Shown here: positions 1-55,457 of the stretch, piece by piece
Position numbering within the stretch: position 1 is the stretch's first letter
How the letters are laid out: each line of letters begins with the position of its first letter
IMG/VR virus record: IMGVR_UViG_3300020472_000032
Span: 1-55,457 of that record
Length of the DNA stretch: 55,457 nt
Direction: 5' to 3' (one strand)
Origin: a virus
Lineage: Duplodnaviria > Caudoviricetes
The notes under the pieces: generated by a model
Seen by the model: the letters and a program-made list of their open reading frames with translations, nothing else
Told to the model about the DNA's origin: nothing
Database searches by the model: none
Position numbers and translations under genes: made by a program

Positions 1-1
1 G

Positions 2-607
2 TATTCTTTCAGCCAAGTCGCTGTCGGCTGGTACAGCATAGGTAATTGTGTTTGGTTTAAATGTTAAGTATTCTTCACCAGCAATTTTTTGTGCTTTTAA
101 TGTATCAGGTGTAAACATTAAGTCACCTTGCAATACACCTTCTATTCCTAACTTAGGAAAATGTTCTAAAGCTGTTTTCAGTTTAGTACGTAGACTGCTG
201 GCATCTTTGCCCTGTTGGTCAGCATGAAAGCGTTCTATATCTTCTGGTGTTTTGTTTAGCTTTTTAGTTTTACTAAACACACCTTTTGTACCAACAAAAA
301 ACTTACCATCTTCTGGATCTGTGCCTGCAATAATAGCTGGTGCTCCGTCCCATTTAATACTTACTACTTCTGGTCCGCCACCTGCTACTCCGCTCATTGC
401 ATTTGTTAGTCCGCTGATAAGTTGTATAGCAGTTTCTGCACCTTGTTTCTGTTGTGTAAAAACTAATTCTTCGGCATGCATCAAGTGTGTATTTTTACCA
501 CCTGTTGCTTCTTTTAAATTGTGTAAGGCTTTTTGTACCAAACGATCCTGTCGTGGGCCACGCTTCTTTCTGCGTTTCCATCCGGATATAATCTCTTTAA
601 CTCGCAT
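2..607 (-). CDS. DUF6267-like phage protein with ligase/nucleotidyltransferase-like KxDG motif; 3' end truncated by window edge
   Basis: Absent from the ORF track. ATG at 607 overlaps the upstream gene's 3' end and the frame stays open to the window edge: MRVKEIISGW...NTHLMHAEEL...VSIKWDGAPAIIAG.DPEDGKFFVGTKGVF...VLQGDLMF...FKPNTITYAVP. Confidence 0.75.
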   Translation of the reverse strand, partial: MRVKEIISGWKRRKKRGPRQDRLVQKALHNLKEATGGKNTHLMHAEELVFTQQKQGAETAIQLISGLTNAMSGVAGGGPEVVSIKWDGAPAIIAGTDPEDGKFFVGTKGVFSKTKKLNKTPEDIERFHADQQGKDASSLRTKLKTALEHFPKLGIEGVLQGDLMFTPDTLKAQKIAGEEYLTFKPNTITYAVPADSDLAERI

Positions 608-848
608 TTTTCTTTAACTTCCTTACACCACGTTCAAATATACCCATGTCTTTATTTTTAAGACTAAGCATAAAACGTTTACGGAGATCTGCTTGTGTAT
701 TATCTTCAAAATTACTTTCTATATATTCTAGAAGTTGAATTGCACTACCTAGTACATTTTCACTTCTATAGCTTAATATTTGTTCTTTGCTACTCTTAGG
801 AGCAATACTATTAATTTCTTCAAGAATACTACGAGTTTTCTTTTTCAT
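597..848 (-). CDS. hypothetical protein (83 aa)
   Basis: GGAG RBS and TAAATA box (870-875) upstream; overlaps the next gene. Confidence 0.7.
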   Translation of the reverse strand: MKKKTRSILEEINSIAPKSSKEQILSYRSENVLGSAIQLLEYIESNFEDNTQADLRKRFMLSLKNKDMGIFERGVRKLKKNAS

Positions 849-876
849 AATTAGTCTCCGATATAGTAGTATTTAG

Positions 877-2256
877 CTACTCTGCCTTTTTGAGTATGCT
901 TCGTAGCCTATCACTACTATTAACTGCATTATCTGTTGTTTCTGGCTGTGGTGAATTATTAACTAATGTACTTTTCTTCTTTAATTGATCGTATATGTTA
1001 TTAAAACTGGTATCTTCTGACTCTTGTTCGTCTAAATCTGTAATACGCATACTATCAATATTAAACTCTAAGTCTATTTTTTGTCCTACACCATTACTAC
1101 TACGTGTTTTCATAAACTGTATTTGTATTCTGCCACGTTCACGCATTGCTTTACTACTAAAAATACCAATAACATTGTCTGCTGTTTGTATTTTACTTAA
1201 ACCACCTGCAATATGCGAATGATCAAACTCAATTTCTTCTACTGCACTTCTGTTTAACTGTGAAGCAGTTGCAAACAAATAATTTCCTTCGACTGCAAAG
1301 TTTCTTAGTTCCTCACTTACAAACTTATCCTTAATAAACAAGTCACTTGGTGGTACTTTCTTTTGTGCTGGCATCATTAAGTCCAAATAGTCTACTAATA
1401 TAGCATCTATTTTCTTGCCACTTTGAACCTCAAACTCTTTTATAAAACTACGCAAGTCATTTACTGTAATGCCGTTTGGTAATTGTACAATTTGTAAACC
1501 TGCATTATGTTTTGCGGCCATTTTAACTTTAAGTTCAACATCATCTGCACTTTTTAATACATTACGTGTTGTCATACCGGTTAACATTGCATCAAGTCGC
1601 ATACTACACAATTCTTCACTAAGTTCTAAACTTACATACAAAGTATTAAAACCCTGACCTGTCCAGTTTAGTGCTAAGTTCTGTAAGAAAATACTTTTAC
1701 CTGCACCCGAACCACCTGCAAAGATGTTTAGTTCGCCATTGTTAAATCCGCCATACAGTTTTTCATCTATACTTTTCCAACCTGTGCTGGTTCCACCTTT
1801 AGCATCTTTAATTGCTTGTAATCTACTTTTTGGATCTGCCCAATAGTCTGTTCCTAAATTTTTGTTTAAACTTATTGCTACTGCTTCTTTAACTAAATGC
1901 TCTACTGCACCATATTCGCTTTTGTCCAACATATCTGTACTGGCAAGTATTGCACCTTCCAATCCTTTATGTCTACAAAATGTTTCAAAATCATCTAAGA
2001 ACCAATCCTTATGTGCTGAACCAGTTTCTCCAATGTTTTGCAATTCCATATTTGTTATTGCTTTAACTTGTTCATGTGTGGGCATTGCTCCATATTCACT
2101 GGCATGCTCCTGTATAAACTCTACCGTACTACGCAACGGTCTATCAAAGTATTCAGGCTTTACAATGTTATTAACACGAACAAATAATTCGTGATCATTC
2201 ATCATAAACTCTAAATACAATTTTTGTAATTCTTGACTATATTCTTTTACTTCCAT
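877..2256 (-). CDS. 41: DnaB-like replicative helicase (T4 gp41-like)
   Basis: Walker A AGGSGAGKS, YVSLELSE, LVDYLDLM, TASQLNR, KTR motifs; ATG 2256 has an AGGTG RBS; follows primase. Confidence 0.95.
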   Translation of the reverse strand: MEVKEYSQELQKLYLEFMMNDHELFVRVNNIVKPEYFDRPLRSTVEFIQEHASEYGAMPTHEQVKAITNMELQNIGETGSAHKDWFLDDFETFCRHKGLEGAILASTDMLDKSEYGAVEHLVKEAVAISLNKNLGTDYWADPKSRLQAIKDAKGGTSTGWKSIDEKLYGGFNNGELNIFAGGSGAGKSIFLQNLALNWTGQGFNTLYVSLELSEELCSMRLDAMLTGMTTRNVLKSADDVELKVKMAAKHNAGLQIVQLPNGITVNDLRSFIKEFEVQSGKKIDAILVDYLDLMMPAQKKVPPSDLFIKDKFVSEELRNFAVEGNYLFATASQLNRSAVEEIEFDHSHIAGGLSKIQTADNVIGIFSSKAMRERGRIQIQFMKTRSSNGVGQKIDLEFNIDSMRITDLDEQESEDTSFNNIYDQLKKKSTLVNNSPQPETTDNAVNSSDRLRSILKKAE

Positions 2257-2258
2257 GT

Positions 2259-3254
2259 TCACCTACAATATTGTTTCATTAGTACACGTATTTTTGTTGG
2301 GCTTGTATGTACATTATCTAATATACTTCTAACTGTAAACATTCTACCATATTGTTGCATTGCATCAACACAATCTTTACAATCTTCCCAAGGCGGAAAA
2401 CTTACTCCCCAACCTCTCTCTATAGCACGTTGTACTAGTTTTTGTCCTGGCTCGTCCCTATCTGGACAAACTATAACTTCTTTATTTAGACTATCAATGA
2501 TGTCGGCTTGACGTCTACTGCAAATATTACTTGCTATCGCAACACCACCGGTAACTAACGCATCAAATTGTCCTTCTGTTACTATAGTATAATGTCTTTC
2601 ACGTTGTGCATCTAAATTAAACACATAATCTTTTTGTTGTTGTAAAAAGTATTTTGGTGTTTCTTTATTAGGTACATCACCTATCCAACGTGCAGTATAA
2701 CCTACAACTACATTTTTATAATAGAATGGTAATATTATTCTATCTGCAAAGTGTTTAAAATCACTATAATACCAGTTTGCTAGTGTATCTAGCTTTCTGG
2801 ACGCAAGATATTGTAACGCTTCCTCTATTTTACTGTCGATTGATACTAAGTCTAGTATGCTCTTTGCGTTAGGCGGCAGTTGTACTTCTTTCCAATCTAT
2901 TTTTACAGTTTCTACTTTTTCTGTTGTTCTTTTGTGTAGACTTTGTAGTTCATCTTCACGCATTAGTTCTAAATTAACACGTTGTATGTCACTTTCGTCT
3001 GCACCAAATGTTTTTAGTAAACTGCGTAACTTACCTGTTACTTGCCTACCATTGCTCCAACCAGTTTTAAATCCACAGTTAAAACAATTATATTGAAATG
3101 TACCTTCGTCAAAGAAAAAACCGCCTCTGCTACGTGTATCAGCATTTTCGCCATTTTGTATACACATTGGGCAGTTGCCACTAATCCATCCACTAGGAGT
3201 ACTCTTCCAACCCATTGGAACAGTCTGTCTAACAAACTCTAAAACAACACTCAT
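2259..3254 (-). CDS. 61: DNA primase (T4 gp61-like)
   Basis: Zn ribbon CPMC...CFNC; RIILPF..GYTAR; PKY; TOPRIM VTEGQFDA, PDRD..G, KDCVD. Confidence 0.93.
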   Translation of the reverse strand: MSVVLEFVRQTVPMGWKSTPSGWISGNCPMCIQNGENADTRSRGGFFFDEGTFQYNCFNCGFKTGWSNGRQVTGKLRSLLKTFGADESDIQRVNLELMREDELQSLHKRTTEKVETVKIDWKEVQLPPNAKSILDLVSIDSKIEEALQYLASRKLDTLANWYYSDFKHFADRIILPFYYKNVVVGYTARWIGDVPNKETPKYFLQQQKDYVFNLDAQRERHYTIVTEGQFDALVTGGVAIASNICSRRQADIIDSLNKEVIVCPDRDEPGQKLVQRAIERGWGVSFPPWEDCKDCVDAMQQYGRMFTVRSILDNVHTSPTKIRVLMKQYCR

Positions 3255-3260
3255 ATATGT

Positions 3261-3289
3261 ATATTATACTCTAATTGTGATTTTGTCAA
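3261..3289 (-). promoter_or_regulatory. sigma70-type promoter for primase-helicase
   Basis: TTGACA (3289-3284)-17 nt-TAATAT (3266-3261), then 6 nt to the ATG. Confidence 0.6.
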
Positions 3290-4088
3290 CGGTTCCGGTG
3301 TTACTAGCGTCAGCAACATAATAAAAACGAGCTTTATAAAGATTGTGTACAAAGTTTACAGCTCTAACACCTGATGTAGCTGTAGCATAATTTTCATATC
3401 CAGTTAATCCATTAGTATCTATTGTAAACCAATCAGATTCGCTAGGTGTTGCTTCAACTGATCCTTGTACATAAATTTTACCTATAAAATTAGTTGTATA
3501 AATTGCTACAGTATGCAATCCATCATTTGAACCTTTTAATACACTACCATCTGTTGCACTAGTGTATTGTGGATCTGTTGCACCTGCTCCGCCTGTAAAT
3601 GAACTTAATGCAACTACAGCCTCTACTATAGGTAATGGGCCATCTCTAACTTCAACTGTCCATTGTCCTTTATGATTTAATTGTGGGCTTAATAAAAACT
3701 CTTCGCCTTCGTTGTTTACACTTGTTATTGCCCATTCATACATACCAGAATCTAAATTTGCAATATCACCTGGTTGTAATTTAAATGTAACTCGTGCATC
3801 AGTATAACTGTCTATAATAGCATTTTTTGTGACCACTATAGATCTGTCTGATCTTTTAATTAACTTACCCTTTAGGGTAACATTATTAATATCTGCTGTA
3901 CGCCTACTTTTATCATTGATAACTATTGTTATATGGTTATCAACTCCTTTATGAAAAACGAAAGGCTGATAGGTTGTAGGAGAATTTACCGTAGTACTAC
4001 GTTTGTAGTAGCGACCATACTGAGCACTACTAGTGTCTTTGTTAAGAGTTGCTTCTCCATTGTTGGTATAAGTAAATGCTGTAACCAT
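3264..4088 (-). CDS. putative virion structural protein (two beta-rich domains, BppU/Ig-like N-terminal part)
   Basis: Thr/Gly/Val-rich beta composition; late-type TAAATA box 5 nt before ATG. Confidence 0.5.
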   Translation of the reverse strand: MVTAFTYTNNGEATLNKDTSSAQYGRYYKRSTTVNSPTTYQPFVFHKGVDNHITIVINDKSRRTADINNVTLKGKLIKRSDRSIVVTKNAIIDSYTDARVTFKLQPGDIANLDSGMYEWAITSVNNEGEEFLLSPQLNHKGQWTVEVRDGPLPIVEAVVALSSFTGGAGATDPQYTSATDGSVLKGSNDGLHTVAIYTTNFIGKIYVQGSVEATPSESDWFTIDTNGLTGYENYATATSGVRAVNFVHNLYKARFYYVADASNTGTVDKITIRV

Positions 4089-4108
4089 ACTATTATTTAT
4101 CGAACATC

Positions 4109-4486
4109 ATGACAGTTATCTCATCACGCTATAAAATGTTACTTGAAAAATTTCCATTCCTTACCATGGTCCGCTATGGTAACGATGAATTCATCGGTAT
4201 TGTAGGTAATGCAGACGGTACTGTCTTTAACATGTATTGTTGGGACCTTTTAAAGAGTGACAAAGAAAAGTTAAACTTTTTAAAACTTGGAGAAGAATGG
4301 TGGTTTGAAACAAATCACACTATACCTATTAATATTTTATTATTAAGCAAATGGAATTTTCAAAGTGTATTAAGAAGTTTAAACAATAAAAATGTTGAAG
4401 TAATGTATGGTCCTGTTACTAGTTTTGGAAGTTTAGTAAAAAAGCGAAGTAAACGCAGAAATATCCAACTTCTTAAAAAATACTAG
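4109..4486 (+). CDS. hypothetical phage protein
   Basis: 125-aa ORF filling the gap exactly; its stop overlaps the convergent DnaE-like gene's stop; protein-like composition (KFPFL, LGEEWWFE, IPINILL). Confidence 0.7.
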   Translation: MTVISSRYKMLLEKFPFLTMVRYGNDEFIGIVGNADGTVFNMYCWDLLKSDKEKLNFLKLGEEWWFETNHTIPINILLLSKWNFQSVLRSLNNKNVEVMYGPVTSFGSLVKKRSKRRNIQLLKKY

Positions 4487-5043
4487 CCTTCACAAAGCAA
4501 ATTCATATGTACAACTACACTTAATGCATAAGCCATTGCATGAGCCTTCTTAAAGTAATAATTATCGTTTTCTGGTTTTATCCACACTTGGCTCATTATC
4601 GTTTGCCACGTCTGTGTTGCTAGATGTCTTTTTGCTGGCCGAATTATCGCTAGTACTGCCGCTAATTGTTCTACCGATGTGGGCTTCAATTGTTTCAATA
4701 GTTTGTCGTGTCCGCTTACGTGAAAGACTTGATCTACAAAGTCTTTGTGCTCCAGTAGTTCCCATAGTGGCTCCTTATCCATTAATTCAAATAAATGTTC
4801 TTCATTTTTAACGTTTTTATAAATGCTAACATTCAAACAATCTATTTTAAAATAGCCCATATCCTCTGCTGTTTTATAATCTATTGTGCTTAATCCTGTA
4901 ATTGGATCTTGTGGCATTTCATGAAAGTATACACCTGTGTTATGCTTTTTGCCAGGTTCTATACTTGCAGTAACATAAGGAAATTGATCTAATGCTTTTT
5001 GTCTATCAGCAAAGTCAATATCGATATCTGTATTAGCAATCAT
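4483..5043 (-). CDS. miniature DNA polymerase III alpha (C-family/DnaE)-like catalytic protein
   Basis: DIDIDF (DnaE PDxDxDF), KHNTGVY (KHAGGVV), GYFKIDCL (GLLKFDFL), LAIIRP (ALYRPG), FKKAHAMAY (FNKSHSAAY), all in 186 aa. Confidence 0.85.
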   Translation of the reverse strand: MIANTDIDIDFADRQKALDQFPYVTASIEPGKKHNTGVYFHEMPQDPITGLSTIDYKTAEDMGYFKIDCLNVSIYKNVKNEEHLFELMDKEPLWELLEHKDFVDQVFHVSGHDKLLKQLKPTSVEQLAAVLAIIRPAKRHLATQTWQTIMSQVWIKPENDNYYFKKAHAMAYALSVVVHMNLLCEG

Positions 5044-5816
5044 ATTTTTAATACTTTCTCACAGTAATTAATAAACATATTATATTCTCGTTCCATAGTA
5101 TCTATGCCGTTACTATTAATATATGCACATTCTAGTTTACTACATAAATCTTTTATGTCAAGCTCAAAAAGATCTACAGTTATATCTGGTTCGTATACGT
5201 TGCTTATTGCTTCATCTAATGCAACTTGTTTTGCTTTAGCTAAATCATCATCTGTAGCACAAGTTTTCCAACCCCAATGATATGCACATTGCAATTTCCA
5301 AAATGGCACACTATCTTCTTTTAAGTAATCTACAAATGTATCGTATATATAATTTTTATACTCAGGATTATTTTGGTGATGATCTAATATATGCATATCC
5401 ATAGAACGTTTAATATCAGTAATAGGACGTTCTGCATAACATTTCCAATAGTAATCAAAAAGTCGTTGTGTTGGATTAATTAAAATACGAGTAGCAGGTG
5501 TTATCCATTTTCCACCAGGCCCCCATCCAGCATAACCAACTCCAAATACACCAGTGTCCACTGAAAATCTTTGCATCAGTTTATTAAGGGATTCAAAATC
5601 TCCAGCCTCTTGATGCTTAGTCCATTCTAGTGTCCAATGTTTTTCATCTGTTTCATCTAGTGCATGATTATCCCAAGGATCATTATGTGGATCATTTAAA
5701 TTTTCAAGTCTTCTACGAAAATTATGTGTTTTATACGAAGGAGAGTTTTCTAATATCCAACCTAATACATTAGCTTCAAAAGAGTAGTAACCAAATACAT
5801 GTACTAATCCAGCCAT
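5040..5816 (-). CDS. hypothetical protein (258 aa, aromatic-rich)
   Basis: Long ORF overlapping both neighbours. Confidence 0.7.
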   Translation of the reverse strand: MAGLVHVFGYYSFEANVLGWILENSPSYKTHNFRRRLENLNDPHNDPWDNHALDETDEKHWTLEWTKHQEAGDFESLNKLMQRFSVDTGVFGVGYAGWGPGGKWITPATRILINPTQRLFDYYWKCYAERPITDIKRSMDMHILDHHQNNPEYKNYIYDTFVDYLKEDSVPFWKLQCAYHWGWKTCATDDDLAKAKQVALDEAISNVYEPDITVDLFELDIKDLCSKLECAYINSNGIDTMEREYNMFINYCEKVLKI

Positions 5817-6034
5817 TCAGTAACCTGTATCATTTTATGTAGTTTTTCTTTTGCTTCAGTTTCATTTATAGCAGGAACCCAAGCAGTTCCTTCTCCATCG
5901 TTAAAATTTGTTCTTTCAATTTCTAGTGTAATATCATTGTCAGAATCTTTGTTCATTTTAAGAACCGCTGGACATTTAAACTTTAGTACATATACCTTAG
6001 TTTTTGGCTCCGGGAACTTAACTATATTACTCAT
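5804..6034 (-). CDS. hypothetical protein
   Basis: MSNIVKFP N-terminus typical of small phage genes; ATGA overlap with upstream gene. Confidence 0.7.
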   Translation of the reverse strand: MSNIVKFPEPKTKVYVLKFKCPAVLKMNKDSDNDITLEIERTNFNDGEGTAWVPAINETEAKEKLHKMIQVTEWLD

Positions 6035-6327
6035 ACCTGTGCGTCTTCACCATTACCTAATGGAAAACGCAAAGGCTCTCCTGTAACACTATCCCAACGA
6101 AAACTACGCCAGGCTTCTTTGTCCATGTCCCACACAACTTGTACTTCTTCATTTACTGCTCGTACTTTCTTTTGTGTAAGTGGATCTTTAGATGGAGGTG
6201 GTACATATCCTTCAGCAAGTGTACATCTCATTTTTCTTTTAGTACCATCTTTCTTTGTGAACTCTACTAAAAATTCACTATCAACAAGTCTATCTTTTAT
6301 CCATTGTTTGGTTGTTTCTTCAATCAT
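6031..6327 (-). CDS. WYL-like/SH3-fold protein (DUF2693 family, common in T4-like phages)
   Basis: VEFTKKDGTKRKMRCTL...VWDMDKEAWRSFRWDSV signature; ATG 6327 in ATGA overlap. Confidence 0.8.
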   Translation of the reverse strand: MIEETTKQWIKDRLVDSEFLVEFTKKDGTKRKMRCTLAEGYVPPPSKDPLTQKKVRAVNEEVQVVWDMDKEAWRSFRWDSVTGEPLRFPLGNGEDAQV

Positions 6328-6995
6328 AGTCCTGATTCCTTCCATAAATCTTCGGCCCAGCCTACACTAGCCCTGTCATGTCTTGTTTTATGTGTCCAAT
6401 ATTCTGGATCTATAAACTCTGCAATTCTGCTTATTTGTTCATCGCTTAATCTATCTATAATTGCTTGAGCTGAATCGCAAGTATATATTACCCATGGAGA
6501 TATTTTACCTGTTTGTACCATATGTACAAATCGATTACCTGACACATTTTTAAAGTAATCGCTCCATATACCATCATTTGTTTCTGCCCAATCTTGCATA
6601 TTTAATATGCTTCTTTCTACACCACGTTCTACTGTTTCACTTTTTAGAAAACGTTTAATCCATAACTCTAAAACACGATCACTATACCAGTCACTTAGTT
6701 TTACACTTTCTCTTATAAGAAATTCTACATATTTGTCTGCTGGATCTATTTTATTTTCATCTACATATCTACCAAACTTAACAAAATCTCCGTAGTATTG
6801 TGAGTCACAAAATTCACGTATAGACTTATCTTTTGTTGCACCTGTTGCCAATTTATAAAATGTTTGGAATGATCTAAAACCTAATTGCACTTGCTTATCA
6901 TCACGACATAACCACCTGCGTTTTTTCTCACAGGTATGTGCCGCCAATGTGCTTTCTCTTCTAAAACTTCTCTTACAGTATTCGCATGTAAACAT
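6324..6995 (-). CDS. phage protein with N-terminal C2H2-type zinc finger
   Basis: FTCEYCKRSFRRESTLAAHTC. Confidence 0.7.
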   Translation of the reverse strand: MFTCEYCKRSFRRESTLAAHTCEKKRRWLCRDDKQVQLGFRSFQTFYKLATGATKDKSIREFCDSQYYGDFVKFGRYVDENKIDPADKYVEFLIRESVKLSDWYSDRVLELWIKRFLKSETVERGVERSILNMQDWAETNDGIWSDYFKNVSGNRFVHMVQTGKISPWVIYTCDSAQAIIDRLSDEQISRIAEFIDPEYWTHKTRHDRASVGWAEDLWKESGL

Positions 6996-7465
6996 TATTT
7001 TAATAGTGCTTTGATCTCTTTTGGCTCCATACCATGTTCTTCAAATAATACTTTCCAATCGTCTTTTGTATTATTTGCAATTAGTAATTCTACTTCAGTA
7101 TCATTATAATGTGGATACTGTTCTATAATCCATTTTGCAAGTTTACTACCTTTACCAGCACTATGTGGTCTAATCCATGCATGTTGCCTTCGTACTTTAC
7201 CAGCAGTATGTCCTACAATTTGTAATAGTCGTATTTGCATTTCTGGATGATGTCTAAGTATATTGTAATGTCTATTGCTAAACTCATTTACATATTCTAA
7301 ATAATGTTCTTGCAATGAAACATCACTACTTTGCAATGCACTCATCCAACGTTGCAATACAAATATACTAAGTTTCTTTAATTCTTCTTCTGTTAAACTA
7401 GGATACCAGCTGGTATCACGTGTATCAAGTACTCGCATTTCATTTTGAATACTCATATCTGCCAT
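6995..7465 (-). CDS. clamp loader small subunit (T4 gp62-like)
   Basis: Size and pattern (FVLQRWMS...EYVNE...HPEMQ..LL...HAWI..IIEQY..NDTE) resemble gp62; located in replication block. Confidence 0.6.
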   Translation of the reverse strand: MADMSIQNEMRVLDTRDTSWYPSLTEEELKKLSIFVLQRWMSALQSSDVSLQEHYLEYVNEFSNRHYNILRHHPEMQIRLLQIVGHTAGKVRRQHAWIRPHSAGKGSKLAKWIIEQYPHYNDTEVELLIANNTKDDWKVLFEEHGMEPKEIKALLK

Positions 7466-7707
7466 TAGTGAAACGTTTCCCTTGTTTTAGTTTTATCCGG
7501 ATTAGTTGTTGTTTCAACCACTGAATCCATTAATGCAAGCCACTCTTCTTCGGATAATTGTTCCTGATACATACGTGAAGCAGTTGCCATTAAACAACCT
7601 GCTATTTGCATTGGAGTTGCACCATCTTCAATCTGCCGTATAGTTAAATCCATAATCTCAGTTGATATTTTTAGTAATTCTTTTTCGTCTTCTGTTATTA
7701 TTTTCAT
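7465..7707 (-). CDS. hypothetical protein
   Basis: 80-aa helical ORF in TAATG overlap with the next gene. Confidence 0.65.
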   Translation of the reverse strand: MKIITEDEKELLKISTEIMDLTIRQIEDGATPMQIAGCLMATASRMYQEQLSEEEWLALMDSVVETTTNPDKTKTRETFH

Positions 7708-7711
7708 TATA

Positions 7712-8212
7712 TTACACCAATTTGTTTATGTCAAGTACTTCAGGAACCTTGTTTGCATCTTTAACAAAATATGCACAACGAGGTTTTGGTACATCTTCTA
7801 TAGGTACTGCTAGTATATGTCCATATTTAAGTTTTGGAAAGTACCATTTCATATCTTGGAATACTCCTGTAAACTCTATAGGTAAGTATTCTGCCATATA
7901 ACCTGCAATAGGATTCATTGTAAATGTAGTAAAGCCTCTGTCATTAATACTAGTTAATGGCATTACTTCTGGATCTCCCATATCTGGGTCTGCTATAACA
8001 ACACTCCAATCAATTGGCATCATTAATGAACTGTTGCCAATTTTAATTGTAATAGCAGGAGCATTAAAACTTTCTAAAAATACTAAAGGAACAAAGATGT
8101 AATCTGCTTGTGCAGGATTTGTATAATCTATAACACAATAGCGAAAGTCATCAATTTGTTCGGGGATATGATCTAATTCATATCCTTCATTATCAATAGT
8201 TAAAATCTTCAT
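7712..8212 (-). CDS. hypothetical protein coupled to uvsW (all-beta, possibly Hint-like)
   Basis: ATGA overlap with uvsW; beta-strand-rich. Confidence 0.7.
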   Translation of the reverse strand: MKILTIDNEGYELDHIPEQIDDFRYCVIDYTNPAQADYIFVPLVFLESFNAPAITIKIGNSSLMMPIDWSVVIADPDMGDPEVMPLTSINDRGFTTFTMNPIAGYMAEYLPIEFTGVFQDMKWYFPKLKYGHILAVPIEDVPKPRCAYFVKDANKVPEVLDINKLV

Positions 8213-9660
8213 ATATAATCAACTTTCTGCACGTTAAAAGGGTAGTGTGCTTCCCTATAGAACTTCTTTCGTTGTGTAAGATGCCTTTTGCTAAACTTAC
8301 AACTAGAAGTTATATCCCAAATTTGAATGTGATCTTTGTCTTTAGCTTTACGAATACCACGCCCTATGCTTTGTATTACTCTTACAAAAGACTTACCAGG
8401 CTCAATAAGAACAAGATTGAAGATGCGAGGTATATTGATTCCCACCGAGGCGACTCCATAAGTCGCAACAACAACCATATTCGTAGATTCGTTAATTTCA
8501 GTATAAGTGTCTTTCCTGTCTGCACTTTTCATTGCTCCTTTCACAAAGGTTGCATTTGGTAGCAGTTCTTGTAGCTTTTCACCACACTTAATGCGATCAA
8601 CAAGAACTAATGTATTACCATTCTTGCTCATTTCATCTATAAGGCCACTAATATAATTTAGCCTCTTTGGATCTGTTACCAAATATGTTAGCTCACTTTG
8701 ATAGTTTGGAAAGTCGGCTGTATCTTGCATTTGTATAACATCAATATTACACTCTGCTAATACGCCTTCTTCTTGTAATTCATGTGCAGATAGTTTGTTT
8801 ATAACTTGTCCTAAACTAGCACGTATGCCAAAAAACTCGTGTTGGTCTTTAGGTATTGTACCTGTTAATCCCCAACGTAATGGAACATTGCTAAATGGTC
8901 CTGTTAGTAGTTTCTTTAATACATCTGCTTTTGCTTGGTGAACTTCGTCTACCATAACACATATTACACCTTCTAAAAACTCATTTAAACTAGTTTCGCT
9001 TAACCCATCTCTAAAACGTTTTTCCATACTGTTTAAACTCTGCCATGTGCAGATAGTATGTGTTTTATCCAGTTCTTTCTTATCGCCAAAGTATACACCA
9101 ACATCTAAACCCATGTTATCGTAATCTTCAGCAGTCTGACGCACTAAATCTTTGTTTGGTACTATTACTACAGTTCTGCCATACTGTTCTACACGTTCAC
9201 TGAGTGATGCAGTAATTAATGTTTTACCTGCACCTGTTGCAATCTCTTGTACACATTGTGGTGTATCTAAAAACTGATTTATAATATCAACTTGGTAATC
9301 ACGTAGCACAATAGGTTCTCCTTCAATAGGGTGTCCCTTTGGCCATGTTAAATTTGTATATGTATTTTCTTCTACTGCTTCTGTAGCAAAATCTACATGC
9401 TGTCTATTATCTTGTAAATCTATTTCATACCCATCTGCTTCAAGCAATGGTAATATTTCATCTAGTAGATTAATATATGTGCTACCACCCATGCTAAAGT
9501 ATTGTATAGTACCATCCCATCTTCCTAGTTTATAAGCAGGAACATGATATGCATAAGGTAAAAAGAACTTTAGCTTGTCCATACATTTACGCCTGGTACT
9601 TGTAGCTAGTCCTTCTACTTTACAATTTACTTCATCTTTAAGTACAATTTTACATTTCAT
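8209..9660 (-). CDS. uvsW: UvsW-like SF2 DNA helicase
   Basis: LRDYQ, ATGAGKT, DEVH, GLTGT, GINIP, QSIGRGIR; N-terminal WDG motif. Confidence 0.93.
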   Translation of the reverse strand: MKCKIVLKDEVNCKVEGLATSTRRKCMDKLKFFLPYAYHVPAYKLGRWDGTIQYFSMGGSTYINLLDEILPLLEADGYEIDLQDNRQHVDFATEAVEENTYTNLTWPKGHPIEGEPIVLRDYQVDIINQFLDTPQCVQEIATGAGKTLITASLSERVEQYGRTVVIVPNKDLVRQTAEDYDNMGLDVGVYFGDKKELDKTHTICTWQSLNSMEKRFRDGLSETSLNEFLEGVICVMVDEVHQAKADVLKKLLTGPFSNVPLRWGLTGTIPKDQHEFFGIRASLGQVINKLSAHELQEEGVLAECNIDVIQMQDTADFPNYQSELTYLVTDPKRLNYISGLIDEMSKNGNTLVLVDRIKCGEKLQELLPNATFVKGAMKSADRKDTYTEINESTNMVVVATYGVASVGINIPRIFNLVLIEPGKSFVRVIQSIGRGIRKAKDKDHIQIWDITSSCKFSKRHLTQRKKFYREAHYPFNVQKVDYI

Positions 9661-9666
9661 AATAGT

Positions 9667-9695
9667 AGTTTACACTCTTTCTTCTAATATGTCAA
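9667..9695 (-). promoter_or_regulatory. sigma70-type promoter for uvsW operon
   Basis: TTGACA (9695-9690)-17 nt-TAAACT (9672-9667), then 6 nt to the ATG. Confidence 0.65.
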
Positions 9696-10320
9696 GATTA
9701 CGTTGCCACCATAATTTTTTTAATTCATTGAATTGATCGTGATCAAGTTTAATAGAGAACCTACGATTTAAGTAATGAAAAAGTCGTTCACTTTCTTTAG
9801 TTGAATTCCAAAATTGAAATGGATCTAAACATTTAAAATCCTGATTAGGTAAATGTTTTAAGTGTAAATTTAATTGTTCTGGTGTTATATAAAGGTCACC
9901 TTTATTTGTTGTTAGTTTCATATCATGTAACCCTGCACAAAATTTACCTGCTTTTTTATTTGTTGCTATTAGAAAAATAAAAACACTATTCCAATCCTCA
10001 AATGATTTAATCATTTGTTGAGTATGCTTTAGATGTTTATATTTTAATATTAGTATCCAGTTTGCATGTTGCCTATGTAAGTTAATAAGTGTATCGTCGG
10101 TTGCCCAAGATGGATCTAATTCCATACTAGGAACATGACCTTTATCCTTACTCCAACTTTCATAATTTAAATTAATGTGCTGACCATAAACATTCCATTT
10201 GTTTTTGTCATGGTCATAATAAACCTTCTGTGTCACAAAAGGTGTTTGTTGGCTTAGAGCCCACGTTAAGAACTCACCTCCTGCTCCTGGTTGATATACT
10301 ATGTTTACTACTTTTTTCAT
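9670..10320 (-). CDS. hypothetical protein, possible degenerate P-loop/sulfotransferase-like fold
   Basis: N-terminal IVYQPGAGGEFLTWAL loop; start moved to ATG 10320 because the upstream extension lies inside a terminator. Confidence 0.55.
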   Translation of the reverse strand: MKKVVNIVYQPGAGGEFLTWALSQQTPFVTQKVYYDHDKNKWNVYGQHINLNYESWSKDKGHVPSMELDPSWATDDTLINLHRQHANWILILKYKHLKHTQQMIKSFEDWNSVFIFLIATNKKAGKFCAGLHDMKLTTNKGDLYITPEQLNLHLKHLPNQDFKCLDPFQFWNSTKESERLFHYLNRRFSIKLDHDQFNELKKLWWQRNLDILEERV

Positions 10321-10328
10321 ATTAATAT

Positions 10329-10362
10329 AAAAGTGGGAAGGAGCCAATTAAGACTCCTCCCC
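10329..10362 (-). terminator. intrinsic terminator after AAA ATPase
   Basis: GGGGAGGAGTC-ttaatt-GGCTCCTTCCC followed by ACTTTT. Confidence 0.7.
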
Positions 10363-10407
10363 TACGGTCCATTGGAGTGAGAGAGGGCGTAGGTTGGACC
10401 GTGACCC

Positions 10408-11250
10408 TTAGCTGACTACTCGCTTCATGCAAGTAACCTCAACATATCGTTTCCATGTCTTAGGTTGATGTTTCATCAAATCAGCAATCTTTGTTACCAT
10501 TCGCAAACTAACTTCTCTCAATTTTTCTTTGTTTGCGGCCATGTAATTCATTAATGCAGTTTCCTGCGACTTTTCAAATTTGTAATCCGAAAGCATACCG
10601 TCTTTAACCAACTGCTTACACCTTAGGAACTTGTCCCTCATAGTATCAAGTGTAAGATCTAAATAGTGACATCTAGACATAATAGCATCTAGGTGATCTT
10701 TAAGTTTACCTCTTGTACCTTCGAACTTTAAGTTTGTAATAAAGATAACCGAACCTTTAAATTCAAATCTATCAGGAATACCTTCACGTCTTAAAAGTGA
10801 ACTATCTGTATTCCAACTTAGGAACCTATGTTTACTACTATCTAGAGCCGCCTTAAGCAAGTTCAAACTAGTTTCATCATGTAATACTGTATCACAGTCG
10901 TCCATAACCAACACAGACCCTTTGTCTGAATTTTCATAAAGAACTTTGTACAAACCAATGGCACTAGAAGCACCTTTAATAACTTGGAAACGATCTCGTT
11001 TACCAGCCATTTTATCGAACATTCTGTTTTCGTTAAGCACTTGCTCAACACCAAATGATTTACCAACACCTGGAGGTCCAGTAACAACCATACCTCTAAC
11101 AACACCATCAACTGATGCTTGTGTCATATCATTTAAGATATCAAATCGTTCACGTAAACGTTTGATAATTTGAACATCTGTTTCTACAGGCTTTTCGGCC
11201 TTCTTAACACTTACTTTTGTATTTTTGGAAATTTTTAATTTAGTAGCCAT
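10408..11250 (-). CDS. AAA+-type ATPase
   Basis: Walker A GPPGVGKS, Walker B LVMDDCD, sensor IFITN, SR finger; GGAG RBS before ATG 11250. Confidence 0.85.
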   Translation of the reverse strand: MATKLKISKNTKVSVKKAEKPVETDVQIIKRLRERFDILNDMTQASVDGVVRGMVVTGPPGVGKSFGVEQVLNENRMFDKMAGKRDRFQVIKGASSAIGLYKVLYENSDKGSVLVMDDCDTVLHDETSLNLLKAALDSSKHRFLSWNTDSSLLRREGIPDRFEFKGSVIFITNLKFEGTRGKLKDHLDAIMSRCHYLDLTLDTMRDKFLRCKQLVKDGMLSDYKFEKSQETALMNYMAANKEKLREVSLRMVTKIADLMKHQPKTWKRYVEVTCMKRVVS

Positions 11251-11290
11251 GTGTCTCACTCCTTGACTTGTTTTTATTACCTACACTATT

Positions 11291-11319
11291 ATAATACGAC
11301 AGGGTGCATAAAAGGTCAA
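11291..11319 (-). promoter_or_regulatory. sigma70-type early promoter
   Basis: TTGACC-17 nt-TATTAT with A-rich upstream. Confidence 0.7.
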
Positions 11320-12044
11320 CCTTTTATTTCCTCTATTTTCATATAATTTAACATTGTTTCTTTACAATTAGTGTATTTGCTAATTTCATGTCCTTTAATT
11401 CTAGCATTAATGCTTATTACTTTACCATCCATAACTTTTGTTAGATCTGGATCTTTATTCCAGAAAAACTTAACAATATGTTTATCATCATAAACTGTGG
11501 TTACAATAAAGTTACCAAAGTTTCGTAGATATTTGATATCGATTACCTTTAAATCCATTGATATTCTACCACTTACTTTACCTACATACTCACTAGTACG
11601 TTTATATTTTGACATCATATCTGAAAATTCTTCACGTTTTTGATCAACACCAAAACTTTTAGGTAAACTGGCGGCAACACTAACACCAAATTTATCTACT
11701 GTAGAATTCATTATAAATCCTGCAACTCTATCTTCAAATCCATTTAGTTGATCACTAAGTTTTTTGAAAGTCAAACTCTGTTGAAAATGTTCAGTGATTT
11801 CTTTTGCACGATCACTAATAGTTGGATCAGTTTCAACTAATTTTAAACAAGCCGAAGCATGTTTATCTTTTGCTTGATTATTGTCTAACATAAAACCAAT
11901 AACAGTTTTGTTATCGTGGTGTCTAGTTTCTTTTTCTTGATCATACCAACCATTACCACTGCTAATAAAACCTTGATAATCAGTAACTGCAACGGCATAT
12001 TGCATTACAGTAGTAATATCGTATTGTGCTTTAGGCTTAGCCAT
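11316..12044 (-). CDS. hypothetical early protein with possible C-terminal OB-fold
   Basis: SEYVG...KETMLNY C-terminal pattern; GGAG RBS. Confidence 0.65.
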   Translation of the reverse strand: MAKPKAQYDITTVMQYAVAVTDYQGFISSGNGWYDQEKETRHHDNKTVIGFMLDNNQAKDKHASACLKLVETDPTISDRAKEITEHFQQSLTFKKLSDQLNGFEDRVAGFIMNSTVDKFGVSVAASLPKSFGVDQKREEFSDMMSKYKRTSEYVGKVSGRISMDLKVIDIKYLRNFGNFIVTTVYDDKHIVKFFWNKDPDLTKVMDGKVISINARIKGHEISKYTNCKETMLNYMKIEEIKG

Positions 12045-12210
12045 TTGATTCTTGCTCCATGTATTCTTCTAATTTTGCAACTTCTGCTTTTTTGTTATTA
12101 AGCATTGTTTCTAGCGAACTCATTGCCATTCGCTTTTCATCACTTGCACCTTCATCTAATGCTATTAGTGCATTTTCTAAAACATTAATATCTTCAAATA
12201 GTTCTACCAT
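12037..12210 (-). CDS. small hypothetical protein (57 aa, below ORF-track cutoff)
   Basis: MVELFEDINVLENALIALDEGASDEKRMAMSSLETMLNNKKAEVAKLEEYMEQESNG*; fills the gap and overlaps the next start. Confidence 0.7.
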   Translation of the reverse strand: MVELFEDINVLENALIALDEGASDEKRMAMSSLETMLNNKKAEVAKLEEYMEQESNG

Positions 12211-12211
12211 T

Positions 12212-12427
12212 TTATATATCCCAACAATTTTTAACTTTTCTATAGTTGATTGCGTCTATACAACCCATTCTGTCCTTCATACCCAACGGACCTTTTTCCT
12301 TCATAAACATTTTCATTACTTTTTCCTTAGAAGACTTTTTAGTTTGACCTACTGTTCTAAGTGTATAAGTTTTACGTCTTCCTTGAAGTGGTGTAACGTA
12401 TGTAAATGTTAATTTTGTTTCTATCAT
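12212..12427 (-). CDS. small hypothetical protein
   Basis: Directly downstream of a sigma70 promoter. Confidence 0.65.
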   Translation of the reverse strand: MIETKLTFTYVTPLQGRRKTYTLRTVGQTKKSSKEKVMKMFMKEKGPLGMKDRMGCIDAINYRKVKNCWDI

Positions 12428-12453
12428 AATAGTCTTTCTTTTGTTATACTATT

Positions 12454-12482
12454 ATAGTAAGACATCTTGCTATAGATGTCAA
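12454..12482 (-). promoter_or_regulatory. sigma70-type early promoter with inverted repeat
   Basis: TTGACA-17 nt-TACTAT; GACATCT-n6-AGATGTC inverted repeat at 12461-12480. Confidence 0.75.
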
Positions 12483-12649
12483 CCTTTTTTTGGAAAAACC
12501 CATTTTACAATAGTAAATGTTGGGTCATTGGTTTTAAAAATTGCGATTGGACCAACTGTTTTGGCCGCTTTTTTTGCTTGTTTCTCTGCATCAGCTAGAG
12601 TTAAACCACTGCGGATAGTTCCTATTTTATCAGAAAACACATCAAACAT
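12479..12649 (-). CDS. small hypothetical protein (56 aa, below ORF-track cutoff)
   Basis: MFDVFSDKIGTIRSGLTLADAEKQAKKAAKTVG...WVFPKKG*; GGAG RBS, TAATG coupling. Confidence 0.65.
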   Translation of the reverse strand: MFDVFSDKIGTIRSGLTLADAEKQAKKAAKTVGPIAIFKTNDPTFTIVKWVFPKKG

Positions 12650-12804
12650 TATCTTGTCTCCTTATTATATACATTGTATGCATCAATTGTACTACATTTT
12701 ACTGCATACGGATTACGAACTATAAAAATTAATAATTCTTCAAAAGTCATACCTAAAAATTCTGCTTCTTTTTTAAGAACAGTTGTTGCACCTTTTAATC
12801 TCAT
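12649..12804 (-). CDS. small hypothetical protein
   Basis: MRLKGATTVLKKEAEFLGMTFEELL...; TAATG coupling at both ends. Confidence 0.65.
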   Translation of the reverse strand: MRLKGATTVLKKEAEFLGMTFEELLIFIVRNPYAVKCSTIDAYNVYNKETR

Positions 12805-13148
12805 TATGCTACTTCCTTCCAACCAACACTGGCACAAACAAACTGGTTCCCAGTTTCATCTTCAATAATATCAGCAACACTTACTGAATGCATTGGAGCC
12901 AATCTCTCAATGTTTTCTTCAGGACCAATGTTACCTACTTCAAACACTTTTTCTAAACCGTCAGCAGTAATGTTAGATACGTGTGTATACCAACCATTAT
13001 CCATTGCAGTTTTTGCTAATGAACCTACATCTTCAGCAAAAGACATATCCAACTTGGCCATATGCTTAGGAACACTATCATGTCCTTCTGCATTTACTTT
13101 ATTGTATTCAGCTTCAGTTAGATGTATTTGGAAAACTTTAAATTTCAT
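12804..13148 (-). CDS. YodL-like domain protein
   Basis: VFQI...LEKVFEVGN...MHSVSVADII...VGW matches the YodL HSLSVSDIV pattern; GAGG RBS. Confidence 0.65.
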   Translation of the reverse strand: MKFKVFQIHLTEAEYNKVNAEGHDSVPKHMAKLDMSFAEDVGSLAKTAMDNGWYTHVSNITADGLEKVFEVGNIGPEENIERLAPMHSVSVADIIEDETGNQFVCASVGWKEVA

Positions 13149-13178
13149 TACGACCTCTTTTTGTTAACTTATACTAAT

Positions 13179-13207
13179 AGTATAAGACATCTTGGTGTAA
13201 TGGTCAA
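13179..13207 (-). promoter_or_regulatory. sigma70-type early promoter
   Basis: TTGACC-17 nt-TATACT; shares a 12-bp spacer motif with the 12454-12482 promoter. Confidence 0.75.
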
Positions 13208-13216
13208 CCTCTTTTT

Positions 13217-13675
13217 TTAAAGAGTTACGTCTTCTAAGCCAGCCGCTCTAATTTTTGTGATATTATTAAGTTGAAATTGTTTAGCATCTAATGCTTTTAT
13301 TAAACCTAGATACTTGTTACGAACTAATGCAAATTCATTTACTAAATGTTGTAAATCTATTACATCAGAATCCCCTTCTGCAAACTTTTCAGCATCTCTG
13401 CTACTTAATGCACGGTTGTAACTTTCTATATATGTACGGAATTTTTTACTTTTGAGCTTACGTAACTCAATATTAAGAAACTCCAGTATTGCTTCAACTT
13501 CTTGTAGTTGATTGAATCTATGTTCAACAATGCCTGGGATTTCTCTACTATTTTTTTCTAAGTTACCTTTAAGACTGCATTCAGGCCTAGCTTGATCTAG
13601 TTCAGTATTATAACTATCTATTGCTTCGGGTAACTTACTTAGGTCTTTTGTGAGTGTATTAAACCAACTACTCAT
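13217..13675 (-). CDS. uvsY: UvsY-like recombination mediator
   Basis: Helical protein of about 150 aa near uvsX; C-terminal KALDAKQFQLNNITKIRAAG. Confidence 0.75.
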   Translation of the reverse strand: MSSWFNTLTKDLSKLPEAIDSYNTELDQARPECSLKGNLEKNSREIPGIVEHRFNQLQEVEAILEFLNIELRKLKSKKFRTYIESYNRALSSRDAEKFAEGDSDVIDLQHLVNEFALVRNKYLGLIKALDAKQFQLNNITKIRAAGLEDVTL

Positions 13676-13928
13676 CCCATTCTTCTTCGAGCCATTCGTC
13701 CTCGTCGTCCTCTGTTTCCTCAAACTCTGCTACTAAATTTAAAGCACGATCAAGGTAATTGTCAAGTCCATAAAACTCTTCATAGATATTATCTATATCA
13801 AGTCCGCTACCGAGAAGGGTTTGTACAAACCCTTCGGCGGCGTCATTTTTATCTTTAGTGGCTATATGTTGTTTAAGTGAACTCCATACTTCAACTAAAA
13901 TTTCACTCTCGTTCGTCGATAATCTCAT
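13668..13928 (-). CDS. acidic hypothetical protein
   Basis: Between uvsX and uvsY, overlaps both; acidic tail. Confidence 0.7.
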   Translation of the reverse strand: MRLSTNESEILVEVWSSLKQHIATKDKNDAAEGFVQTLLGSGLDIDNIYEEFYGLDNYLDRALNLVAEFEETEDDEDEWLEEEWDE

Positions 13929-15003
13929 CTACTGGTATCTCCTGTAATGGCTGTTCGCTTGATTCAGGTTCAGGTAAGTCCTTTGTGCCCCATTCGTCCA
14001 TTATTAACTGTAATTTATCTCCTGTCCATTGTTTTCTGAAATAACTATGAACTTCGCCAGTTGCAGGACTTGTGTATGCCAATTTATTACCAGTTTTAGT
14101 AAGAATTCCAATGGATTCACATAACTCAACAAAACCACTGTATGGATTCATACCAGTTTCATATGGAATCTTAATTTGCACACTTTCAAAAGGTTTAGCA
14201 AAACGAGTTTTCATTACCTTACAGGCGGCTCTAATACCTTGTACTGTAGATACTTTGTTACCATCTAAATCTTCTTTAAGTTTAAGTTTTCGCATTGCAA
14301 CAACAATACTACTTGCATAGATAAAGCCTTGTCCACCTGATATTTTATCATCTGGATCAAACATATCCTGTGATGCATAAGTGTGGTTTGTTGCTACTAA
14401 TCCAATGTTATAATCACCAAACATGTTTACACAATTTCTAACTAAGGCTGTTAGTGCTTTAGGTTTACGACCCATATCACCTTTCATATCGCCTTTAGTA
14501 AACTGATCAACATCTGTAGGTGTTAACATCATACCTAAACTATCTACTACAAATAATACTTTAGGTCGATCTGCTTCATCTTTATCAGCATAATCTGCTT
14601 TATACTCTTTAGTAAAATCACTAATAACTTTAGCAACATCATCAATCATTGCTACGTTTAGTTTCATTAGTTTATCTTCACTAGTATCTACGTTTAAAGC
14701 AGTTAGCCATTTTTCGTCTAATGCATTTTCACTATCAATTAGAATACAAAAAATATCTTGTTTTTGTGCTTCTCTTATTAAGTTACCACTGCATATAAAA
14801 CTTTTACCAGCACCCGATTCTCCAGCGAATACTGTTACTTTACCTAGTGGTACACCTTTATGAAAGTCACCACTTATAAGTTTGTTTAGTGTATAATTAC
14901 CTGTTGAAATCCATGTATCAGGATCTCTAAATCCACTACTGAGTCCAGGCACACTCTTTGTAATACTTTTGCGGAATTTGCTTACGTCAAAAGGTTTTGC
15001 CAT
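13903..15003 (-). CDS. uvsX: RecA-like recombinase UvsX
   Basis: ISTG, AGESGAGKS, IDSENALD, VVDSLG, ATNHTY, ISGG, KTR. Confidence 0.95.
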   Translation of the reverse strand: MAKPFDVSKFRKSITKSVPGLSSGFRDPDTWISTGNYTLNKLISGDFHKGVPLGKVTVFAGESGAGKSFICSGNLIREAQKQDIFCILIDSENALDEKWLTALNVDTSEDKLMKLNVAMIDDVAKVISDFTKEYKADYADKDEADRPKVLFVVDSLGMMLTPTDVDQFTKGDMKGDMGRKPKALTALVRNCVNMFGDYNIGLVATNHTYASQDMFDPDDKISGGQGFIYASSIVVAMRKLKLKEDLDGNKVSTVQGIRAACKVMKTRFAKPFESVQIKIPYETGMNPYSGFVELCESIGILTKTGNKLAYTSPATGEVHSYFRKQWTGDKLQLIMDEWGTKDLPEPESSEQPLQEIPVDEIIDERE

Positions 15004-15020
15004 ATTTGTCTCCTCTAATA

Positions 15021-15047
15021 AGGCAAAGGGACTTTCGCCCCTCTGCT
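15021..15047 (-). terminator. stem-loop after gp32
   Basis: GCAGAGGGGC-GAAA-GTCCCTTTGC hairpin with GNRA loop; weak U tail. Confidence 0.55.
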
Positions 15048-15060
15048 ATTGTTTATCAAA

Positions 15061-16068
15061 TTAATCGCTTTTTCTAGCTCTTATTTTAGCTAAGATATCC
15101 TGAGCACTTGGCTTATCGCCATCAGCAGTTGCTGGTGCAGGCTCTGGAGCAGGTGCCGGTGTTACTGCTTCTGCTACTGGTTCCGGTGTTGGTGCCGGTG
15201 TAGCTTCTGGTTGAGGAGTCGGTGCAGGTGCAGGTGTTGCACTTACTGGGGTTGCCGTTGTTCCACCTTTTGGTGCTGGCATTCCCATAGGACGATAAAA
15301 TTGTCCAAACTCTTCTGGATCATAAAGTTGACCGTCAACTGATGCTTCAAACATACGTTTGATGCCATCAATTTGCTCAGCACTTGGCCTTGCAGGCATA
15401 AAGTCATTTAGATTATGCAAACCATTTGCTTCAATAGCATCTAGTTCGTTTTGATCTAAACTACGTTCACGTCTGGACCAGTTACTGGTACTATAGTCAG
15501 CATATTGACCTTTTGTAGTTTTATGAATTTTAAAGTCTGTGCCTTCGTTAGCATCTGTTGGTAGAGCCGGGAAGTCCGGATCCATCAATGCTTGTTTAAT
15601 AATATTAAAGATTTGCGGACCCATAATAAACCTTCGAATTGGATTCTCTGGTGATGCGTCTTCTTGCAGATCACTGTTAACTACAAAGCCTTGAAAAATA
15701 TAAGAACGTTTCTTCCAATACTTCCTACCCATGTCTTCAAGACTTGGATCTTTAAACCATGCACGTACTTCTTGCAGTACTGGACAAGAACCAGTTGGTT
15801 CCCACATTTCCATGCAAGGTACATTTACTGTAACTCGTTTGCTATCAGCTTGACCTTTAATGCCAGCAAAATCCAAACGAATCATTTGACGTTCACGCCA
15901 AAAGAAATCGTTGGTAGTATCACCATCGTTTAAAAATCTAACTGTTGCGGAAGTATTTTCTGCTAAGTTCCAGAAAGGAAATATTGCGTTATCTCCACCT
16001 GAGGATCTGGAATTTCCTGTATTTTCTTGTGCAAGTAGCTTTGCACGAATTTCTGCCAATGTTGCCAT
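15061..16068 (-). CDS. 32: single-stranded DNA-binding protein (T4 gp32-like)
   Basis: VRFL.DGD, CPVL, KRSY, IRRF, GTDF, YADYSTSNW; Pro/Ala linker before C-terminal helix. Confidence 0.9.
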   Translation of the reverse strand: MATLAEIRAKLLAQENTGNSRSSGGDNAIFPFWNLAENTSATVRFLNDGDTTNDFFWRERQMIRLDFAGIKGQADSKRVTVNVPCMEMWEPTGSCPVLQEVRAWFKDPSLEDMGRKYWKKRSYIFQGFVVNSDLQEDASPENPIRRFIMGPQIFNIIKQALMDPDFPALPTDANEGTDFKIHKTTKGQYADYSTSNWSRRERSLDQNELDAIEANGLHNLNDFMPARPSAEQIDGIKRMFEASVDGQLYDPEEFGQFYRPMGMPAPKGGTTATPVSATPAPAPTPQPEATPAPTPEPVAEAVTPAPAPEPAPATADGDKPSAQDILAKIRARKSD

Positions 16069-16125
16069 AATGTTTTCTCCTATATGTGCCTAATGTATTG
16101 CCAATTTGTTTGACTATAATTACTC

Positions 16126-16154
16126 AGTATACAGCCAAACAACAAATAAGTCAA
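16126..16154 (-). promoter_or_regulatory. sigma70-type promoter for gp32-uvsX-uvsY
   Basis: TTGACT-17 nt-TATACT. Confidence 0.7.
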
Positions 16155-16161
16155 GTAAAAT

Positions 16162-17484
16162 TTAAAACTTTGGTATAAAAATCTCAAATGACTCTTCAAG
16201 TGATTCAACTGCTTGTTCCTGCATACCTGGACCAGTCTCAACTGATACTGATTCCATTGTAGCACTTTTATACAAATAGTCAAGTACTTTCTTTACACCC
16301 ATAATAAGTTTTGGATGCATATTGTGAACATCATCGCTTATTCTAGCAAGATGGTTGCTCACTTTATCGTCTGTAGTACGTTGGGCTAGGTAACCTGCCA
16401 TTGCACTAATCTTTGCGACGATACCATTTGCTCCTCCCCATTTAGATGGGTCTTGAGCTTCTGGATTAGCTGGATCATCAACTTCAACGCCGTTGAATCC
16501 AATGTTCTTCTTGTCTTGTATATATCTAGCTAAAGCGATAGCATTCTCTCTTGCTTCAGCTTTTATATCTCCTTCTTTCATCAAACGTGTAACTACACCT
16601 AATGCATCATTAAGACCTTCGTCAAAATGTTTTGCTGTAAAACGTTCACGCATCTTATTAACTTTAGCAGGTGATATTGTTTCTTTTTTGTTTTGATATT
16701 CACAGGAACATGCTTCGTAATATGCACTTGATTGTAACTTTTTCATATGTTCACGAATTTTGTTTTTCTGTTCTTTTACTGATTCTATTATATCATCATT
16801 GCCTTCTAGTAATCCGTTTTTATTAACCCAACGTTCAAACTTATATAAATCTCCAAGTTCTTTACTTTGTTCAATTATGTGTTGACCAAAGTCATCATAT
16901 GGATTTCCGCCTTCTTTAACATGTCGTAGCATTGCTCTAGCACCAGCTAAATGATTATGTGGATATTGAAATCTTTCACCCGCACTATTCTCAAGGTAAA
17001 TTGCATGGATGTTTCTACTTCTACTGCCACGTACTTCTTCATCTACGGGTTTTTTATGTTTAATAATAATCTTACTGTCTTGAAGATTTTGATAACTTGT
17101 TTTGGTATATCCGTATGGCTTACCATAACTTTCCATTGTGTTTTGTTGCATAGCTACTGTTCCTTGATAAGCGAAGTCCTTGGGTTCTATTTGTTTACTA
17201 AACTTTTGTAGGCTAAACTCAATTAAGTTTTTATGTGCTATCGCTTTTAAGCCTGCAAATAGTTTTCTAAATTCTTGTATAGGACGTTCTCCACCATAGC
17301 TAACACGGATTTCTGACTTGGATTCATTAGTATCGAAGTGAACCATTACTTTACTATCTTTAAGATAAAAACGCTTTGCTTGTGCAGAATCTAATGTACT
17401 TTCGCCCTCTTGAGTGAATAGTACAACATCTTCACCAAATGCTTTTATAAAATCAAAAATCTTATCTGCTATAATGTTTTCCAT
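16162..17484 (-). CDS. late hypothetical protein (likely virion/head-associated)
   Basis: 440-aa ORF downstream of terminase with an exact TATAAATA box upstream. Confidence 0.7.
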   Translation of the reverse strand: MENIIADKIFDFIKAFGEDVVLFTQEGESTLDSAQAKRFYLKDSKVMVHFDTNESKSEIRVSYGGERPIQEFRKLFAGLKAIAHKNLIEFSLQKFSKQIEPKDFAYQGTVAMQQNTMESYGKPYGYTKTSYQNLQDSKIIIKHKKPVDEEVRGSRSRNIHAIYLENSAGERFQYPHNHLAGARAMLRHVKEGGNPYDDFGQHIIEQSKELGDLYKFERWVNKNGLLEGNDDIIESVKEQKNKIREHMKKLQSSAYYEACSCEYQNKKETISPAKVNKMRERFTAKHFDEGLNDALGVVTRLMKEGDIKAEARENAIALARYIQDKKNIGFNGVEVDDPANPEAQDPSKWGGANGIVAKISAMAGYLAQRTTDDKVSNHLARISDDVHNMHPKLIMGVKKVLDYLYKSATMESVSVETGPGMQEQAVESLEESFEIFIPKF

Positions 17485-17489
17485 AATAG

Positions 17490-17497
17490 TATTTATA
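17490..17497 (-). promoter_or_regulatory. T4-type late promoter TATAAATA
   Basis: Exact T4 gp55 consensus, 5 nt before ATG. Confidence 0.7.
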
Positions 17498-17501
17498 CTC
17501 T

Positions 17502-19061
17502 TTAGATCATTCCTATAGGCATTGGCATCCTAACATCTTCGTTTTCTTCACTTGGGCCAATATCATTTAGCATGTTGAATGCATTTTCATCAAATTTAAC
17601 TGCACTCTGTATCATACGTGTACACAGTATCGTTGCCATTACCAAATCATCAGTTTCGCCATCTTTGGCCGCATAAGTGTTGCCACGTGCTACAAATACT
17701 TTTATTTCACGTATTAGGTTTTTACTGCGAACTTTCATATGATCTGTTTCAATCCATTGTTTAAATTTAGCACATGAGCTTAGTTTTGTCCTGTGTGTTG
17801 TTGTAAACCCTTTTCTAAACCTACGCACATTGCCTGCCTTTTTAGGTTCGCTTAAAAATGTGCCAGGAAATTTGTCTTCACCAAATTCGTTTATAGCCAC
17901 AAGAGCGGCCTCTCCAAGTGTATTATTTTCAACTGACCAATATATTTCTCCAACACCTTGATCATTGATGTAATTTATAATATCAAACATTATACGAATT
18001 TGTTTTTGTACAGGTGTTTTATTATGTTGCCATTCTGCTACTTGCTCTAAGCCAGGCAATGAAAAAACCTGTATGGCGGCATTGTCACCGCCTGTACCTA
18101 AACTAGGATCTAACCCAACAATATATGTATGTCCTTTATTTGGAGTACTGTACCAACGTACTTGTCCTTGTCTTAGTTTTGGTTCTACACCTTCCAGATC
18201 AGGTAATTTTAAACTGTTTATGAGTGTTTCATCCCATGCAATAAATTCACATTCGTGTTCACGTCTAAAACGTTCCTCACCTATTTTTGCACGTTCACTG
18301 AGAGCCCATGCATCATCACGTTCAGGATGTTCACTCCAATGCACTTGAAAACTTTTAAATCCATTTTTTCCAAGTTCTTGTTCTTCCCCAAATTCATCTA
18401 GTGTTTTGTTTGCATCTTTCCATATACGAGCAAACTGATCATCATCTTGGTTTGGCGTACTAGTAATAAAACATTTACCACCTGTACTTAATGTTGGTGA
18501 TAATGATGTCCAGAATTCTTGTGCAACCCTAGGAGGCACAAATGCAAACTCGTCTAAATATACTAATGTAAGCGACAAACCACGACCTGTATTTTCTGTA
18601 GTTGCTTGTGCAATAATACGTGAACCATTATCAAATTCTAAACTACCCTTGTTATATGCTGTAACACCAGCACGTATGTGATCAGGGCAGGTTTCATACA
18701 TGTATCTGATACGTTGCATAATTTCTTGGGCACCAGAATATTTGTGAGCCGCAATTAGTATTGTACTGTCTGGTTTAAACATTGCATACCATAACAAATA
18801 TGCGGCCGCACATGTGGATTTGCCTGTTTGTCTAGGTAACATTGCTATACTGTATCTGTGACTGTGATATACATCTATTAAGCCTACCTGATAATCATAC
18901 AGGTCAAACTTCATGCGACCTCGTGTAGGGTGTTGAATATAGCAATGATTAAGAGCAAAATACGTTGGATCGGCCATGCATTGTGCTAATTCCATCATTG
19001 CATCTTTTGAAAAACTTTGTGATTTGTGAGGGCGTTTGATGAGCCCGGTATCTACTGACAT
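17502..19061 (-). CDS. 17: terminase large subunit (T4 gp17-like)
   Basis: LYDYQ, PRQTGKST, LDEFAF, TSTPN, GLDPSLGTGGD, VENN, DDLVMA. Confidence 0.96.
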   Translation of the reverse strand: MSVDTGLIKRPHKSQSFSKDAMMELAQCMADPTYFALNHCYIQHPTRGRMKFDLYDYQVGLIDVYHSHRYSIAMLPRQTGKSTCAAAYLLWYAMFKPDSTILIAAHKYSGAQEIMQRIRYMYETCPDHIRAGVTAYNKGSLEFDNGSRIIAQATTENTGRGLSLTLVYLDEFAFVPPRVAQEFWTSLSPTLSTGGKCFITSTPNQDDDQFARIWKDANKTLDEFGEEQELGKNGFKSFQVHWSEHPERDDAWALSERAKIGEERFRREHECEFIAWDETLINSLKLPDLEGVEPKLRQGQVRWYSTPNKGHTYIVGLDPSLGTGGDNAAIQVFSLPGLEQVAEWQHNKTPVQKQIRIMFDIINYINDQGVGEIYWSVENNTLGEAALVAINEFGEDKFPGTFLSEPKKAGNVRRFRKGFTTTHRTKLSSCAKFKQWIETDHMKVRSKNLIREIKVFVARGNTYAAKDGETDDLVMATILCTRMIQSAVKFDENAFNMLNDIGPSEENEDVRMPMPIGMI

Positions 19062-19076
19062 TTAATATCCCATATA

Positions 19077-20123
19077 TTATTTGGTTTTTGGATTAGGCTG
19101 ATAAAAAATATCTGGTCCTTGTGAAGGCCAAATGTAAGGTATATTACTTGCTAATACGCCTGATTTACGTAATGCATTTAATCCTTTACCGCTTGTAGCA
19201 GTAACCATTGACATAGAACCAACTGCCATACTTGACATAACTTGCCACTGGCCACCCATGTCTGGATTTGCTTTATACCAATCAAAGTTAGATTCAATGT
19301 ATGCATCTAATACTGCGTCAGCTGATGCATTAGGTTGTTTAAATACATTTGTAATTGAATCTCCAAACTGTTGGAAACGTTGTTGGAATACTGCTTTACC
19401 TATTTGAGTTCTTCTGCCAGCATCTAAGTCAAGTGAATTAACAAGATCTACAAATAAATTTAGATTCATAGTTTTTTTACCACCTGCAAAGTATGACTCA
19501 ATAGGTTGCACAAGTTCTTCAAACTGTTCTAATGTTTGTTTTACTCTTTCAGCTGATACACCACCTTCGCCTAATCTGCCACTGCCTTTAGTTGAAGCAA
19601 CTTTAAGTTCTACTGCAACTCCTTTAACATCAATATCACCTGTGCCTTTTTGTGAAATATCTTGACTGAGTATTGCAAGTGCATGTTCGCCTTTACCTGC
19701 ACGTTGTAGTCCTGCACCAAAATCTAAAAATTCTAAGAACATTTGAATGTTTACAGCGTCGTTGTTGAATATTTCATCAAAACTATAATGTCCGTCTTTT
19801 AAAAATACGTTTGGATTTACACATTGATTTTTTTCAAAGTTATCAAGAAATTTATTTTTTTGTGCTAGGTTTAATCTATCTGATGCAACAATTCTTTCAG
19901 CAATACTTTTCATTGCTTCGTCGCCATATTCTCCTGCTAGTTTACTATTAACCATTGGAAGAAATCTATCAACAACACCAGTTTTATTTACAAGGGAATA
20001 TACACGATCTAATAACTTGGCTTGTGCTTCGTCGTTAGGATCAATGCCTTGTATTCTTTGCATTATCTCACGTTTTGCCTCATCGGCATCTTGATATTCG
20101 TATAGTACTTCTCTTGCTCTCAT
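19077..20123 (-). CDS. putative PD-(D/E)XK nuclease-fold protein, late-expressed
   Basis: GKGE...GDIDVKGVAVELK; start moved to ATG 20123, 5 nt after TAAATA. Confidence 0.55.
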   Translation of the reverse strand: MRAREVLYEYQDADEAKREIMQRIQGIDPNDEAQAKLLDRVYSLVNKTGVVDRFLPMVNSKLAGEYGDEAMKSIAERIVASDRLNLAQKNKFLDNFEKNQCVNPNVFLKDGHYSFDEIFNNDAVNIQMFLEFLDFGAGLQRAGKGEHALAILSQDISQKGTGDIDVKGVAVELKVASTKGSGRLGEGGVSAERVKQTLEQFEELVQPIESYFAGGKKTMNLNLFVDLVNSLDLDAGRRTQIGKAVFQQRFQQFGDSITNVFKQPNASADAVLDAYIESNFDWYKANPDMGGQWQVMSSMAVGSMSMVTATSGKGLNALRKSGVLASNIPYIWPSQGPDIFYQPNPKTK

Positions 20124-20143
20124 ACTAGTATTTACCATGTCAG

Positions 20144-20170
20144 AAAAAAAGGCGACAATAAATTGCCGCC
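20144..20170 (-). terminator. intrinsic terminator
   Basis: GGCGGCAAT-tt-ATTGTCGCC followed by T7. Confidence 0.8.
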
Positions 20171-20180
20171 CAAGTTTCTA

Positions 20181-21026
20181 TTAAACTCCAGCTAGTTTTC
20201 TTAGCCGGTTTATATCGTCTCTAACGGGTGTATTTTTATCTTTTGTACCTGTAATTCTGGCTATTCTATCTCTATAAGCCTGTGCTTTAGGAGGAACTCT
20301 TTCACCATCTTTTCTTGGTTGTGAGTGATCTCTACCTTCACCTTCTACAGTAGACTCGCTGAGTCCTGCTAGTTCTAGTGCTTGATCAATTATTTCATGT
20401 GCATCGCCTGAGTTTGCAAATCCTTCTTCGTCAGCAAAGTCAACATCACTACTATGTGCCATTCTATCCTGATTGCTAACGCCGTGATCTGCCATTGCTT
20501 GTGCAATATCTTTTGGATCTGCACTATGTACAACTACTCGGTTGTCCACCTGCATTTTGACTTTGCCATCTTCTGCATTGAAGTAAACAAATTTTGGTTC
20601 ACCTTGTTTTGGTCCATAAAGATCGCCTAGTTTCTTTTGCAGAGCGTCATTGTCTTCAGTTTGTTCCATTGGTACAATAGCACTAGATCTATCAAGTACC
20701 TTGTACAATGCTTCTATGTGCTTACGCATTGTTGTAAGTTGGTCTGTTAAATCTCCAGCACCAGTTGAATCATAATTCATATCCATTGTTGCTAGTTCAT
20801 CGTATTCGCCATTTAATCTTTCTAATGCTTGAAAAATATCATTGAGTTTATCACGCTTCATTGAATCTGTTTTATCTTCTTGAACACTTTCATTTACTGG
20901 TTCACAATTTGGTTTACAGTTACAGTTAGATCCACAGTTACCACCACATGAGCAGTTGCTATCACAACCACATGATGCTTCATTTAATGTACCTAGGTAA
21001 TTAGAGATTTTTTCCTGTAATTCCAT
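20181..21026 (-). CDS. putative prohead core/internal protein
   Basis: Acidic, Cys-rich N-terminal cluster, C-terminal RLRKLAGV. Confidence 0.6.
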   Translation of the reverse strand: MELQEKISNYLGTLNEASCGCDSNCSCGGNCGSNCNCKPNCEPVNESVQEDKTDSMKRDKLNDIFQALERLNGEYDELATMDMNYDSTGAGDLTDQLTTMRKHIEALYKVLDRSSAIVPMEQTEDNDALQKKLGDLYGPKQGEPKFVYFNAEDGKVKMQVDNRVVVHSADPKDIAQAMADHGVSNQDRMAHSSDVDFADEEGFANSGDAHEIIDQALELAGLSESTVEGEGRDHSQPRKDGERVPPKAQAYRDRIARITGTKDKNTPVRDDINRLRKLAGV

Positions 21027-21658
21027 TAGATACCTGCCAATTTCTTCAGTGCTGAGACATCTGCTGATACTGTTTTATCTGTGGTTGTTTCGCCAATGCC
21101 TGCAAGTTTTCTAAGATCTGCAATGTCTTGATTTTCTTCAATTGACTCATCTGTTTCTTCTTTGTCATCTGACTCAGATTTTTTGCCTTTTTTCTTATCC
21201 TGATATGCTTGTAATCCAGGAGGAAGTTTGCCTTCTTCAACTGCTTCTTCTTCAACTGATTCATCAGCTTTTTCTTTTTTATCTTTGGCGGCTTTTTTCA
21301 TTGGCTCTTTTTTGTCGCCATCGCCATCGATGTCAATATAATCTGGTTTTGCTTTTTCTTCAACTGCCTGCTCAACAACTTCCTCTTGAGCTTGTTCCTC
21401 AACTGCTTCATCCTCGCTGAGGTATTCCTTAAATTTTGCCATCATGTCTTCTACTTCATGATCTTCAAATACTTTATCTTCGCCTTCTACAACTTTTACT
21501 GGTTGTGGATCTGCATTCAAGTATTGTCTAAGACTTTGATTTACATCTGCTTCGGGTGCCTGTACCTCTTCAGGATCAGGATGCGCCGTTGTTGCTGGAC
21601 TGTTGGCCCACTCAGTTTGTGGCATTCCAGCTAGTTTTCTTAATTCATCTATGTTCAT
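21026..21658 (-). CDS. putative prohead core/internal protein
   Basis: Glu/Lys-rich; three L(R/K)KLAG motifs; DIDGDGD EF-hand-like loop. Confidence 0.6.
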   Translation of the reverse strand: MNIDELRKLAGMPQTEWANSPATTAHPDPEEVQAPEADVNQSLRQYLNADPQPVKVVEGEDKVFEDHEVEDMMAKFKEYLSEDEAVEEQAQEEVVEQAVEEKAKPDYIDIDGDGDKKEPMKKAAKDKKEKADESVEEEAVEEGKLPPGLQAYQDKKKGKKSESDDKEETDESIEENQDIADLRKLAGIGETTTDKTVSADVSALKKLAGI

Positions 21659-22191
21659 GCCTTTTCTCCTTCGTAGCCAACACCTTCTGGCATTTGCTCT
21701 CTTCTAAGTTTCATCATTTCGTCTACGAATTTTGTTTTGAAATCTTCGCCATAGTATTCTGCATGATCTACTTTTTCTACGTCATCTGCACTATAGTCTT
21801 CTGATTCTAATTTAACTTTGTATTCTTCGTCTTTTTTTGCTTTTTCTTCTGCAAGTTCTCTAGCCATTGCTGGTTCATTGTGTGCTCTTACTTTAATTTT
21901 GTTTTCGCCAATGTTCCATATTCTTACTATTTCTGTCATCAAGCCAAATTGGCTTGCTGGTTGGTCACTATCAAAATCAATAGTTGTTACATTAATACCT
22001 CTTTCACCTGGAAAATCAATTGGAGCACTTTGTAAAATTCCTCGCTTGGGTGAATTTACACTTTTTACTTCATACTTTTTAAGATGTTCTTCAAGTGCGT
22101 CCATCATTTCGTCCGAAACTTCTTCAGAGGTTTTGATTCTGTAACTATAACTAGATTTTGATTCTGTCAAATATGCTTTTAAATAATTCAT
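21655..22191 (-). CDS. hypothetical late protein
   Basis: GGAG RBS, TAAATA at 22211-22216; N-terminal LKAYLTES. Confidence 0.7.
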   Translation of the reverse strand: MNYLKAYLTESKSSYSYRIKTSEEVSDEMMDALEEHLKKYEVKSVNSPKRGILQSAPIDFPGERGINVTTIDFDSDQPASQFGLMTEIVRIWNIGENKIKVRAHNEPAMARELAEEKAKKDEEYKVKLESEDYSADDVEKVDHAEYYGEDFKTKFVDEMMKLRREQMPEGVGYEGEKA

Positions 22192-22209
22192 GTTATTGCT
22201 CCGTTAAAG

Positions 22210-22704
22210 TTATTTATCTTTCTTTAAGCTGTCTGCTATGGTTTTAAGACTTTCAATCATACTGTTTCTATCACTAGTGATCTGTTCACTGTCATGGTGA
22301 ATTACAGTACCATTGGCGCCGTTGCCATCTTTATCTAACCTTGCTTTTTTAAGCTGTAGGTCTATCATTTTTAGTTTTTTGTTCATTTTTTCTGTTTTAG
22401 CTGTAATTGCATTGTTCATCATTTTACTTGCCACATCAAAAATCAAGGCCGCATGACGATCTTCTACGTTGTTGCCTAATGCTACTAGATCATCAAATGT
22501 ATCCATAGCCTTTTGTGCATAAGTATCCATATCTGTATCAAGTGAATTAAGTCCTGTTACTTGTGGTAATGCTGAATCTATTTTGTCTGCTGTTGCTATA
22601 ACCTGCTGTATTTCGTCAGGTGCCATTGTGAGTTCAGTTTTAACTTCTTCTTTTTCTTTTTCTATAGGAGGTAAGTTAAACTCTTCTTCTAATTTTTTGG
22701 TCAA
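22210..22704 (-). CDS. possible terminase small subunit
   Basis: 164-aa helical/coiled-coil protein near TerL and gp4; helix-hairpin plus C-terminal strand architecture (inference). Confidence 0.45.
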   Translation of the reverse strand: MTKKLEEEFNLPPIEKEKEEVKTELTMAPDEIQQVIATADKIDSALPQVTGLNSLDTDMDTYAQKAMDTFDDLVALGNNVEDRHAALIFDVASKMMNNAITAKTEKMNKKLKMIDLQLKKARLDKDGNGANGTVIHHDSEQITSDRNSMIESLKTIADSLKKDK

Positions 22705-23156
22705 CGTTTTTTCCTTCTGTTAGGCTTATTACTTTTTGGCTTATTGAACATTTCGTTTTCTGTTATAACTCGAAAACCCATTCCTTGTTGATTTGCCCAT
22801 TGTCGTGCCATTTTCCATTTAGCTTCATTAACTGCGGCATGCATTTTATCATGTGTGCTACGAGCATTACCCATTACTTGACTATTGGGTTTTACTTCTA
22901 CAATCTCTGCATGTTTCTTTCCATTTTTATCTGCATATATCATAAAAAAGTCTGGTACATACGAAGTCTTTTTACCAGTAACTGGATTGATATATGGTAT
23001 TCTATGTGCTTCACTTGCCCAAGCTAATATGTTTGGGTGATTATCACACATACGCATAAAAGCTAATTCCCAACCACTTCTATAACGTGGTGTATGCTTA
23101 CCTATATACTTAGTTGGGTTTTGTGGCTGAAAAGCACCTTGGATATATTTTGCCAT
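22701..23156 (-). CDS. 4: head completion nuclease (T4 gp4-like, TnsA-like PD-(D/E)XK)
   Basis: PQNPTKYIG..YRSGWE..WASE..IPY..YVPDF..EVKP..NEAKW..FRVITE. Confidence 0.9.
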   Translation of the reverse strand: MAKYIQGAFQPQNPTKYIGKHTPRYRSGWELAFMRMCDNHPNILAWASEAHRIPYINPVTGKKTSYVPDFFMIYADKNGKKHAEIVEVKPNSQVMGNARSTHDKMHAAVNEAKWKMARQWANQQGMGFRVITENEMFNKPKSNKPNRRKKR

Positions 23157-23169
23157 AATAGGCTACCTT

Positions 23170-23835
23170 TTATTGGCCGGGTACAAATTCAACATCATAA
23201 TACTCATATTCAAACGTTATATTAGTTTGTACCAACCCAGAATCTGTATAGTTTAATGTATCTCTTGTAAGGTTTGAAATTACCGGTCTATATAAAGTAT
23301 ATACATCTGCGCCATGGCCTTCAGTGTCAGATGCTCCACTACTATCAGCAGGAGCATAACCAGAAAAGTTATATATTTTGAGAACTAAAATAGGATCTTT
23401 TGATTTAGCTACCTTTAAGTTTTCACCATGGCTAGTTACAAAAGAATGATTCCTTAAATCCGTACCTCTATAAAATGATGTTGACCGACCATGCGGACCT
23501 TCATCTGCAGGTGGACTACTAAAATAATGTTTATCATAGCTTGTTAAAAATTTATTAATGTTACCTGCCCTATCATCATATATTGCCATTGTAACCGGAT
23601 TATATGTCTTACCTAATATACTAATAACTTTTCGATTATAAGAATTATTTGTTTGTGTATTATAAGTGGTGGAAGGCAAAGTGATGTTTGAAACATCAAA
23701 TCGCTTTCCACTCATGTCAATTGGAAAATCACCTCTGGTCAAAAATTCTACAGCATACTGGTATTTTTGCTTTGGGAGTTTAATGCTTCCGGAATTTGCA
23801 CCGTAAACATCAACTGCATAATTTTTGAATCCCAT
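23170..23835 (-). CDS. tail tube-like protein (gp19/gp54/gp48 family)
   Basis: ITLPS, YNRK, YNPVT..YDD, LNY, ITFEYE; adjacent to tube gene. Confidence 0.7.
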   Translation of the reverse strand: MGFKNYAVDVYGANSGSIKLPKQKYQYAVEFLTRGDFPIDMSGKRFDVSNITLPSTTYNTQTNNSYNRKVISILGKTYNPVTMAIYDDRAGNINKFLTSYDKHYFSSPPADEGPHGRSTSFYRGTDLRNHSFVTSHGENLKVAKSKDPILVLKIYNFSGYAPADSSGASDTEGHGADVYTLYRPVISNLTRDTLNYTDSGLVQTNITFEYEYYDVEFVPGQ

Positions 23836-23849
23836 AACATTACCTTACC

Positions 23850-24494
23850 TTAGCCAGTTGCTCTGCTTGTACCTGGTGTATTTGAACTACCACCTTGTTC
23901 AGGTGCTAGTGTATTAGTTCCGCCTTGATCAAGTGTATGTTCACAATTATCATAACGTATTGTCATTGATATTTGTACTTGTTCACTTGCCGCATAAGTT
24001 ACATCACCAAAACTAACGTTTGTTAGCATTGCACCTTTTAATATAAAAGATTCTGTAGGATCAATACTTGTTTCTTGTCCGCCTGGACCTGATGCTGAAC
24101 CATGAGAACCATCTAGCATATCAATTGCACATTCAAACTTATAATTTGATGCGGCTTCTTGTGTTGCTTGATTTTCATGATCTGTTTGTTTGCTTAATTG
24201 TGAGTTTACTGCTGAAACTACATCACCTGCAATATCATCTCGTACTACTAATGTAATAGGATCCCATGTGTGTTTTCCAAGCATATAAATTCTAGAATTG
24301 TAAACATCTAATGTTGTTTCATCGTATGTAATTCCTGGTCTGGTAACGCTAACTACGTTTTCTGTTATAGAAACAGTATTACCTACTGAATTTCCAAATC
24401 CTGTTAATAGGACTCTAAAACGAAATTGTAGTTTAGGCATCGCGGCTGGTCCGCTTCCACCACTTACAGGAACTGTAAATTTGTTTAGTGCCAT
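23850..24494 (-). CDS. 19: tail tube protein (gp19-like)
   Basis: PKLQFRFRV, VTRP, GKHTWDPIT..RDD, IRYDN; follows sheath. Confidence 0.85.
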   Translation of the reverse strand: MALNKFTVPVSGGSGPAAMPKLQFRFRVLLTGFGNSVGNTVSITENVVSVTRPGITYDETTLDVYNSRIYMLGKHTWDPITLVVRDDIAGDVVSAVNSQLSKQTDHENQATQEAASNYKFECAIDMLDGSHGSASGPGGQETSIDPTESFILKGAMLTNVSFGDVTYAASEQVQISMTIRYDNCEHTLDQGGTNTLAPEQGGSSNTPGTSRATG

Positions 24495-24582
24495 TTTTTA
24501 TAACTCCCAATAGTTAAATTTATCTTCTTACTGAAGCTAATTGTATTTATGAAAAACTCCTTGAAAATTTTCTGGGGTCAGA

Positions 24583-24608
24583 AGAATAGGCCCAAACGGG
24601 CCTATTCT
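24583..24608. terminator. stem-loop terminator after tail sheath
   Basis: AGAATAGGCCC-aaac-GGGCCTATTCT perfect 11-bp stem. Confidence 0.75.
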
Positions 24609-24619
24609 AAGTAGATTAA

Positions 24620-27097
24620 TTAACCAAGTTGTCCGGTATTAACAATTCTTACTGGAATATAGATGAATTCTATACTCTTAGCAGGAGCAATAGCAACATC
24701 AATGTATAATTCATTTTTGTCTATTCTCGCTGGTGTATTGTTAGACCTATCACAAACTACTGCAAAGTCACTTAAACCTCTTTTAGCTTCAATATCTAAA
24801 AGGAAGTTTGTAAACATTAACTGAGCTCTAGATCTTGTTGTTTCATCATTAGGTTCAAACAAGAACGGTCTAGCTAATACATCAAATCTTTCACGCAAAT
24901 ATGCTACTAAACGTGCAACATTTACACGATCTAATGCACTAGTAGTGCTATGTAGCGATTTCTGTCCAAATATTGTTATACCACTATCTGGAAAGTTTGC
25001 AATCGGATTCATTTTTGCTATATACAAACTATCTCTTTGACTGTTTGTTAATGCAGTTGCTTTAAATTCGTTTTCGCCGTCAACATAACCAACACCAGAT
25101 GCGTTAGAAATAACACCTCTGTTTAGTCCTGCTGGAGCAAACCACTGATAAGACACAGCATCACTTGTTGCAATCTGATATAATACTGAATGTGATGGAT
25201 ATGTAACTACTGTAGCTCCTTCTGTAGGCTCAGTTGCCTTCAATGCAGGATAGTATGTTGCACTATAGGTGCTTTTAGTTACTAGAGCATCTTCGCCGTT
25301 TTCTGTTGCTCCTGCTCCGCCGATCCATGTAACAATGTCAGTTGGTGACTTACGTAAAGGTGAGTCAATAATAACAAATGCAGTATTGCCTCTGTTATTG
25401 TTCATTGTAATCATTTCATCTGCTAATTCAGGATAACCAGGTGCGGCAATTAATGAATAATTTAGATTTGCATCTAAGTTATCTGTATCAGAGGCACATG
25501 ACTGCATTGCAGTTGCAACAACTTTACGTTGAGCATATCTTCCAAATGCACCTGAACCATCTGCATGATTAGAAGCACCATTTCTCCAAGCTGTACCATT
25601 CCATGTACGAACTGTGTTTTTACTTTGTGCCATGTTAATCACAACCATTCCAGTTGGATAAATCGCGGCATTTGGTGCTCCAGTAATTTCTGTTGCGTTA
25701 CCGCCATCTGATGCATCTGCGGCTGTGTCTGTAATATCAGCAAATAGAACACCATTTGATGTACTTTGATCTGCATTACTATGAAGTACCCATGCACTAT
25801 TACCAGCATTTCTCTGATAAATTTTTGGATAATCACGCTCATTTGCTAAACCATATCCACAACTAGTTGTATCTATCCAAAGATCTCCTGCACTTGGTCC
25901 TGTTGGAGCCGTTGTAGCATAAGTTGGAGTAATAGTTGTATAGTTACTACCATTTACTTTGTAAACGTCTAATGCAGTAAGTGAATTATCAAACCAATAT
26001 GTACCAGTTGCGGCGGTACCAGTTGGTTCTGCGTTTTGTGCTTTTTTAGCAGTTATAGCATCAAGATTTGCAACTCCACCTGCGTCAGAAACTTGTTGCA
26101 AAATAATTAATGCTTTAGTATTTGCATCAACGTCAGCTAAAAAGTTACCTGCTACAGCAGTTGTAGATGTTAATGCAGTTGCACTTGAACCATCTTGTGG
26201 TATAAAGTCGCCAATAGTAGCTGACATACCAGCACCTAATGCACTTGTTACACCCTGAAGTGAAGTAAGTGTCCAGCTACCTGTACCAGAATGCTTATAA
26301 ATTTTTAAGTCTAAGCCGTTACCTGGTGAAGTAGTTTTAATCCAAACATCTCCTGCTCCTGGTGATGCTGGTGCACTATAGTGAGCGGCCCAAGTTACAG
26401 TTTCTCCTGAACTAAGATTGCCGTCGCTGTCTAGTTCTTCCCATGCTCCACCTACTCCATAAAAGTATTCAAGTGATGCATTACCGTCTTGGTCTAAGTG
26501 TACAACAACTAGGAAGTTTCCGTTAACTATAGATGTAGTTATTGAATATCCACTAGCACCCAATGAATGAGCATCAGTTGCTGTAGCATTTACTTCGATA
26601 GTTGGAGTTTGCTTTTCCCAAGCACTAGAAGTTGCATTCCATTTATTAATACCATATTCGCTGGCATCTGTGTCAATCCACATACTATTAGCAGTTGCGT
26701 ATGTTGCTGTTGGTGTTGTGGTTGTGGGGATAAGTTGTGTAGTGTTTATGTTTGCTCTTGAAATATACGCACTACCACCTTGTCCCAAAAAGCTGTAAGC
26801 GGCCAACAATCCGTATTCGCTAGTTTCGTCGCCAACGATTGGTGTTGTTCCACTCTTTCTGAAGAAAACGTCTCCAAAATTTTGTGTTAATTCTCTCTGA
26901 GATGTTACCAGTAGCGGTGTGTTTGCTTTTGCACTTTTTGTATATGGTGCAATAGAGTCAGAAGCACTACCTGTAGGATCAGTTTTATCCTGTCCTGTTG
27001 CAACCATTATAAACGGTATAGTACCGGCGCCTGGTCCGGCGTATGCTGATTCGTCTGAAACACTAACTGAAACACCTGGTGATGTTAATGTAGCCAT
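24620..27097 (-). CDS. 18: tail sheath protein (gp18-like) with large insert
   Basis: SPGVSV; WFAPAGLNRG; NPIANF..G.TIFGQKS; DRVNVARL; FEPND; CDRSNNTP.RID.NE; P.KSIEFIYI. Confidence 0.95.
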   Translation of the reverse strand: MATLTSPGVSVSVSDESAYAGPGAGTIPFIMVATGQDKTDPTGSASDSIAPYTKSAKANTPLLVTSQRELTQNFGDVFFRKSGTTPIVGDETSEYGLLAAYSFLGQGGSAYISRANINTTQLIPTTTTPTATYATANSMWIDTDASEYGINKWNATSSAWEKQTPTIEVNATATDAHSLGASGYSITTSIVNGNFLVVVHLDQDGNASLEYFYGVGGAWEELDSDGNLSSGETVTWAAHYSAPASPGAGDVWIKTTSPGNGLDLKIYKHSGTGSWTLTSLQGVTSALGAGMSATIGDFIPQDGSSATALTSTTAVAGNFLADVDANTKALIILQQVSDAGGVANLDAITAKKAQNAEPTGTAATGTYWFDNSLTALDVYKVNGSNYTTITPTYATTAPTGPSAGDLWIDTTSCGYGLANERDYPKIYQRNAGNSAWVLHSNADQSTSNGVLFADITDTAADASDGGNATEITGAPNAAIYPTGMVVINMAQSKNTVRTWNGTAWRNGASNHADGSGAFGRYAQRKVVATAMQSCASDTDNLDANLNYSLIAAPGYPELADEMITMNNNRGNTAFVIIDSPLRKSPTDIVTWIGGAGATENGEDALVTKSTYSATYYPALKATEPTEGATVVTYPSHSVLYQIATSDAVSYQWFAPAGLNRGVISNASGVGYVDGENEFKATALTNSQRDSLYIAKMNPIANFPDSGITIFGQKSLHSTTSALDRVNVARLVAYLRERFDVLARPFLFEPNDETTRSRAQLMFTNFLLDIEAKRGLSDFAVVCDRSNNTPARIDKNELYIDVAIAPAKSIEFIYIPVRIVNTGQLG

Positions 27098-27187
27098 TTA
27101 ATTTCCCCTTCTCTTAAAGTGATATATGTATTTACCGTACCCTTGTTAAAACCATTGTTTTAAGCCGTTAAATACGTACTTAATGAC

Positions 27188-27216
27188 TTGACAAACCGAA
27201 GTTTTTTCCATATAAT
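27188..27216 (+). promoter_or_regulatory. consensus sigma70 promoter
   Basis: TTGACA (27188-27193)-17 nt-TATAAT (27211-27216). Confidence 0.85.
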
Positions 27217-27241
27217 AGTAAAATATAACGAGAGGATATCC

Positions 27242-27514
27242 ATGGCTATTGATTACAAATTTAATGAAGCAGAATTAATAAAAGAACTACAACAATATGT
27301 TGATTCAACTTATGATCAACATTACAGTAAAAATAAATTTCAGGCTACTGAATTTATTATAGACGCTGGACATGGCGAAGGATTTTGTATTGGTAATATT
27401 ATGAAGTATGCTCAACGATATGGTAAAAAGGATGGATATAATAGGAAAGACTTACAAAAAGTTTTACACTATGCATTAATTGCCTTGAGTGTACACGATC
27501 TTAACCAATCGTAA
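27242..27514 (+). CDS. DUF3310-like protein
   Basis: TYDQHY, GFCIGNIMKYAQRYGKK, DLQKVLHY; GAGGA RBS before ATG 27242. Confidence 0.85.
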   Translation: MAIDYKFNEAELIKELQQYVDSTYDQHYSKNKFQATEFIIDAGHGEGFCIGNIMKYAQRYGKKDGYNRKDLQKVLHYALIALSVHDLNQS

Positions 27515-28241
27515 CGTAACCAATACTACTTTCACCAGAAACAAATAATCTTAAATCTTGTTCTAGTTTTTCAATACTAGCTTGTGCATCAGCCCTTAAT
27601 GTTTCTGCATTAAGGCTGGTTCCACCTTGTGGGCCAGCAATAGTATTAAACTTGCCACGTGCTTCACTTAACATTAATTTACTGTGTGCTAATGCATATT
27701 CTTTCAACCATGGTCCTGCATAGATATCTGTCAACAAACTTTCATCATCTACATGTTTGTATACCCAAAGCACAACAGATGTATTTGCTTTTGGTTTTCT
27801 ATGTACAGTAAGTTTACTATTTCTAACATTCCATGTAAAAAGATATTCACTGCCAAACAATTTGCCTAGTGTTTCTCGGTGTTGTTGTAATGCATCAAAC
27901 GTTGCTAGTCCGCCTGCTCTACCACCAGCTAACAAATATGTGTTTAAATATGCCGCCTCAAATGGTTCAAAGTCGTTACCACTACTAGCATTTGTACCAC
28001 TTGTTCTTGTTAAAATATCACGTACTTCTACAATTTCAGTAGGTAATGTGTACTCTTGTATATCTTCTTTAAGTTCTAAAAATACATAGGCTTCTTCAAC
28101 TGAGTTTTCACTGCGTTGTCTGTATTTTTCAAAACTTTTATTAATAGCCAAGTCATAATGTTCAGGATCGAGTTCAACATCGACCATCTGTCCACCAAGT
28201 CGTAGCTCTATTTCTTTTGTTAAATCTTCTTTTAGTGCCAT
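27501..28241 (-). CDS. 13: neck protein (T4 gp13-like)
   Basis: LRLG..VDVELD; WLKEYALA..K; KF..IAGPQGG.SLN. Confidence 0.85.
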   Translation of the reverse strand: MALKEDLTKEIELRLGGQMVDVELDPEHYDLAINKSFEKYRQRSENSVEEAYVFLELKEDIQEYTLPTEIVEVRDILTRTSGTNASSGNDFEPFEAAYLNTYLLAGGRAGGLATFDALQQHRETLGKLFGSEYLFTWNVRNSKLTVHRKPKANTSVVLWVYKHVDDESLLTDIYAGPWLKEYALAHSKLMLSEARGKFNTIAGPQGGTSLNAETLRADAQASIEKLEQDLRLFVSGESSIGYVTIG

Positions 28242-28245
28242 ACTA

Positions 28246-28944
28246 CTATTTACCTTGTTTGAAGTAGTCTGCCGTATACTTTAGCAGTTGCTTCATTTGT
28301 TTTGCATCAGCAGGAAACGTATCTCTAAAACGTTGCCAAACAGGTAGTTGTGCTTTATATGCTTCAGGATTACGTAAAGCACCTTCTGGATTATCTGTAT
28401 CTCTCATTTCATCTGCTAAATCACTTGCATAAGCCATAAGTTCATGTGGATCTCTAAGGTAACTACGCATTAAATCTGCATCAGTACCACCTGCTTTTTT
28501 CTTTTCAATGCCACGTTGAAACCCGCTCTTATATGTGTTTAATACATCACCGCCCATTTTATCATATTGATTCCAATGAATAGTTTCATGTTGTAGCATT
28601 CGCATTAATATTTTTTTGAAAGTTTTAGGACCGTACACGCCTTCTAAATTTTTAGAATGTAGAAATACTGTAATAAATTTGCCTTCTTTTTCAGACCAAT
28701 CTGCCGACGCACTTATCCATTCATCTGGATCCTTACGATCATTATAATCTGTTATAAATTCAATAGGAAAGTCTTCTGTTTCAAAATTAAGAAGTTCTTC
28801 TAGTTCGTTGATATCGTCTTTGTCATTATTATTACTTAAATGTTCTTGATAATCAGCCAAAGCACTATCAATAGCAGGCTCTAGGTCTGCTAAGAATTCC
28901 CAATCGGGTTCAACTTTTGCTTCAGTAAATTCCCAAAATTTCAT
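28246..28944 (-). CDS. zincin-like metallopeptidase
   Basis: HETIH (HExxH) plus downstream Y..DPHELMAY; late TAAATA box. Confidence 0.65.
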   Translation of the reverse strand: MKFWEFTEAKVEPDWEFLADLEPAIDSALADYQEHLSNNNDKDDINELEELLNFETEDFPIEFITDYNDRKDPDEWISASADWSEKEGKFITVFLHSKNLEGVYGPKTFKKILMRMLQHETIHWNQYDKMGGDVLNTYKSGFQRGIEKKKAGGTDADLMRSYLRDPHELMAYASDLADEMRDTDNPEGALRNPEAYKAQLPVWQRFRDTFPADAKQMKQLLKYTADYFKQGK

Positions 28945-28952
28945 ACAAGTAT

Positions 28953-30191
28953 TTATTTGAATACTTGCAGTATTATTGTTTCAGGATTAAATCTACCGTT
29001 AAGTTTAGTTTCAGTTGTTTTGAGGATTTCAAATTGTTTAGGTACTTTGTGCTTTGTAATCTTTTTCCACTGAGCTAATACCTCTTGTGGCTTACGTATA
29101 GTTTTTTGCACACTACGTTCTGGATCAAAGAACTGTATAGTTGTACCTTTTACTTTAAGAGTTGCATGTGCCTCTGGATAGTAAATACCAATTTTTCGTG
29201 TTTTGCAGTTAAACACAACTAACATTGTTGAGTCAATAATTTCAGCTGGTTCTTTACTGGTAATACCAAAGTCACTATCATATACTTTGTACTTTAGTTT
29301 TTTTACTTGTTCGGCCGCAGTTTTTTGTTTTGGCTTTCTAACAATTCTTGTGTGTTTATTTTCAGCTAACATAATATCAAATGCTTGAAACATACGTTCA
29401 TAAAATGCTAATGCATCTTTACGTTGTGCTTTGTTTAGATGATCATAGCCTTCTTCTAATTGCTTTTGCATTTCATCACGTTTAGCAGGTGGTGGAAGAT
29501 TATCTAGTTCACGATATTCTTCTAATGGACCTGTGTACCATTTACGCATGAATCTAACATGTCCTAAGTTAGTGCCTACACGTTTGAGAGTTTGCAGAAT
29601 GTTTTTGTCTTTGAGTTTGTTCTTCTGTGGATCAATTAAAAACTCATCAATCCAAGTTTCTATGTCTTCAATTTTTTCTTCGGCGGCTTCTTCTAAACGT
29701 TCTTGTATTGTAGGAACATAACCTTTTTTAGTTTTCTTCTCTTCTTCTTTCTTTTCTTCAATCATAGTAGAACCAGTTTCAATTAATTCTGCTATACGTT
29801 TAGTAATCCATTCTGTCATTGGTTTAATATCACCAGATGTGCCTGGGCATGACTGCCAATACTCTTGTTCTTTTTCATTGTAATCAGGACAACCGTCTAA
29901 CAATAACTTACAATTAATACCTAGCACTATTTGAAACTTGCCGGCTTTTCTTACACTAGCAATATCATCTTTAGTATAGCCGTTTTGCTTCATCCATGTA
30001 AATGTGTGTTCTACATTGTCACTATATTTAAAATTCATATAGTAAAAATCATGTACTGAAGATTTTAATCTAGAATACTTTGCACCATCAAGGTTTTCCC
30101 AACCTTCAAAACTAGGTGCTTGTAAACCTCTAGTACCTCGTCTAGGTGCTGATGATTTCTTCTTTTTTCTAATTTTAACTCCACTAGCCAT
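28953..30191 (-). CDS. hypothetical early protein (412 aa, basic)
   Basis: GGAGG RBS; sigma70 promoter upstream. Confidence 0.75.
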   Translation of the reverse strand: MASGVKIRKKKKSSAPRRGTRGLQAPSFEGWENLDGAKYSRLKSSVHDFYYMNFKYSDNVEHTFTWMKQNGYTKDDIASVRKAGKFQIVLGINCKLLLDGCPDYNEKEQEYWQSCPGTSGDIKPMTEWITKRIAELIETGSTMIEEKKEEEKKTKKGYVPTIQERLEEAAEEKIEDIETWIDEFLIDPQKNKLKDKNILQTLKRVGTNLGHVRFMRKWYTGPLEEYRELDNLPPPAKRDEMQKQLEEGYDHLNKAQRKDALAFYERMFQAFDIMLAENKHTRIVRKPKQKTAAEQVKKLKYKVYDSDFGITSKEPAEIIDSTMLVVFNCKTRKIGIYYPEAHATLKVKGTTIQFFDPERSVQKTIRKPQEVLAQWKKITKHKVPKQFEILKTTETKLNGRFNPETIILQVFK

Positions 30192-30217
30192 AGATGCCTC
30201 CTGTTAATATTTCTATA

Positions 30218-30256
30218 AGTATAACAATACTAGTTAGTTTTGTCAATCGGTAAATA
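30218..30256. promoter_or_regulatory. back-to-back early (minus) and late (plus) promoters
   Basis: Minus: TTGACA (30246-30241)-17-TATACT (30223-30218). Plus: TAAATA at 30251-30256. Confidence 0.7.
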
Positions 30257-30276
30257 CAGTATATGGAGAATTCTAC

Positions 30277-31104
30277 ATGAAATTAGGTGCTATTATTTGG
30301 GGATTACCAGAAAATTATAACGTTACAGTATATAATAAATTAGGTAAAATCTTAAAAACAATAACAGAAAGCCAATTAACTAAAATAGGCATTCATAAAG
30401 AACATACTTTATGGTTAGGCTCTTGTTATGAAACAGAATTAACATTACTACGTGAAAGTGATACTGTTTCTATGGAGTTATCAGCTAACGGAAGTAAAGC
30501 ATATGGTAGTAAAGATCCTCGAGATTATCTTAAACATTTTAAAGCAGAAGGCTTTACACATATTATGTTACTACAAATGCCAGTCCTAATAGGATTGCCT
30601 GGGCAAATGAATTTTTCTAGGTCTATTGTAAAGGATTTAAATCTAGATAAGTTAGAAGAATATATTGCACCTACAGGAGAAGCTGTTCCTGCCAATATTG
30701 AGGCAATAACAAACTTATTAAATTTAATAGATAACAAGGAAAGTATACATTTTATAGCACAACCAAATCATATGACAGCTATTGCTGATGATTGGGACTT
30801 ATCTCCTATAATAGTAGATTTAAGATATGCTACACATGAATTTATGTTATTCAATAAACCCTTAGCTAATATTAATGAAGATAACATTAAATCATATGAT
30901 TTTGGTAGTGTTGGTATGCATACAGGTGATAGAGGGTGGGTGTCAGATGTAAAAGCATCAGCATTTTTACGTGTATTAGAAGCCACTACACCAAACAAAG
31001 ATGATATAGAAGAAGTATTAACAGGTAGCTTAGAACTTAATATTTACAATGAAGATATTTTATTAGGGTTATGTAAATCTATAAAGGAAATAAACGATGC
31101 CTAG
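30277..31104 (+). CDS. hypothetical protein heading the gp14-gp15 unit
   Basis: GGAG RBS; overlaps gp14 start. Confidence 0.7.
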   Translation: MKLGAIIWGLPENYNVTVYNKLGKILKTITESQLTKIGIHKEHTLWLGSCYETELTLLRESDTVSMELSANGSKAYGSKDPRDYLKHFKAEGFTHIMLLQMPVLIGLPGQMNFSRSIVKDLNLDKLEEYIAPTGEAVPANIEAITNLLNLIDNKESIHFIAQPNHMTAIADDWDLSPIIVDLRYATHEFMLFNKPLANINEDNIKSYDFGSVGMHTGDRGWVSDVKASAFLRVLEATTPNKDDIEEVLTGSLELNIYNEDILLGLCKSIKEINDA

Positions 31105-32167
31105 ACTAACACTTTACAAACCTACAAAGACTAATGATTATTATTTTATGGATCGACAAATTCGTGAACAATTTGATATAGGTGGCGTGGGTGTCATTGT
31201 ACACAAATATATCGGACCACAAGATGTAGTAGATCAGAACGACAAAACCCAGCCTAAGTATACTGATACTAGTACCACAGATGCTAATGGTAACCTTACT
31301 AACTTAGAACCAGACCTAAGTGAATTAGATGTACAGGATATACTATTTTTAGAAAACAGAGATCGTGTGTATGATCCAGACATATATGAATTACGTGGTG
31401 TATACAATGTATCGGATACAGACTTTGATTTATCACAGTTTGGTTTATTTTTAACTAATGATACTCTGTTTATGACATTCCACATGAATGATATGGTAAC
31501 AAAACTAGGCAGAAGACTTATGTCTGGTGATGTTATAGAATTACCACATCTATTAGATGAACTAGCACTTGATCAAAGCAAAGCACCAATACCAAAATTT
31601 TATAATGTAACAGATGCCGCTCGTGGTAGTGAAGGATTTTCACAAACATGGTATCCACACATTTGGAGAGTTAAACTAGCACCGCTAAATGATGCACAAG
31701 AATACACAAATTTACTTGGTAGCAACGAAGATGAAAACAGTCTAGCAAGTCTTGTAAGCACATACAATGCAGAAATGGATATTAACAAAAAGATAGTTGA
31801 AGAAGCTGAAGCATCTGGTGGAGGTAATTACAATACTGATCATTTATATACTACAGAAGAAAATGCAAATCCAAGTGCAGAGTGGAAATATGGAGAAACA
31901 CTTGCAAGTGGATTAAGTTTTCCTGCTAGTCCAAATCAAGGCGATTATTTCTTACGTACTGACTTTGATCCAAATAGATTATTTGTTAGACGTGGTGCAA
32001 AATGGGTTAGATTATATGATAATGTTGCACCACAATCATGGGATAGAAACACATTTGGTTCTGTTGAAGAATTTGTAAATCAACTAGGAAAAGATAGTGT
32101 AGACAATGAAGATTTTGATGTAAGACAATCCTTACACAATATAGCAAAAACTAAGAAGACAACGTAA
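31097..32167 (+). CDS. 14: neck/head closure protein (T4 gp14-like)
   Basis: DILFLENRDR, LSQFGLFL.ND.LF, GDVIELP; precedes gp15. Confidence 0.8.
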   Translation: MPRLTLYKPTKTNDYYFMDRQIREQFDIGGVGVIVHKYIGPQDVVDQNDKTQPKYTDTSTTDANGNLTNLEPDLSELDVQDILFLENRDRVYDPDIYELRGVYNVSDTDFDLSQFGLFLTNDTLFMTFHMNDMVTKLGRRLMSGDVIELPHLLDELALDQSKAPIPKFYNVTDAARGSEGFSQTWYPHIWRVKLAPLNDAQEYTNLLGSNEDENSLASLVSTYNAEMDINKKIVEEAEASGGGNYNTDHLYTTEENANPSAEWKYGETLASGLSFPASPNQGDYFLRTDFDPNRLFVRRGAKWVRLYDNVAPQSWDRNTFGSVEEFVNQLGKDSVDNEDFDVRQSLHNIAKTKKTT

Positions 32168-33528
32168 TGCAATACTTTTATGACAAACAAATGAGAAGAC
32201 ACTTAATTCAATTCGTACGAATGTTTAGTAACTTTAGTGTACAAATTGGAGAGAATGATGACGGTGATCCTATTTACAGAACTGTTCCTGCAAAATATGG
32301 AGATCCTACACGCATGGCGGCGGCAATAATGCGAGATAATTCAGAAAACAAAATGCTTAGTGTGCCACAAATTACATGTTACATTACTGGAATGCAACAG
32401 GATCCAACTAGAAGAATGCATGGCGGATTTCAAAAGAAAGAAACAATATACGAAAAAGACTTTAATTCAGCAACAGGTGACTATACAACCGATCCTGGAA
32501 ATACATACCAAATTACTAAGTATGCACCTATTCCATATACATTAGATATAAATGTAGATATATGGACAAGTAATACAGATCAAAAACTACAATTAATAGA
32601 ACAGTTGCTTATTTTATTTGATCCTACTATAGATTTACATAGTAGTCAGAATCCATTTGATTGGACAGCTCTAAGTTATAATGAATTAACAAACATACAA
32701 TTTACAAGCAGACAACAACCTGTTGGTGGAGAAGACATTATAGATATGGCAACATTAACTTTTAGAAGTATGATTTATTTAACTGCTCCTGCTAAATTTA
32801 ATAGAAGTAAACTTATTCATACAATTCTTACAAAACTATATACTATGGATTCAGATCAAGTTGATTTATTTGAAGCAAAGAAGAGTTTTACATATGATAG
32901 TTTATCATATACAGTAATAACTCCTAGTCAATATTGGATAGAAATTACTGATGCTACTACTGTTAAAATTACTAATCAAGACGGAACTACTGTAGATAGT
33001 AATGCTGAAACATTAAGTTGGGAAACAATATTAGCACCTATAGGCAGAATAAACAGTGGTTATAGTCAACTCAGATTACGTTTAGCAGGTACACCAGATG
33101 ATGACGATAGTGATGTAATTGGTATTATTGCATATGATGCTGGTAATGTTAATCACTTAACATTTACAATAGATGATAGTACACTTCCTGCTACCACACA
33201 AACAGCCGTAGATAAAATTGTAAATCCACGATTAAACTATCCTGGAGATGGTACTTTACCTGCCGCGGCCGCTGGACAAAGATATATAATAACAGAAAAA
33301 ACAACTAATGATCATTCATCAGTTTGGTCAAGTATTGCCGGTGCAGGCGATATTATTCAAAATAATGGATTTGGTTGGGAAAGATCTTTTATTGCCAGTG
33401 AAAATGGATCTACTGCACAATATGTAACTAATACAGATGATAATCAGTTGTATTATTTCAATGGTGAAGATTGGGTACATGCTTGGCAGGCAAAACATAA
33501 ACCAGGGTTTTGGAGAATATTCATTTGA
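32167..33528 (+). CDS. 15: tail terminator/sheath stabiliser (T4 gp15-like) with C-terminal extension
   Basis: YFYDKQ.RR..QF..FS, VPAKYG, PIPY.L..DIWT.N.DQKLQLIEQ..LF.P. Confidence 0.85.
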   Translation: MQYFYDKQMRRHLIQFVRMFSNFSVQIGENDDGDPIYRTVPAKYGDPTRMAAAIMRDNSENKMLSVPQITCYITGMQQDPTRRMHGGFQKKETIYEKDFNSATGDYTTDPGNTYQITKYAPIPYTLDINVDIWTSNTDQKLQLIEQLLILFDPTIDLHSSQNPFDWTALSYNELTNIQFTSRQQPVGGEDIIDMATLTFRSMIYLTAPAKFNRSKLIHTILTKLYTMDSDQVDLFEAKKSFTYDSLSYTVITPSQYWIEITDATTVKITNQDGTTVDSNAETLSWETILAPIGRINSGYSQLRLRLAGTPDDDDSDVIGIIAYDAGNVNHLTFTIDDSTLPATTQTAVDKIVNPRLNYPGDGTLPAAAAGQRYIITEKTTNDHSSVWSSIAGAGDIIQNNGFGWERSFIASENGSTAQYVTNTDDNQLYYFNGEDWVHAWQAKHKPGFWRIFI

Positions 33529-33986
33529 TACAAGCAAGTGGTTGTTTGCTTCTTGCACTTGATACAGGTAGAGTTTGCTTACAACAAAGAAGCCAAAATA
33601 ATACACATCCTAGAACATGGGCCTTTTGGGGAGGCAAAGCAGAAGCCAATGAACGACCTATTGAAACATTACTACGTGAATTAGAAGAAGAAATAGGTAT
33701 TCTACCCGACGTACAAAAGGTACATCCATTACATATTTTTACTAGCAAAAATAGTGAGTTTACTTATAATAGTTTTGTTGTTGCTGTGTATGAAGAATTT
33801 ATACCGTTGCTTAATAATGAAAGCGATGGTTACTGTTGGGTTAAACTAGGTAATTGGCCTAGGCCATTGCACCCTGGTAGTAAAAATATATTGTATGATA
33901 AAACTATGGTCAAAAAAATTGGGACCATTCATAAAAGAAATTCTAATACAAATGGCCCCGATTGGATAGCTAGTTTAAACAGTTAA
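33525..33986 (+). CDS. Nudix hydrolase
   Basis: Nudix box GGKAEANERPIETLLRELEEEIG; likely TTG start at 33525 (GGAG RBS, TTGA overlap with gp15 stop). Confidence 0.9.
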   Translation: MIQASGCLLLALDTGRVCLQQRSQNNTHPRTWAFWGGKAEANERPIETLLRELEEEIGILPDVQKVHPLHIFTSKNSEFTYNSFVVAVYEEFIPLLNNESDGYCWVKLGNWPRPLHPGSKNILYDKTMVKKIGTIHKRNSNTNGPDWIASLNS

Positions 33987-35111
33987 TTTCTTTTTCATTG
34001 CACCTAAAAATTCCTTCTTAAGCCAATCAAAGTCGTTGATCATTGCGAGTTGGTCTGGACTTCCTGCATGTTTTTTTCCATAAGCGGCACCATCTTTTGC
34101 TCCACGAATTGCGTATCTGCCAAATCGGGCACCATTATCGATGTTCATCCAAGCATCTAAACGTTCAGTATTTTCGTCAACCTTACTGTTTGAGATAATG
34201 TTACTAGATAGTTTAGTACATTCTCTAAAAGCGGCTCTCCAAGTTCGGTATGGATCTTTATTAAAGGCAGTTATATTACTAACCTGATCAACTGGTTGAA
34301 AGAACGATACATTGGTACTAAAATCGGGCATTTTATTACCTAGTTCCATCAACTGTTTACGAGGGAATAATTTTACTGCACCAAAACCGTATTCCAGTCC
34401 ATTTATCGGATTACGGGCTCGCCAGCAATAAGTTGTGTTCTTTCGTTTGCTTTTAGGAGGCACAAAATCAAATCGAAAGTGGTCTAAAATTATTGCATCT
34501 GCATCTATTATCCACACCATTTCACTTTGGCTGGTTCGTCCAGCTTCTTTGTATGCATTTCCAATACCTTTAACGTTTTTAACATGCCGGGCTTCCGGAT
34601 ATTTTTCTACAAGGCGTTGAAAATTTCTGTCTGCTTCAGCTTCGTGATAGCTAATGAAGCAAATATCAAATTCTGTATCAACATAGCCAGCAATAATTCT
34701 ACTGCGAATAACATTATTAGGGTTACCGCTAGTAGGCACTAAACGTACTACGTCCCAACCTAAGGGCCGTTTGCTTCTATGACTAACTACAGGAAATTCA
34801 TATATGTAATTTCTATCTGTGTCACCAGGTCTCCAATGCCACGGAAAATTTTCTGCTATTGGATAGTTTTCATTTACTACCCATACATGACTAGTTTCTT
34901 CTGCATAAGTTAAAACCATTGCATTAATAGTTTCCATATCATTAATATCTTCTAAGAAGATTTTTGGAAACGGTTGAATAATATGTTTTAACACACTATT
35001 CCATGGTGATACTTGTGTTTCTACTTGTACTTTCCTAAAGTAATTAGGATCAAATTGATCTTTCCAATTTGATTTCCACATTAATTGTTCTGTGTTTACT
35101 TTATGATTCAT
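33975..35111 (-). CDS. GT-A fold glycosyltransferase-like protein
   Basis: FISYHE, WIIDADA (DxD), NPINGLEYGFGAVKLF; degenerate N-terminal duplicate. Confidence 0.7.
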   Translation of the reverse strand: MNHKVNTEQLMWKSNWKDQFDPNYFRKVQVETQVSPWNSVLKHIIQPFPKIFLEDINDMETINAMVLTYAEETSHVWVVNENYPIAENFPWHWRPGDTDRNYIYEFPVVSHRSKRPLGWDVVRLVPTSGNPNNVIRSRIIAGYVDTEFDICFISYHEAEADRNFQRLVEKYPEARHVKNVKGIGNAYKEAGRTSQSEMVWIIDADAIILDHFRFDFVPPKSKRKNTTYCWRARNPINGLEYGFGAVKLFPRKQLMELGNKMPDFSTNVSFFQPVDQVSNITAFNKDPYRTWRAAFRECTKLSSNIISNSKVDENTERLDAWMNIDNGARFGRYAIRGAKDGAAYGKKHAGSPDQLAMINDFDWLKKEFLGAMKKKLTV

Positions 35112-35818
35112 TCTTCAATGTCCTCTAAAGTATATACTTTGCTACCTACATGAGCAACATTTTTTGCAAGTTCAAAATCTGCATAAGGTTGAAATCCTGC
35201 ATCAGAGGCTTTTTCAAAAAAGTAAATATCTTCTCCTAATACAGATTTAGATTCATCATCATATTTTACACCAAACCATGGTGGTTCTTTTTTATCCATA
35301 ACTACTGCATTAACAACATCAAATTTACTTTTGTATTCTTTTGCTTCCATTGTTTCAAATACTTCTCTATGTACTAGTACACAACCAAAACCTAGTGCGG
35401 CCACTTTTTCTAAACCGCCATCAACTGATTTGTTAAGCCTAGCATCATAATCCATTGTACTTTTAAATGCAGTACTTCTAATAGGCCTAACTCTAGTTGC
35501 ATAAGGTACGCCAACTAGTTTAGCTTTTCTATTTAATAATCTATCGATAGTATCGCTAGGAAAATGCATATCACTATCAAACCACATTAAAAAATCTGCT
35601 GGAGTGGCTAATGCTTCTCTTGCAAGAGAATCTCTTTGTGATATAACATTACTGCCATAACTCATATGTAATGTAACAGGCTTTTTATCTTGGCCACATT
35701 TATGCATAAGATTAGCTAAACTTCTAGTAAACAATGTACTACATTGATCCATTACAGGAACACATATAGCAATCCTATAACCGTCGTTGTTTATATAAGC
35801 TGAAGGAACACTTACCAT
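35108..35818 (-). CDS. glycosyltransferase family 2-like protein
   Basis: IAICVP, R..LA, LMWFDSDM, GFGCVLVHREVFE, GEDIYF, HVG. Confidence 0.85.
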   Translation of the reverse strand: MVSVPSAYINNDGYRIAICVPVMDQCSTLFTRSLANLMHKCGQDKKPVTLHMSYGSNVISQRDSLAREALATPADFLMWFDSDMHFPSDTIDRLLNRKAKLVGVPYATRVRPIRSTAFKSTMDYDARLNKSVDGGLEKVAALGFGCVLVHREVFETMEAKEYKSKFDVVNAVVMDKKEPPWFGVKYDDESKSVLGEDIYFFEKASDAGFQPYADFELAKNVAHVGSKVYTLEDIEE

Positions 35819-35828
35819 TAGTTCCTCC

Positions 35829-36329
35829 CTACATCATTTCCTGTGGAACCATATCCTGAGAAAGTTGGCGTTCTGCTTGTACAACACCATCATTTAACAG
35901 TTTGGCTAGGCTTGCAGTTGTTTTAACACAATTAGCAAATGCAGTATCGTTTAATGCCGCGATACGATTCATATGATCTGGTTGTATTTTACCAATAGTT
36001 AAAATATCAATTGCCGCAATTCGTGCTAGTCTATCTACCCAATATTGCTCTTCATAAGTTTCAATATTTTCTAGTAATGCTGTTACATCATGCTTTTCGC
36101 CCATATCTGCAAGAATGTCATTTAAAATTTTAAATTCAGCATCTAGTGTTGCTTTAACGTGAGCTGGGGAGTGTTCACTGTTTTCTATTTGTTCTGCTAC
36201 TGTTCTAATTTCAGTTATTAACAGTTGTGCCTGTCTTGCTGGATGAGGATGTTCTCCTAATACGAAATTTTCTATCTCGTATCTAGTACGGTGAATTACC
36301 GCTGTATCTACTATAGATTTCTCTGCCAT
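35829..36329 (-). CDS. hypothetical helical protein
   Basis: AGGAGG RBS; between fibre and GT genes. Confidence 0.7.
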   Translation of the reverse strand: MAEKSIVDTAVIHRTRYEIENFVLGEHPHPARQAQLLITEIRTVAEQIENSEHSPAHVKATLDAEFKILNDILADMGEKHDVTALLENIETYEEQYWVDRLARIAAIDILTIGKIQPDHMNRIAALNDTAFANCVKTTASLAKLLNDGVVQAERQLSQDMVPQEMM

Positions 36330-36401
36330 GTTTTACCTCCTAATGGTTTTACAATGTGCTAAAAAGTATATATCTTTGTATACCTTTAAGTAAGATGTTT
36401 A

Positions 36402-36611
36402 TTATGGACTTGCGCCTGTTGCGTTACCATTTTGCCAACCACCAAATGTAGCACTAAGTTTTGTATTAGCTGTTACACTAGGATTAATAAATGCACCAAA
36501 CGTTCCACTCAATAATAAGTTAAGATTCGAGCCAGGAATACCTGATTGTCCGTTAAAAAATGTACGAACTGTACTCATTGATATCTGGGCGCCTGTTGCT
36601 GGTAATGCCAT
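36402..36611 (-). CDS. small fibre-associated protein
   Basis: MALPATGAQISMS N-terminus, typical of genes immediately after S74-containing fibres. Confidence 0.6.
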   Translation of the reverse strand: MALPATGAQISMSTVRTFFNGQSGIPGSNLNLLLSGTFGAFINPSVTANTKLSATFGGWQNGNATGASP

Positions 36612-36614
36612 ATT

Positions 36615-39600
36615 TTATTTCTCGCTACTATTAGTTATAAGAGAACTTACTTGTTCTGTCAAGCGATTTATTTGTTCTTGTTGTTCTTTCATACCCTCTA
36701 TTAATAATGCTGTTAACTTTTGGTAATCAACTGCTTTAGTTCCATCTGTTCTATCTTTTACAACTTCTGGTAATACTGCTTCTACTTCCTGAGCAATAAC
36801 ACCAATGTCATGTTTTTGCACAAAGTAACCATCTTCACCACCACGCTTTGCAATATGTTCATCAGTCCAATCAAACATTACACCACGTATAGCATTAATT
36901 TTTCCTAGTGGATCTGCAATTACTTCTATGTTTTCTTTTAAATTTCTATCAGATGAATAAAATGCTGTAACATCACCTTCTGCTCTAACTTCATTATCAG
37001 CTATTGCACCAGTAAGAGAACCAATGTATATACCTTTAGTTATGTTCATACCATAATGGTCCATTCTAACAGTTTCTGCATTGTTGCCTGAAGCGTCATC
37101 AGTAAAGAAACAATGTCGTCCGCTGTTTTCTTGGTTATTATAATAAAAATGTCCATCTTCCCAATATGCAATAAATCCACCATCGCCTGCGGTGTGTCCC
37201 ATATCTTCGTTTGTAAACTTAATTTGTGAACCGTCACCAGCAGTAGGTTGATATAAATGCAATGTAGCAAGACTATAGTTTGGATCTGAAGGAACAGGAG
37301 TTCCGCCTATTCCAACATTACCTGCACTATCTATTCGCATACGTTCAGTTCCAGCAGTTGAAAATGCTATAGTATCTGCGACACCAGAAGGTTGAAACAT
37401 TCCAGTATTTAAATCACCATTAAAGGTATACCCTGGACTTCCTGCTGTTCGCCCATCATTTGTTGTACCTTGAATTACAGGAGCGTGGCTATTTCCATTA
37501 CCTACTCGTAAATCACCATTTGTCTGAAGCCTCATACATGAAGTTAAAGTACCACTGGTATTTGCAGTTTGAAAATCTATATAACCGCCATGGGCTGAAT
37601 TTGTAGTTTGAGAAAGATCAAGCCTGGCCATGTCGCCTTGACTGCTTGTACCTGTAATTCTACCTCCTGCTGAAACCTGATTTAACTTTTGATGACTTGT
37701 AATATGACCATTAGCGTCGAGTGTTGTTGTGCCACCGGCTTGATCTGAGATTATAATTCCAGAAACAGTAACACCAGTAGATTTAGTTGCTAATTTCTGT
37801 GTACCATAATGAGATAATACAACTTCACCAGTTGAGCCGTCAGCCACAACATAGTTTGCAGTACCACCACTGCCATCGTCTGATTGAAGAGTTACATCTT
37901 TATCATCGGCTGTGTTAATTATATGAAGATTACCTGTGCCCTCAGTAATAGTAGCATCGGTACCAGTATGTTTAATTTCTAGATCAGCATCTGAACCAAA
38001 TGTTGCTTTAGCATTATCGCCCCACTCCATTGCGTCATCTGATTTGTCCCAAACTACATTATAGTTGTCGCCTGTAAATGTTACATCACCTGAGAATGAA
38101 CCTCCAGTATCGCTAACAAAGTTACCAAGTTGACTGGTAAGTGCCACAGTACCTGTTGAGTCTGGTAATGTAATTGTGTTGTTTGCTGTTGGATCTGTTG
38201 CTGTTAACAGCGTGTCATTACCATTGTCGGTTGAACCTTCAAAGTAAACACCAGTTGATCCTGATACTTGAAATGAAGATGCTATTGCTTGTCCTGACAC
38301 AGTAAGATTATTACTGCTTGGATTGTATGCCAATCCAGCGTCTGTGTACACTTGGTTAACTGCCATCGATGAATCATCACTGTCAACAATGCTTACATAA
38401 TGAGCGGCATCTATGGCGCCTCTTTGTATTGTGTGTATAGTTTGTGCTTCTGCGGCCGTTGATGCTGAACCTGTTACGTTACCTGTAAGAGCACCTTCAA
38501 ACGTTGTAGCAACTAATGTACCTAAACTAAAACTTCCATCTGATGTGTTAACATTTCCTGTTAATGCAGGATCATATTCATCAAATACTTTCCATTTTTG
38601 ATCTGTAACATCAAAGAATAAACCAACTTGTGTAAATCCTACACCAGACGCACCTGTGTTTCTAAATCCAACTACACCTACGTCTATGTTAGCTGGTGCG
38701 GCAACACCGTTCCATATATCATTGCTTGTATGTCCTGATGTTGCATTAAATTTAACTTTGATACCACTATCTAGTGTTTGTTCATTTCCAGTAATGCTTA
38801 CACCAGTTGCTTCTGTAGATGAAAAGTTATCTTTACTCCAACTAAATGTATCTGGAGAACCTGTACCATCAATTTTTACATAATATGTTGTACTTGCTGT
38901 GCCTTCAAACAATCCATGGAATGTTACGTCATTTAGTCCACTGCCTGAAAAGTTAACTGTACCAATACTATCTCCTGATCCTAGGAAAATATAAGGATCT
39001 TCAACGTTCAACGAGTTAACATCTGTACTAGCACTAGTACCCAAAATAGTTAAATTACCACCAATAACAACATCACCATCAAATCGTGCATCGCCTGTTG
39101 TTCTAAAACTCGCCGCCATATTGTTGATCATATCAACATATACAACACCTGTACTTGCATGTGATTTAGTTGTTTTACAAACTTCAACACTAAAGTTAGG
39201 ATATGTTGGTGAAGTTGCTGTCAAACTACCTGCACTATCAACATACAACGGAGCACCAACACTAAATGAACTGGTATCTAAGTTAAAATACAAACCTTGT
39301 ATCATAACATAACCATAACCTGTGTTAGCAATACTACCAAATGTTAAACCTATTGTGTGTTGTACATCAGTTGAACTTTTATCAGAAAGTGAAACTTTCA
39401 TACCACCAGCTGTGAGTCCACCACTGTATCGCACAGCCTTACCGGCACCAATTGTTGCACCTGTATCGTTATAAACATATTGGAATGTGTTCTGTCCAAT
39501 TCTAATAATCTGTGATTGATCGCCTGTGTAGTATGCTAGAGCATCAAAGTTATTTTCGTAAAATATTCTGCCTTCGGCGGCACTACCAGGAGTGCCTGCA

Positions 39601-41018
39601 CCGGTGTCAATATCCATATAATCAACACCATCTATGTAACCCTGTGCCTTAATATTATCTGTATGTGTGTTTAACCAACGCAATGAAGCTGAACCAAGTT
39701 CCCTTGTGCCGTCATTGTCGGGTAAAATACTACTATCAACCTTAGCTGTTATAGTAAGTGTATCTGTGTTTGCATCACCAATGTCTATATTACCATTAAG
39801 TGTACTTGCACCAGCTACAGTTAGTCCACCACCTATATGAACATTTTCAGCAATACCTACACCACCATCTACAATAAGAGCACCTGTAGTTGTACTAGAA
39901 CTTGTAGTTGTAGCATTTAGGTTTACTGCACTTGTAACATCAAGTGTACCTGCAATAACTGTATTACCAGTTGAGGCCGCTATAGTTACTTTGTTTAAAC
40001 TATCACCATATGTGATATCACCAGTAGCACCTATTGTCATTCTTACTGTACCAGCAGTTTTAAAATCTAATTCATCATTGTCTGCACCTGCACTATCTTC
40101 TGCTAAAATAGTTGTGTCGCCATCTCCGTCTTTAACTCCGCCTAATGAGCCCCATGCTGATCCATCATAACCTTCAAATGAACTATCATCTGTGTTATAA
40201 CGTAATTGTCCTTGAACGGCAGTTGGTCTTTGTGCAGTACTACCAACTGGAATTTGCACAGAACCAGTTGTTGCAATAGTCATGTTAGTGCCATCAAATG
40301 TAAAATTTGCATCATCTTCTAATAAACCAGATGTGCCTGCAATCGTGATTCTATTATCTGTTAAATCAGACAATGTCATATTTTTAAATTTAGCACCACC
40401 TAATGTACCTGATATTACTTCACTAGTATTAGATGCTTGAGGGATATAAGCAAATTTACTATCAGTATCGTCCATTCCAAAGAAGCCAATTCTAGCACTA
40501 CTACCATCATGCCAACGATATTCAACACCTCTATCTTTGTTGTCATCAGATCCCGGTGCAGTATCACCACCTAATGTAATAATAGGATCATCTACTGTCA
40601 TTGTAGTACTATTAACAGTACTAGTTGTTCCATTAACTGTTAAGTTACCTGTAATAGTAACATCATTTGGCAAACCTACTGTAAGAGTACCACTTGATTC
40701 TCCTACTTCTACTTCGTTTGCAGTACCTTGTACTGTAAGTGTTCCTCCACCTGCTATAGCAGATGAATTAGAACCATCAGTTACTGTAAATGCTGTTGGT
40801 AAATTTGTAATAGTTTGTCCACCAAAGTCGACTGCTTTGTTAAAAACAATTTTTTCTGCACTATTACTTGTGTCAAATGTAAGATAGGCTGTACTGCCTT
40901 CTTTAATTACTAAAGCTGTTGCCGAAGCATCCTTTAGTACTATCTCACTATCATTACCTGCTGAATTTTCTACTGTAAGGCCATTTTTGACCTTAAAATT
41001 ATGTTGATAAGTTGCCAT
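36615..41018 (-). CDS. long tail fibre/spike protein with C-terminal intramolecular chaperone (peptidase S74)
   Basis: 1467 aa, Gly/Thr/Ser-rich repeats; YSSDRNLKENI...IGVIAQEVE..LPEVV..VDYQKL..LLIEGMKE coiled coil. Confidence 0.9.
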   Translation of the reverse strand: MATYQHNFKVKNGLTVENSAGNDSEIVLKDASATALVIKEGSTAYLTFDTSNSAEKIVFNKAVDFGGQTITNLPTAFTVTDGSNSSAIAGGGTLTVQGTANEVEVGESSGTLTVGLPNDVTITGNLTVNGTTSTVNSTTMTVDDPIITLGGDTAPGSDDNKDRGVEYRWHDGSSARIGFFGMDDTDSKFAYIPQASNTSEVISGTLGGAKFKNMTLSDLTDNRITIAGTSGLLEDDANFTFDGTNMTIATTGSVQIPVGSTAQRPTAVQGQLRYNTDDSSFEGYDGSAWGSLGGVKDGDGDTTILAEDSAGADNDELDFKTAGTVRMTIGATGDITYGDSLNKVTIAASTGNTVIAGTLDVTSAVNLNATTTSSSTTTGALIVDGGVGIAENVHIGGGLTVAGASTLNGNIDIGDANTDTLTITAKVDSSILPDNDGTRELGSASLRWLNTHTDNIKAQGYIDGVDYMDIDTGAGTPGSAAEGRIFYENNFDALAYYTGDQSQIIRIGQNTFQYVYNDTGATIGAGKAVRYSGGLTAGGMKVSLSDKSSTDVQHTIGLTFGSIANTGYGYVMIQGLYFNLDTSSFSVGAPLYVDSAGSLTATSPTYPNFSVEVCKTTKSHASTGVVYVDMINNMAASFRTTGDARFDGDVVIGGNLTILGTSASTDVNSLNVEDPYIFLGSGDSIGTVNFSGSGLNDVTFHGLFEGTASTTYYVKIDGTGSPDTFSWSKDNFSSTEATGVSITGNEQTLDSGIKVKFNATSGHTSNDIWNGVAAPANIDVGVVGFRNTGASGVGFTQVGLFFDVTDQKWKVFDEYDPALTGNVNTSDGSFSLGTLVATTFEGALTGNVTGSASTAAEAQTIHTIQRGAIDAAHYVSIVDSDDSSMAVNQVYTDAGLAYNPSSNNLTVSGQAIASSFQVSGSTGVYFEGSTDNGNDTLLTATDPTANNTITLPDSTGTVALTSQLGNFVSDTGGSFSGDVTFTGDNYNVVWDKSDDAMEWGDNAKATFGSDADLEIKHTGTDATITEGTGNLHIINTADDKDVTLQSDDGSGGTANYVVADGSTGEVVLSHYGTQKLATKSTGVTVSGIIISDQAGGTTTLDANGHITSHQKLNQVSAGGRITGTSSQGDMARLDLSQTTNSAHGGYIDFQTANTSGTLTSCMRLQTNGDLRVGNGNSHAPVIQGTTNDGRTAGSPGYTFNGDLNTGMFQPSGVADTIAFSTAGTERMRIDSAGNVGIGGTPVPSDPNYSLATLHLYQPTAGDGSQIKFTNEDMGHTAGDGGFIAYWEDGHFYYNNQENSGRHCFFTDDASGNNAETVRMDHYGMNITKGIYIGSLTGAIADNEVRAEGDVTAFYSSDRNLKENIEVIADPLGKINAIRGVMFDWTDEHIAKRGGEDGYFVQKHDIGVIAQEVEAVLPEVVKDRTDGTKAVDYQKLTALLIEGMKEQQEQINRLTEQVSSLITNSSEK

Positions 41019-41077
41019 ATCGTTTCCCTCTCCACGGTTAAGGCTACACTATTGTATATTGTTATTATTTACCTATT

Positions 41078-43264
41078 TTAGATTAAGTGTTTCTCAGCTA
41101 TGAATCTGTAATTCATATTGTTAGATGTTGCAGGAGTTAGACGTAATCTAACATTTCCACCATTAATATCAGCTGATACTGTGAACTGAACTTCGTCACT
41201 TTGAAGAGATCCGTATGTTGTTTGATAAACATCAGTTCCGTTATGTAATACTAAAATTTGTGTTATGTGAAATTTAGTTGCAGTAGTATTTTCACATGAT
41301 ATAAAATACTTTGCACTTCTATATGTTGCTATAGGCCAACTATCTACAGAAAATTGAGCTGTTGATGAACTAGTTGCTGTACTTGCATGACTATGATATG
41401 CATTATGCATGTGTATATTGTTTGTAAAAACAGTACCAAGTTGATCGCTTGATGATCCTAAATCAATTCCGCCTTGACCGCTAACAACTAATGTACCAGT
41501 TGCATCAGGAAATGATATAGTTCTATCTGCTGTAGGTGTTGTTGGCTGAACTACTAAACTATGAGAACCACCCCAAGTATCATAACGTAATACTTGATCT
41601 GCAGAAAGTGTAAAATTATGATTATCAAATACATATGATAAAGTTTCTGATCCACCTTTTTGTAAATGTATTTCGACTCTACCATCTTCACTACTGTCAG
41701 AGTCATCTATAATCCTACCAACTATTTTACCATAATTTTTATTAGCAGAAGCATCATTTTTTCCTCTAAAAGTTATATGACCTAAATAATCTAATCCAGC
41801 CGGACTAGCAGAATCTCTAGCTAATACTATACTAGGCCCCGCAGTAGAACCAGCATCAGCAGAAGTTAATGTAATATCTCCTGTAACCTGAATATTACCA
41901 GGACCATTAATATTATTACTATTGAGATCTAAGTTACCGCCCAATTGAGGAGTTGAATCATTTACTACTTCAGCAACTACTACTGACCATTCTAATGCAT
42001 TTCCAGCACTATTTGACCTTAAATATTTAAGAGGATCAAAATCACCTGGACCATCTGTTAATTCTACAAATGTAGTTGTAGTAAAGTTAGTCCATGCACT
42101 ACCAATATAACCTTCAAATTCATTGCTGTTTGTATTATAACGGATCATGCCTACTTCTGGCGAACCAGGTCTTTGTGCATTACTACCACCTGGTAGTTTT
42201 AAAGTACCAGTAGTATCTATTGTCATGTTAGTGCCATCAAACCCAAATGATGAATTAGTAGTTAACCTACCACTTGAACCAGCATAAACAATTTTATTAT
42301 TAGCTAAATCACCTACTTCTAATTCAGTAAATGTACCTCTGCCTTGTGATGTTAAATTACCAGTAAGCGAAGTAATACCTTTAACAGTTAAATTATCTTC
42401 TGCTTCTAATTCACCTAGGTGTACTTTGATATAATCTACAATGTTTACATTACCAGAAGTTTGTCCATCTTCTGTAGGACATGAAATAAAAGCAACTTCA
42501 TCTTCGCTTTCGTCATATATGGCACCTACGTTATTTGTGTTTGTAGATGTGCCATCACCTCTAGTAACAATAAACCCTTGGTCGACTGTTTGTGTTGTAG
42601 TGCCTTCGCCTAATTTAATGAGTGCTTGGTTAATAGATGTACTAACAAGTTGTGTTTGAGTACCACTTACTTGAAAGTTTCCTGTCATAGTAACTGTACC
42701 ACCAACGTTCATGTCTCCACCAACGTTTAATGCACCGCCAACACCAGCACCTCCAGATACAACCAATGCACCTGTAGAAGTACTAGAACTTGCAGTACTG
42801 TCATTGATATCAACTCTTGCATCAAAATCTGCAATACCACCTACCAGCACAGTAGAATCAAGTGTTACTGCACCTGATGCTTTTAAAGTTCCGCCTATAT
42901 CTAATAATTTTGTTGGAACAGCTAAACCAATTCCAACATTACCATCAGAATGGATAATCATACGTTGAGTATTAGCAGTATAAAAATCTATTTGATCGTT
43001 GTCTGCTCCGTCAGCGTCTTCAACTTGAATATATGTATCTAAATCTATATCTTGTACTAAGGTAGTAAATGTTTTCCAATTGGAACCATTGTGTCCTTCA
43101 AATCTAGATGTTGTTGAATTAAATCTTATATCACCAGCACTAGGTGAGCCTGGTCTGTTAGCTGTAGTTCCTGAAGGAAGATTTAACGAACCGGTTATAT
43201 CTAGCTTCAATTCATTTGATTGAGTTAATATCAGATTTTGTTGGTGATCTAATTTAATTGCCAT
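41078..43264 (-). CDS. fibre-like virion structural protein
   Basis: Two RP..G.IR(F/Y)N..FEG..W modules; TPQLGGNLDLN; C-terminal YRSAKY..HNG..YG domain. Confidence 0.75.
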   Translation of the reverse strand: MAIKLDHQQNLILTQSNELKLDITGSLNLPSGTTANRPGSPSAGDIRFNSTTSRFEGHNGSNWKTFTTLVQDIDLDTYIQVEDADGADNDQIDFYTANTQRMIIHSDGNVGIGLAVPTKLLDIGGTLKASGAVTLDSTVLVGGIADFDARVDINDSTASSSTSTGALVVSGGAGVGGALNVGGDMNVGGTVTMTGNFQVSGTQTQLVSTSINQALIKLGEGTTTQTVDQGFIVTRGDGTSTNTNNVGAIYDESEDEVAFISCPTEDGQTSGNVNIVDYIKVHLGELEAEDNLTVKGITSLTGNLTSQGRGTFTELEVGDLANNKIVYAGSSGRLTTNSSFGFDGTNMTIDTTGTLKLPGGSNAQRPGSPEVGMIRYNTNSNEFEGYIGSAWTNFTTTTFVELTDGPGDFDPLKYLRSNSAGNALEWSVVVAEVVNDSTPQLGGNLDLNSNNINGPGNIQVTGDITLTSADAGSTAGPSIVLARDSASPAGLDYLGHITFRGKNDASANKNYGKIVGRIIDDSDSSEDGRVEIHLQKGGSETLSYVFDNHNFTLSADQVLRYDTWGGSHSLVVQPTTPTADRTISFPDATGTLVVSGQGGIDLGSSSDQLGTVFTNNIHMHNAYHSHASTATSSSTAQFSVDSWPIATYRSAKYFISCENTTATKFHITQILVLHNGTDVYQTTYGSLQSDEVQFTVSADINGGNVRLRLTPATSNNMNYRFIAEKHLI

Positions 43265-43288
43265 ACCTACACTCTTTCACTGTGCAAG

Positions 43289-43296
43289 TATTTATA
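43289..43296 (-). promoter_or_regulatory. T4-type late promoter TATAAATA
   Basis: Exact consensus upstream of 41078-43264. Confidence 0.65.
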
Positions 43297-44206
43297 CGTT
43301 TACTGTCTGGCGAATGATCTTCAGTGTAGCACTAGTGGCCGCGGCCATTGTAACTTTAAGTTCAACGTTTGCTCCATTAACAGCGGCAGTAAATGTACCT
43401 AGTGTACCGCCACTAACCAATGTACCGTATTGTGTAATATAGGAATTTGTACCATCATGTCCTACCATTACTTTACTACTTTGAAAGTCTGTACCTTGTG
43501 AAATAGATATAAAATATTCACTAGCTCTAAAACTTGCTTTAGCAAATGTATCTAGTACAGTTAATGATGTAGAGGCTATGGTTGCTCCAGCACTTGTAAT
43601 ATGACTATCATTAGCACCACTACCACTTATTTTATAAGTTGGTGTAATTAATGATGTAGTAACTGTAACATCAGCTGGTAAACCAACTGTTACTGTATCT
43701 GTTGCACCTACAACAACTTCAACTTCATTAGTAGTTCCATTAAATGTTAACGAATCAGTTGCTAATGCTACAGCTTGTGTATTAGAAGCACCGTCAACAA
43801 TATTTAATGTAGAAGAGGAGCCAGTATCAACATAATTTTTAGTTGCGGCATCTTGAGCCGCAGTAGGATCGCCTAAGTTTTCTATTTTGCCTGTGCCTAG
43901 GTCTGCACTTTTTAACCATGCTTTGCTCCAAGTTGCACCTGTTGTTCCCAATGAATATGTGTTATCACCATTTGGTCTAATATTAGAACCTATGTCCGCG
44001 GCAAGATTAAGTGTGTCTGTGTCAGCATCACCTAAACTAAGTGTACCACCGTCTGCTGTAATATTACCTTTAACATATAATGCTTTTTCTACTAGAACTC
44101 CACCTTTGAGTTGTAAAGCACCTGTAGACACAGTTGAATCTGTTGTATCTTCGACTACTGTAATTGTTGCTCCACTACCTGAAGCTGTTTTTCTGAAACT
44201 TGGCAT
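43292..44206 (-). CDS. fibre-like virion structural protein
   Basis: PT..QDAATKNYVD fibre repeat; C-terminal domain paralogous to that of 41078-43264. Confidence 0.7.
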   Translation of the reverse strand: MPSFRKTASGSGATITVVEDTTDSTVSTGALQLKGGVLVEKALYVKGNITADGGTLSLGDADTDTLNLAADIGSNIRPNGDNTYSLGTTGATWSKAWLKSADLGTGKIENLGDPTAAQDAATKNYVDTGSSSTLNIVDGASNTQAVALATDSLTFNGTTNEVEVVVGATDTVTVGLPADVTVTTSLITPTYKISGSGANDSHITSAGATIASTSLTVLDTFAKASFRASEYFISISQGTDFQSSKVMVGHDGTNSYITQYGTLVSGGTLGTFTAAVNGANVELKVTMAAATSATLKIIRQTVNV

Positions 44207-44235
44207 TGCATTCTCCTACTAAGAGTATTTAGCCA

Positions 44236-44261
44236 AAAAGGAAGACGCCAAAGGCGCCTTC
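44236..44261 (-). terminator. intrinsic terminator ending the ncRNA
   Basis: GAAGGCGCC-ttt-GGCGTCTTC followed by CTTTTT. Confidence 0.75.
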
Positions 44262-44284
44262 GCAAATTTAATAATTGGAGTTAT

Positions 44285-44493
44285 TAAGTGAGTAGGGAGG
44301 ATTCGGGTATACCTCCAAACCGTCGACCGAGATACCATTCTCAAAGCCAGGTAGCCTAGTTCCGCTCGGGAGAGCGATGTGATACAACGCATTTCTGCAA
44401 CCATACCTGGGTACCACCCCTAACTAGCCAAGTTACACACTCTGGTAAATGTGCGTTTCCTTGCACTACTCTAACAAGACCGTCGCCTTATTA
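44285..44493 (-). ncRNA. structured non-coding RNA of about 200 nt (resembles the manA RNA motif class; unverified)
   Basis: GC-rich intergenic island with closing helix GAGTAG/CTACTC, several hairpins and a pseudoknot; own sigma70 promoter and terminator. Confidence 0.75.
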
Positions 44494-44499
44494 ATACTT

Positions 44500-44528
44500 A
44501 ATATAATACTTCTTTCCCCAGAAGTCAA
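44500..44528 (-). promoter_or_regulatory. sigma70 promoter of the ncRNA
   Basis: TTGACT-17 nt-TATATT with A-tract upstream. Confidence 0.75.
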
Positions 44529-44548
44529 CCTTTTTTTGCATCTTTTTC

Positions 44549-44581
44549 AAAAAAAAATGGGCCACCAAAGTGACCCATTTT
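44549..44581 (-). terminator. intrinsic terminator of major capsid gene
   Basis: ATGGGTCAC-tttg-GTGGCCCAT followed by a long T-run. Confidence 0.85.
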
Positions 44582-44601
44582 GTATATCGTATAACCGAAA
44601 C

Positions 44602-45759
44602 TTATGTAAAGCTAAGGTTACCGCTGTTGATTGTAATACCTTCAACATAGTCTGCCGCATTACCGAGCGATGAAGCTTGGTTGGACAATTCAGTGTAACC
44701 GTATCGTGTCATAAATGAAACTACTGGTTCGAATGTTGATGGATCCATAACAACGCCACTGCTCATTAATGGAATATATGGGCAGTAGTAAGCTGGTGCG
44801 TCCATTTCGCCTGAGCCTTTGTAGCCTACCAATGCAACAGTACCGTCTGATGCATACTGGTCTGCGTACACTCTCATTGTACCATTCAATGTACCAACAA
44901 ATTTAGTGTTAGTTGGTGCTTCGAAAGGTCCTTCAGTTGTTCTTGCGAAGGCTGAAGTTGTAGCTGACTGAAGAACAGTAAGCATTGCTGGTGATACTAC
45001 CAAGTAGTTACCTGCGCCTCTTCTTGTTCTTGCGGCGATCAAGTTAGCGGCTCTATTTACTAGAACTGCAAATGCGGCATGCTCGTCACCAACAAATGTA
45101 GCAGTACCGGATACGCCGGCCTGGTTATATGTTAATGAAGGTGTACCTGCCAAGCTTCTAAGAGAAGCAAGGATTTCTTGGTCGATTTCAGCAGTAATTT
45201 CTTGGGCTAGTGCCGCCATAACTTCTGCTTCTACGTCGAGGCCGTGCATAGAATTTGCATCTTGAGCGGCTTCAAAAGTCCATCGAGCTGATAGCTTTCT
45301 GGTTTTTGCTTCGACTGTTTGCTTTAGTACCTGGATGCTTAACTTTTTACCAGCAGTAGCTTCAAGAGTTGAAGTTGCGTCTGCGGCGTTAGTTGTTGCA
45401 TTACCAGAATATCCAGTAGCAATTGAGAATGGGCTTAGTGCCTCATCACCTGAAGTAGCTGAGTCAAATGTTTCAGCATATCTTACTCTAAGTGTGTGGA
45501 TTTGACCCACTGGGCCTGTCATAGGCTGAACACCAACTAGCTCGTTAGCGATAACTGTTGGCATAACACGTCTGATGACTGGAAGGATAACTTTATTTAA
45601 AGTTGCAATGTTACCGGCCATTGTAGTGCCAGCAGATGCAGTCTCTGTCAAATAGCTTTTAGTATTCTCTAGAGTTTGCTCCATAACAACTTTTTTGTTA
45701 CCTTCAAGTCCGTCGGTCAGTGCAGTTTTGGTTTCATTCCAATTTTCTGTTAGGTTCAT
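44602..45759 (-). CDS. 23: major capsid protein (T4 gp23-like)
   Basis: IRRVMP..IANELVGVQPMTGP, VEAKTRKLSARWT.EAAQD, EITAEID.EI, YCPYIPL, MTRYG. Confidence 0.97.
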   Translation of the reverse strand: MNLTENWNETKTALTDGLEGNKKVVMEQTLENTKSYLTETASAGTTMAGNIATLNKVILPVIRRVMPTVIANELVGVQPMTGPVGQIHTLRVRYAETFDSATSGDEALSPFSIATGYSGNATTNAADATSTLEATAGKKLSIQVLKQTVEAKTRKLSARWTFEAAQDANSMHGLDVEAEVMAALAQEITAEIDQEILASLRSLAGTPSLTYNQAGVSGTATFVGDEHAAFAVLVNRAANLIAARTRRGAGNYLVVSPAMLTVLQSATTSAFARTTEGPFEAPTNTKFVGTLNGTMRVYADQYASDGTVALVGYKGSGEMDAPAYYCPYIPLMSSGVVMDPSTFEPVVSFMTRYGYTELSNQASSLGNAADYVEGITINSGNLSFT

Positions 45760-45774
45760 TGGATTCACTCCTAA

Positions 45775-46881
45775 TTAATTGCGGATACCCGCTAGTTTGC
45801 GAAGGTTGATAATTTCAGCCTGTGTTCCGCTATTATTAGAGTCACTTGAGGCTTTGTTACCTGTAAACTCAGTCTTCTGAGTTTCGTTAATCATATTATT
45901 TTTAGTTGGCGTAGCATCTTCCTTTATAACGCTAGGCAAATACTTCTTAAACTGTCGTTGTAGTCTGTCAGTTTGTACACTTTCGAGTAGATCTGACATA
46001 ATTTCACGTTTGTCTTTAGCCAACGGAGCCATAAGCTCGTCGAGGATTTGCTTTCTTTCTGTTGATTGTTCCATTACTTTAACAGCCTTCTTGCCTTCTG
46101 CTATCATAACGTCTTTTTCATTCAGCTTATCTTCAGCTTCTTTCAACAGACCCGACATATCCTCTATTTTCTTAGAAAGTTTTTTAACTTCAGTACCTTC
46201 TGCTAGGTAACTTGTCATAAACTCACCTGCAAATGTTTCGAATATTTTACGTCCGAATTCATTTTCACGTGCTGACTTAATATCTTCCTTCAGTGTTGCC
46301 AATTCCTTGACAAAACCTTCTGATACGATGCCATGCACTTTTTCAGATGCTTGTTTAACAAACTTAGCTCTGGTATCTTCGATTACTTTCTTTCCTTCTT
46401 TAATCATTTTGACTTTTTGCTCAACTAGTGAACGCTTGTCATCATGAAATTCATTTAACTCCTTAGTGAGTTGCTGGATTGCAAAGCCTTCTAGCTTAGA
46501 TATTTTATCTTCGCCAGCTTTACGATCCGCTCTCAATTCGGAAATTTCCTTCTTGAGAGTTTCCATAATGAAATTGTTTAGAACTTCAGCATGTTCGGCA
46601 ATCGCTTTTTTGTACGTTACACGTTCTTCTGCTACTTTTTTCTTGTCTTCATTAAACTCAGTGAGTTCTTTGACTACAACATCACGTAGCATTTTATCCG
46701 CGGCTTCAATGATCTGAGATTTATCATGATCATATCGCTGTGCAAATTCTTCTCTAAGTTCGCTAGTAATATTTTTCTTAGCTTCTTCGAGTTTTGCTTC
46801 AAATGCTTCATTTATAGATGCTCTAACATCTTCGGAAAGCACCTCGGAGCCTAGAAGTTCTTCAATCGCTGTAAGAGCCAT
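45775..46881 (-). CDS. 22: prohead core scaffold (T4 gp22-like)
   Basis: Long Glu/Lys coiled coil between protease and MCP. Confidence 0.85.
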   Translation of the reverse strand: MALTAIEELLGSEVLSEDVRASINEAFEAKLEEAKKNITSELREEFAQRYDHDKSQIIEAADKMLRDVVVKELTEFNEDKKKVAEERVTYKKAIAEHAEVLNNFIMETLKKEISELRADRKAGEDKISKLEGFAIQQLTKELNEFHDDKRSLVEQKVKMIKEGKKVIEDTRAKFVKQASEKVHGIVSEGFVKELATLKEDIKSARENEFGRKIFETFAGEFMTSYLAEGTEVKKLSKKIEDMSGLLKEAEDKLNEKDVMIAEGKKAVKVMEQSTERKQILDELMAPLAKDKREIMSDLLESVQTDRLQRQFKKYLPSVIKEDATPTKNNMINETQKTEFTGNKASSDSNNSGTQAEIINLRKLAGIRN

Positions 46882-46883
46882 TT

Positions 46884-47516
46884 TTATCTCCTATATCCAA
46901 GGTCGTTAATGAACCGTAGGATCTCTTCCTTGAGATACTTTTGGGCTTTCTTGTCGTGTTCAGTAGCTCTAGCAACATCCATAAGCACATTTCCCTTACG
47001 ACCATGGTTCATTAGCTGTTCGTAAATGGGATCTGGATACGCCTGCGGAGCACTCGGATTAGCAACGATATCGACTGTGACTATTTCAAAGTCGCTAACT
47101 TTACCATCTTCTGTAACGTTACCGCTACCTCGACTAGATACGCCTAGTTTTACACCACTCTCTATTAGGGTTGTACAAATGTTTCCCATTGGAGTAGGCA
47201 ATAATTTTAGCTTACCAATCCCATCTGATCCTTGCATTTGAATATTTTGAATCACATGACTCACTCTATCCAAGTTAATGTTTAGATCATCTGGATGATC
47301 GGCTTCGCCTAATACACTATATCCACCTTCAATTTTTTCTTGCAATGATTTAACTGCATTATTAATCTCATTTAGTGGATAAACTCGTCCGTTATGATTC
47401 TGCTGTTCACCCTGTATGAAAATGCCTTTCATATACAGGTCTTTGCCCTCGCTGTCTTTTTCAGCAACGAGAGCGGCCTGTGTAGGTGACATTGTTTCAA
47501 TTAAAGTTTGCATCAT
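46884..47516 (-). CDS. 21: prohead protease (T4 gp21-like)
   Basis: GIFIQ..NHNGRVYP, LGEADHP, VSH, LGVSSRGSG, DIVANPSAP. Confidence 0.95.
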   Translation of the reverse strand: MMQTLIETMSPTQAALVAEKDSEGKDLYMKGIFIQGEQQNHNGRVYPLNEINNAVKSLQEKIEGGYSVLGEADHPDDLNINLDRVSHVIQNIQMQGSDGIGKLKLLPTPMGNICTTLIESGVKLGVSSRGSGNVTEDGKVSDFEIVTVDIVANPSAPQAYPDPIYEQLMNHGRKGNVLMDVARATEHDKKAQKYLKEEILRFINDLGYRR

Positions 47517-47521
47517 CTAAC

Positions 47522-48382
47522 TTACTTCTTTGCTCGTTTTGTTTCAGTCATCTTAGGTTTAGGTGCTGAACTCAATTTAGCATCTTGATTGTCTGTGCCC
47601 ATGCTACCAGATGATGGAGCAGATCGGCCTTTTTCTTCGCCGCCTTTTGTCATATCAACTGTTTGACCACTGCCAAGGTTTTTATCGCCAGGTCCTACAG
47701 GACTAGCTTTGTTATCAGCATGATCGGCATTGTCTGCACTTTTCTTTTCAGTATATTCACGTAGATCTTCATCTAGATCTTCTGTCTTAGCTTCTTCTTT
47801 AGCATCGTCCTTAGCTTCTTCTACAGCTTCGTCTTTTGCTTCTTCAACAGCTTCGTCAGTTTCTTCAGTCTTTTCAGCAACTGGTTGTTCAACACTTTCT
47901 TCTGGCATTTCTGGCATTTCCATGTCCATATCCATGTCAGCTTCAGCTTCGTCACCGGCTTCGTCACCCATGATTTCTGCAAATGTTGCTTTAAGTTCTG
48001 CTAGAGCGTCTTCTACGTTCATAATAGCATCTTCGGCTTTTTCAGCATCGCCTGATGGTGCTTCTTCGTCGCCCATTTCAGCTTCGCCTTCTTCATCTTC
48101 GCCGTCTTCACCAAAGTATTCTTCGGCTTCGATTTCTTGTTTGTCTGTCTCGACATCGTCAAGGAAGTCAGCTTCGTCGTCTTCACTACCGAAGTCTTCA
48201 TCAAGTTCTTCCTCGTTAGCTTCGTCTACGATTTTCTCTTCTTCAATCTCATCCGATTCAACAAGGTCTGACCATACTTGACGGGCAAGTCCAACATAAT
48301 ATTCATGCAGAAGTTCTTCTGCCTGCTCTTTGTCCTCATTAATGAGGTGTTCCAGAGCTTTTTCTAGTTTTTCTCGACTCAT
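47522..48382 (-). CDS. highly acidic prohead core protein (gp67/68-position analogue)
   Basis: Very E/D-rich; between portal and protease. Confidence 0.65.
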   Translation of the reverse strand: MSREKLEKALEHLINEDKEQAEELLHEYYVGLARQVWSDLVESDEIEEEKIVDEANEEELDEDFGSEDDEADFLDDVETDKQEIEAEEYFGEDGEDEEGEAEMGDEEAPSGDAEKAEDAIMNVEDALAELKATFAEIMGDEAGDEAEADMDMDMEMPEMPEESVEQPVAEKTEETDEAVEEAKDEAVEEAKDDAKEEAKTEDLDEDLREYTEKKSADNADHADNKASPVGPGDKNLGSGQTVDMTKGGEEKGRSAPSSGSMGTDNQDAKLSSAPKPKMTETKRAKK

Positions 48383-48514
48383 AATAAATCTCCCGTTAGT
48401 AGAGTTAATACGTTTTTATTTAAGACGTCTTGGTAATACGTCTTGGTAAACACCTGTCAAAACCGTCTTTTTGACAGAAAATGCCTGTAGAGTGCCATAA
48501 ATGCCTGGATTAGT

Positions 48515-48715
48515 TTAAGCCTGTTCCCCTTGGAACCGTGTGCCGTAAATTTGTTTATATAACTTAATACGTTCAAGTTCTTCTAGTTTTTTACTAGCAT
48601 TGAAACTTTTAAGTTTATTAAGGTGCCTTAATGTTAGCCTAGGGCGTCTAGCTTGATCAATATCAATTTTACTAAAATCGTCTCTTGAACTGTCTTTAAA
48701 TTCTACTAAACGCAT
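48515..48715 (-). CDS. small head-cluster protein
   Basis: MRLVEF...RRPRLTLRHLNKLK...YG; between portal and core genes. Confidence 0.7.
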   Translation of the reverse strand: MRLVEFKDSSRDDFSKIDIDQARRPRLTLRHLNKLKSFNASKKLEELERIKLYKQIYGTRFQGEQA

Positions 48716-48759
48716 GTTTTAATTCCTAATTGTAGTATATATGCCTAGATGTCTTACTT

Positions 48760-50439
48760 CTACGTAAGACCGGTGTCAGAATCGGGGTTTTCGCCACCAC
48801 CTAGTGGTGAATCGTCTCCAGTTCCTACATCATCTATGTCTGCATCTGGTGCTATATCTACTGCGGTATCTGTATTAAGCTCTTCTGGTCGCATACCAAC
48901 TGCACTTAATCCACTACTTGTATTACTGCTTTGATTAAGTTCATCAATAGTACCCATTTCTTCTTTCCACATTCTTTCGTTTTCAATGATCTCGTCTTCA
49001 TTGAGTCCAAGATACTTGCTTAATATAAAACGTCTACTTAGATAAGGAACACCTTCAAGATTGTTAAACAATCCAGAACGTTGTGTATCTAGTTCAATGC
49101 TTCTATAATCACTGAAGCTCTGTGGTTCTAAGAAACGCACTTCAAATGTTTGTGCTGGTACTTCAATGCCTTTATGTTTACAGTACATTTTAAATTCTTT
49201 GTCAAATACATCCTGCATGATGTTTTGTAATCGTAAACAATACCTATTGAATCTGTATTCCTGAATAAATGCTGTACCAACTCTGCCATCATTGTATGAG
49301 GAAGTTCCATCATCTGGTCCTGTTGGTAGATAACTGCTAGGCACACGCAATGCTCTAAGCATTTTGTTTGTAAAGTATTTTAAATCATCAATTTGACCTA
49401 GGTTTTCACCGCCTGGTAACACTTCAACTTTAGAACCTCTACCTTCGGCAGTTTGTGCAAAGAAGTAGTCTTCCATAATGGATAATGGATTATAACTGCT
49501 ATCCATAATGTTAGCACCACCACCTGTTTTAGAAGGAATACGTCTTTGATGAATTTCGTTTTTAACTCGCTCAACAAAACTGATTGCTTTGTGTGTTGGC
49601 ATGTCGCCAACGTCTACATAAAACACTCTGCGTTCTGGAGCTCTTTGTACTCTGTATATAATAATAGAATCTTCAAGTAATTCTTTTTGCTTGTATGTTT
49701 TAAAGATAGGATCTAGTATACTGTTACCAAAAGGAAAGTTTGTGTCCATTCCTTCGCTTAATGCAACATGCACAATATGTTCGGCATCAACTGCAAACTC
49801 TTGTATCTGTCCTGAATTGTTTTGAAACACACCACTAGGACCACTCATGCCAGGTGTTTGTCCGCCTTTAGCTAAGTTGTCTATTGTGTTGTAGCTATCT
49901 TTATGTTGTTTAATTTCTGTTGCTACAAGTGTTTGTAAGTTCAAGTCTATATTTTTAAGTATGTACTGCTCAGGTTCCTTGCCCTTACTATCATTTAAAA
50001 TAACTTTAGATACGTCAACTGGATTAGCCCATATAAGTTTATATGTTTCTGGATCACGTATAAAGATTTGATCTCCGTACTTAATAGTGTTTCTGAATAT
50101 TCTAAACAAACGTCTATCAAATTCATTTATATTACACCATTGCCGTAATGCTGTGTTAAGTACGTCTACTTCACTTTCTGTGCTATCTTCTTTATAATTG
50201 ATTTCAAAAGGAAGATTATCATCATCTGTAACTTGTGTACTAAACTCACTAATTGTATCTAATGCGGCATTTATTTCACTATCCATATCCATTGCGTCAT
50301 ATTGCATATAACGCTCAACACGATTAGGGTGGCCGCTGTATAACTCAGGTAGGTAACTTTGCCATCTATTTGCACTAGGAGATGCTTTATCGCTTCCTTT
50401 ACCACCTTGATATACTGTAAAATGTTTTTTCCAACTCAT
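48760..50439 (-). CDS. 20: portal vertex protein (T4 gp20-like)
   Basis: LLEDSIIIYRVQRAPERRVFYVDVG, EDYFF..EGRGSKVEVLPGGENLGQIDD, ALRVPSS. Confidence 0.96.
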   Translation of the reverse strand: MSWKKHFTVYQGGKGSDKASPSANRWQSYLPELYSGHPNRVERYMQYDAMDMDSEINAALDTISEFSTQVTDDDNLPFEINYKEDSTESEVDVLNTALRQWCNINEFDRRLFRIFRNTIKYGDQIFIRDPETYKLIWANPVDVSKVILNDSKGKEPEQYILKNIDLNLQTLVATEIKQHKDSYNTIDNLAKGGQTPGMSGPSGVFQNNSGQIQEFAVDAEHIVHVALSEGMDTNFPFGNSILDPIFKTYKQKELLEDSIIIYRVQRAPERRVFYVDVGDMPTHKAISFVERVKNEIHQRRIPSKTGGGANIMDSSYNPLSIMEDYFFAQTAEGRGSKVEVLPGGENLGQIDDLKYFTNKMLRALRVPSSYLPTGPDDGTSSYNDGRVGTAFIQEYRFNRYCLRLQNIMQDVFDKEFKMYCKHKGIEVPAQTFEVRFLEPQSFSDYRSIELDTQRSGLFNNLEGVPYLSRRFILSKYLGLNEDEIIENERMWKEEMGTIDELNQSSNTSSGLSAVGMRPEELNTDTAVDIAPDADIDDVGTGDDSPLGGGENPDSDTGLT

Positions 50440-50497
50440 ATGATTTTTTCCATAACTGTATCGTTCTATTGTATGTTATTTATGGTAACATGTCAAC

Positions 50498-52774
50498 CTA
50501 AGAATCAAATCCCCTATTTCTCATTTCTGCTTCTTTTACATTTAGATGATTAAATGCATGTATTCTAGATTCATCTACATCATCTCGTATTTCTTTAAGT
50601 AAGGCTATTTGTTCTGTATGTCCTTTTTCACTAATTACACCTATTCTAGTTAATAGATCTGCTTCACTAGTTTTTTCAATATCTAAACCAGCCATAATAT
50701 CACCTAAGTTAGCTTTTCTAATATTATTAACAGCGGTGGTAATTTCATTATTCATATTAGTATTGTCAGCTGGTGTAGTATCATTGTCGCTTCTAGATTG
50801 GTTCCATTTATAAATTCCATAGCCAGCGGCCCCTGCGGCCGCTAATCCAGCTATAGCTAAAAGAACTGGACCAGATATAGTACCTACTAAAGCAGTACCG
50901 GCCGCTATTGTTAAACCTGCACCCACTCTAGCTATTTTTAATCCATTGCGTTTTATACCATTAAAAAGATTTTTCCAAAAATTACCGCCACCAGATTTTG
51001 GTTTACCGCCTGGCTTTGATGATCGATCACCTCCGCCGCCTAATATTACATCCGGGTCTAAAGATCCTCCGCCGCCGTCTCCTCCGCCTTCGGCTTGTTG
51101 CAACATACTCCTTGCACCAAATATAGATGCAATAGTTGCTAATTGAGTAGCAGTAAGACCACCACTAACATCTTCAGAACCTGTCATTGTTTTAATCATT
51201 TCAACAGTTGAATTACCTAAACTTGCAATGCCGGCGGCATCACCTATTTGTAATTTAACATTAGTTCCAGGTATTGTAAATCCTGTAGCGGCAACCTTAG
51301 CCATTGTTCTATTCCACTCAGTTTCAAAATTTCTATATACAGTACCTAATTGTCTAGCACTATCTGTATTTCCTTGAAATATGTCAAGTGCTTCACCTGC
51401 TTGATTGCCGGATCTCTGTAATAGATCTTGCAACATACTTAAACCCGTCATGGCTCCGCCACTAGCTGTTCCTTGATTTAAAGCAATAGCAGACATATCT
51501 CCTCTTTGCATATTGTTCACAATAGAATCTGCAATTCCTGCAAATGCTCCTATATCTCTTTGATTATATGCTTGTATTGCACCAACTATCTGATTACCAC
51601 CTAGAAGTTGATTTAACTCTAGTAATTGTTGTCCGCCATCCATTTTTCTAAGTACAGTTTCTATGTCAAAACCAGTTTGGTTAGCTATATTACCAGCTCT
51701 AGTCAACATTTTGCCTTGTTCACCAAATGTAGCTTCTAACGCATTTGCCGCCGCCCGTTGTGCAGATCTTTCATCGGGAGATAATCCAGCCAAGTAAAAA
51801 CTGGACATAGGATCTAAGTTTTCTGCCATTCGACTTCGTAATAACTCTCTTCTATCTGCACCTGTTATATTTGCCATAGCTGTAGTTTCATATAATAAAG
51901 CATTTAAACCAGTTGATGTACTCTGTAATGCATTATTAATAGTTTCTGTTGATTTCCCCATTTTTTGTTGAGAATCAATATAGTCTAACATAAGAGCATT
52001 AATATCATTAACATTCATACCAAAGTGTCCAAATTGGTCTGTAACCTCTTTAAAACGTCCACTCATACCTGCAAATTCTTTCATGCCTTCATCTACATTA
52101 TCACCTAACATGCCCAGGGCGATACTATTTTGTTCTAGACCAGATGATAAGTGAGATAATCTTAATCCTGCTTCACCGGCGGCAATTCTTAAATCTAGCA
52201 TATTAGTGTATAATCCGCCACCTGCTATAGTTGACATTTTTTGTGCTTCTTGTATAAATGTATCAGCAACACCTAACGCAAAACCTGTTGTGGCCGCGGC
52301 CATGTCAGTAGCACCACCTATTAATGCTTTAGCAACTGAGCCAAACTTATTAGATTTGAAGAAACCCGTCATTCCGGTTATCTGAGATGCTAAGCCACCT
52401 ACACCCATAACTATTGGTAATAGTGTACCTTTTAAAGATGTATTGCCATCTTGCAATGATTTAAAACCAGCCGCCAGCTGTTTAGAATTGGCTTCAAAAT
52501 TCTTTTTTGCTGTAGCTAGTTGTTGAGCTCTATCTCTATCTGCTTTTTTATTGTCTTTTCTATCGTTTGTATTTGCAACCTCATCTTGTTTGTTTGCTAC
52601 CTTTAGATGCTCTTCCATCTTCTTTAAGCCAGCAGACGAGATTTTATTGCCTCGCATTATAGATTTTAATACACCTAGAGATAAACCTGTATGAGTTGCA
52701 ATCTCACGAGCAGTAGCGTCTAACGCAAAATCTGGAATATCTGCCATTCCGTTGTCAAATGTAACTGTTGCCAT
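50498..52774 (-). CDS. tape-measure-like protein (gp29 analogue)
   Basis: About 758 aa, Ala/Gly-rich helical with hydrophobic segments; divergent from gp26; likely start MATVTF at 52774. Confidence 0.6.
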   Translation of the reverse strand: MATVTFDNGMADIPDFALDATAREIATHTGLSLGVLKSIMRGNKISSAGLKKMEEHLKVANKQDEVANTNDRKDNKKADRDRAQQLATAKKNFEANSKQLAAGFKSLQDGNTSLKGTLLPIVMGVGGLASQITGMTGFFKSNKFGSVAKALIGGATDMAAATTGFALGVADTFIQEAQKMSTIAGGGLYTNMLDLRIAAGEAGLRLSHLSSGLEQNSIALGMLGDNVDEGMKEFAGMSGRFKEVTDQFGHFGMNVNDINALMLDYIDSQQKMGKSTETINNALQSTSTGLNALLYETTAMANITGADRRELLRSRMAENLDPMSSFYLAGLSPDERSAQRAAANALEATFGEQGKMLTRAGNIANQTGFDIETVLRKMDGGQQLLELNQLLGGNQIVGAIQAYNQRDIGAFAGIADSIVNNMQRGDMSAIALNQGTASGGAMTGLSMLQDLLQRSGNQAGEALDIFQGNTDSARQLGTVYRNFETEWNRTMAKVAATGFTIPGTNVKLQIGDAAGIASLGNSTVEMIKTMTGSEDVSGGLTATQLATIASIFGARSMLQQAEGGGDGGGGSLDPDVILGGGGDRSSKPGGKPKSGGGNFWKNLFNGIKRNGLKIARVGAGLTIAAGTALVGTISGPVLLAIAGLAAAGAAGYGIYKWNQSRSDNDTTPADNTNMNNEITTAVNNIRKANLGDIMAGLDIEKTSEADLLTRIGVISEKGHTEQIALLKEIRDDVDESRIHAFNHLNVKEAEMRNRGFDS

Positions 52775-52824
52775 TAAATACCTACATAAATAACTGTGTG
52801 TAATAAAGATACACAATGTATTTA
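52775..52824. promoter_or_regulatory. divergent late promoters (tape measure / gp26)
   Basis: TAAATA on plus at 52775-52780 and 52787-52792; on minus at 52819-52824. Confidence 0.6.
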
Positions 52825-52837
52825 TTAAAGGAAAATC

Positions 52838-53668
52838 ATGTCAGATAACCCATTACTGTCTCATATGAGGCAAGAAACTGTTTTTGTTAGATTACCTAGT
52901 AAAGGAAACTTTTATAAGGATCCGCCAGACTTAACTAGTGACGGCGAAATAGGTGTACGAGCAATGACTAGTGCAGATGAACTTGCACTTAAAGTACCTG
53001 ATGCACTTTTTAATAGTGAAGCAACATATAGAGTATTACAAAGTTGTTGTCCTCGTATTAAAGATCCTAAGCAAATGCCATACAATGATGTTGATGTTGT
53101 ATTAATGGCTATACGTAGAGCTACATATGGTAATGAACTTACAGTACCAGTAGAATGTAAAAATGAGAAATGTAAACATCAACAAGATTATATAAAAGAA
53201 ATAGATCCAATTCTTGCACAAATTCCTACTCTCGAAGATCAATATACTGTAACAGTAGGAGATCTTACAGTCTATATTAGACCTATTGATTTGCATAGTA
53301 CAACAGAGTTACAACTACAAGCAGTAGAACAACTTAAGATTAATGATACTTTAACTGATTTCGAAGGTAAGCAGGAAGATATAAAAAAATTCCAGGATAG
53401 TATGAGAAATATAGCGGATAGCAATTCTAAAATTATCAGTCGATGTGTTTACATTGTAGAAATGCCAGATAAACAAAGGGTTGAAGATCCTAATCAAATA
53501 CAAGACTGGATTAATAATATCGATGTTTCTGCATATAATGACATTATGAAAAAGTTACTTGAAATACAAACTGTAGTAATTCAAGTACACGTAGAAGGCG
53601 AATGCATTAAATGTAAAGAACCATTTAAACAACCAATCGTAGTGGATCAATCACATTTTTTCGCATGA
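52838..53668 (+). CDS. 26: baseplate hub assembly protein (T4 gp26-like)
   Basis: LPSKG, MT.ADE, D.D..L.AIR.ATYG, two CxxC-type Zn knuckles, C-terminal FF. Confidence 0.85.
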   Translation: MSDNPLLSHMRQETVFVRLPSKGNFYKDPPDLTSDGEIGVRAMTSADELALKVPDALFNSEATYRVLQSCCPRIKDPKQMPYNDVDVVLMAIRRATYGNELTVPVECKNEKCKHQQDYIKEIDPILAQIPTLEDQYTVTVGDLTVYIRPIDLHSTTELQLQAVEQLKINDTLTDFEGKQEDIKKFQDSMRNIADSNSKIISRCVYIVEMPDKQRVEDPNQIQDWINNIDVSAYNDIMKKLLEIQTVVIQVHVEGECIKCKEPFKQPIVVDQSHFFA

Positions 53669-53707
53669 GCGTCGCACGTAATGACTACCAGCAAGTCAGG
53701 GCGGCGC
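53656..53707 (+). other. putative -1 programmed ribosomal frameshift signal
   Basis: In-frame T TTT TTC heptamer (53656-53662), 6-nt spacer, then stem GCGTCGC/GCGGCGC with inner TGACT/AGTCA. Confidence 0.7.
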
Positions 53708-53913
53708 AGGAACAAATGGATGCTGAAAGAAAAGATGGAATAGCTCAACTTATGGATACAGTATTGTATACCAATGGTGCATTTTCTTATCATGACTTAT
53801 TAAAAATGGAACCATTGGAAATAGAAATTCTAGTAAATAAATTTACTGAAAAAGTAGAAAAAGAAACTGCGGTGACTCAACAACGAGCTGGAAAGAAATC
53901 TGTAAAGTTATAA
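53665..53913 (+). CDS. gp51-like hub assembly chaperone / frameshift extension of gp26
   Basis: In the -1 frame of gp26; FSYHDLLKMEPLE resembles gp51/GT-type chaperone tails. Confidence 0.6.
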   Translation: MSVARNDYQQVRAAQEQMDAERKDGIAQLMDTVLYTNGAFSYHDLLKMEPLEIEILVNKFTEKVEKETAVTQQRAGKKSVKL

Positions 53914-54378
53914 ACTGTTTCGCCTACGAACAAATTCCTTGTCATCATCACTCCAACTTCCATAATACCCTTGTTTATCTAGCGTCTTACTTGCACTAAC
54001 CAATGTACTAAATCGTTGTAGCAATAACAAACCTGCTAAACCAAAATTCATTTCAACACCACTTACTAATTCATATTTCTCAGGATGGTCCATTAATAAC
54101 CAAAAGTCATGTGGTTTCCACACAACATTGAATTGTAACTTTGTTTTAAGCATACTTTCAAATGGTCTATCATTATGAAACCACCATATAGCAACATCTA
54201 AACTGTCGTCCCAATCTGCCGCGACATGACTAAGCTCGTCCCAGTTTTTAAATTTTTGTATACTAACTCGTTCATCTAAAATTGCTTTTTTAGCAAACGG
54301 ACATGGTGGAAAATTGTTTAGTAACGGATTTGGTCGACTTACAAAATTATATACCCAATTCTGGATTTCTTCATCCAT
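53908..54378 (-). CDS. DUF1415-like protein
   Basis: WV..FV...PPCPFAKKA, DHP, LLLQR..L; start at ATG 54378 overlapping the upstream stop region. Confidence 0.6.
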   Translation of the reverse strand: MDEEIQNWVYNFVSRPNPLLNNFPPCPFAKKAILDERVSIQKFKNWDELSHVAADWDDSLDVAIWWFHNDRPFESMLKTKLQFNVVWKPHDFWLLMDHPEKYELVSGVEMNFGLAGLLLLQRFSTLVSASKTLDKQGYYGSWSDDDKEFVRRRNSL

Positions 54379-55270
54379 TGAAGTAATTGTTAAGTTCCTC
54401 GGCTGTTTGTTTACACTTGTCATAACTACTGCCTGCTACAAATGCTAGGCGTTGTCCTCCTGGTGGATTAGCTTCTTCGTTATTGTCTATATCATAGTAC
54501 ACGAAGTTTATTCCTTCTGCAACCGAAAACTTTACTCGGTCTGCTAGTTTCATCTTATATGTTTTATTTAACTTGCCCCAAATTGGTATAGTACAGCCTC
54601 CTATATCGTCAGTTATAGGTCGCCATGTTCCTTCATTATAAAAGTATTTGATTTGTTTTATATACTTAGGTCCCCAAGCATACATCATTTCTACATTTGG
54701 TCTTAAATGAACTTCTATACATTTTCCATCTATAAACTCAAAATTAACTGCACCCTTATATCCTATTAGATGAGCTTCTATAAAGTTTAATACAAACTTT
54801 CTGCGATCTAATGTTGTTAGTTCTTGCTTTTCATTTAAATCTATAGTTTCCCAATAGCTAAATTTGCCTTCGCCTAAACTATGTCCTACTGTAATACGCC
54901 AATCTAAAAACTTACCTTCATTAACTACAACATCAACAGTTGAATGTTCTCCAGCTAGTACTTCCATACAAATATGAGCAGGTGTATAGTTTTTAATGTA
55001 ATCTTCAACATCTTCACATAAATTAGTTCCTATACCCATACCCCAAAGGTTTTCAATTGGTTTACTAAAGCATGGGATAAAGTCAGGTTTAGACTTTCCG
55101 TGTCTAAACCATTTCATGTTTTGATAATCTAGAATCTTACGTTTATCATATATCCAAGCATATTGCGGATACATTTCAATACTACTAGTATCCCACAAAG
55201 GAATATCTGCATCAGATAGTAGATCATGTTCCTCACAGTATTGTGAGAACTGTTCATCATCTAACCACAT
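54371..55270 (-). CDS. ATP-grasp fold protein
   Basis: IYDK, PCFSKP..NLWGMG, ME.LAGEH..VD, YKGAVNFEF..CIEVHLR; AGGAGG RBS. Confidence 0.7.
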   Translation of the reverse strand: MWLDDEQFSQYCEEHDLLSDADIPLWDTSSIEMYPQYAWIYDKRKILDYQNMKWFRHGKSKPDFIPCFSKPIENLWGMGIGTNLCEDVEDYIKNYTPAHICMEVLAGEHSTVDVVVNEGKFLDWRITVGHSLGEGKFSYWETIDLNEKQELTTLDRRKFVLNFIEAHLIGYKGAVNFEFIDGKCIEVHLRPNVEMMYAWGPKYIKQIKYFYNEGTWRPITDDIGGCTIPIWGKLNKTYKMKLADRVKFSVAEGINFVYYDIDNNEEANPPGGQRLAFVAGSSYDKCKQTAEELNNYFNG

Positions 55271-55286
55271 TTACTAATTCCTCCTT

Positions 55287-55457
55287 AACGATGAACAAGT
55301 TCATCGGATTCATCGTCTTTCGACTCGAATCATTTACTATACTTAGTCTATTTGGCTTTGGTTCAGTCGCACTTAGCCTGTTTACGGCAAAGCACAACTG
55401 GTCCATTTGTCTCGGAACCGACGCAACATCATTGTACAACCTTACGGCAGAGGCGGT
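55287..55457 (-). ncRNA. 3' part of a probable structured RNA, truncated at window edge
   Basis: GC-richer non-coding stretch with hairpins CGATGAA-cttg-TTCATCG, GATTC..GTC-GAAA-GAC..GAATC and GCC-GTAA-GGT. Confidence 0.45.

Follow-up and report, generated by a model that had tools for sequence, protein, structure and literature searches.

[quoted passage not shown] The question is raised by a gene in the stretch of viral DNA analysed here (55,457 bp; Duplodnaviria, Caudoviricetes; IMG/VR record IMGVR_UViG_3300020472_000032; hereafter, the window), which has a T4-like core comprising DnaB, primase, SF2 helicase, UvsX, UvsY, a gp32-like SSB, terminase, portal, major head protein and sheath. 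An earlier note on this DNA, made without database searches, had called the gene product a minimal C-family (DnaE) polymerase and had offered two readings of it: one subunit of a split polymerase, or an enzyme working with the nearby replication proteins. We call the protein the C-unit, and the features on which the argument depends are collected in Table 1.

Table 1. Features of the window that bear on the C-unit, in order of position
Feature	Position	Strand	Basis
DnaB-like helicase	877-2262	-	phrog_19 E 1.1e-75; Pfam DnaB_C
Toprim primase	2259-3254	-	phrog_47 E 2.4e-27; Pfam Toprim_2
Conserved convergent neighbour, 125 aa	4109-4486	+	phrog_11637 E 1.6e-28; 28/31 loci
Probable C-terminal unit of a split minimal Pol III alpha, 186 aa	4483-5043	-	ORF; phrog_11778; AF2; VIA-align; dN/dS
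Content of the C-unit: palm second half (three catalytic Asp) and reduced fingers module	4483-5043	-	
K165-K166-A-H168, F-x-K-S-H fingers motif; E. coli N757-K758-S-H760	4540-4551	-	conservation; profile alignment
R135-P136, fingers motif; E. coli R639-P640	4636-4641	-	81 sequences; profile alignment
K66-I-D68, third catalytic Asp and preceding Lys; E. coli K553/D555	4840-4848	-	81 sequences; profile alignment to 2hnh_A
D6-I-D8-I-D10, metal-binding DxD strand	5014-5028	-	read in translation; 81-sequence conservation; 5lew alignment
Variable cargo ORF of 258 aa, next to the C-unit on its upstream side	5040-5816	-	homologue in 1/31 loci
Conserved upstream neighbour, 223 aa, N-terminal C2H2-like zinc finger	6324-6995	-	phrog_11058 E 2.9e-69; weak zf-C2H2; 31/31 loci
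Sigma-70 consensus TTGACA-17-TATAAT, putative promoter upstream of minus-strand genes 7707 to 4483	7706-7734	-	12/12 matches

Read directly from the sequence, the ORF is intact and has 186 codons, as the earlier note had it; it lies on the minus strand, and its ATG start shares bases with the stop codon of the ORF before it. Every motif named there (DIDID, KID, KH..GV, RP and F.K.H..AY) is present in the translation and colinear with Pol III alpha, including K33-H34..G37-V38, F164 before K165, and A171-Y172 after H168. The protein begins 5 residues ahead of the DxD motif, whose D6/D8/D10 correspond to E. coli D401/D403/D405 in an alignment made via M. tuberculosis residues 415/417/419. Short pieces of at least 99% identity, one of them spanning 4904-5077, occur in contigs of two metatranscriptome runs from a single study (shares 0.21 and 0.08; DNA carry-over is possible, and stretches without cover carry no meaning). 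A megablast search of window positions 1-12000 against the phage collection returned no match.

The C-unit matches phrog_11778 over its full length (E 1.6e-66; residues 3-185 on profile positions 5-193 of 197) and, because its key residues are also invariant across 81 homologues, the agreement of its motifs with Pol III alpha goes beyond chance. Similarity extends to phrog_405, a DnaE-like family of 1190 positions (E 1.6e-7), and to the PDB entries searched with phmmer, in which residues 5-16, 88-138 and 161-174 align with M. tuberculosis DnaE1 residues 414-425, 613-664 and 774-787. A profile of the family matched nine distinct PDB sequences, all nine Pol III alpha, with E. coli 2hnh_A best (E 4.5e-6); the alignment to this entry pairs K66/D68 with K553/D555, R135-P136 with R639-P640, and K166/H168 with K758/H760. 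Under curated cut-offs the C-unit scored below threshold for PF17657 (18.1 bits, cut-off 22) and TIGR00594 (15.9 bits, cut-off 434), and PF07733 gave no match to it.

The AF2 model of the C-unit (pLDDT 96.6, pTM 0.88) leads to the same family. The first 15 Foldseek rows are all C-family polymerases (best E 2.7e-4; TMq 0.44-0.52), as are the 13 top rows from VIA-align (Z 9.6-6.2, with 180-185 of the 186 residues aligned), after which the next row drops to Z 3.7. Superposition on 2hnh residues ~397-778 (Z 9.5, 180 residues aligned, rmsd 4.2) indicates that ~200 residues of this segment of E. coli Pol III alpha are deleted in the C-unit. These alignments establish homology and a colinear structure between the protein and two parts of DnaE: the second half of the palm, i.e. 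the beta-strands carrying D401, D403 and D555, and, in cut-down form, the fingers with the R-P and F-x-K-S-H motifs. The C-unit would be the half of the polymerase that binds metal and template. The Pol-beta-like palm, the DxD, the third Asp with its preceding K, the R-P and the F-x-K-S-H are thus shared, all colinear, with bacterial C-family polymerases (E. coli 2HNH; T. aquaticus 3E0D, 2HPI, 4IQJ; M. tuberculosis DnaE1 5LEW, 7PU7; Z up to 9.6). The bacterial enzymes, however, are ~1100-1400 aa long, and the phage protein covers E. coli 397-778 only; the PHP, thumb, beta-clamp-binding and OB domains are missing, as the earlier note had observed.

Conservation across homologues argues against decay of this reduced form. 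A tblastn search with the C-unit returned 96 phage records, all of them jumbo phages, with at least 80% query cover in 94, and at least 7986 clusters at 90% identity reached E <= 0.001 among 8000 scored candidates. The earlier note had proposed a survey of homologue length, and length is indeed conserved: the 120 best clusters span 144-192 aa, with exactly 186 aa in 54, and 90 of the 150 listed C-unit representatives fall between 175 and 220 aa. In these 90 full-length representatives, DxD stands near the start in 88, K-x-D is present in 89 and RP in 87. Across the 81 diverse homologues D6, D8, K66, D68, R135 and P136 are invariant, and D10, H34, G37, K165 and H168 are at least 90% conserved. 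Comparison with the close relative L003 (pN 0.058, pS 0.658, dN/dS 0.038) shows strong purifying selection. Neither relaxed selection nor variable catalytic aspartates, which the earlier note had named as evidence against its reading, were therefore seen, and its view that the protein is no simple truncation, with spacers deleted and motifs kept, stands. Identity is at most 53% to any cultured phage copy and about 57-91% to the IMG/VR contigs compared.

The part of the palm that precedes the DxD strand is encoded elsewhere in relatives of this phage. This N-unit (phrog_11127, 160-185 aa) ends in ...GVGRGSS...EFL[RN], exactly where the C-unit begins, and the split point is identical in all relatives, in that N-units always end and C-units always begin there. 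The N-unit of phage Phosso matches PF07733 over positions ~20-96 (E 7.9e-13). GVGRGSS is invariant in 43 N-units, and G[RK]GS[SA] lies 30-35 residues from the C-terminus in all 111 full-length N-units. Both complete IMG/VR relatives (G006 and G007) have the gene, as does G009, at a distance of 120-210 kb from that of the C-unit; in cultured phages the distance is ~31-44 kb in E. coli and Pseudomonas isolates and ~180-220 kb in Atu_ph07 and Phosso, and at least 19 accessions are common to the C-unit and N-unit matches listed. No N-unit was found in the incomplete G008 (73% complete) and G010 (60% complete) or in the five fragments G001-G005, where the one match was a 549-aa gene of another kind in G002 that is described below. 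The 55-kb window likewise has no PF07733 match, and tblastn with the Phosso N-unit reached a best E of 0.93; a scan for G[RK]G[SA] gave two matches (ORF 6995-7465 and the portal gene), both lacking N-unit context and both set aside.

Because the GS motif sits on this separate polypeptide, leaving the C-unit with no nucleotide-binding half of its own for the Pol-beta-like fold, the designation 'minimal polymerase' in the title of the earlier note does not fit the C-unit by itself; its alternative suggestion of a split polymerase fares better, given the N-unit in complete relatives and the natural fusions considered next. The earlier note had also raised the possibility of a separate PHP gene, but PF02811 exceeded its cut-off in none of four relatives' genomes. 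The one weak PF02811 match (E 0.004, in G009) falls in a 230-aa ORF resembling a sugar-nucleotide cytidylyltransferase and was not taken as a PHP gene.

Three clusters of 375-376 aa (P0192, P0391, P0392) are natural fusions of N- and C-unit. In P0192, phrog_11127 (residues 8-180) is followed by phrog_11778 (190-374), and PF07733 crosses the junction. Its model (pLDDT 87.8), built from an alignment (A6) that is shallow and slightly noisy, with the first 14-23 residues of 11 C-unit rows misplaced, retrieves DnaE and PolC structures in its first 16 rows (Z 22.2-12.1), so that the fused relative resembles Geobacillus PolC (3F2B) and DnaE at up to Z 22.2. The rows that follow are Pol-beta-like nucleotidyltransferases (Z 3-5) aligned to residues ~102-267, i.e. 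spanning the junction. Two alignments of fused proteins with N- and C-units (A3, A4) were discarded because MAFFT had placed C-units on the N-half.

Prediction of the two separate chains as a complex points in the same direction. The window C-unit paired with the N-unit of G009, whose own C-unit is 64% identical to that of the window, scored 0.89, and the best of three controls scored 0.01; the 0.89 mark is reached by 116 of 157 solved complexes and by 2 of 215 mismatched pairs, counts that hold roughly since the alignments were self-made. The runs share at least 85% of contacts, partner pLDDT is at least 77, and in the model the DxD strand (residues 5-12) contacts partner residues 146-159, the GVGRGSS loop. 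This result may reflect the model's memory of single-chain DnaE structures. As predicted, then, the N- and C-units would form one enzyme.

A sub-lineage of these phages also encodes an unsplit, PHP-less DnaE-like protein of 549 aa (L034:538-2187, also on L015, L011 and L032) in a gene that adjoins DnaB (PF07733 E 5.1e-41; PF17657 E 3.3e-16; NF004225 E 3.7e-52). This ORF occurs in 3 of the 31 related loci, on the same contig as a split C-unit, and is absent from the window. Both it and the split pair are C-family cores without PHP from one phage lineage; the 549-aa protein, however, retains the region between the DxD and the third Asp and is much nearer to bacterial DnaE/ImuC-type profiles than the C-unit is.

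The earlier note had looked for a partner among the adjacent genes, listing ORFs 4109-4486, 5040-5816 and 6324-6995. The ORF directly upstream (5040-5816) was rejected: it has no Pfam, PHROG or NCBIfam match, and beyond its rarity among the loci it is absent from the nearest relatives, L003 and L004. Other cargo fills the same slot in G009, and the slot is a cargo hot spot rather than the site of a partner gene. The remaining two are conserved neighbours in which no polymerase domain is recognisable; in the Atlas, ORF 4109-4486 had no usable match and ORF 6324-6995 retrieved viral look-alikes only. The wider replication context drawn in the earlier note is accurate for primase and helicase: DnaB is found in 22 and primase in 24 of the 31 loci, a set that includes truncated ones, in conserved synteny downstream of the C-unit. 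For the clamp loader it is less secure: ORF 10408-11259 gave generic AAA matches, a match to phrog_1250, a family without an assigned function, and no PDB sequence match. The sequence at 7706-7734 is a possible promoter, judged by its consensus; promoter-like sites in total (21) are not above those in shuffled sequence (18.7 +/- 4.8).

PolB, whose co-occurrence the earlier note had thought worth checking, is present in four of five long relatives, both complete ones included (roughly 900 aa in each of these two), and in Phosso. None is found in the window. The window record amounts to ~15% of a genome, and its phage is credited with an N-unit from its relatives; judging by them, both the N-unit and the PolB of this phage must lie outside the 55-kb fragment.

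The reading we favour, and consider likely, is that the product of the gene is the C-terminal unit of a minimal C-family DNA polymerase made of two polypeptides and typical of Rak2/121Q/PA5oct/Atu_ph07-like ('group 2.2') jumbo phages. The C-unit would assemble with the separately encoded N-unit of ~160-185 aa, which would contribute a helix and the GVGRGSS loop that binds the triphosphate of the incoming dNTP; a Pol-beta-like active site would thereby be completed across the subunit interface, and the heterodimer would perform templated DNA synthesis. Because PHP, thumb, clamp-binding and OB domains are all lacking and the lineage has a gp43-like PolB, the mini-polymerase is most likely an auxiliary enzyme rather than the main replicase, serving primer extension, one strand, or repair; without thumb and clamp-binding parts, efficient synthesis by the pair is not self-evident. 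Division of labour between a primer-extending polymerase and a replicase is familiar from Bacillus DnaE and PolC and from eukaryotic Pol alpha and delta; in Bacillus, DnaE extends the primers and PolC is the main replicase. By analogy alone, the phage pair may be a dedicated primer-extension polymerase, the smallest known C-family enzyme, that would extend RNA primers made by the primase, whose gene lies two genes from that of the C-unit, into short DNA handed to PolB, with the zinc-finger protein 6324-6995 as a possible DNA-binding accessory; in so specific a form we find the idea unlikely.

Other readings share part of this evidence. That the 186-aa protein is a self-sufficient polymerase or primer-extension enzyme, acting alone or with only the neighbouring primase and helicase, draws on its three catalytic Asp and fingers motifs, present and conserved, and on its place within a conserved primase/DnaB block. 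It is nevertheless very improbable: with a start 5 residues before the DxD, the protein misses the half of the Pol-beta-like fold that bears the GS motif; complete relatives and cultured phages have a dedicated N-unit as well; the two halves are fused in nature; and in the fused model the Pol-beta-like core extends over both. Barely conceivable, in our judgement, is that a bacterial dnaE was captured and is now a decaying remnant, or that the protein is one half of a DnaE whose parts are joined through a split intein. Fragments of DnaE do occur in nature, as do dnaE genes with a split intein, and in cyanobacteria dnaE lies in two distant pieces joined in the latter way. A remnant, however, would not be expected to show dN/dS ~0.04, thousands of homologues of the same length and invariant catalytic residues, and 5 residues before the DxD and 30-35 after GRGSS leave no room for intein halves. 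The phage pair thus resembles the cyanobacterial genes in the distance between its pieces and differs in having no intein halves, so that assembly of N- and C-unit must be non-covalent.

Two further possibilities concern what the pair does and whether it has company. A nucleotidyltransferase with non-replicative chemistry (untemplated tailing, nucleotide-signal synthesis, or protein/DNA nucleotidylation) would account for the loss of the replication-linked thumb, clamp-binding and OB domains in a phage that already has PolB, and the Pol-beta-like core is common to ANT(2''), MenT, CCA-adding and Cid1 enzymes (Z 3-5). We hold it improbable, because the invariant residues outside the palm are the C-family fingers motifs R-P and F-x-K-S-H and the best structural matches are by far DnaE and PolC (Z 22 vs 5). 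It is also unlikely, if less so, that ORF 6324-6995 and/or ORF 4109-4486 encode additional subunits of the mini-polymerase, replacing for example its thumb or DNA-binding parts. They adjoin the C-unit in 31 and 28 of the 31 loci, the gene order recurs in Phosso, and a zinc finger could bind DNA; against this, neither shows similarity to any DnaE domain, synteny alone is weak evidence, and variable cargo separates 6324-6995 from the C-unit both in the window and in G009.

Iyer, Anantharaman, Krishnan, Burroughs and Aravind (2021, Viruses 13:63, PMC7824862) had already predicted from sequence a split minimal Pol III alpha in group 2.2 jumbo phages, its split arrangement included. The window copy agrees with the C-unit of that system (phrog_11778) in size, DxD start, motifs and T4-like myovirus background; as to the other components, relatives have the N-unit (phrog_11127) and PolB, which do not lie on the window fragment itself. 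Our literature search found that 2021 prediction only and no biochemical assay of a split minimal Pol III alpha, and the PA5oct omics paper (PMC7318152) never mentions 'DNA polymerase' and so gives no expression values for the homologue. In GenBank the C-unit already bears the label 'DNA polymerase (III alpha)' in many records of cultured members.

The window copy, which comes from an uncultured marine lineage, adds nothing of principle to a family that was predicted in 2021, has PHROGs for both halves and carries these GenBank labels. What is added here is the uniform split point, the rare natural N+C fusions, the unsplit PHP-less cousin of 549 aa in a sub-lineage, and the upstream cargo slot. 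The family is very abundant in metagenomes (at least 7986 clusters at 90% identity) and co-exists with a PolB replicase; it would be the smallest C-family polymerase core, its catalytic core divided over two genes and two chains of ~370 residues together, and it has been put forward to represent what the ancestral Pol III module was like.

Translation of the C-unit, the C-terminal unit of a split minimal Pol III alpha, contains in order all of the motifs that the earlier note had reported: D6-I-D8-I-D10, K33-H34..G37-V38, K66-I-D68, R135-P136 and F164-K-K-A-H168..A-Y172, colinear with those of solved Pol III alpha chains. Its residues 5-16, 88-138 and 161-174 were matched by phmmer to M. tuberculosis DnaE1 414-425, 613-664 and 774-787, and a profile of 81 homologues matched 9 distinct PDB sequences, 9 of 9 being Pol III alpha, with E. 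coli 2hnh_A as the top match (E 4.5e-6). In the profile alignment to that chain K66/D68 correspond to K553/D555, R135-P136 to R639-P640, and K166/H168 to K758/H760; individual E. coli DnaE residues have roles in triphosphate binding and sugar discrimination. Curated libraries make no call on the C-unit: Pfam returned PF17657 alone (18.1 bits, under its cut-off of 22), and the NCBIfam match, TIGR00594, reached 15.9 bits where 434 are required.

An AlphaFold2 model of the C-unit, based on an 81-row alignment, had a pLDDT of 96.6 and a pTM of 0.88. The top 15 Foldseek rows against the PDB were all C-family polymerases (best E 2.7e-4, TMq 0.44-0.52), and VIA-align matched the whole model (residues 1-186) to Taq 458-835 (Z 9.6), Mtb DnaE1 417-805 (Z 9.6) and E. 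coli Pol III alpha 397-778 (Z 9.5, rmsd 4.2 over 180 residues), with 13 polymerase rows ahead of the first unrelated row at Z 3.7. Because the model aligns to these DnaE ranges, the C-unit represents the second half of the palm and part of the fingers only, not the complete minimal polymerase that the earlier note had described. Relative to E. coli Pol III alpha it has ~200 residues deleted, the thumb among them, and is without any PHP, clamp-binding or OB part. Together these comparisons show that the C-unit is homologous to, and structurally colinear with, the DnaE palm and fingers.

The family is large, and both the literature and phage databases already include it; the window's C-unit is a new uncultured marine member. 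The C-unit matches phrog_11778 (197 positions, 'DNA polymerase') end to end (E 1.6e-66). By tblastn, homologues occur in 96 phage records, all jumbo phages, with query coverage of at least 80% in 94 of the 96 and identity below 60% throughout (Phosso 53%, PA5oct-like 52%, Atu_ph07 49%, 121Q/PBECO4-like 42%); several of these records carry the label 'DNA polymerase III alpha'. A large protein collection yielded at least 7986 matches at E <= 0.001 among 8000 candidates scored, and 414 representatives at 50% identity under the same threshold; the best 120 matches are 144-192 aa long, 54 of them exactly 186 aa. Iyer et al. 2021 (PMC7824862) describe group 2.2 jumbo phages that have, beside a family B polymerase, a minimal Pol III alpha specific to phages, a description that fits the C-unit exactly. 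For the marine jumbo-phage cluster PGC_A, the reported frequency of PF07733 is 51.9% (Weinheimer and Aylward 2022, PMC9123017).

Conservation was assessed in the window protein plus 80 of 150 listed representatives whose match covers nearly the whole query, the 70 excluded being fragments, partial matches and two long forms. D6, D8, K66, D68, R135 and P136 are invariant across these 81 sequences, and conservation is 90% or higher at D10, A26, H34, G37, P44, W94, P121, A128, A132, I134, K165, H168 and A173. Among representatives of 175-220 aa, DxD lies within the first 25 residues in 88/90, with K-x-D in 89/90, RP in 87/90 and K..H in 83/90. Against L003, the closest relative fetched (91% amino acid identity), pN is 0.058 and pS 0.658, giving a dN/dS of ~0.04 with dS near saturation. 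The C-unit is under purifying selection, and the earlier note's reading that this is no simple truncation is borne out: selection is not relaxed, and the aspartates D6, D8 and D68 do not vary.

The missing N-terminal part is encoded separately in relatives. N-unit ORFs (161-185 aa, phrog_11127) occur in G006 and G007, both rated 100% complete, and in G009, at 120-210 kb from the C-unit; G008 (73% complete) and G010 (60% complete) yielded none. In Phosso, PF07733 located a 177-aa ORF, ending ...GVGRGSSVASYVLFLIG...EFLN, 224 kb from the C-unit. The GVGRGSS loop is invariant in 43 N-units, and its G[RK]GS[SA] motif lies 30-35 residues from the C-terminus in 111/111 full-length ones. The split point is uniform because N-units end 30-35 residues past this motif and C-units begin a few residues ahead of DxD, and there is no space for intein halves. 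At least 19 cultured-phage accessions have both units (among the matches listed, 40 of 96 C-unit rows and 60 of 121 N-unit rows). Of the 5 long relatives, 4 carry a PolB ORF of ~900 aa, both complete genomes among them, and Phosso has one of 1013 aa; the C-unit co-occurs with N-unit and PolB in relatives. No PHP domain scored above the Pfam cut-off in any of 4 genomes. Neither N-unit nor PolB was found in the 55-kb window (55,457 bases, G+C 36%), an IMG/VR virus record estimated at ~15% of its genome, so that their absence from it carries no information.

Natural N+C fusions form three diverged clusters (P0192, P0391, P0392; 375-376 aa, mutual identity 78-81%, from ENA and Logan). In P0192, phrog_11127 covers residues 8-180 and phrog_11778 residues 190-374, with PF07733 crossing the junction. 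These fusions and the separate N-units uphold the earlier suggestion of a split-polymerase subunit. The P0192 AlphaFold2 model (pLDDT 87.8, pTM 0.86, from a shallow, slightly misaligned alignment) aligns with 5lew (Z 22.2, 339 aligned), Taq (Z 20), Geobacillus PolC (Z 18.5) and E. coli (Z 13-16); its 16 polymerase rows are followed by Pol-beta-like nucleotidyltransferases (Z 3-5) on residues ~102-267, spanning the junction. On the DnaE chains the alignment begins at residues 9-15, within the PHP region. Judged from first and last aligned residues, the first ~90 N-unit residues may be a vestige of either PHP or its linker to the palm. Another representative, P0231 (233 aa), is a C-unit over its first ~112 residues, followed by an unrelated tail; a frameshift or a chimeric gene call probably accounts for it, rather than a new architecture.

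Complex prediction for the window C-unit with the G009 N-unit scored 0.89 in 3/3 runs (best of 3 controls 0.01), a score to be read knowing that halves of a fold solved as a single chain may pass through the model's memorisation of that fold, that the partner comes from another genome and that the alignments were our own. Among solved complexes 116/157 reach that mark, among mismatched pairs 2/215. Contacts agreed to 85% or more and the partner's pLDDT was 77 or higher, with the DxD strand (C-unit residues 5-12) contacting partner residues 146-159, GVGRGSS included. The prediction is consistent with N/C assembly and is not proof of it. We propose that the two units would assemble non-covalently, completing a Pol-beta-like active site, and that the resulting enzyme may perform templated DNA synthesis in an auxiliary role beside PolB.

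Synteny was examined in 31 related IMG/VR loci with up to 10 kb of flank each, some shortened. The conserved order is helicase (27 loci), ORF166 (27), ORF156 (30), ORF223 with a C2H2-like finger (31), C-unit (31), the convergent ORF125 (28), the structural-like ORF274 (21), primase (24) and DnaB (22). The earlier note had sought partners among neighbouring genes, wrongly: its candidate 5040-5816 occurs in 1/31 loci, and neither of the two closest relatives has it. Cargo in the slot between the zinc-finger ORF and the C-unit varies from one relative to the next. A possible promoter for the gene string that leads to the C-unit is a perfect sigma-70 consensus at 7734-7706 (-). Two marine metatranscriptome runs of a single study have contigs with short near-identical pieces, one over the C-unit start (4904-5077), a weak hint of transcription. 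The conserved AAA+ ORF, with generic AAA Pfam matches only and no PDB sequence match, is probably what the earlier note called a clamp loader. By eye, the left-end ORF has a K-W-D-G motif recalling the adenylation motif of ligases.

Features of the window and of related contigs (L- prefixes)
Feature	Location	Strand	Description
C-unit ORF	4483-5043	-	186 codons; ATG overlaps stop of upstream ORF
ORF156	6995-7465	-	phrog_11758, E 5.9e-17; 30/31 loci; small replication-block ORF
ORF166	7712-8212	-	phrog_11279, E 1.8e-47; 27/31 loci; small replication-block ORF
AAA+ ATPase, conserved	10408-11259	-	phrog_1250, E 1.6e-81; 21/31 loci
Left-end ORF, 3'-open	2-607	-	DUF6267 (PF19782, E 3.5e-50); phrog_455
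Window cargo slot	5040-6345		WYL_2 protein 6031-6345 (PF10902, E 3.9e-12); 76-aa ORF; orphan 258-aa ORF
G009 cargo slot	L129:4636-6212		P-loop kinase-like, small membrane, 137-aa nucleotidyltransferase-like and deformylase-like ORFs (labels by eye)
549-aa single-chain PHP-less DnaE-like ORF	L034:538-2187	-	adjoins DnaB; also L015:17850-19499, L011, L032

An unsplit 549-aa DnaE-like ORF (PF07733 E 5.1e-41, PF17657 E 3.3e-16) shares contigs with the split C-unit; it occurs in 3/31 related loci and is absent from the window. Its top NCBIfam match is the 'error-prone DNA polymerase' subfamily (E 3.7e-52). Phages with this ORF would have PolB-lineage relatives and two different cut-down C-family enzymes. 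No published assay of the split minimal Pol III alpha family was found in the literature searched. The interest of the window's own copy is modest; the family merits a bench test.

Follow-up and report, generated by a model that had tools for sequence, protein, structure and literature searches.

A conserved 3' hairpin loop complementary to the start region of its own AAA ATPase gene in T4-like phages, a candidate for self-limited translation

In the hok/sok systems the full-length mRNA is kept from being translated by base pairing between an element near its 3' end and its 5' region, and in phage lambda the 3' element sib controls int after transcription through RNase III cutting and 3' decay. 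The small RNA (sRNA) OppZ pairs within its operon and acts via Rho-dependent termination with Hfq. To our knowledge, very few cases of pairing between the 3' UTR of a bacterial-type mRNA and its own ribosome-binding site (RBS) have been studied experimentally, icaR being the main one. The 3' UTR of icaR from Staphylococcus aureus is described as pairing with the Shine-Dalgarno (SD) sequence of the same mRNA, blocking initiation and creating a substrate for RNase III (PMC3868564). OppZ and CarZ from Vibrio cholerae are presented as autoregulatory sRNAs derived from 3' UTRs that exert negative feedback on their own unit (PMC7398697). In Bacillus subtilis, pyrimidine-rich anti-SD-like 8-mers located hundreds of nt downstream of the RBS are reported to pair with it, to inhibit initiation, and to promote decay, and anti-SD-like sequences are reported to be depleted from natural genes (PMC12697547). 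T4-type phages carry the so-called PeSLs, described as a stem-loop followed by an early promoter at the boundaries of gene cassettes (PMC4122927; PMC2839356). We found no phage element described in the open-access literature in which the 3' UTR of an mRNA pairs with its own RBS.

Here we analyse a stretch of 55,457 nt (IMG/VR virus record IMGVR_UViG_3300020472_000032, positions 1 to 55,457; hereafter the window), which is part of a T4-like phage genome, belongs to a record estimated to be ~15% complete, and carries most of its genes on the minus strand. One of them encodes an AAA ATPase (Table 1), its start ATG lying at 11250-11248 and its TAA stop codon at 10410-10408, and T4 nrdC.10 is its homologue (34% identity by tblastn). 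In the passage of PMC1524935 that deals with it, nrdC.10 is listed simply among conserved ORFs, its match being to AAA ATPases. A blastn search of the region against cultured phages gave 0 matches, and the tblastn identities were all below 60%. Marine metatranscriptomes contained at most 0.15 of the sampled words of the region; the metatranscriptome contigs that fall on it are fragmentary relatives, 90-99% alike and showing neither ends nor joints, one of which (159 nt) covers 10358-10508, and such contigs cannot reveal RNA ends.

The putative early promoter and the stop codon of an upstream 242-aa ORF overlap, a TATAAT overlaps the TATTAT box of this promoter 3 nt further on, and the relatives have the same promoter arrangement. 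The transcription start that we infer for the unit would give a leader of ~35 nt, in which 3 nt separate the SD region from the ATG. The first-pass annotation of this DNA had called the gene strongly promoted; a promoter match is indeed present, its strength being indicated solely by the 10/12 agreement with the consensus. The suggestion made there that the ATPase might be toxic finds no support.

Table 1. Features of the ATPase unit in the window
Feature	Position	Strand	Evidence
Sigma-70-like early promoter of the ATPase unit, TTGACC-17-TATTAT	11291..11319	-	Consensus scan, 10/12 matches
SD region GGAGTGAGA, target of the 3' loop	11254..11262	-	Complementary to 10374-10382 over 9 nt, no mismatch
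AAA ATPase gene, 280 aa	10408..11250	-	Pfam AAA and AAA_16; PHROG 1250, E = 2e-81
Hairpin, 8 bp, with a 23-nt loop showing the anti-SD sequence	10364..10402	-	Fold; conservation; stem covariation
Anti-SD motif TCTCACTCC, 3' half of the loop	10374..10382	-	Exact complement of the SD region
Intrinsic terminator, 11-bp stem followed by T-rich ACTTTTATAT	10325..10362	-	Fold; compensatory stem changes in relatives

Downstream of the stop codon, the arms ACGGTCCA (10402-10395) and TGGACCGT (10371-10364) of the hairpin enclose the loop (10394-10372), and the terminator-like hairpin that comes after them (10362-10335) has 11 pairs, 7 of which are G-C. The 3' region (108 nt) folds at -35.2 kcal/mol (z = -3.2). 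No Rfam family matched positions 9000-13000 of the window at E up to 10, nor, at the gathering score, the element regions of the window and of the related loci L012, L050, L091, and L312. The coordinates that the first-pass annotation had assigned to the hairpin, the loop motif, and the SD region hold in every case, what it says of the sequence is correct throughout, and its central observation, i.e., that the loop sequence TCTCACTCC is an exact 9-nt complement of the SD GGAGTGAGA of the same gene, was confirmed.

The loop motif occurs once in the 55 kb, even with up to 3 mismatches permitted, and there are just two exact copies of GGAGTGAGA, one being the SD itself and one facing the loop from the other strand. 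By arithmetic, a start region and a loop of 23 nt each are expected to share ~0.001 exact 9-nt complements, a figure that rises to ~0.025 when the whole 450 nt downstream are permitted; 37 of 1000 dinucleotide shuffles gave 9 nt, a proportion that possibly overstates chance since the shuffling routine may mix incompletely. When the start regions of 133 ORFs were ranked by their pairing with the loop, that of the ATPase came second (-19.2 kcal/mol), the best being that of an ORF of 728 aa at 43264 (-19.3 kcal/mol). A raw duplex-energy scan of the loop against the whole window was discarded as unspecific, some purine-rich coding stretches binding the loop better than the SD does (down to -25.7 kcal/mol). 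Judged from the window by itself, the match between SD and loop is suggestive. Since the window alone leaves the question unsettled, it is the relatives that supply the decisive evidence.

A protein-seeded scan of viral contigs provided 498 relatives, the best 80 of which were used (98-60% amino-acid identity). In nine loci (L001-L008 and L026) the hairpin is almost unchanged, and the SD 9-mer is unchanged despite differing surrounding nucleotides and spacer length. In fact, the 9-mer is identical in 53 of 53 unique loci of this SD type (94 loci), its spacer to the ATG ranging from 8 to 10 nt. The terminator stems vary among the relatives through compensatory changes while the hairpin upstream of them stays fixed. 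The comparison indicates that the hairpin is under selection, because 38 of its 39 nt are kept between the window and L007, against a nucleotide identity of 73.4% in the CDS, at the same time as the adjoining terminator stems change.

In L012-L025 (66-70% identity), which represent the sister clade, the hairpin is found at the same place with very different stems, and its loop of ~30 nt, which includes CTCTCACTC, is nearly invariant. At least 12 distinct stems surround the same loop, and an alignment of 22 sequences contains double compensatory changes at 9 of 9 predicted pairs, the broken cells of this alignment belonging mostly to window-type sequences that the aligner had set out of register; these stem changes mark the hairpin as an RNA structure. 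The 22-nt loop motif of the sister clade is present in 84 viral contigs; an ATPase homologue ends 14-63 nt upstream of it on the same strand in 82 of them, and the remaining 2 are cut off by a contig end at 66 or 88 nt from the motif. In many sister-clade loci the SD flank is matched by another hairpin as well, the loop of which is TTCTCACTTAC. The hairpin of L112 is chimeric, which suggests recombination inside the conserved loop.

The predicted duplex of the sister clade consists of two blocks, GAGTGAGA(G) with (C)TCTCACTC and ATGCAGACA(G) with (C)TGTCTGCGT, with a small internal loop between them, and the hairpin loop is also complementary to codons 2-4. At least 7 base pairs in the SD together with at least 8 of the positions 0 to +9 are paired in 40 of the 43 unique start/loop combinations, and the whole AUG is paired in 41 of them. 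The median duplex energy of these 43 cognate pairs is -26.6 kcal/mol, compared with -15.3 kcal/mol for 860 shuffled start regions and -15.6 kcal/mol for 588 other SD-plus-ATG sites of the same loci; 0.8% and 0.7% of these controls, respectively, lie at or beyond the cognate median. The near-invariance of the whole sister-clade loop would thus be due to its being antisense to the SD, the start codon, and the bases that follow. In the window type, the only helix predicted beside the 9-bp SD helix is a 3-bp GGC/GCC helix at codon 2. An additional helix joining the first leader bases to the 5' half of the loop (TGTAGGT with ACCTACG in the window) was considered and rejected as a general feature, as it was no better than shuffled controls across loci; this leader-loop match of the window is not kept in L007.

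Other clades have different SD flanks, GGAGCCAAC and GGAGCTAGA, and matching different loops, GTTGGCTCC and TCTAGCTCC. The covariation of SD region and loop across homologous loci, named in the first-pass annotation as the way to check its proposal, was therefore found, different flanks carrying matching loops. In the largest of the other groups the start region reads GGAGCCAAC(C/A/T)ATG and the hairpin has a CCCGGG-type stem with the loop ATTGGTTGGCTCCG; here the SD GGAGCCAAC(C) and the loop (G)GTTGGCTCC are complementary over 9-11 nt, as far as the A of the ATG. The hairpin of this type is 17-639 nt away from the end of the ATPase gene, small ORFs filling the interval, and in every case a terminator follows it directly. 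A 14-mer of the GGAGCCAAC type occurs in 120 contigs: in 60 of them the ATPase is upstream on the same strand, with the hairpin context present in 60/60, and the other 60 are mostly chance matches outside any hairpin, 6 of these other contigs having the hairpin context at no more than 543 nt from the contig end. A second protein-seeded scan added, among the matches listed, a third matched pair, AGGAGCTAGA with TCTAGCTCCT in L312 and AAGGAGCTAG with CTAGCTCCTT in L308, where the hairpins lie 810 and 695 nt past the stop, respectively, and directly before the terminator. The complementarity to the start region of the first gene of the unit thus holds with the hairpin placed 17-810 nt past the stop of that gene.

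A detector blind to the flanks, for which it sufficed that a loop ended in CTCC on its 3' side and that its stem had 7 bp or more, returned 91 hairpins at 89 of 162 unique loci. The complementarity to their own start region extended at least 5 nt beyond the GGAG/CTCC core in 67 of these 91 hairpins, compared with 0.64% of 9332 non-cognate pairs (start regions with another flank). A matrix of cognate versus non-cognate energies over the 450 nt downstream was too noisy to be retained; it is clear for the window type and the GGAGCCAAC type alone, and the cognate duplex energy was not the best for the L043, L057, and L009 types. Few evolutionary events underlie the covariation, some three or four switches of haplotype, with hardly any variation within a haplotype.

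Such a loop was not present in 15 of the first 80 relatives (L027-L040 and L049), which have instead a terminator hairpin bearing the -35 box of the next promoter, and nothing comparable was observed in the six cultured phages examined (T4, PA5oct, S13, Vibrio D531, Aeromonas 31.2, and Ac42). In L009-L011 the hairpin is absent and ACTCCTTTCCCC... stands ahead of the terminator with a 6-nt match. In a further set of loci the SD flank has changed with no matching change in the loop. These are the L043 clade (8 loci), where the SD is matched solely with a bulge and where, as in no other clade, there is a 10-nt exact complement to the first leader bases; the L044/L057 type (7 loci), where GGAGCC(T/A)GA faces the loop TCTAGCTCC with 6 nt and scattered pairs and a 5-bp helix over the AUG is predicted; the L017 type (6 loci), where the match between GGAGTGTAA and TCTCACTCC spans 7 nt; and L320, L331, and L362, where SD and loop match poorly.

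In the minimum free energy (MFE) structure of the full window transcript (954-958 nt as predicted), the SD is paired with the loop motif; RNAfold cannot model a pseudoknot between a loop and a distant strand, and in this structure the long-range helix replaces the hairpin stem. With truncated natural sequences as controls, freeing all 9 bases of the SD was computed to cost 2.3 kcal/mol within the first 120 nt, 2.9 kcal/mol in the transcript lacking its 3' UTR, and 10.7 kcal/mol in the full-length transcript. The opening energy changes in the same direction in L012 (1.1 to 3.6), L050 (1.1 to 5.2), and L009 (2.9 to 5.7), and no effect of the 3' UTR on the folding of the SD was seen in L043, L057, and the loop-less L027. 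The SD is predicted to be free in the nascent RNA and masked in the full-length RNA.

We consider it probable, at roughly 65%, that translation of the ATPase is restricted by pairing of the 3' loop with the start region, i.e., a self-repression in cis or in trans. The experimental findings on icaR and on distant anti-SD-like sequences in B. subtilis make such a mechanism plausible in principle. The ATPase gene would form its own early transcription unit, comprised of promoter, leader, CDS, hairpin, and terminator. Once its 3' end has been transcribed, the loop would pair with the SD, and in the sister clades with the start codon too, and this pairing would block the binding of the 30S subunit and limit ATPase synthesis. 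In cis, the full-length mRNA would fold back on itself and ribosomes would load on nascent mRNA only, yielding a short pulse of synthesis per transcript, a mode that fits the fold predictions. In trans, a piece of ~80 nt containing the hairpin and the terminator would persist as a 3'-derived small RNA, a mode that fits the succession of loop seed and terminator, the second seed-bearing hairpin, and the fact that the hairpin keeps beside the terminator despite inserted ORFs. The self-limiting circuit or trans-acting anti-SD sRNA proposed in the first-pass annotation draws support from conservation, from the covariation of stems and of clades, from the match to the start codon in the sister clade, and from folding, and from these we infer pairing in the cell and repression, whether in cis or in trans. 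A broader idea, which we put forward tentatively and hold to be rather doubtful, is that aquatic T4-like phages share a family of 'anti-start' hairpins that works as a per-transcript timer, by which a message would silence itself as soon as its last 80 nt emerge, whose released tail may silence sister messages and whose match is re-tuned when the start region drifts.

The same features have to be weighed under other explanations. The hairpin and the terminator could be mainly a trans-acting sRNA directed against other phage or host mRNAs, the SD of the parent gene being one target or a side effect. The module does resemble a 3'-derived sRNA, with a loop seed and then a terminator with a U-tail; the second hairpin with the loop TTCTCACTTAC in many sister-clade loci, the start region of the ORF at 43264, which pairs about as well as that of the ATPase, and the persistence of the hairpin beside the terminator even with extra ORFs after the ATPase gene point in the same direction. 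However, other targets would not explain that the loop follows the ATPase start region across clades, start codon and later codons included, and the element is never found away from the ATPase transcription unit; we regard such a multi-target sRNA as unlikely. It seems distinctly unlikely that the pairing serves rather to protect the mRNA, either by hiding the GGAG within the SD from an endonuclease similar to RegB or by tying the ends against RNases, thus giving the early mRNA a longer life. T4 RegB is described as cleaving within the GGAG of early start regions, secondary structure being protective (PMC3014915), and the stability of the hbs mRNA of B. subtilis is reported to be controlled by an interaction between its 5' and 3' UTRs (PMC5737220). 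A duplex over the SD and the AUG would, however, exclude ribosomes too; the SD flank UGAGA deviates from the strong RegB consensus GGAGRAYARAA quoted in PMC3014915, and the window has no match to the RegB family, a result of little weight given the ~15% completeness of the record and control genomes that gave none either.

It could also be argued that the pairing has no function and that the hairpin is a conserved 3' stability, terminator, or recombination element whose pyrimidine-rich loop resembles an anti-SD by chance. CUCC is common to all loops and GGAG to all start regions, so that any strong SD would match; the loop of the window presumably resembles the tail of the 16S rRNA, and a composition effect is visible in the median of -15.3 kcal/mol reached by shuffled purine-rich start regions. 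The chimeric hairpin of L112 suggests recombination, and PeSLs are described as conserved terminator/promoter cassettes in T4-type phages (PMC4122927). Nevertheless, the extension past the 4-nt core is clade-specific and cognate (67/91 versus 0.64%), GGAGCCAAC and GTTGGCTCC are unlike the 16S tail outside that core, the sister-clade loop matches the AUG and codons 2-4, and the loop motif is single in the 55 kb, where it forms no repeat. Taken with this evidence, a chance likeness appears very unlikely. The SD and the loop copies are, in DNA, an inverted repeat, and could be inverted copies of a protein-binding site, used for instance in looping across the gene. This we hold to be extremely improbable: the 3' copy is without exception presented by a hairpin loop, on stems that covary, which is a feature of single strands, the 5' copy falls on the SD and the start codon, and the haplotype switches would need a protein co-evolving with both sites.

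If self-repression by the 3' loop is true, these phages would offer a natural case with comparative support, encompassing hundreds of environmental phage contigs and several co-varying start/loop 'alleles' that represent ready-made compensatory pairs. It would also mark the ATPase of the nrdC.10 type, widespread among phages and without an assigned function, as tightly controlled in dosage or timing.

The likeness to hok/sok is that a 3' element is complementary to the 5' region of the same mRNA. Unlike hok/sok, the phage element comes without a small toxin gene, an overlapping mok frame, an antisense Sok gene, and a 3' trimming switch; among the ORFs and promoters listed for the window, neither a small toxin frame nor an antisense promoter is conspicuous. 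Moreover, the pairing in the window falls on the SD and not on the extreme 5' end as in hok, the complementarity between the leader and the 5' half of the loop being at the level of shuffled sequences across loci. The kinship with hok drawn by the first-pass annotation was consequently not upheld, small toxin, antisense gene, and extreme-end pairing all being absent. Lambda sib is likewise a phage 3' element downstream of the gene that it controls, as is proposed here, but it does not pair with a ribosome-binding site. As in PeSLs, the terminator is followed in relatives by TTGACA-17-TATAAT, and the hairpin of L027-L040 has the -35 box in its loop; PeSLs are, however, repeated many times per genome and defined by terminator plus promoter, whereas the anti-SD hairpin occurs once, precedes the terminator, and is complementary to the start region of a single gene. 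The phage motif also differs from the anti-SD-like sequences of B. subtilis in being conserved and displayed in a loop, and this conserved loop display of an anti-SD implies deliberate use.

The closest systems in working, by analogy, appear to be the 5'-3' UTR pairing of icaR and the autoregulatory sRNAs derived from 3' UTRs. With OppZ the element shares the complementarity to the mRNA of its own unit and a terminator common with that mRNA, its predicted target being instead the SD and the start codon of the first gene. As in icaR, a pyrimidine-rich motif of the 3' UTR is complementary to the SD of the same mRNA, here with an exact match of 9 nt. Unlike that of icaR, the phage motif belongs to an early gene and is presented by the loop of a small hairpin that immediately precedes the terminator; it matches over a greater length (9-11 nt, in the sister clade ~18 bp divided between two blocks) and covaries across hundreds of phage contigs, the pairing being predicted here from sequence. 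Regulation at this locus would thus be of a known kind, and the natural covariation that speaks for it appears unusually good.

The loop of the main hairpin, which lies 3' of the ATPase stop codon and carries the complement of the gene's own Shine-Dalgarno (SD) sequence, has a second predicted partner in the window, i.e., the start region of a 728-aa ORF that gave no match in Pfam. According to the energy model, this region (GAAAGAGTGTAGGTATG) would pair with the 5' half of the loop at -19.3 kcal/mol, about equal to the -19.2 kcal/mol predicted for the ATPase SD with the 3' half. The features of the window are collected in the table below.

Coordinates of features in the window
Feature	Position	Strand	Remark
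Start region of the 728-aa ORF (41078-43264)	43235-43264	-	predicted pairing with the main-hairpin loop
216-aa ORF	9670-10320	-	directly 3' of the ATPase-unit terminator
Rfam manA RNA motif match (RF01745)	44286-44493	-	bit score 74.5 (gathering score, 55.2); E-value 5e-17

Other arrangements are predicted among the relatives. In the clade formed by L043, L046-L048, L051, L052, L065, and L068, the 5' half of the loop (ATTGCCTAGT) is perfectly complementary, over 10 nt, to the beginning of the predicted leader (ACTAGGCAAT), and the SD is matched by the loop only with a bulge. Judged from the sequence, this putative 5'-3' pairing is of a different geometry. For the SD of the relative L057 (GGAGCCAGA), the predicted minimum free energy partner is not the 3' loop but an internal sequence of the coding region (TCTGGCTCC), which lies some 322-335 nt upstream of the end of the transcript.

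In many loci of the L088-L164 class, the main hairpin is preceded by an additional one, located 3' of the ATPase stop. The loop of this first hairpin (e.g., ATTCTCACTTAC or AACTCACTCA) also shows complementarity, over 7-8 nt, to the SD flank AGTGAGAA, and thus these loci present two consecutive seed-bearing loops. The hairpin of L112 (L112:2323-2391) is chimeric, and its stem is broken because the 5' arm (GTGCAATAG) and the 3' arm (CACCAGTTAG) belong to different stem types. This looks like a recombination crossover within the conserved loop.

The ATPase itself varies in length. Most of the homologues in L012-L080 have 327-359 aa, including some 50-75 additional residues at the N terminus (e.g., MQKVLVRNGEYNKMP...), and this segment is missing from the ATPases of the window clade (273-281 aa; reference, window 10408-11250). 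Those of L009-L011 are also shorter (288 aa).

The 216-aa ORF matched no family in Pfam or PHROG, is preceded by no recognizable SD or dedicated promoter, and is absent from L002, L004, and L005, where the terminator is followed by a helicase gene with its own promoter (TTGACA-17-TATAAT). The ORF therefore looks like an inserted cassette that would be expressed by read-through.

In L027-L040 the anti-SD loop is absent and, instead, a long hairpin is found about 10-45 nt 3' of the ATPase stop, with TTGAC inside its loop and TATAAT or TATACT after the hairpin. This combination of hairpin and promoter elements corresponds to a terminator/promoter stem-loop cassette of the PeSL kind known from T4-type phages (PMC4122927).

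Follow-up and report, generated by a model that had tools for sequence, protein, structure and literature searches.

A manA-family RNA of a marine jumbo phage is an independent gene with its own promoter and terminator

The manA motif was described as a riboswitch candidate by Weinberg et al. (2010; PMC2864571), whose account of the motif places it in 5' untranslated regions upstream of diverse genes, marks its pseudoknot as questionable, and records it from marine metagenomes, T4-like cyanophages, and two gamma-proteobacteria. The cis-regulatory label has been kept in Rfam, where the family is RF01745, and is repeated in what a 2023 cyanophage paper says of manA (PMC9964418). The literature found on manA reports no ligand, and no paper linking this RNA to jumbo phages was found.

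A bioRxiv preprint of July 2026 (10.64898/2026.07.01.735769) describes cryo-EM structures in which manA RNAs are seen as pentamers, closed into decamers, into an octamer, or into a 60-subunit icosahedral-like cage. In one RNA described there the intermolecular kissing loops are L5-L7' and L8-L9', and a second RNA uses L5-L7' and L3-L8' plus an L6 GNRA-receptor contact, with assembly observed in vitro when RNA and Mg concentrations were high. RNA-only homo-oligomers are likewise described for GOLLD and ROOL, which are ornate non-coding RNAs (Kretsch et al. 2025; PMC12286853). These are several times longer than the RNA reported here and have unrelated folds, and their models find no match in the DNA analysed. 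GOLLD and ROOL RNAs are frequent in phages, where they are found near tRNA genes.

The RNA reported here is carried by a viral record of IMG/VR, which was analysed over its whole length of 55,457 nucleotides (the window) and is rated 15% complete by CheckV. The capsid protein encoded in the window shares 62-69% identity with its counterparts in Sinorhizobium phage Phosso, Vibrio phage 2.275.O, Pseudomonas phage PA5oct, and Cronobacter phage GAP32, which are jumbo phages with genomes of 285-470 kb, and portal, protease, sheath, and terminase genes are also present. The sequence was found again in marine or seawater metagenomes from about 10 studies. Judged from these matches, the window is a fragment of a marine jumbo phage genome. 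A search of genome collections returned 21 matches, all of them metagenome bins with inconsistent taxonomy, so that no host can be inferred for the phage; host assignment by this route was dropped, as the matches are probably misbinned phage contigs. The RNA lies between the capsid gene and a gene for a tail-fibre-like protein of 304 amino acids (Table 1). Beyond the latter are two very large fibre- or baseplate-like structural proteins of 1467 and 728 amino acids (36615-41018 and 41078-43264, minus strand), the second of which has repeated matches to many PHROGs lacking assigned function.

Table 1. Features of the window and, where a locus is named before the position, of its relatives
Feature	Position	Strand	Basis or remark
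Major capsid protein gene	44602..45768	-	PHROG 138 major head protein, E 2.2e-96; upstream neighbour, outside the RNA unit
Intrinsic terminator of capsid gene, 12-bp stem and T run	44545..44581 (stem 44581-44554)	-	Terminator scan
Sigma70-like promoter GGTTGACT-N17-TATATT, A-rich stretch upstream	44500..44530	-	TTGACT-17-TATATT, 10/12 consensus positions
manA-family RNA core	44286..44493	-	Rfam RF01745, model positions 1-192 of 192
Fifth-helix loop word UGGUA	44412..44416	-	Complementary to UACCA 44443-44447 in third-helix loop
5' word CCAGGTA of proposed pseudoknot (rejected)	44404..44410	-	Partner TACCTGG 44347-44353
Eighth-helix loop word GGUAU	44332..44336	-	Complementary to AUACC 44306-44310 in ninth-helix loop
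Intrinsic terminator of RNA unit, 9-bp stem, 6 G-C pairs, T run	44232..44261 (stem 44261-44241)	-	22 nt past core
TAAATA box, putative T4-late-promoter-like element of next gene	44226..44231	-	Conserved after terminator in relatives
AGGAG ribosome site of 304-aa fibre-like gene	44213-44217	-	Precedes its ATG
Tail-fibre-like protein gene, 304 aa	43292..44206	-	Weak PHROG tail and fibre matches; downstream of RNA unit
Four further GGTTGAC-type promoter sites	11291-11321, 12454-12484, 13177-13209, 50468-50498	-	Pattern search
freshwater-2	L054:4690-4772, L068:4538-4621, L043:4540-4623, L042:4156-4238, L033:5218-5301, L050:4544-4627, L027:3450-3533		Rfam
Glutamine riboswitch aptamers RF01739	L043:3972-4021, L054:4222-4269, L033:4654-4701		47-55 bits; between capsid gene and manA cassette

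The original prediction, made from the letters of this DNA, was of a stand-alone folded RNA resembling the manA motif, and an Rfam scan and covariation among homologues were proposed as checks on it. Both bear out the manA-like fold. The covariance-model scan finds a full-length RF01745 match of 74.5 bits against a gathering cut-off of 55.2 (E = 3.6e-17, far beyond chance), and this is the sole Rfam family above threshold anywhere in the 55-kb window. In an alignment of 27 rows, made up of 26 relatives and the window, the nested manA structure is paired at 71.1% against 57.8% in shuffles, and its covariation score of 0.319 against a shuffled 0.140 is reached by none of 500 shuffles, with scores of 0.085-0.185 when the partners are slid. 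Both-sided changes are seen in 40 of the 51 pairs of the nested structure in these 27 copies. Helices 7, 9, and 10 are only about 44% paired across the 27 copies, which is partly due to misalignment of subgroups that differ in helix length. The unpaired junction nucleotides are highly conserved, forming invariant alignment columns.

The nested helices of the prediction, GAGTAG/CTACTC, GCACATTT/GAGTGTGT, CAAG/CTTG, CGCTC/GAGCG, GAGA/TCTC, GGAGG/CCTCC, and CTAGTT/AACTAG, are present both in the Rfam alignment and in the minimum-free-energy structure predicted for the 262-nt transcript, in which manA fold and terminator hairpin form separately, side by side. The stability of this fold is by itself unremarkable (z = -1.29, with 20 of 200 shuffles folding equally well), and the case for the RNA therefore rests on homology and covariation. 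On these grounds the stretch is a real folded RNA gene and a member of the manA family already described. A second model, R1, was built from the Rfam-detected copies of the relatives together with the window, and gives the window core, which is itself among the source sequences, 175.5 bits. In the reciprocal direction, R1 finds the manA RNAs of cyanophages P-SSM4 and P-SSM2 at 55.6 and 51.4 bits, which the Rfam model scores at 184.1 and 181.6 bits. Covariance models are needed here because sequence similarity is too low for blastn, which found no match to the locus, or to the best-scoring relative (L058), among 50,697 phage records.

The pseudoknot of the original prediction, in which CCAGGTA would pair with TACCTGG, fares differently. 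The two words are complementary in the window, yet across the 27 copies they are 50.0% paired against 49.0% in shuffles, a value that 194 of 500 shuffles reach, and the pairing overlaps and hence competes with family helices 6, 7, and 10. A looser permutation test of duplex energy gives 68/5000, with run length not significant (2012/5000). The pseudoknot was rejected for want of covariation, and the complementarity appears to be due to chance, or at most to a lineage-specific alternative.

An ATG-initiated ORF of 61 codons (44219-44404) overlaps the RNA on the same strand, which would allow a reading in which its 61-amino-acid protein is what the locus encodes and the RNA structure is incidental. 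The ORF has no PHROG match and runs through the terminator, and no counterpart of it is present in 23 homologous copies, where frames, starts, and lengths differ even in the closest relative, L002. The pattern of change in the copies is that of compensatory base pairing. As the ORF is not conserved its translation is unlikely, and the coding reading, which we regard as extremely improbable, was rejected.

The sigma70 promoter that had been predicted at 44528-44500 (minus strand) is found before all 27 copies of the RNA, as GGTTGA[CT]-N17-19 followed by a -10 box that ends 8-17 nt ahead of the first model position, and an A-rich stretch precedes the promoter. It is this conservation that makes the promoter credible, and not the generic promoter scan, which found 3 sites in the window against 7.3 in shuffles and so fewer than chance. 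Transcription would start at about 44493, the first nucleotide of the manA fold and some 7 nt past the promoter, and with the terminator this gives a predicted discrete transcript of about 260 nt. Terminators bracket the RNA on both sides, as had been claimed. There are five promoter sites of the GGTTGAC type in the window (7 pattern matches where 0.87 are expected), and the minus strand carries all of them. Of the four further sites, three stand some 25-30 nt ahead of protein ORFs, one of these being the portal gene (48760-50439), and the site at 12484 precedes two small ORFs. The early expression suggested for the RNA was not borne out, in that the same class of promoter stands directly before the portal gene and promoter type alone therefore gives no timing.

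The TAAATA box ascribed to the downstream gene recurs as NTAAATA behind the terminator in 23 of 24 copies. ATAAATAC is not enriched over the window (5 sites against 5.3 expected) and was therefore rejected as a late-promoter motif for the window as a whole.

Parts of the stretch are found in six metatranscriptome runs, four of which were compared (X15, X16, X19, and X20) as assembled contigs, which carry no ends, strand, or level and may include DNA carry-over. In X16 one 180-nt contig with 0 mismatches covers 44294-44473 only, wholly inside the RNA, and two contigs of related variants in X15 lie over its conserved centre. Contigs of the capsid gene end at 44549 (X15), 44576 (X20), and 44621 (X16), and those of the fibre gene at 44192 (X15) and 44185 (X19). 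None of the assembled contigs in the four runs bridges the manA RNA to either neighbouring gene, and there are none over 44193-44293 and 44474-44548, gaps that prove nothing by themselves. There is here a weak hint that the capsid gene, the RNA, and the fibre gene are three separate transcripts.

It could be argued that the RNA is a riboswitch or attenuator, the manA fold binding a metabolite and tuning read-through of the 44241-44261 terminator into the tail-fibre-like gene. Indeed the order of promoter, complex fold, terminator, and same-strand gene is the classical layout, shared with transcriptional riboswitches, and is in keeping with the original proposal of the family as a 5' UTR element. 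In the window, however, the terminator is self-contained and set off from the fold by a spacer, the two coexist in the minimum-free-energy fold, and there is no overlap of aptamer and terminator. Nor is there anti-terminator complementarity, since 0.90 of shuffled arms pair as well as the 5' arm of the terminator does with the last 60 nt of fold and spacer. Across 21 copies the mean duplex is -8.3 kcal/mol against -7.3 for shuffled arms, and pairing of the arm with the 3' part of the fold exceeds that of shuffled arms in 3 copies at <=0.05 and in 6 at <=0.07, the latter count being somewhat above chance. The position of a 5' leader directly before a gene, which is implied by the Rfam type Cis-reg and is not a criterion of the model, is not that of the RNA in the window, because the terminator, the TAAATA box, and the ribosome site intervene and because the neighbouring genes vary among relatives.

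Relatives were collected through the capsid protein, as the best 80 of 600 matching IMG/VR stretches. Among these 80 the Rfam model finds full-length manA in 19 at E <= 0.001, only 8 of them above the cut-off, while R1 finds it in 26 loci as well as in the window, three of them cut by contig ends. The Rfam model thus misses most of this clade at its cut-off. In the same 26 of the best 80 relatives the RNA is part of a cassette of promoter, RNA, and terminator downstream of the capsid gene, with a G+C-rich terminator-like hairpin and T run after all 24 copies that have downstream sequence. In 21 of these 24 the hairpin comes 5-23 nt past the fold, with a spacer of 4-22 nt between them, the exceptions being L063 (+42, with a nearer hairpin seen by eye), L026 (+155), and L066 (+95). 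In L026 (4627-4810) the manA fold is separated by about 150 nt from the first terminator-like hairpin. In L066 a tRNA-Gly(UCC) at 4487-4561 lies 5 nt past the fold, ahead of the terminator and within the promoter-terminator unit of the RNA, and RNase P processing at this tRNA would release the manA RNA. The capsid gene and the manA cassette are also found on L111 and L112, two contigs of 153 kb and 335 kb in one metagenome bin labelled Neomarinimicrobiota; their manA copies score 161.9 bits each with R1, and these are probably jumbo-phage contigs binned with a bacterium.

The surroundings of the cassette are not constant. Its distance from the capsid stop codon is 94-1001 nt, which is explained in part by glutamine riboswitch aptamers that lie between the two in 3 of the 15 relatives scanned and that are not found in the window. 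At least four different and mutually unrelated genes follow the cassette: a fibre-like one (MPSFR...) in the window, L002, and L003, one for a small MGRPxNK protein in many relatives, one for an MSSHINPDSG protein in two relatives, and one for an MKYCREPF protein in a single relative. L063 carries the entire unit in the opposite orientation, facing the 3' end of the capsid gene, with no gene downstream. Between the TAAATA box and the MGRPxNK gene, 7 of the 15 relatives scanned have a freshwater-2 leader (RF02980, 62-77 bits), which begins just past the conserved GATAAATAC box behind the manA terminator; a literature search on freshwater-2 found only unrelated papers. The space after the capsid gene in relatives bearing this leader is a row of up to three structured RNAs.

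Among the best 80 of 600, 58 relatives are evaluable, in that they either extend 1300 nt or more past the capsid gene or have a match; the cassette is present in 26 of the 58 and absent in 32, and is therefore dispensable. Over the whole length of three large relatives (186-210 kb) no manA is found at the sensitivity of the Rfam model. The variable distance, the varying neighbours, the inversion, and the pattern of presence and absence indicate that the element is accessory and portable. With its own promoter and bracketing terminators, and behaving as a self-contained unit from one relative to the next, the cassette is better accounted for by a free RNA than by a leader of the following gene, in agreement with the stand-alone reading of the original prediction.

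Of five cyanophages scanned with Rfam, P-SSM4 (164829-165014) and P-SSM2 (142837-143034) have one manA copy each, and none is found at this sensitivity in Syn9, S-PM2, or S-RSM4. Both copies start about 7 nt past a perfect TTGACA-N17-TATAAT promoter. No terminator separates the P-SSM2 RNA from an ORF that follows 16 nt further on, whereas in the window a strong terminator comes after the RNA and the next gene is promoted separately. The promoter is therefore a trait shared with the cyanophage copies, and the terminator is what distinguishes the jumbo-phage RNA. The window copy also scores far lower with Rfam than these two (74.5 against 182-184 bits), and its phage has a capsid of the PA5oct/GAP32 type and is not a cyanomyovirus.

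While the arrangement in P-SSM2 and the anti-terminator pairing in a few relatives are in favour of a riboswitch, a fold that tunes the next gene would not be expected where a promoter-like box, and in some relatives a separate Rfam leader, stand between terminator and gene, where the downstream genes have no shared pathway, or where the unit is inverted without a downstream gene or holds a tRNA before the terminator. Together with the absence of a ligand from the manA literature found, these observations make a riboswitch unlikely at this locus, which is instead an independent RNA gene.

The form in which such a free RNA would act can be approached through its loops. Helices are counted 5' to 3' with the 5' hairpin as the first, and are provisionally mapped onto the numbering of the preprint by helix order and by the GNRA loop, since the sixth loop is GNRA in the copies inspected, which fits L6 as described in 10.64898/2026.07.01.735769. 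P-SSM4 and P-SSM2 have the same nine-helix layout as the window, with the GNRA sixth loop and the conserved GURGU fifth loop that is found throughout the window's clade. A likeness of the ninth hairpin to a tRNA T-arm and of the fifth to a D-arm was considered, and ARAGORN finds no tRNA in the window.

Runs of 4 or more contiguous Watson-Crick pairs can join the apical loops of helices eight and nine in 13 of 24 copies, 6 of which reach 5 or more, with 10 different word pairs in use, among them GGUAU/AUACC (window), AGGAU/AUCCU, AAUGAUC/GAUCAUU, and CUGAU/AUCAG. In the window alone the chance value of GGUAU/AUACC is 0.115, and L033, L043, and L034, the closest copies in its subgroup, have just 2 eighth/ninth loop pairs each. 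Over the set, duplexes of the loops with their own partners average -4.41 kcal/mol against -3.09 when permuted, which 2 of 5000 permutations match in a test that ignores the kinship of the sequences. For the fifth loop the partner differs between subgroups. Where this loop is UAGU, the seventh hairpin has ACUA in 9 of 12 copies and ACCA in none; where it is UGGU, the seventh hairpin has ACCA in just 3 of 13 copies, and in the window's subgroup ACCA is found in the third loop in 8 of 8, so that the window has the partner in the third loop and not, as in the cyanophages, in the seventh. A permutation test of fifth-to-seventh pairing, which again ignores kinship, is not significant (1799/5000), and this kissing pair was rejected as a feature of the whole set, holding by word counts in the UAGU subgroup and not in that of the window.

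Such covarying loop words are better explained as RNA-RNA contacts, which on sequence could be either within one molecule or between copies, than by a free monomeric RNA that acts in trans as a sponge for a protein or small molecule, a decoy, a base-pairing regulator, or a ribozyme. The evidence for a stand-alone cassette applies equally to a monomer, and conserved unpaired junction nucleotides are typical of binding pockets and active sites. Against this, no target is suggested by the observations made here, the only experimental data found on the manA family, as given in the preprint, show homo-oligomers, and we consider a purely monomeric function doubtful. The RNA in the window belongs to the same Rfam family as the particles described there, has the GNRA sixth loop, and has complementary loop words of the kissing kind; the RNAs that the preprint describes as tested, however, all come from outside the window's clade, and the loop pairs available in the window RNA (fifth-third and eighth-ninth) match neither of the sets described. 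By analogy with those particles, the manA RNA here most likely works as a homo-oligomer.

The mechanism that we favour is that of a free-standing, self-associating RNA particle, with a probability of roughly 0.55. A host-type, sigma70-like promoter would start transcription at the first nucleotide of the manA fold and a terminator about 22 nt past the fold would yield a discrete RNA of about 260 nt, while the next protein gene would be expressed separately through its own promoter-like box and ribosome site, so that the RNA would act as a free particle and not as a leader. Loop-loop kissing contacts would then build pentamers, and from these decamers or a 60-mer shell, as in the assemblies described in 10.64898/2026.07.01.735769. 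In the subgroup of the window the contacts may be UGGUA/UACCA (fifth-third) and GGUAU/AUACC (eighth-ninth), which would be a rewired version of the published set. In the infected cell the assembly might, for example, sequester a host factor or a small molecule, or act as a scaffold.

A more speculative proposal, and one that we hold to be improbable as it stands, is that this jumbo-phage lineage makes abundant free manA RNA which closes into RNA-only shells in the infected cell that enclose or display some component of host or phage, the pentamer contacts having been rewired by exchange of the fifth loop's partner in the seventh loop for one in the third. The clade is a divergent natural series with varied loop words, in which the contacts that drive assembly could be tested. 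Since 2010 manA has been carried as a cis-regulatory riboswitch candidate without a ligand; here, in the window and 26 relatives, it is seen as a portable cassette that is independent of the surrounding genes, which is the genomic signature that would be expected if the cages described from in vitro assembly in 2026 are the functional form. Should RNA shells form in the infected cell, this would be the first biological role for a natural RNA cage.
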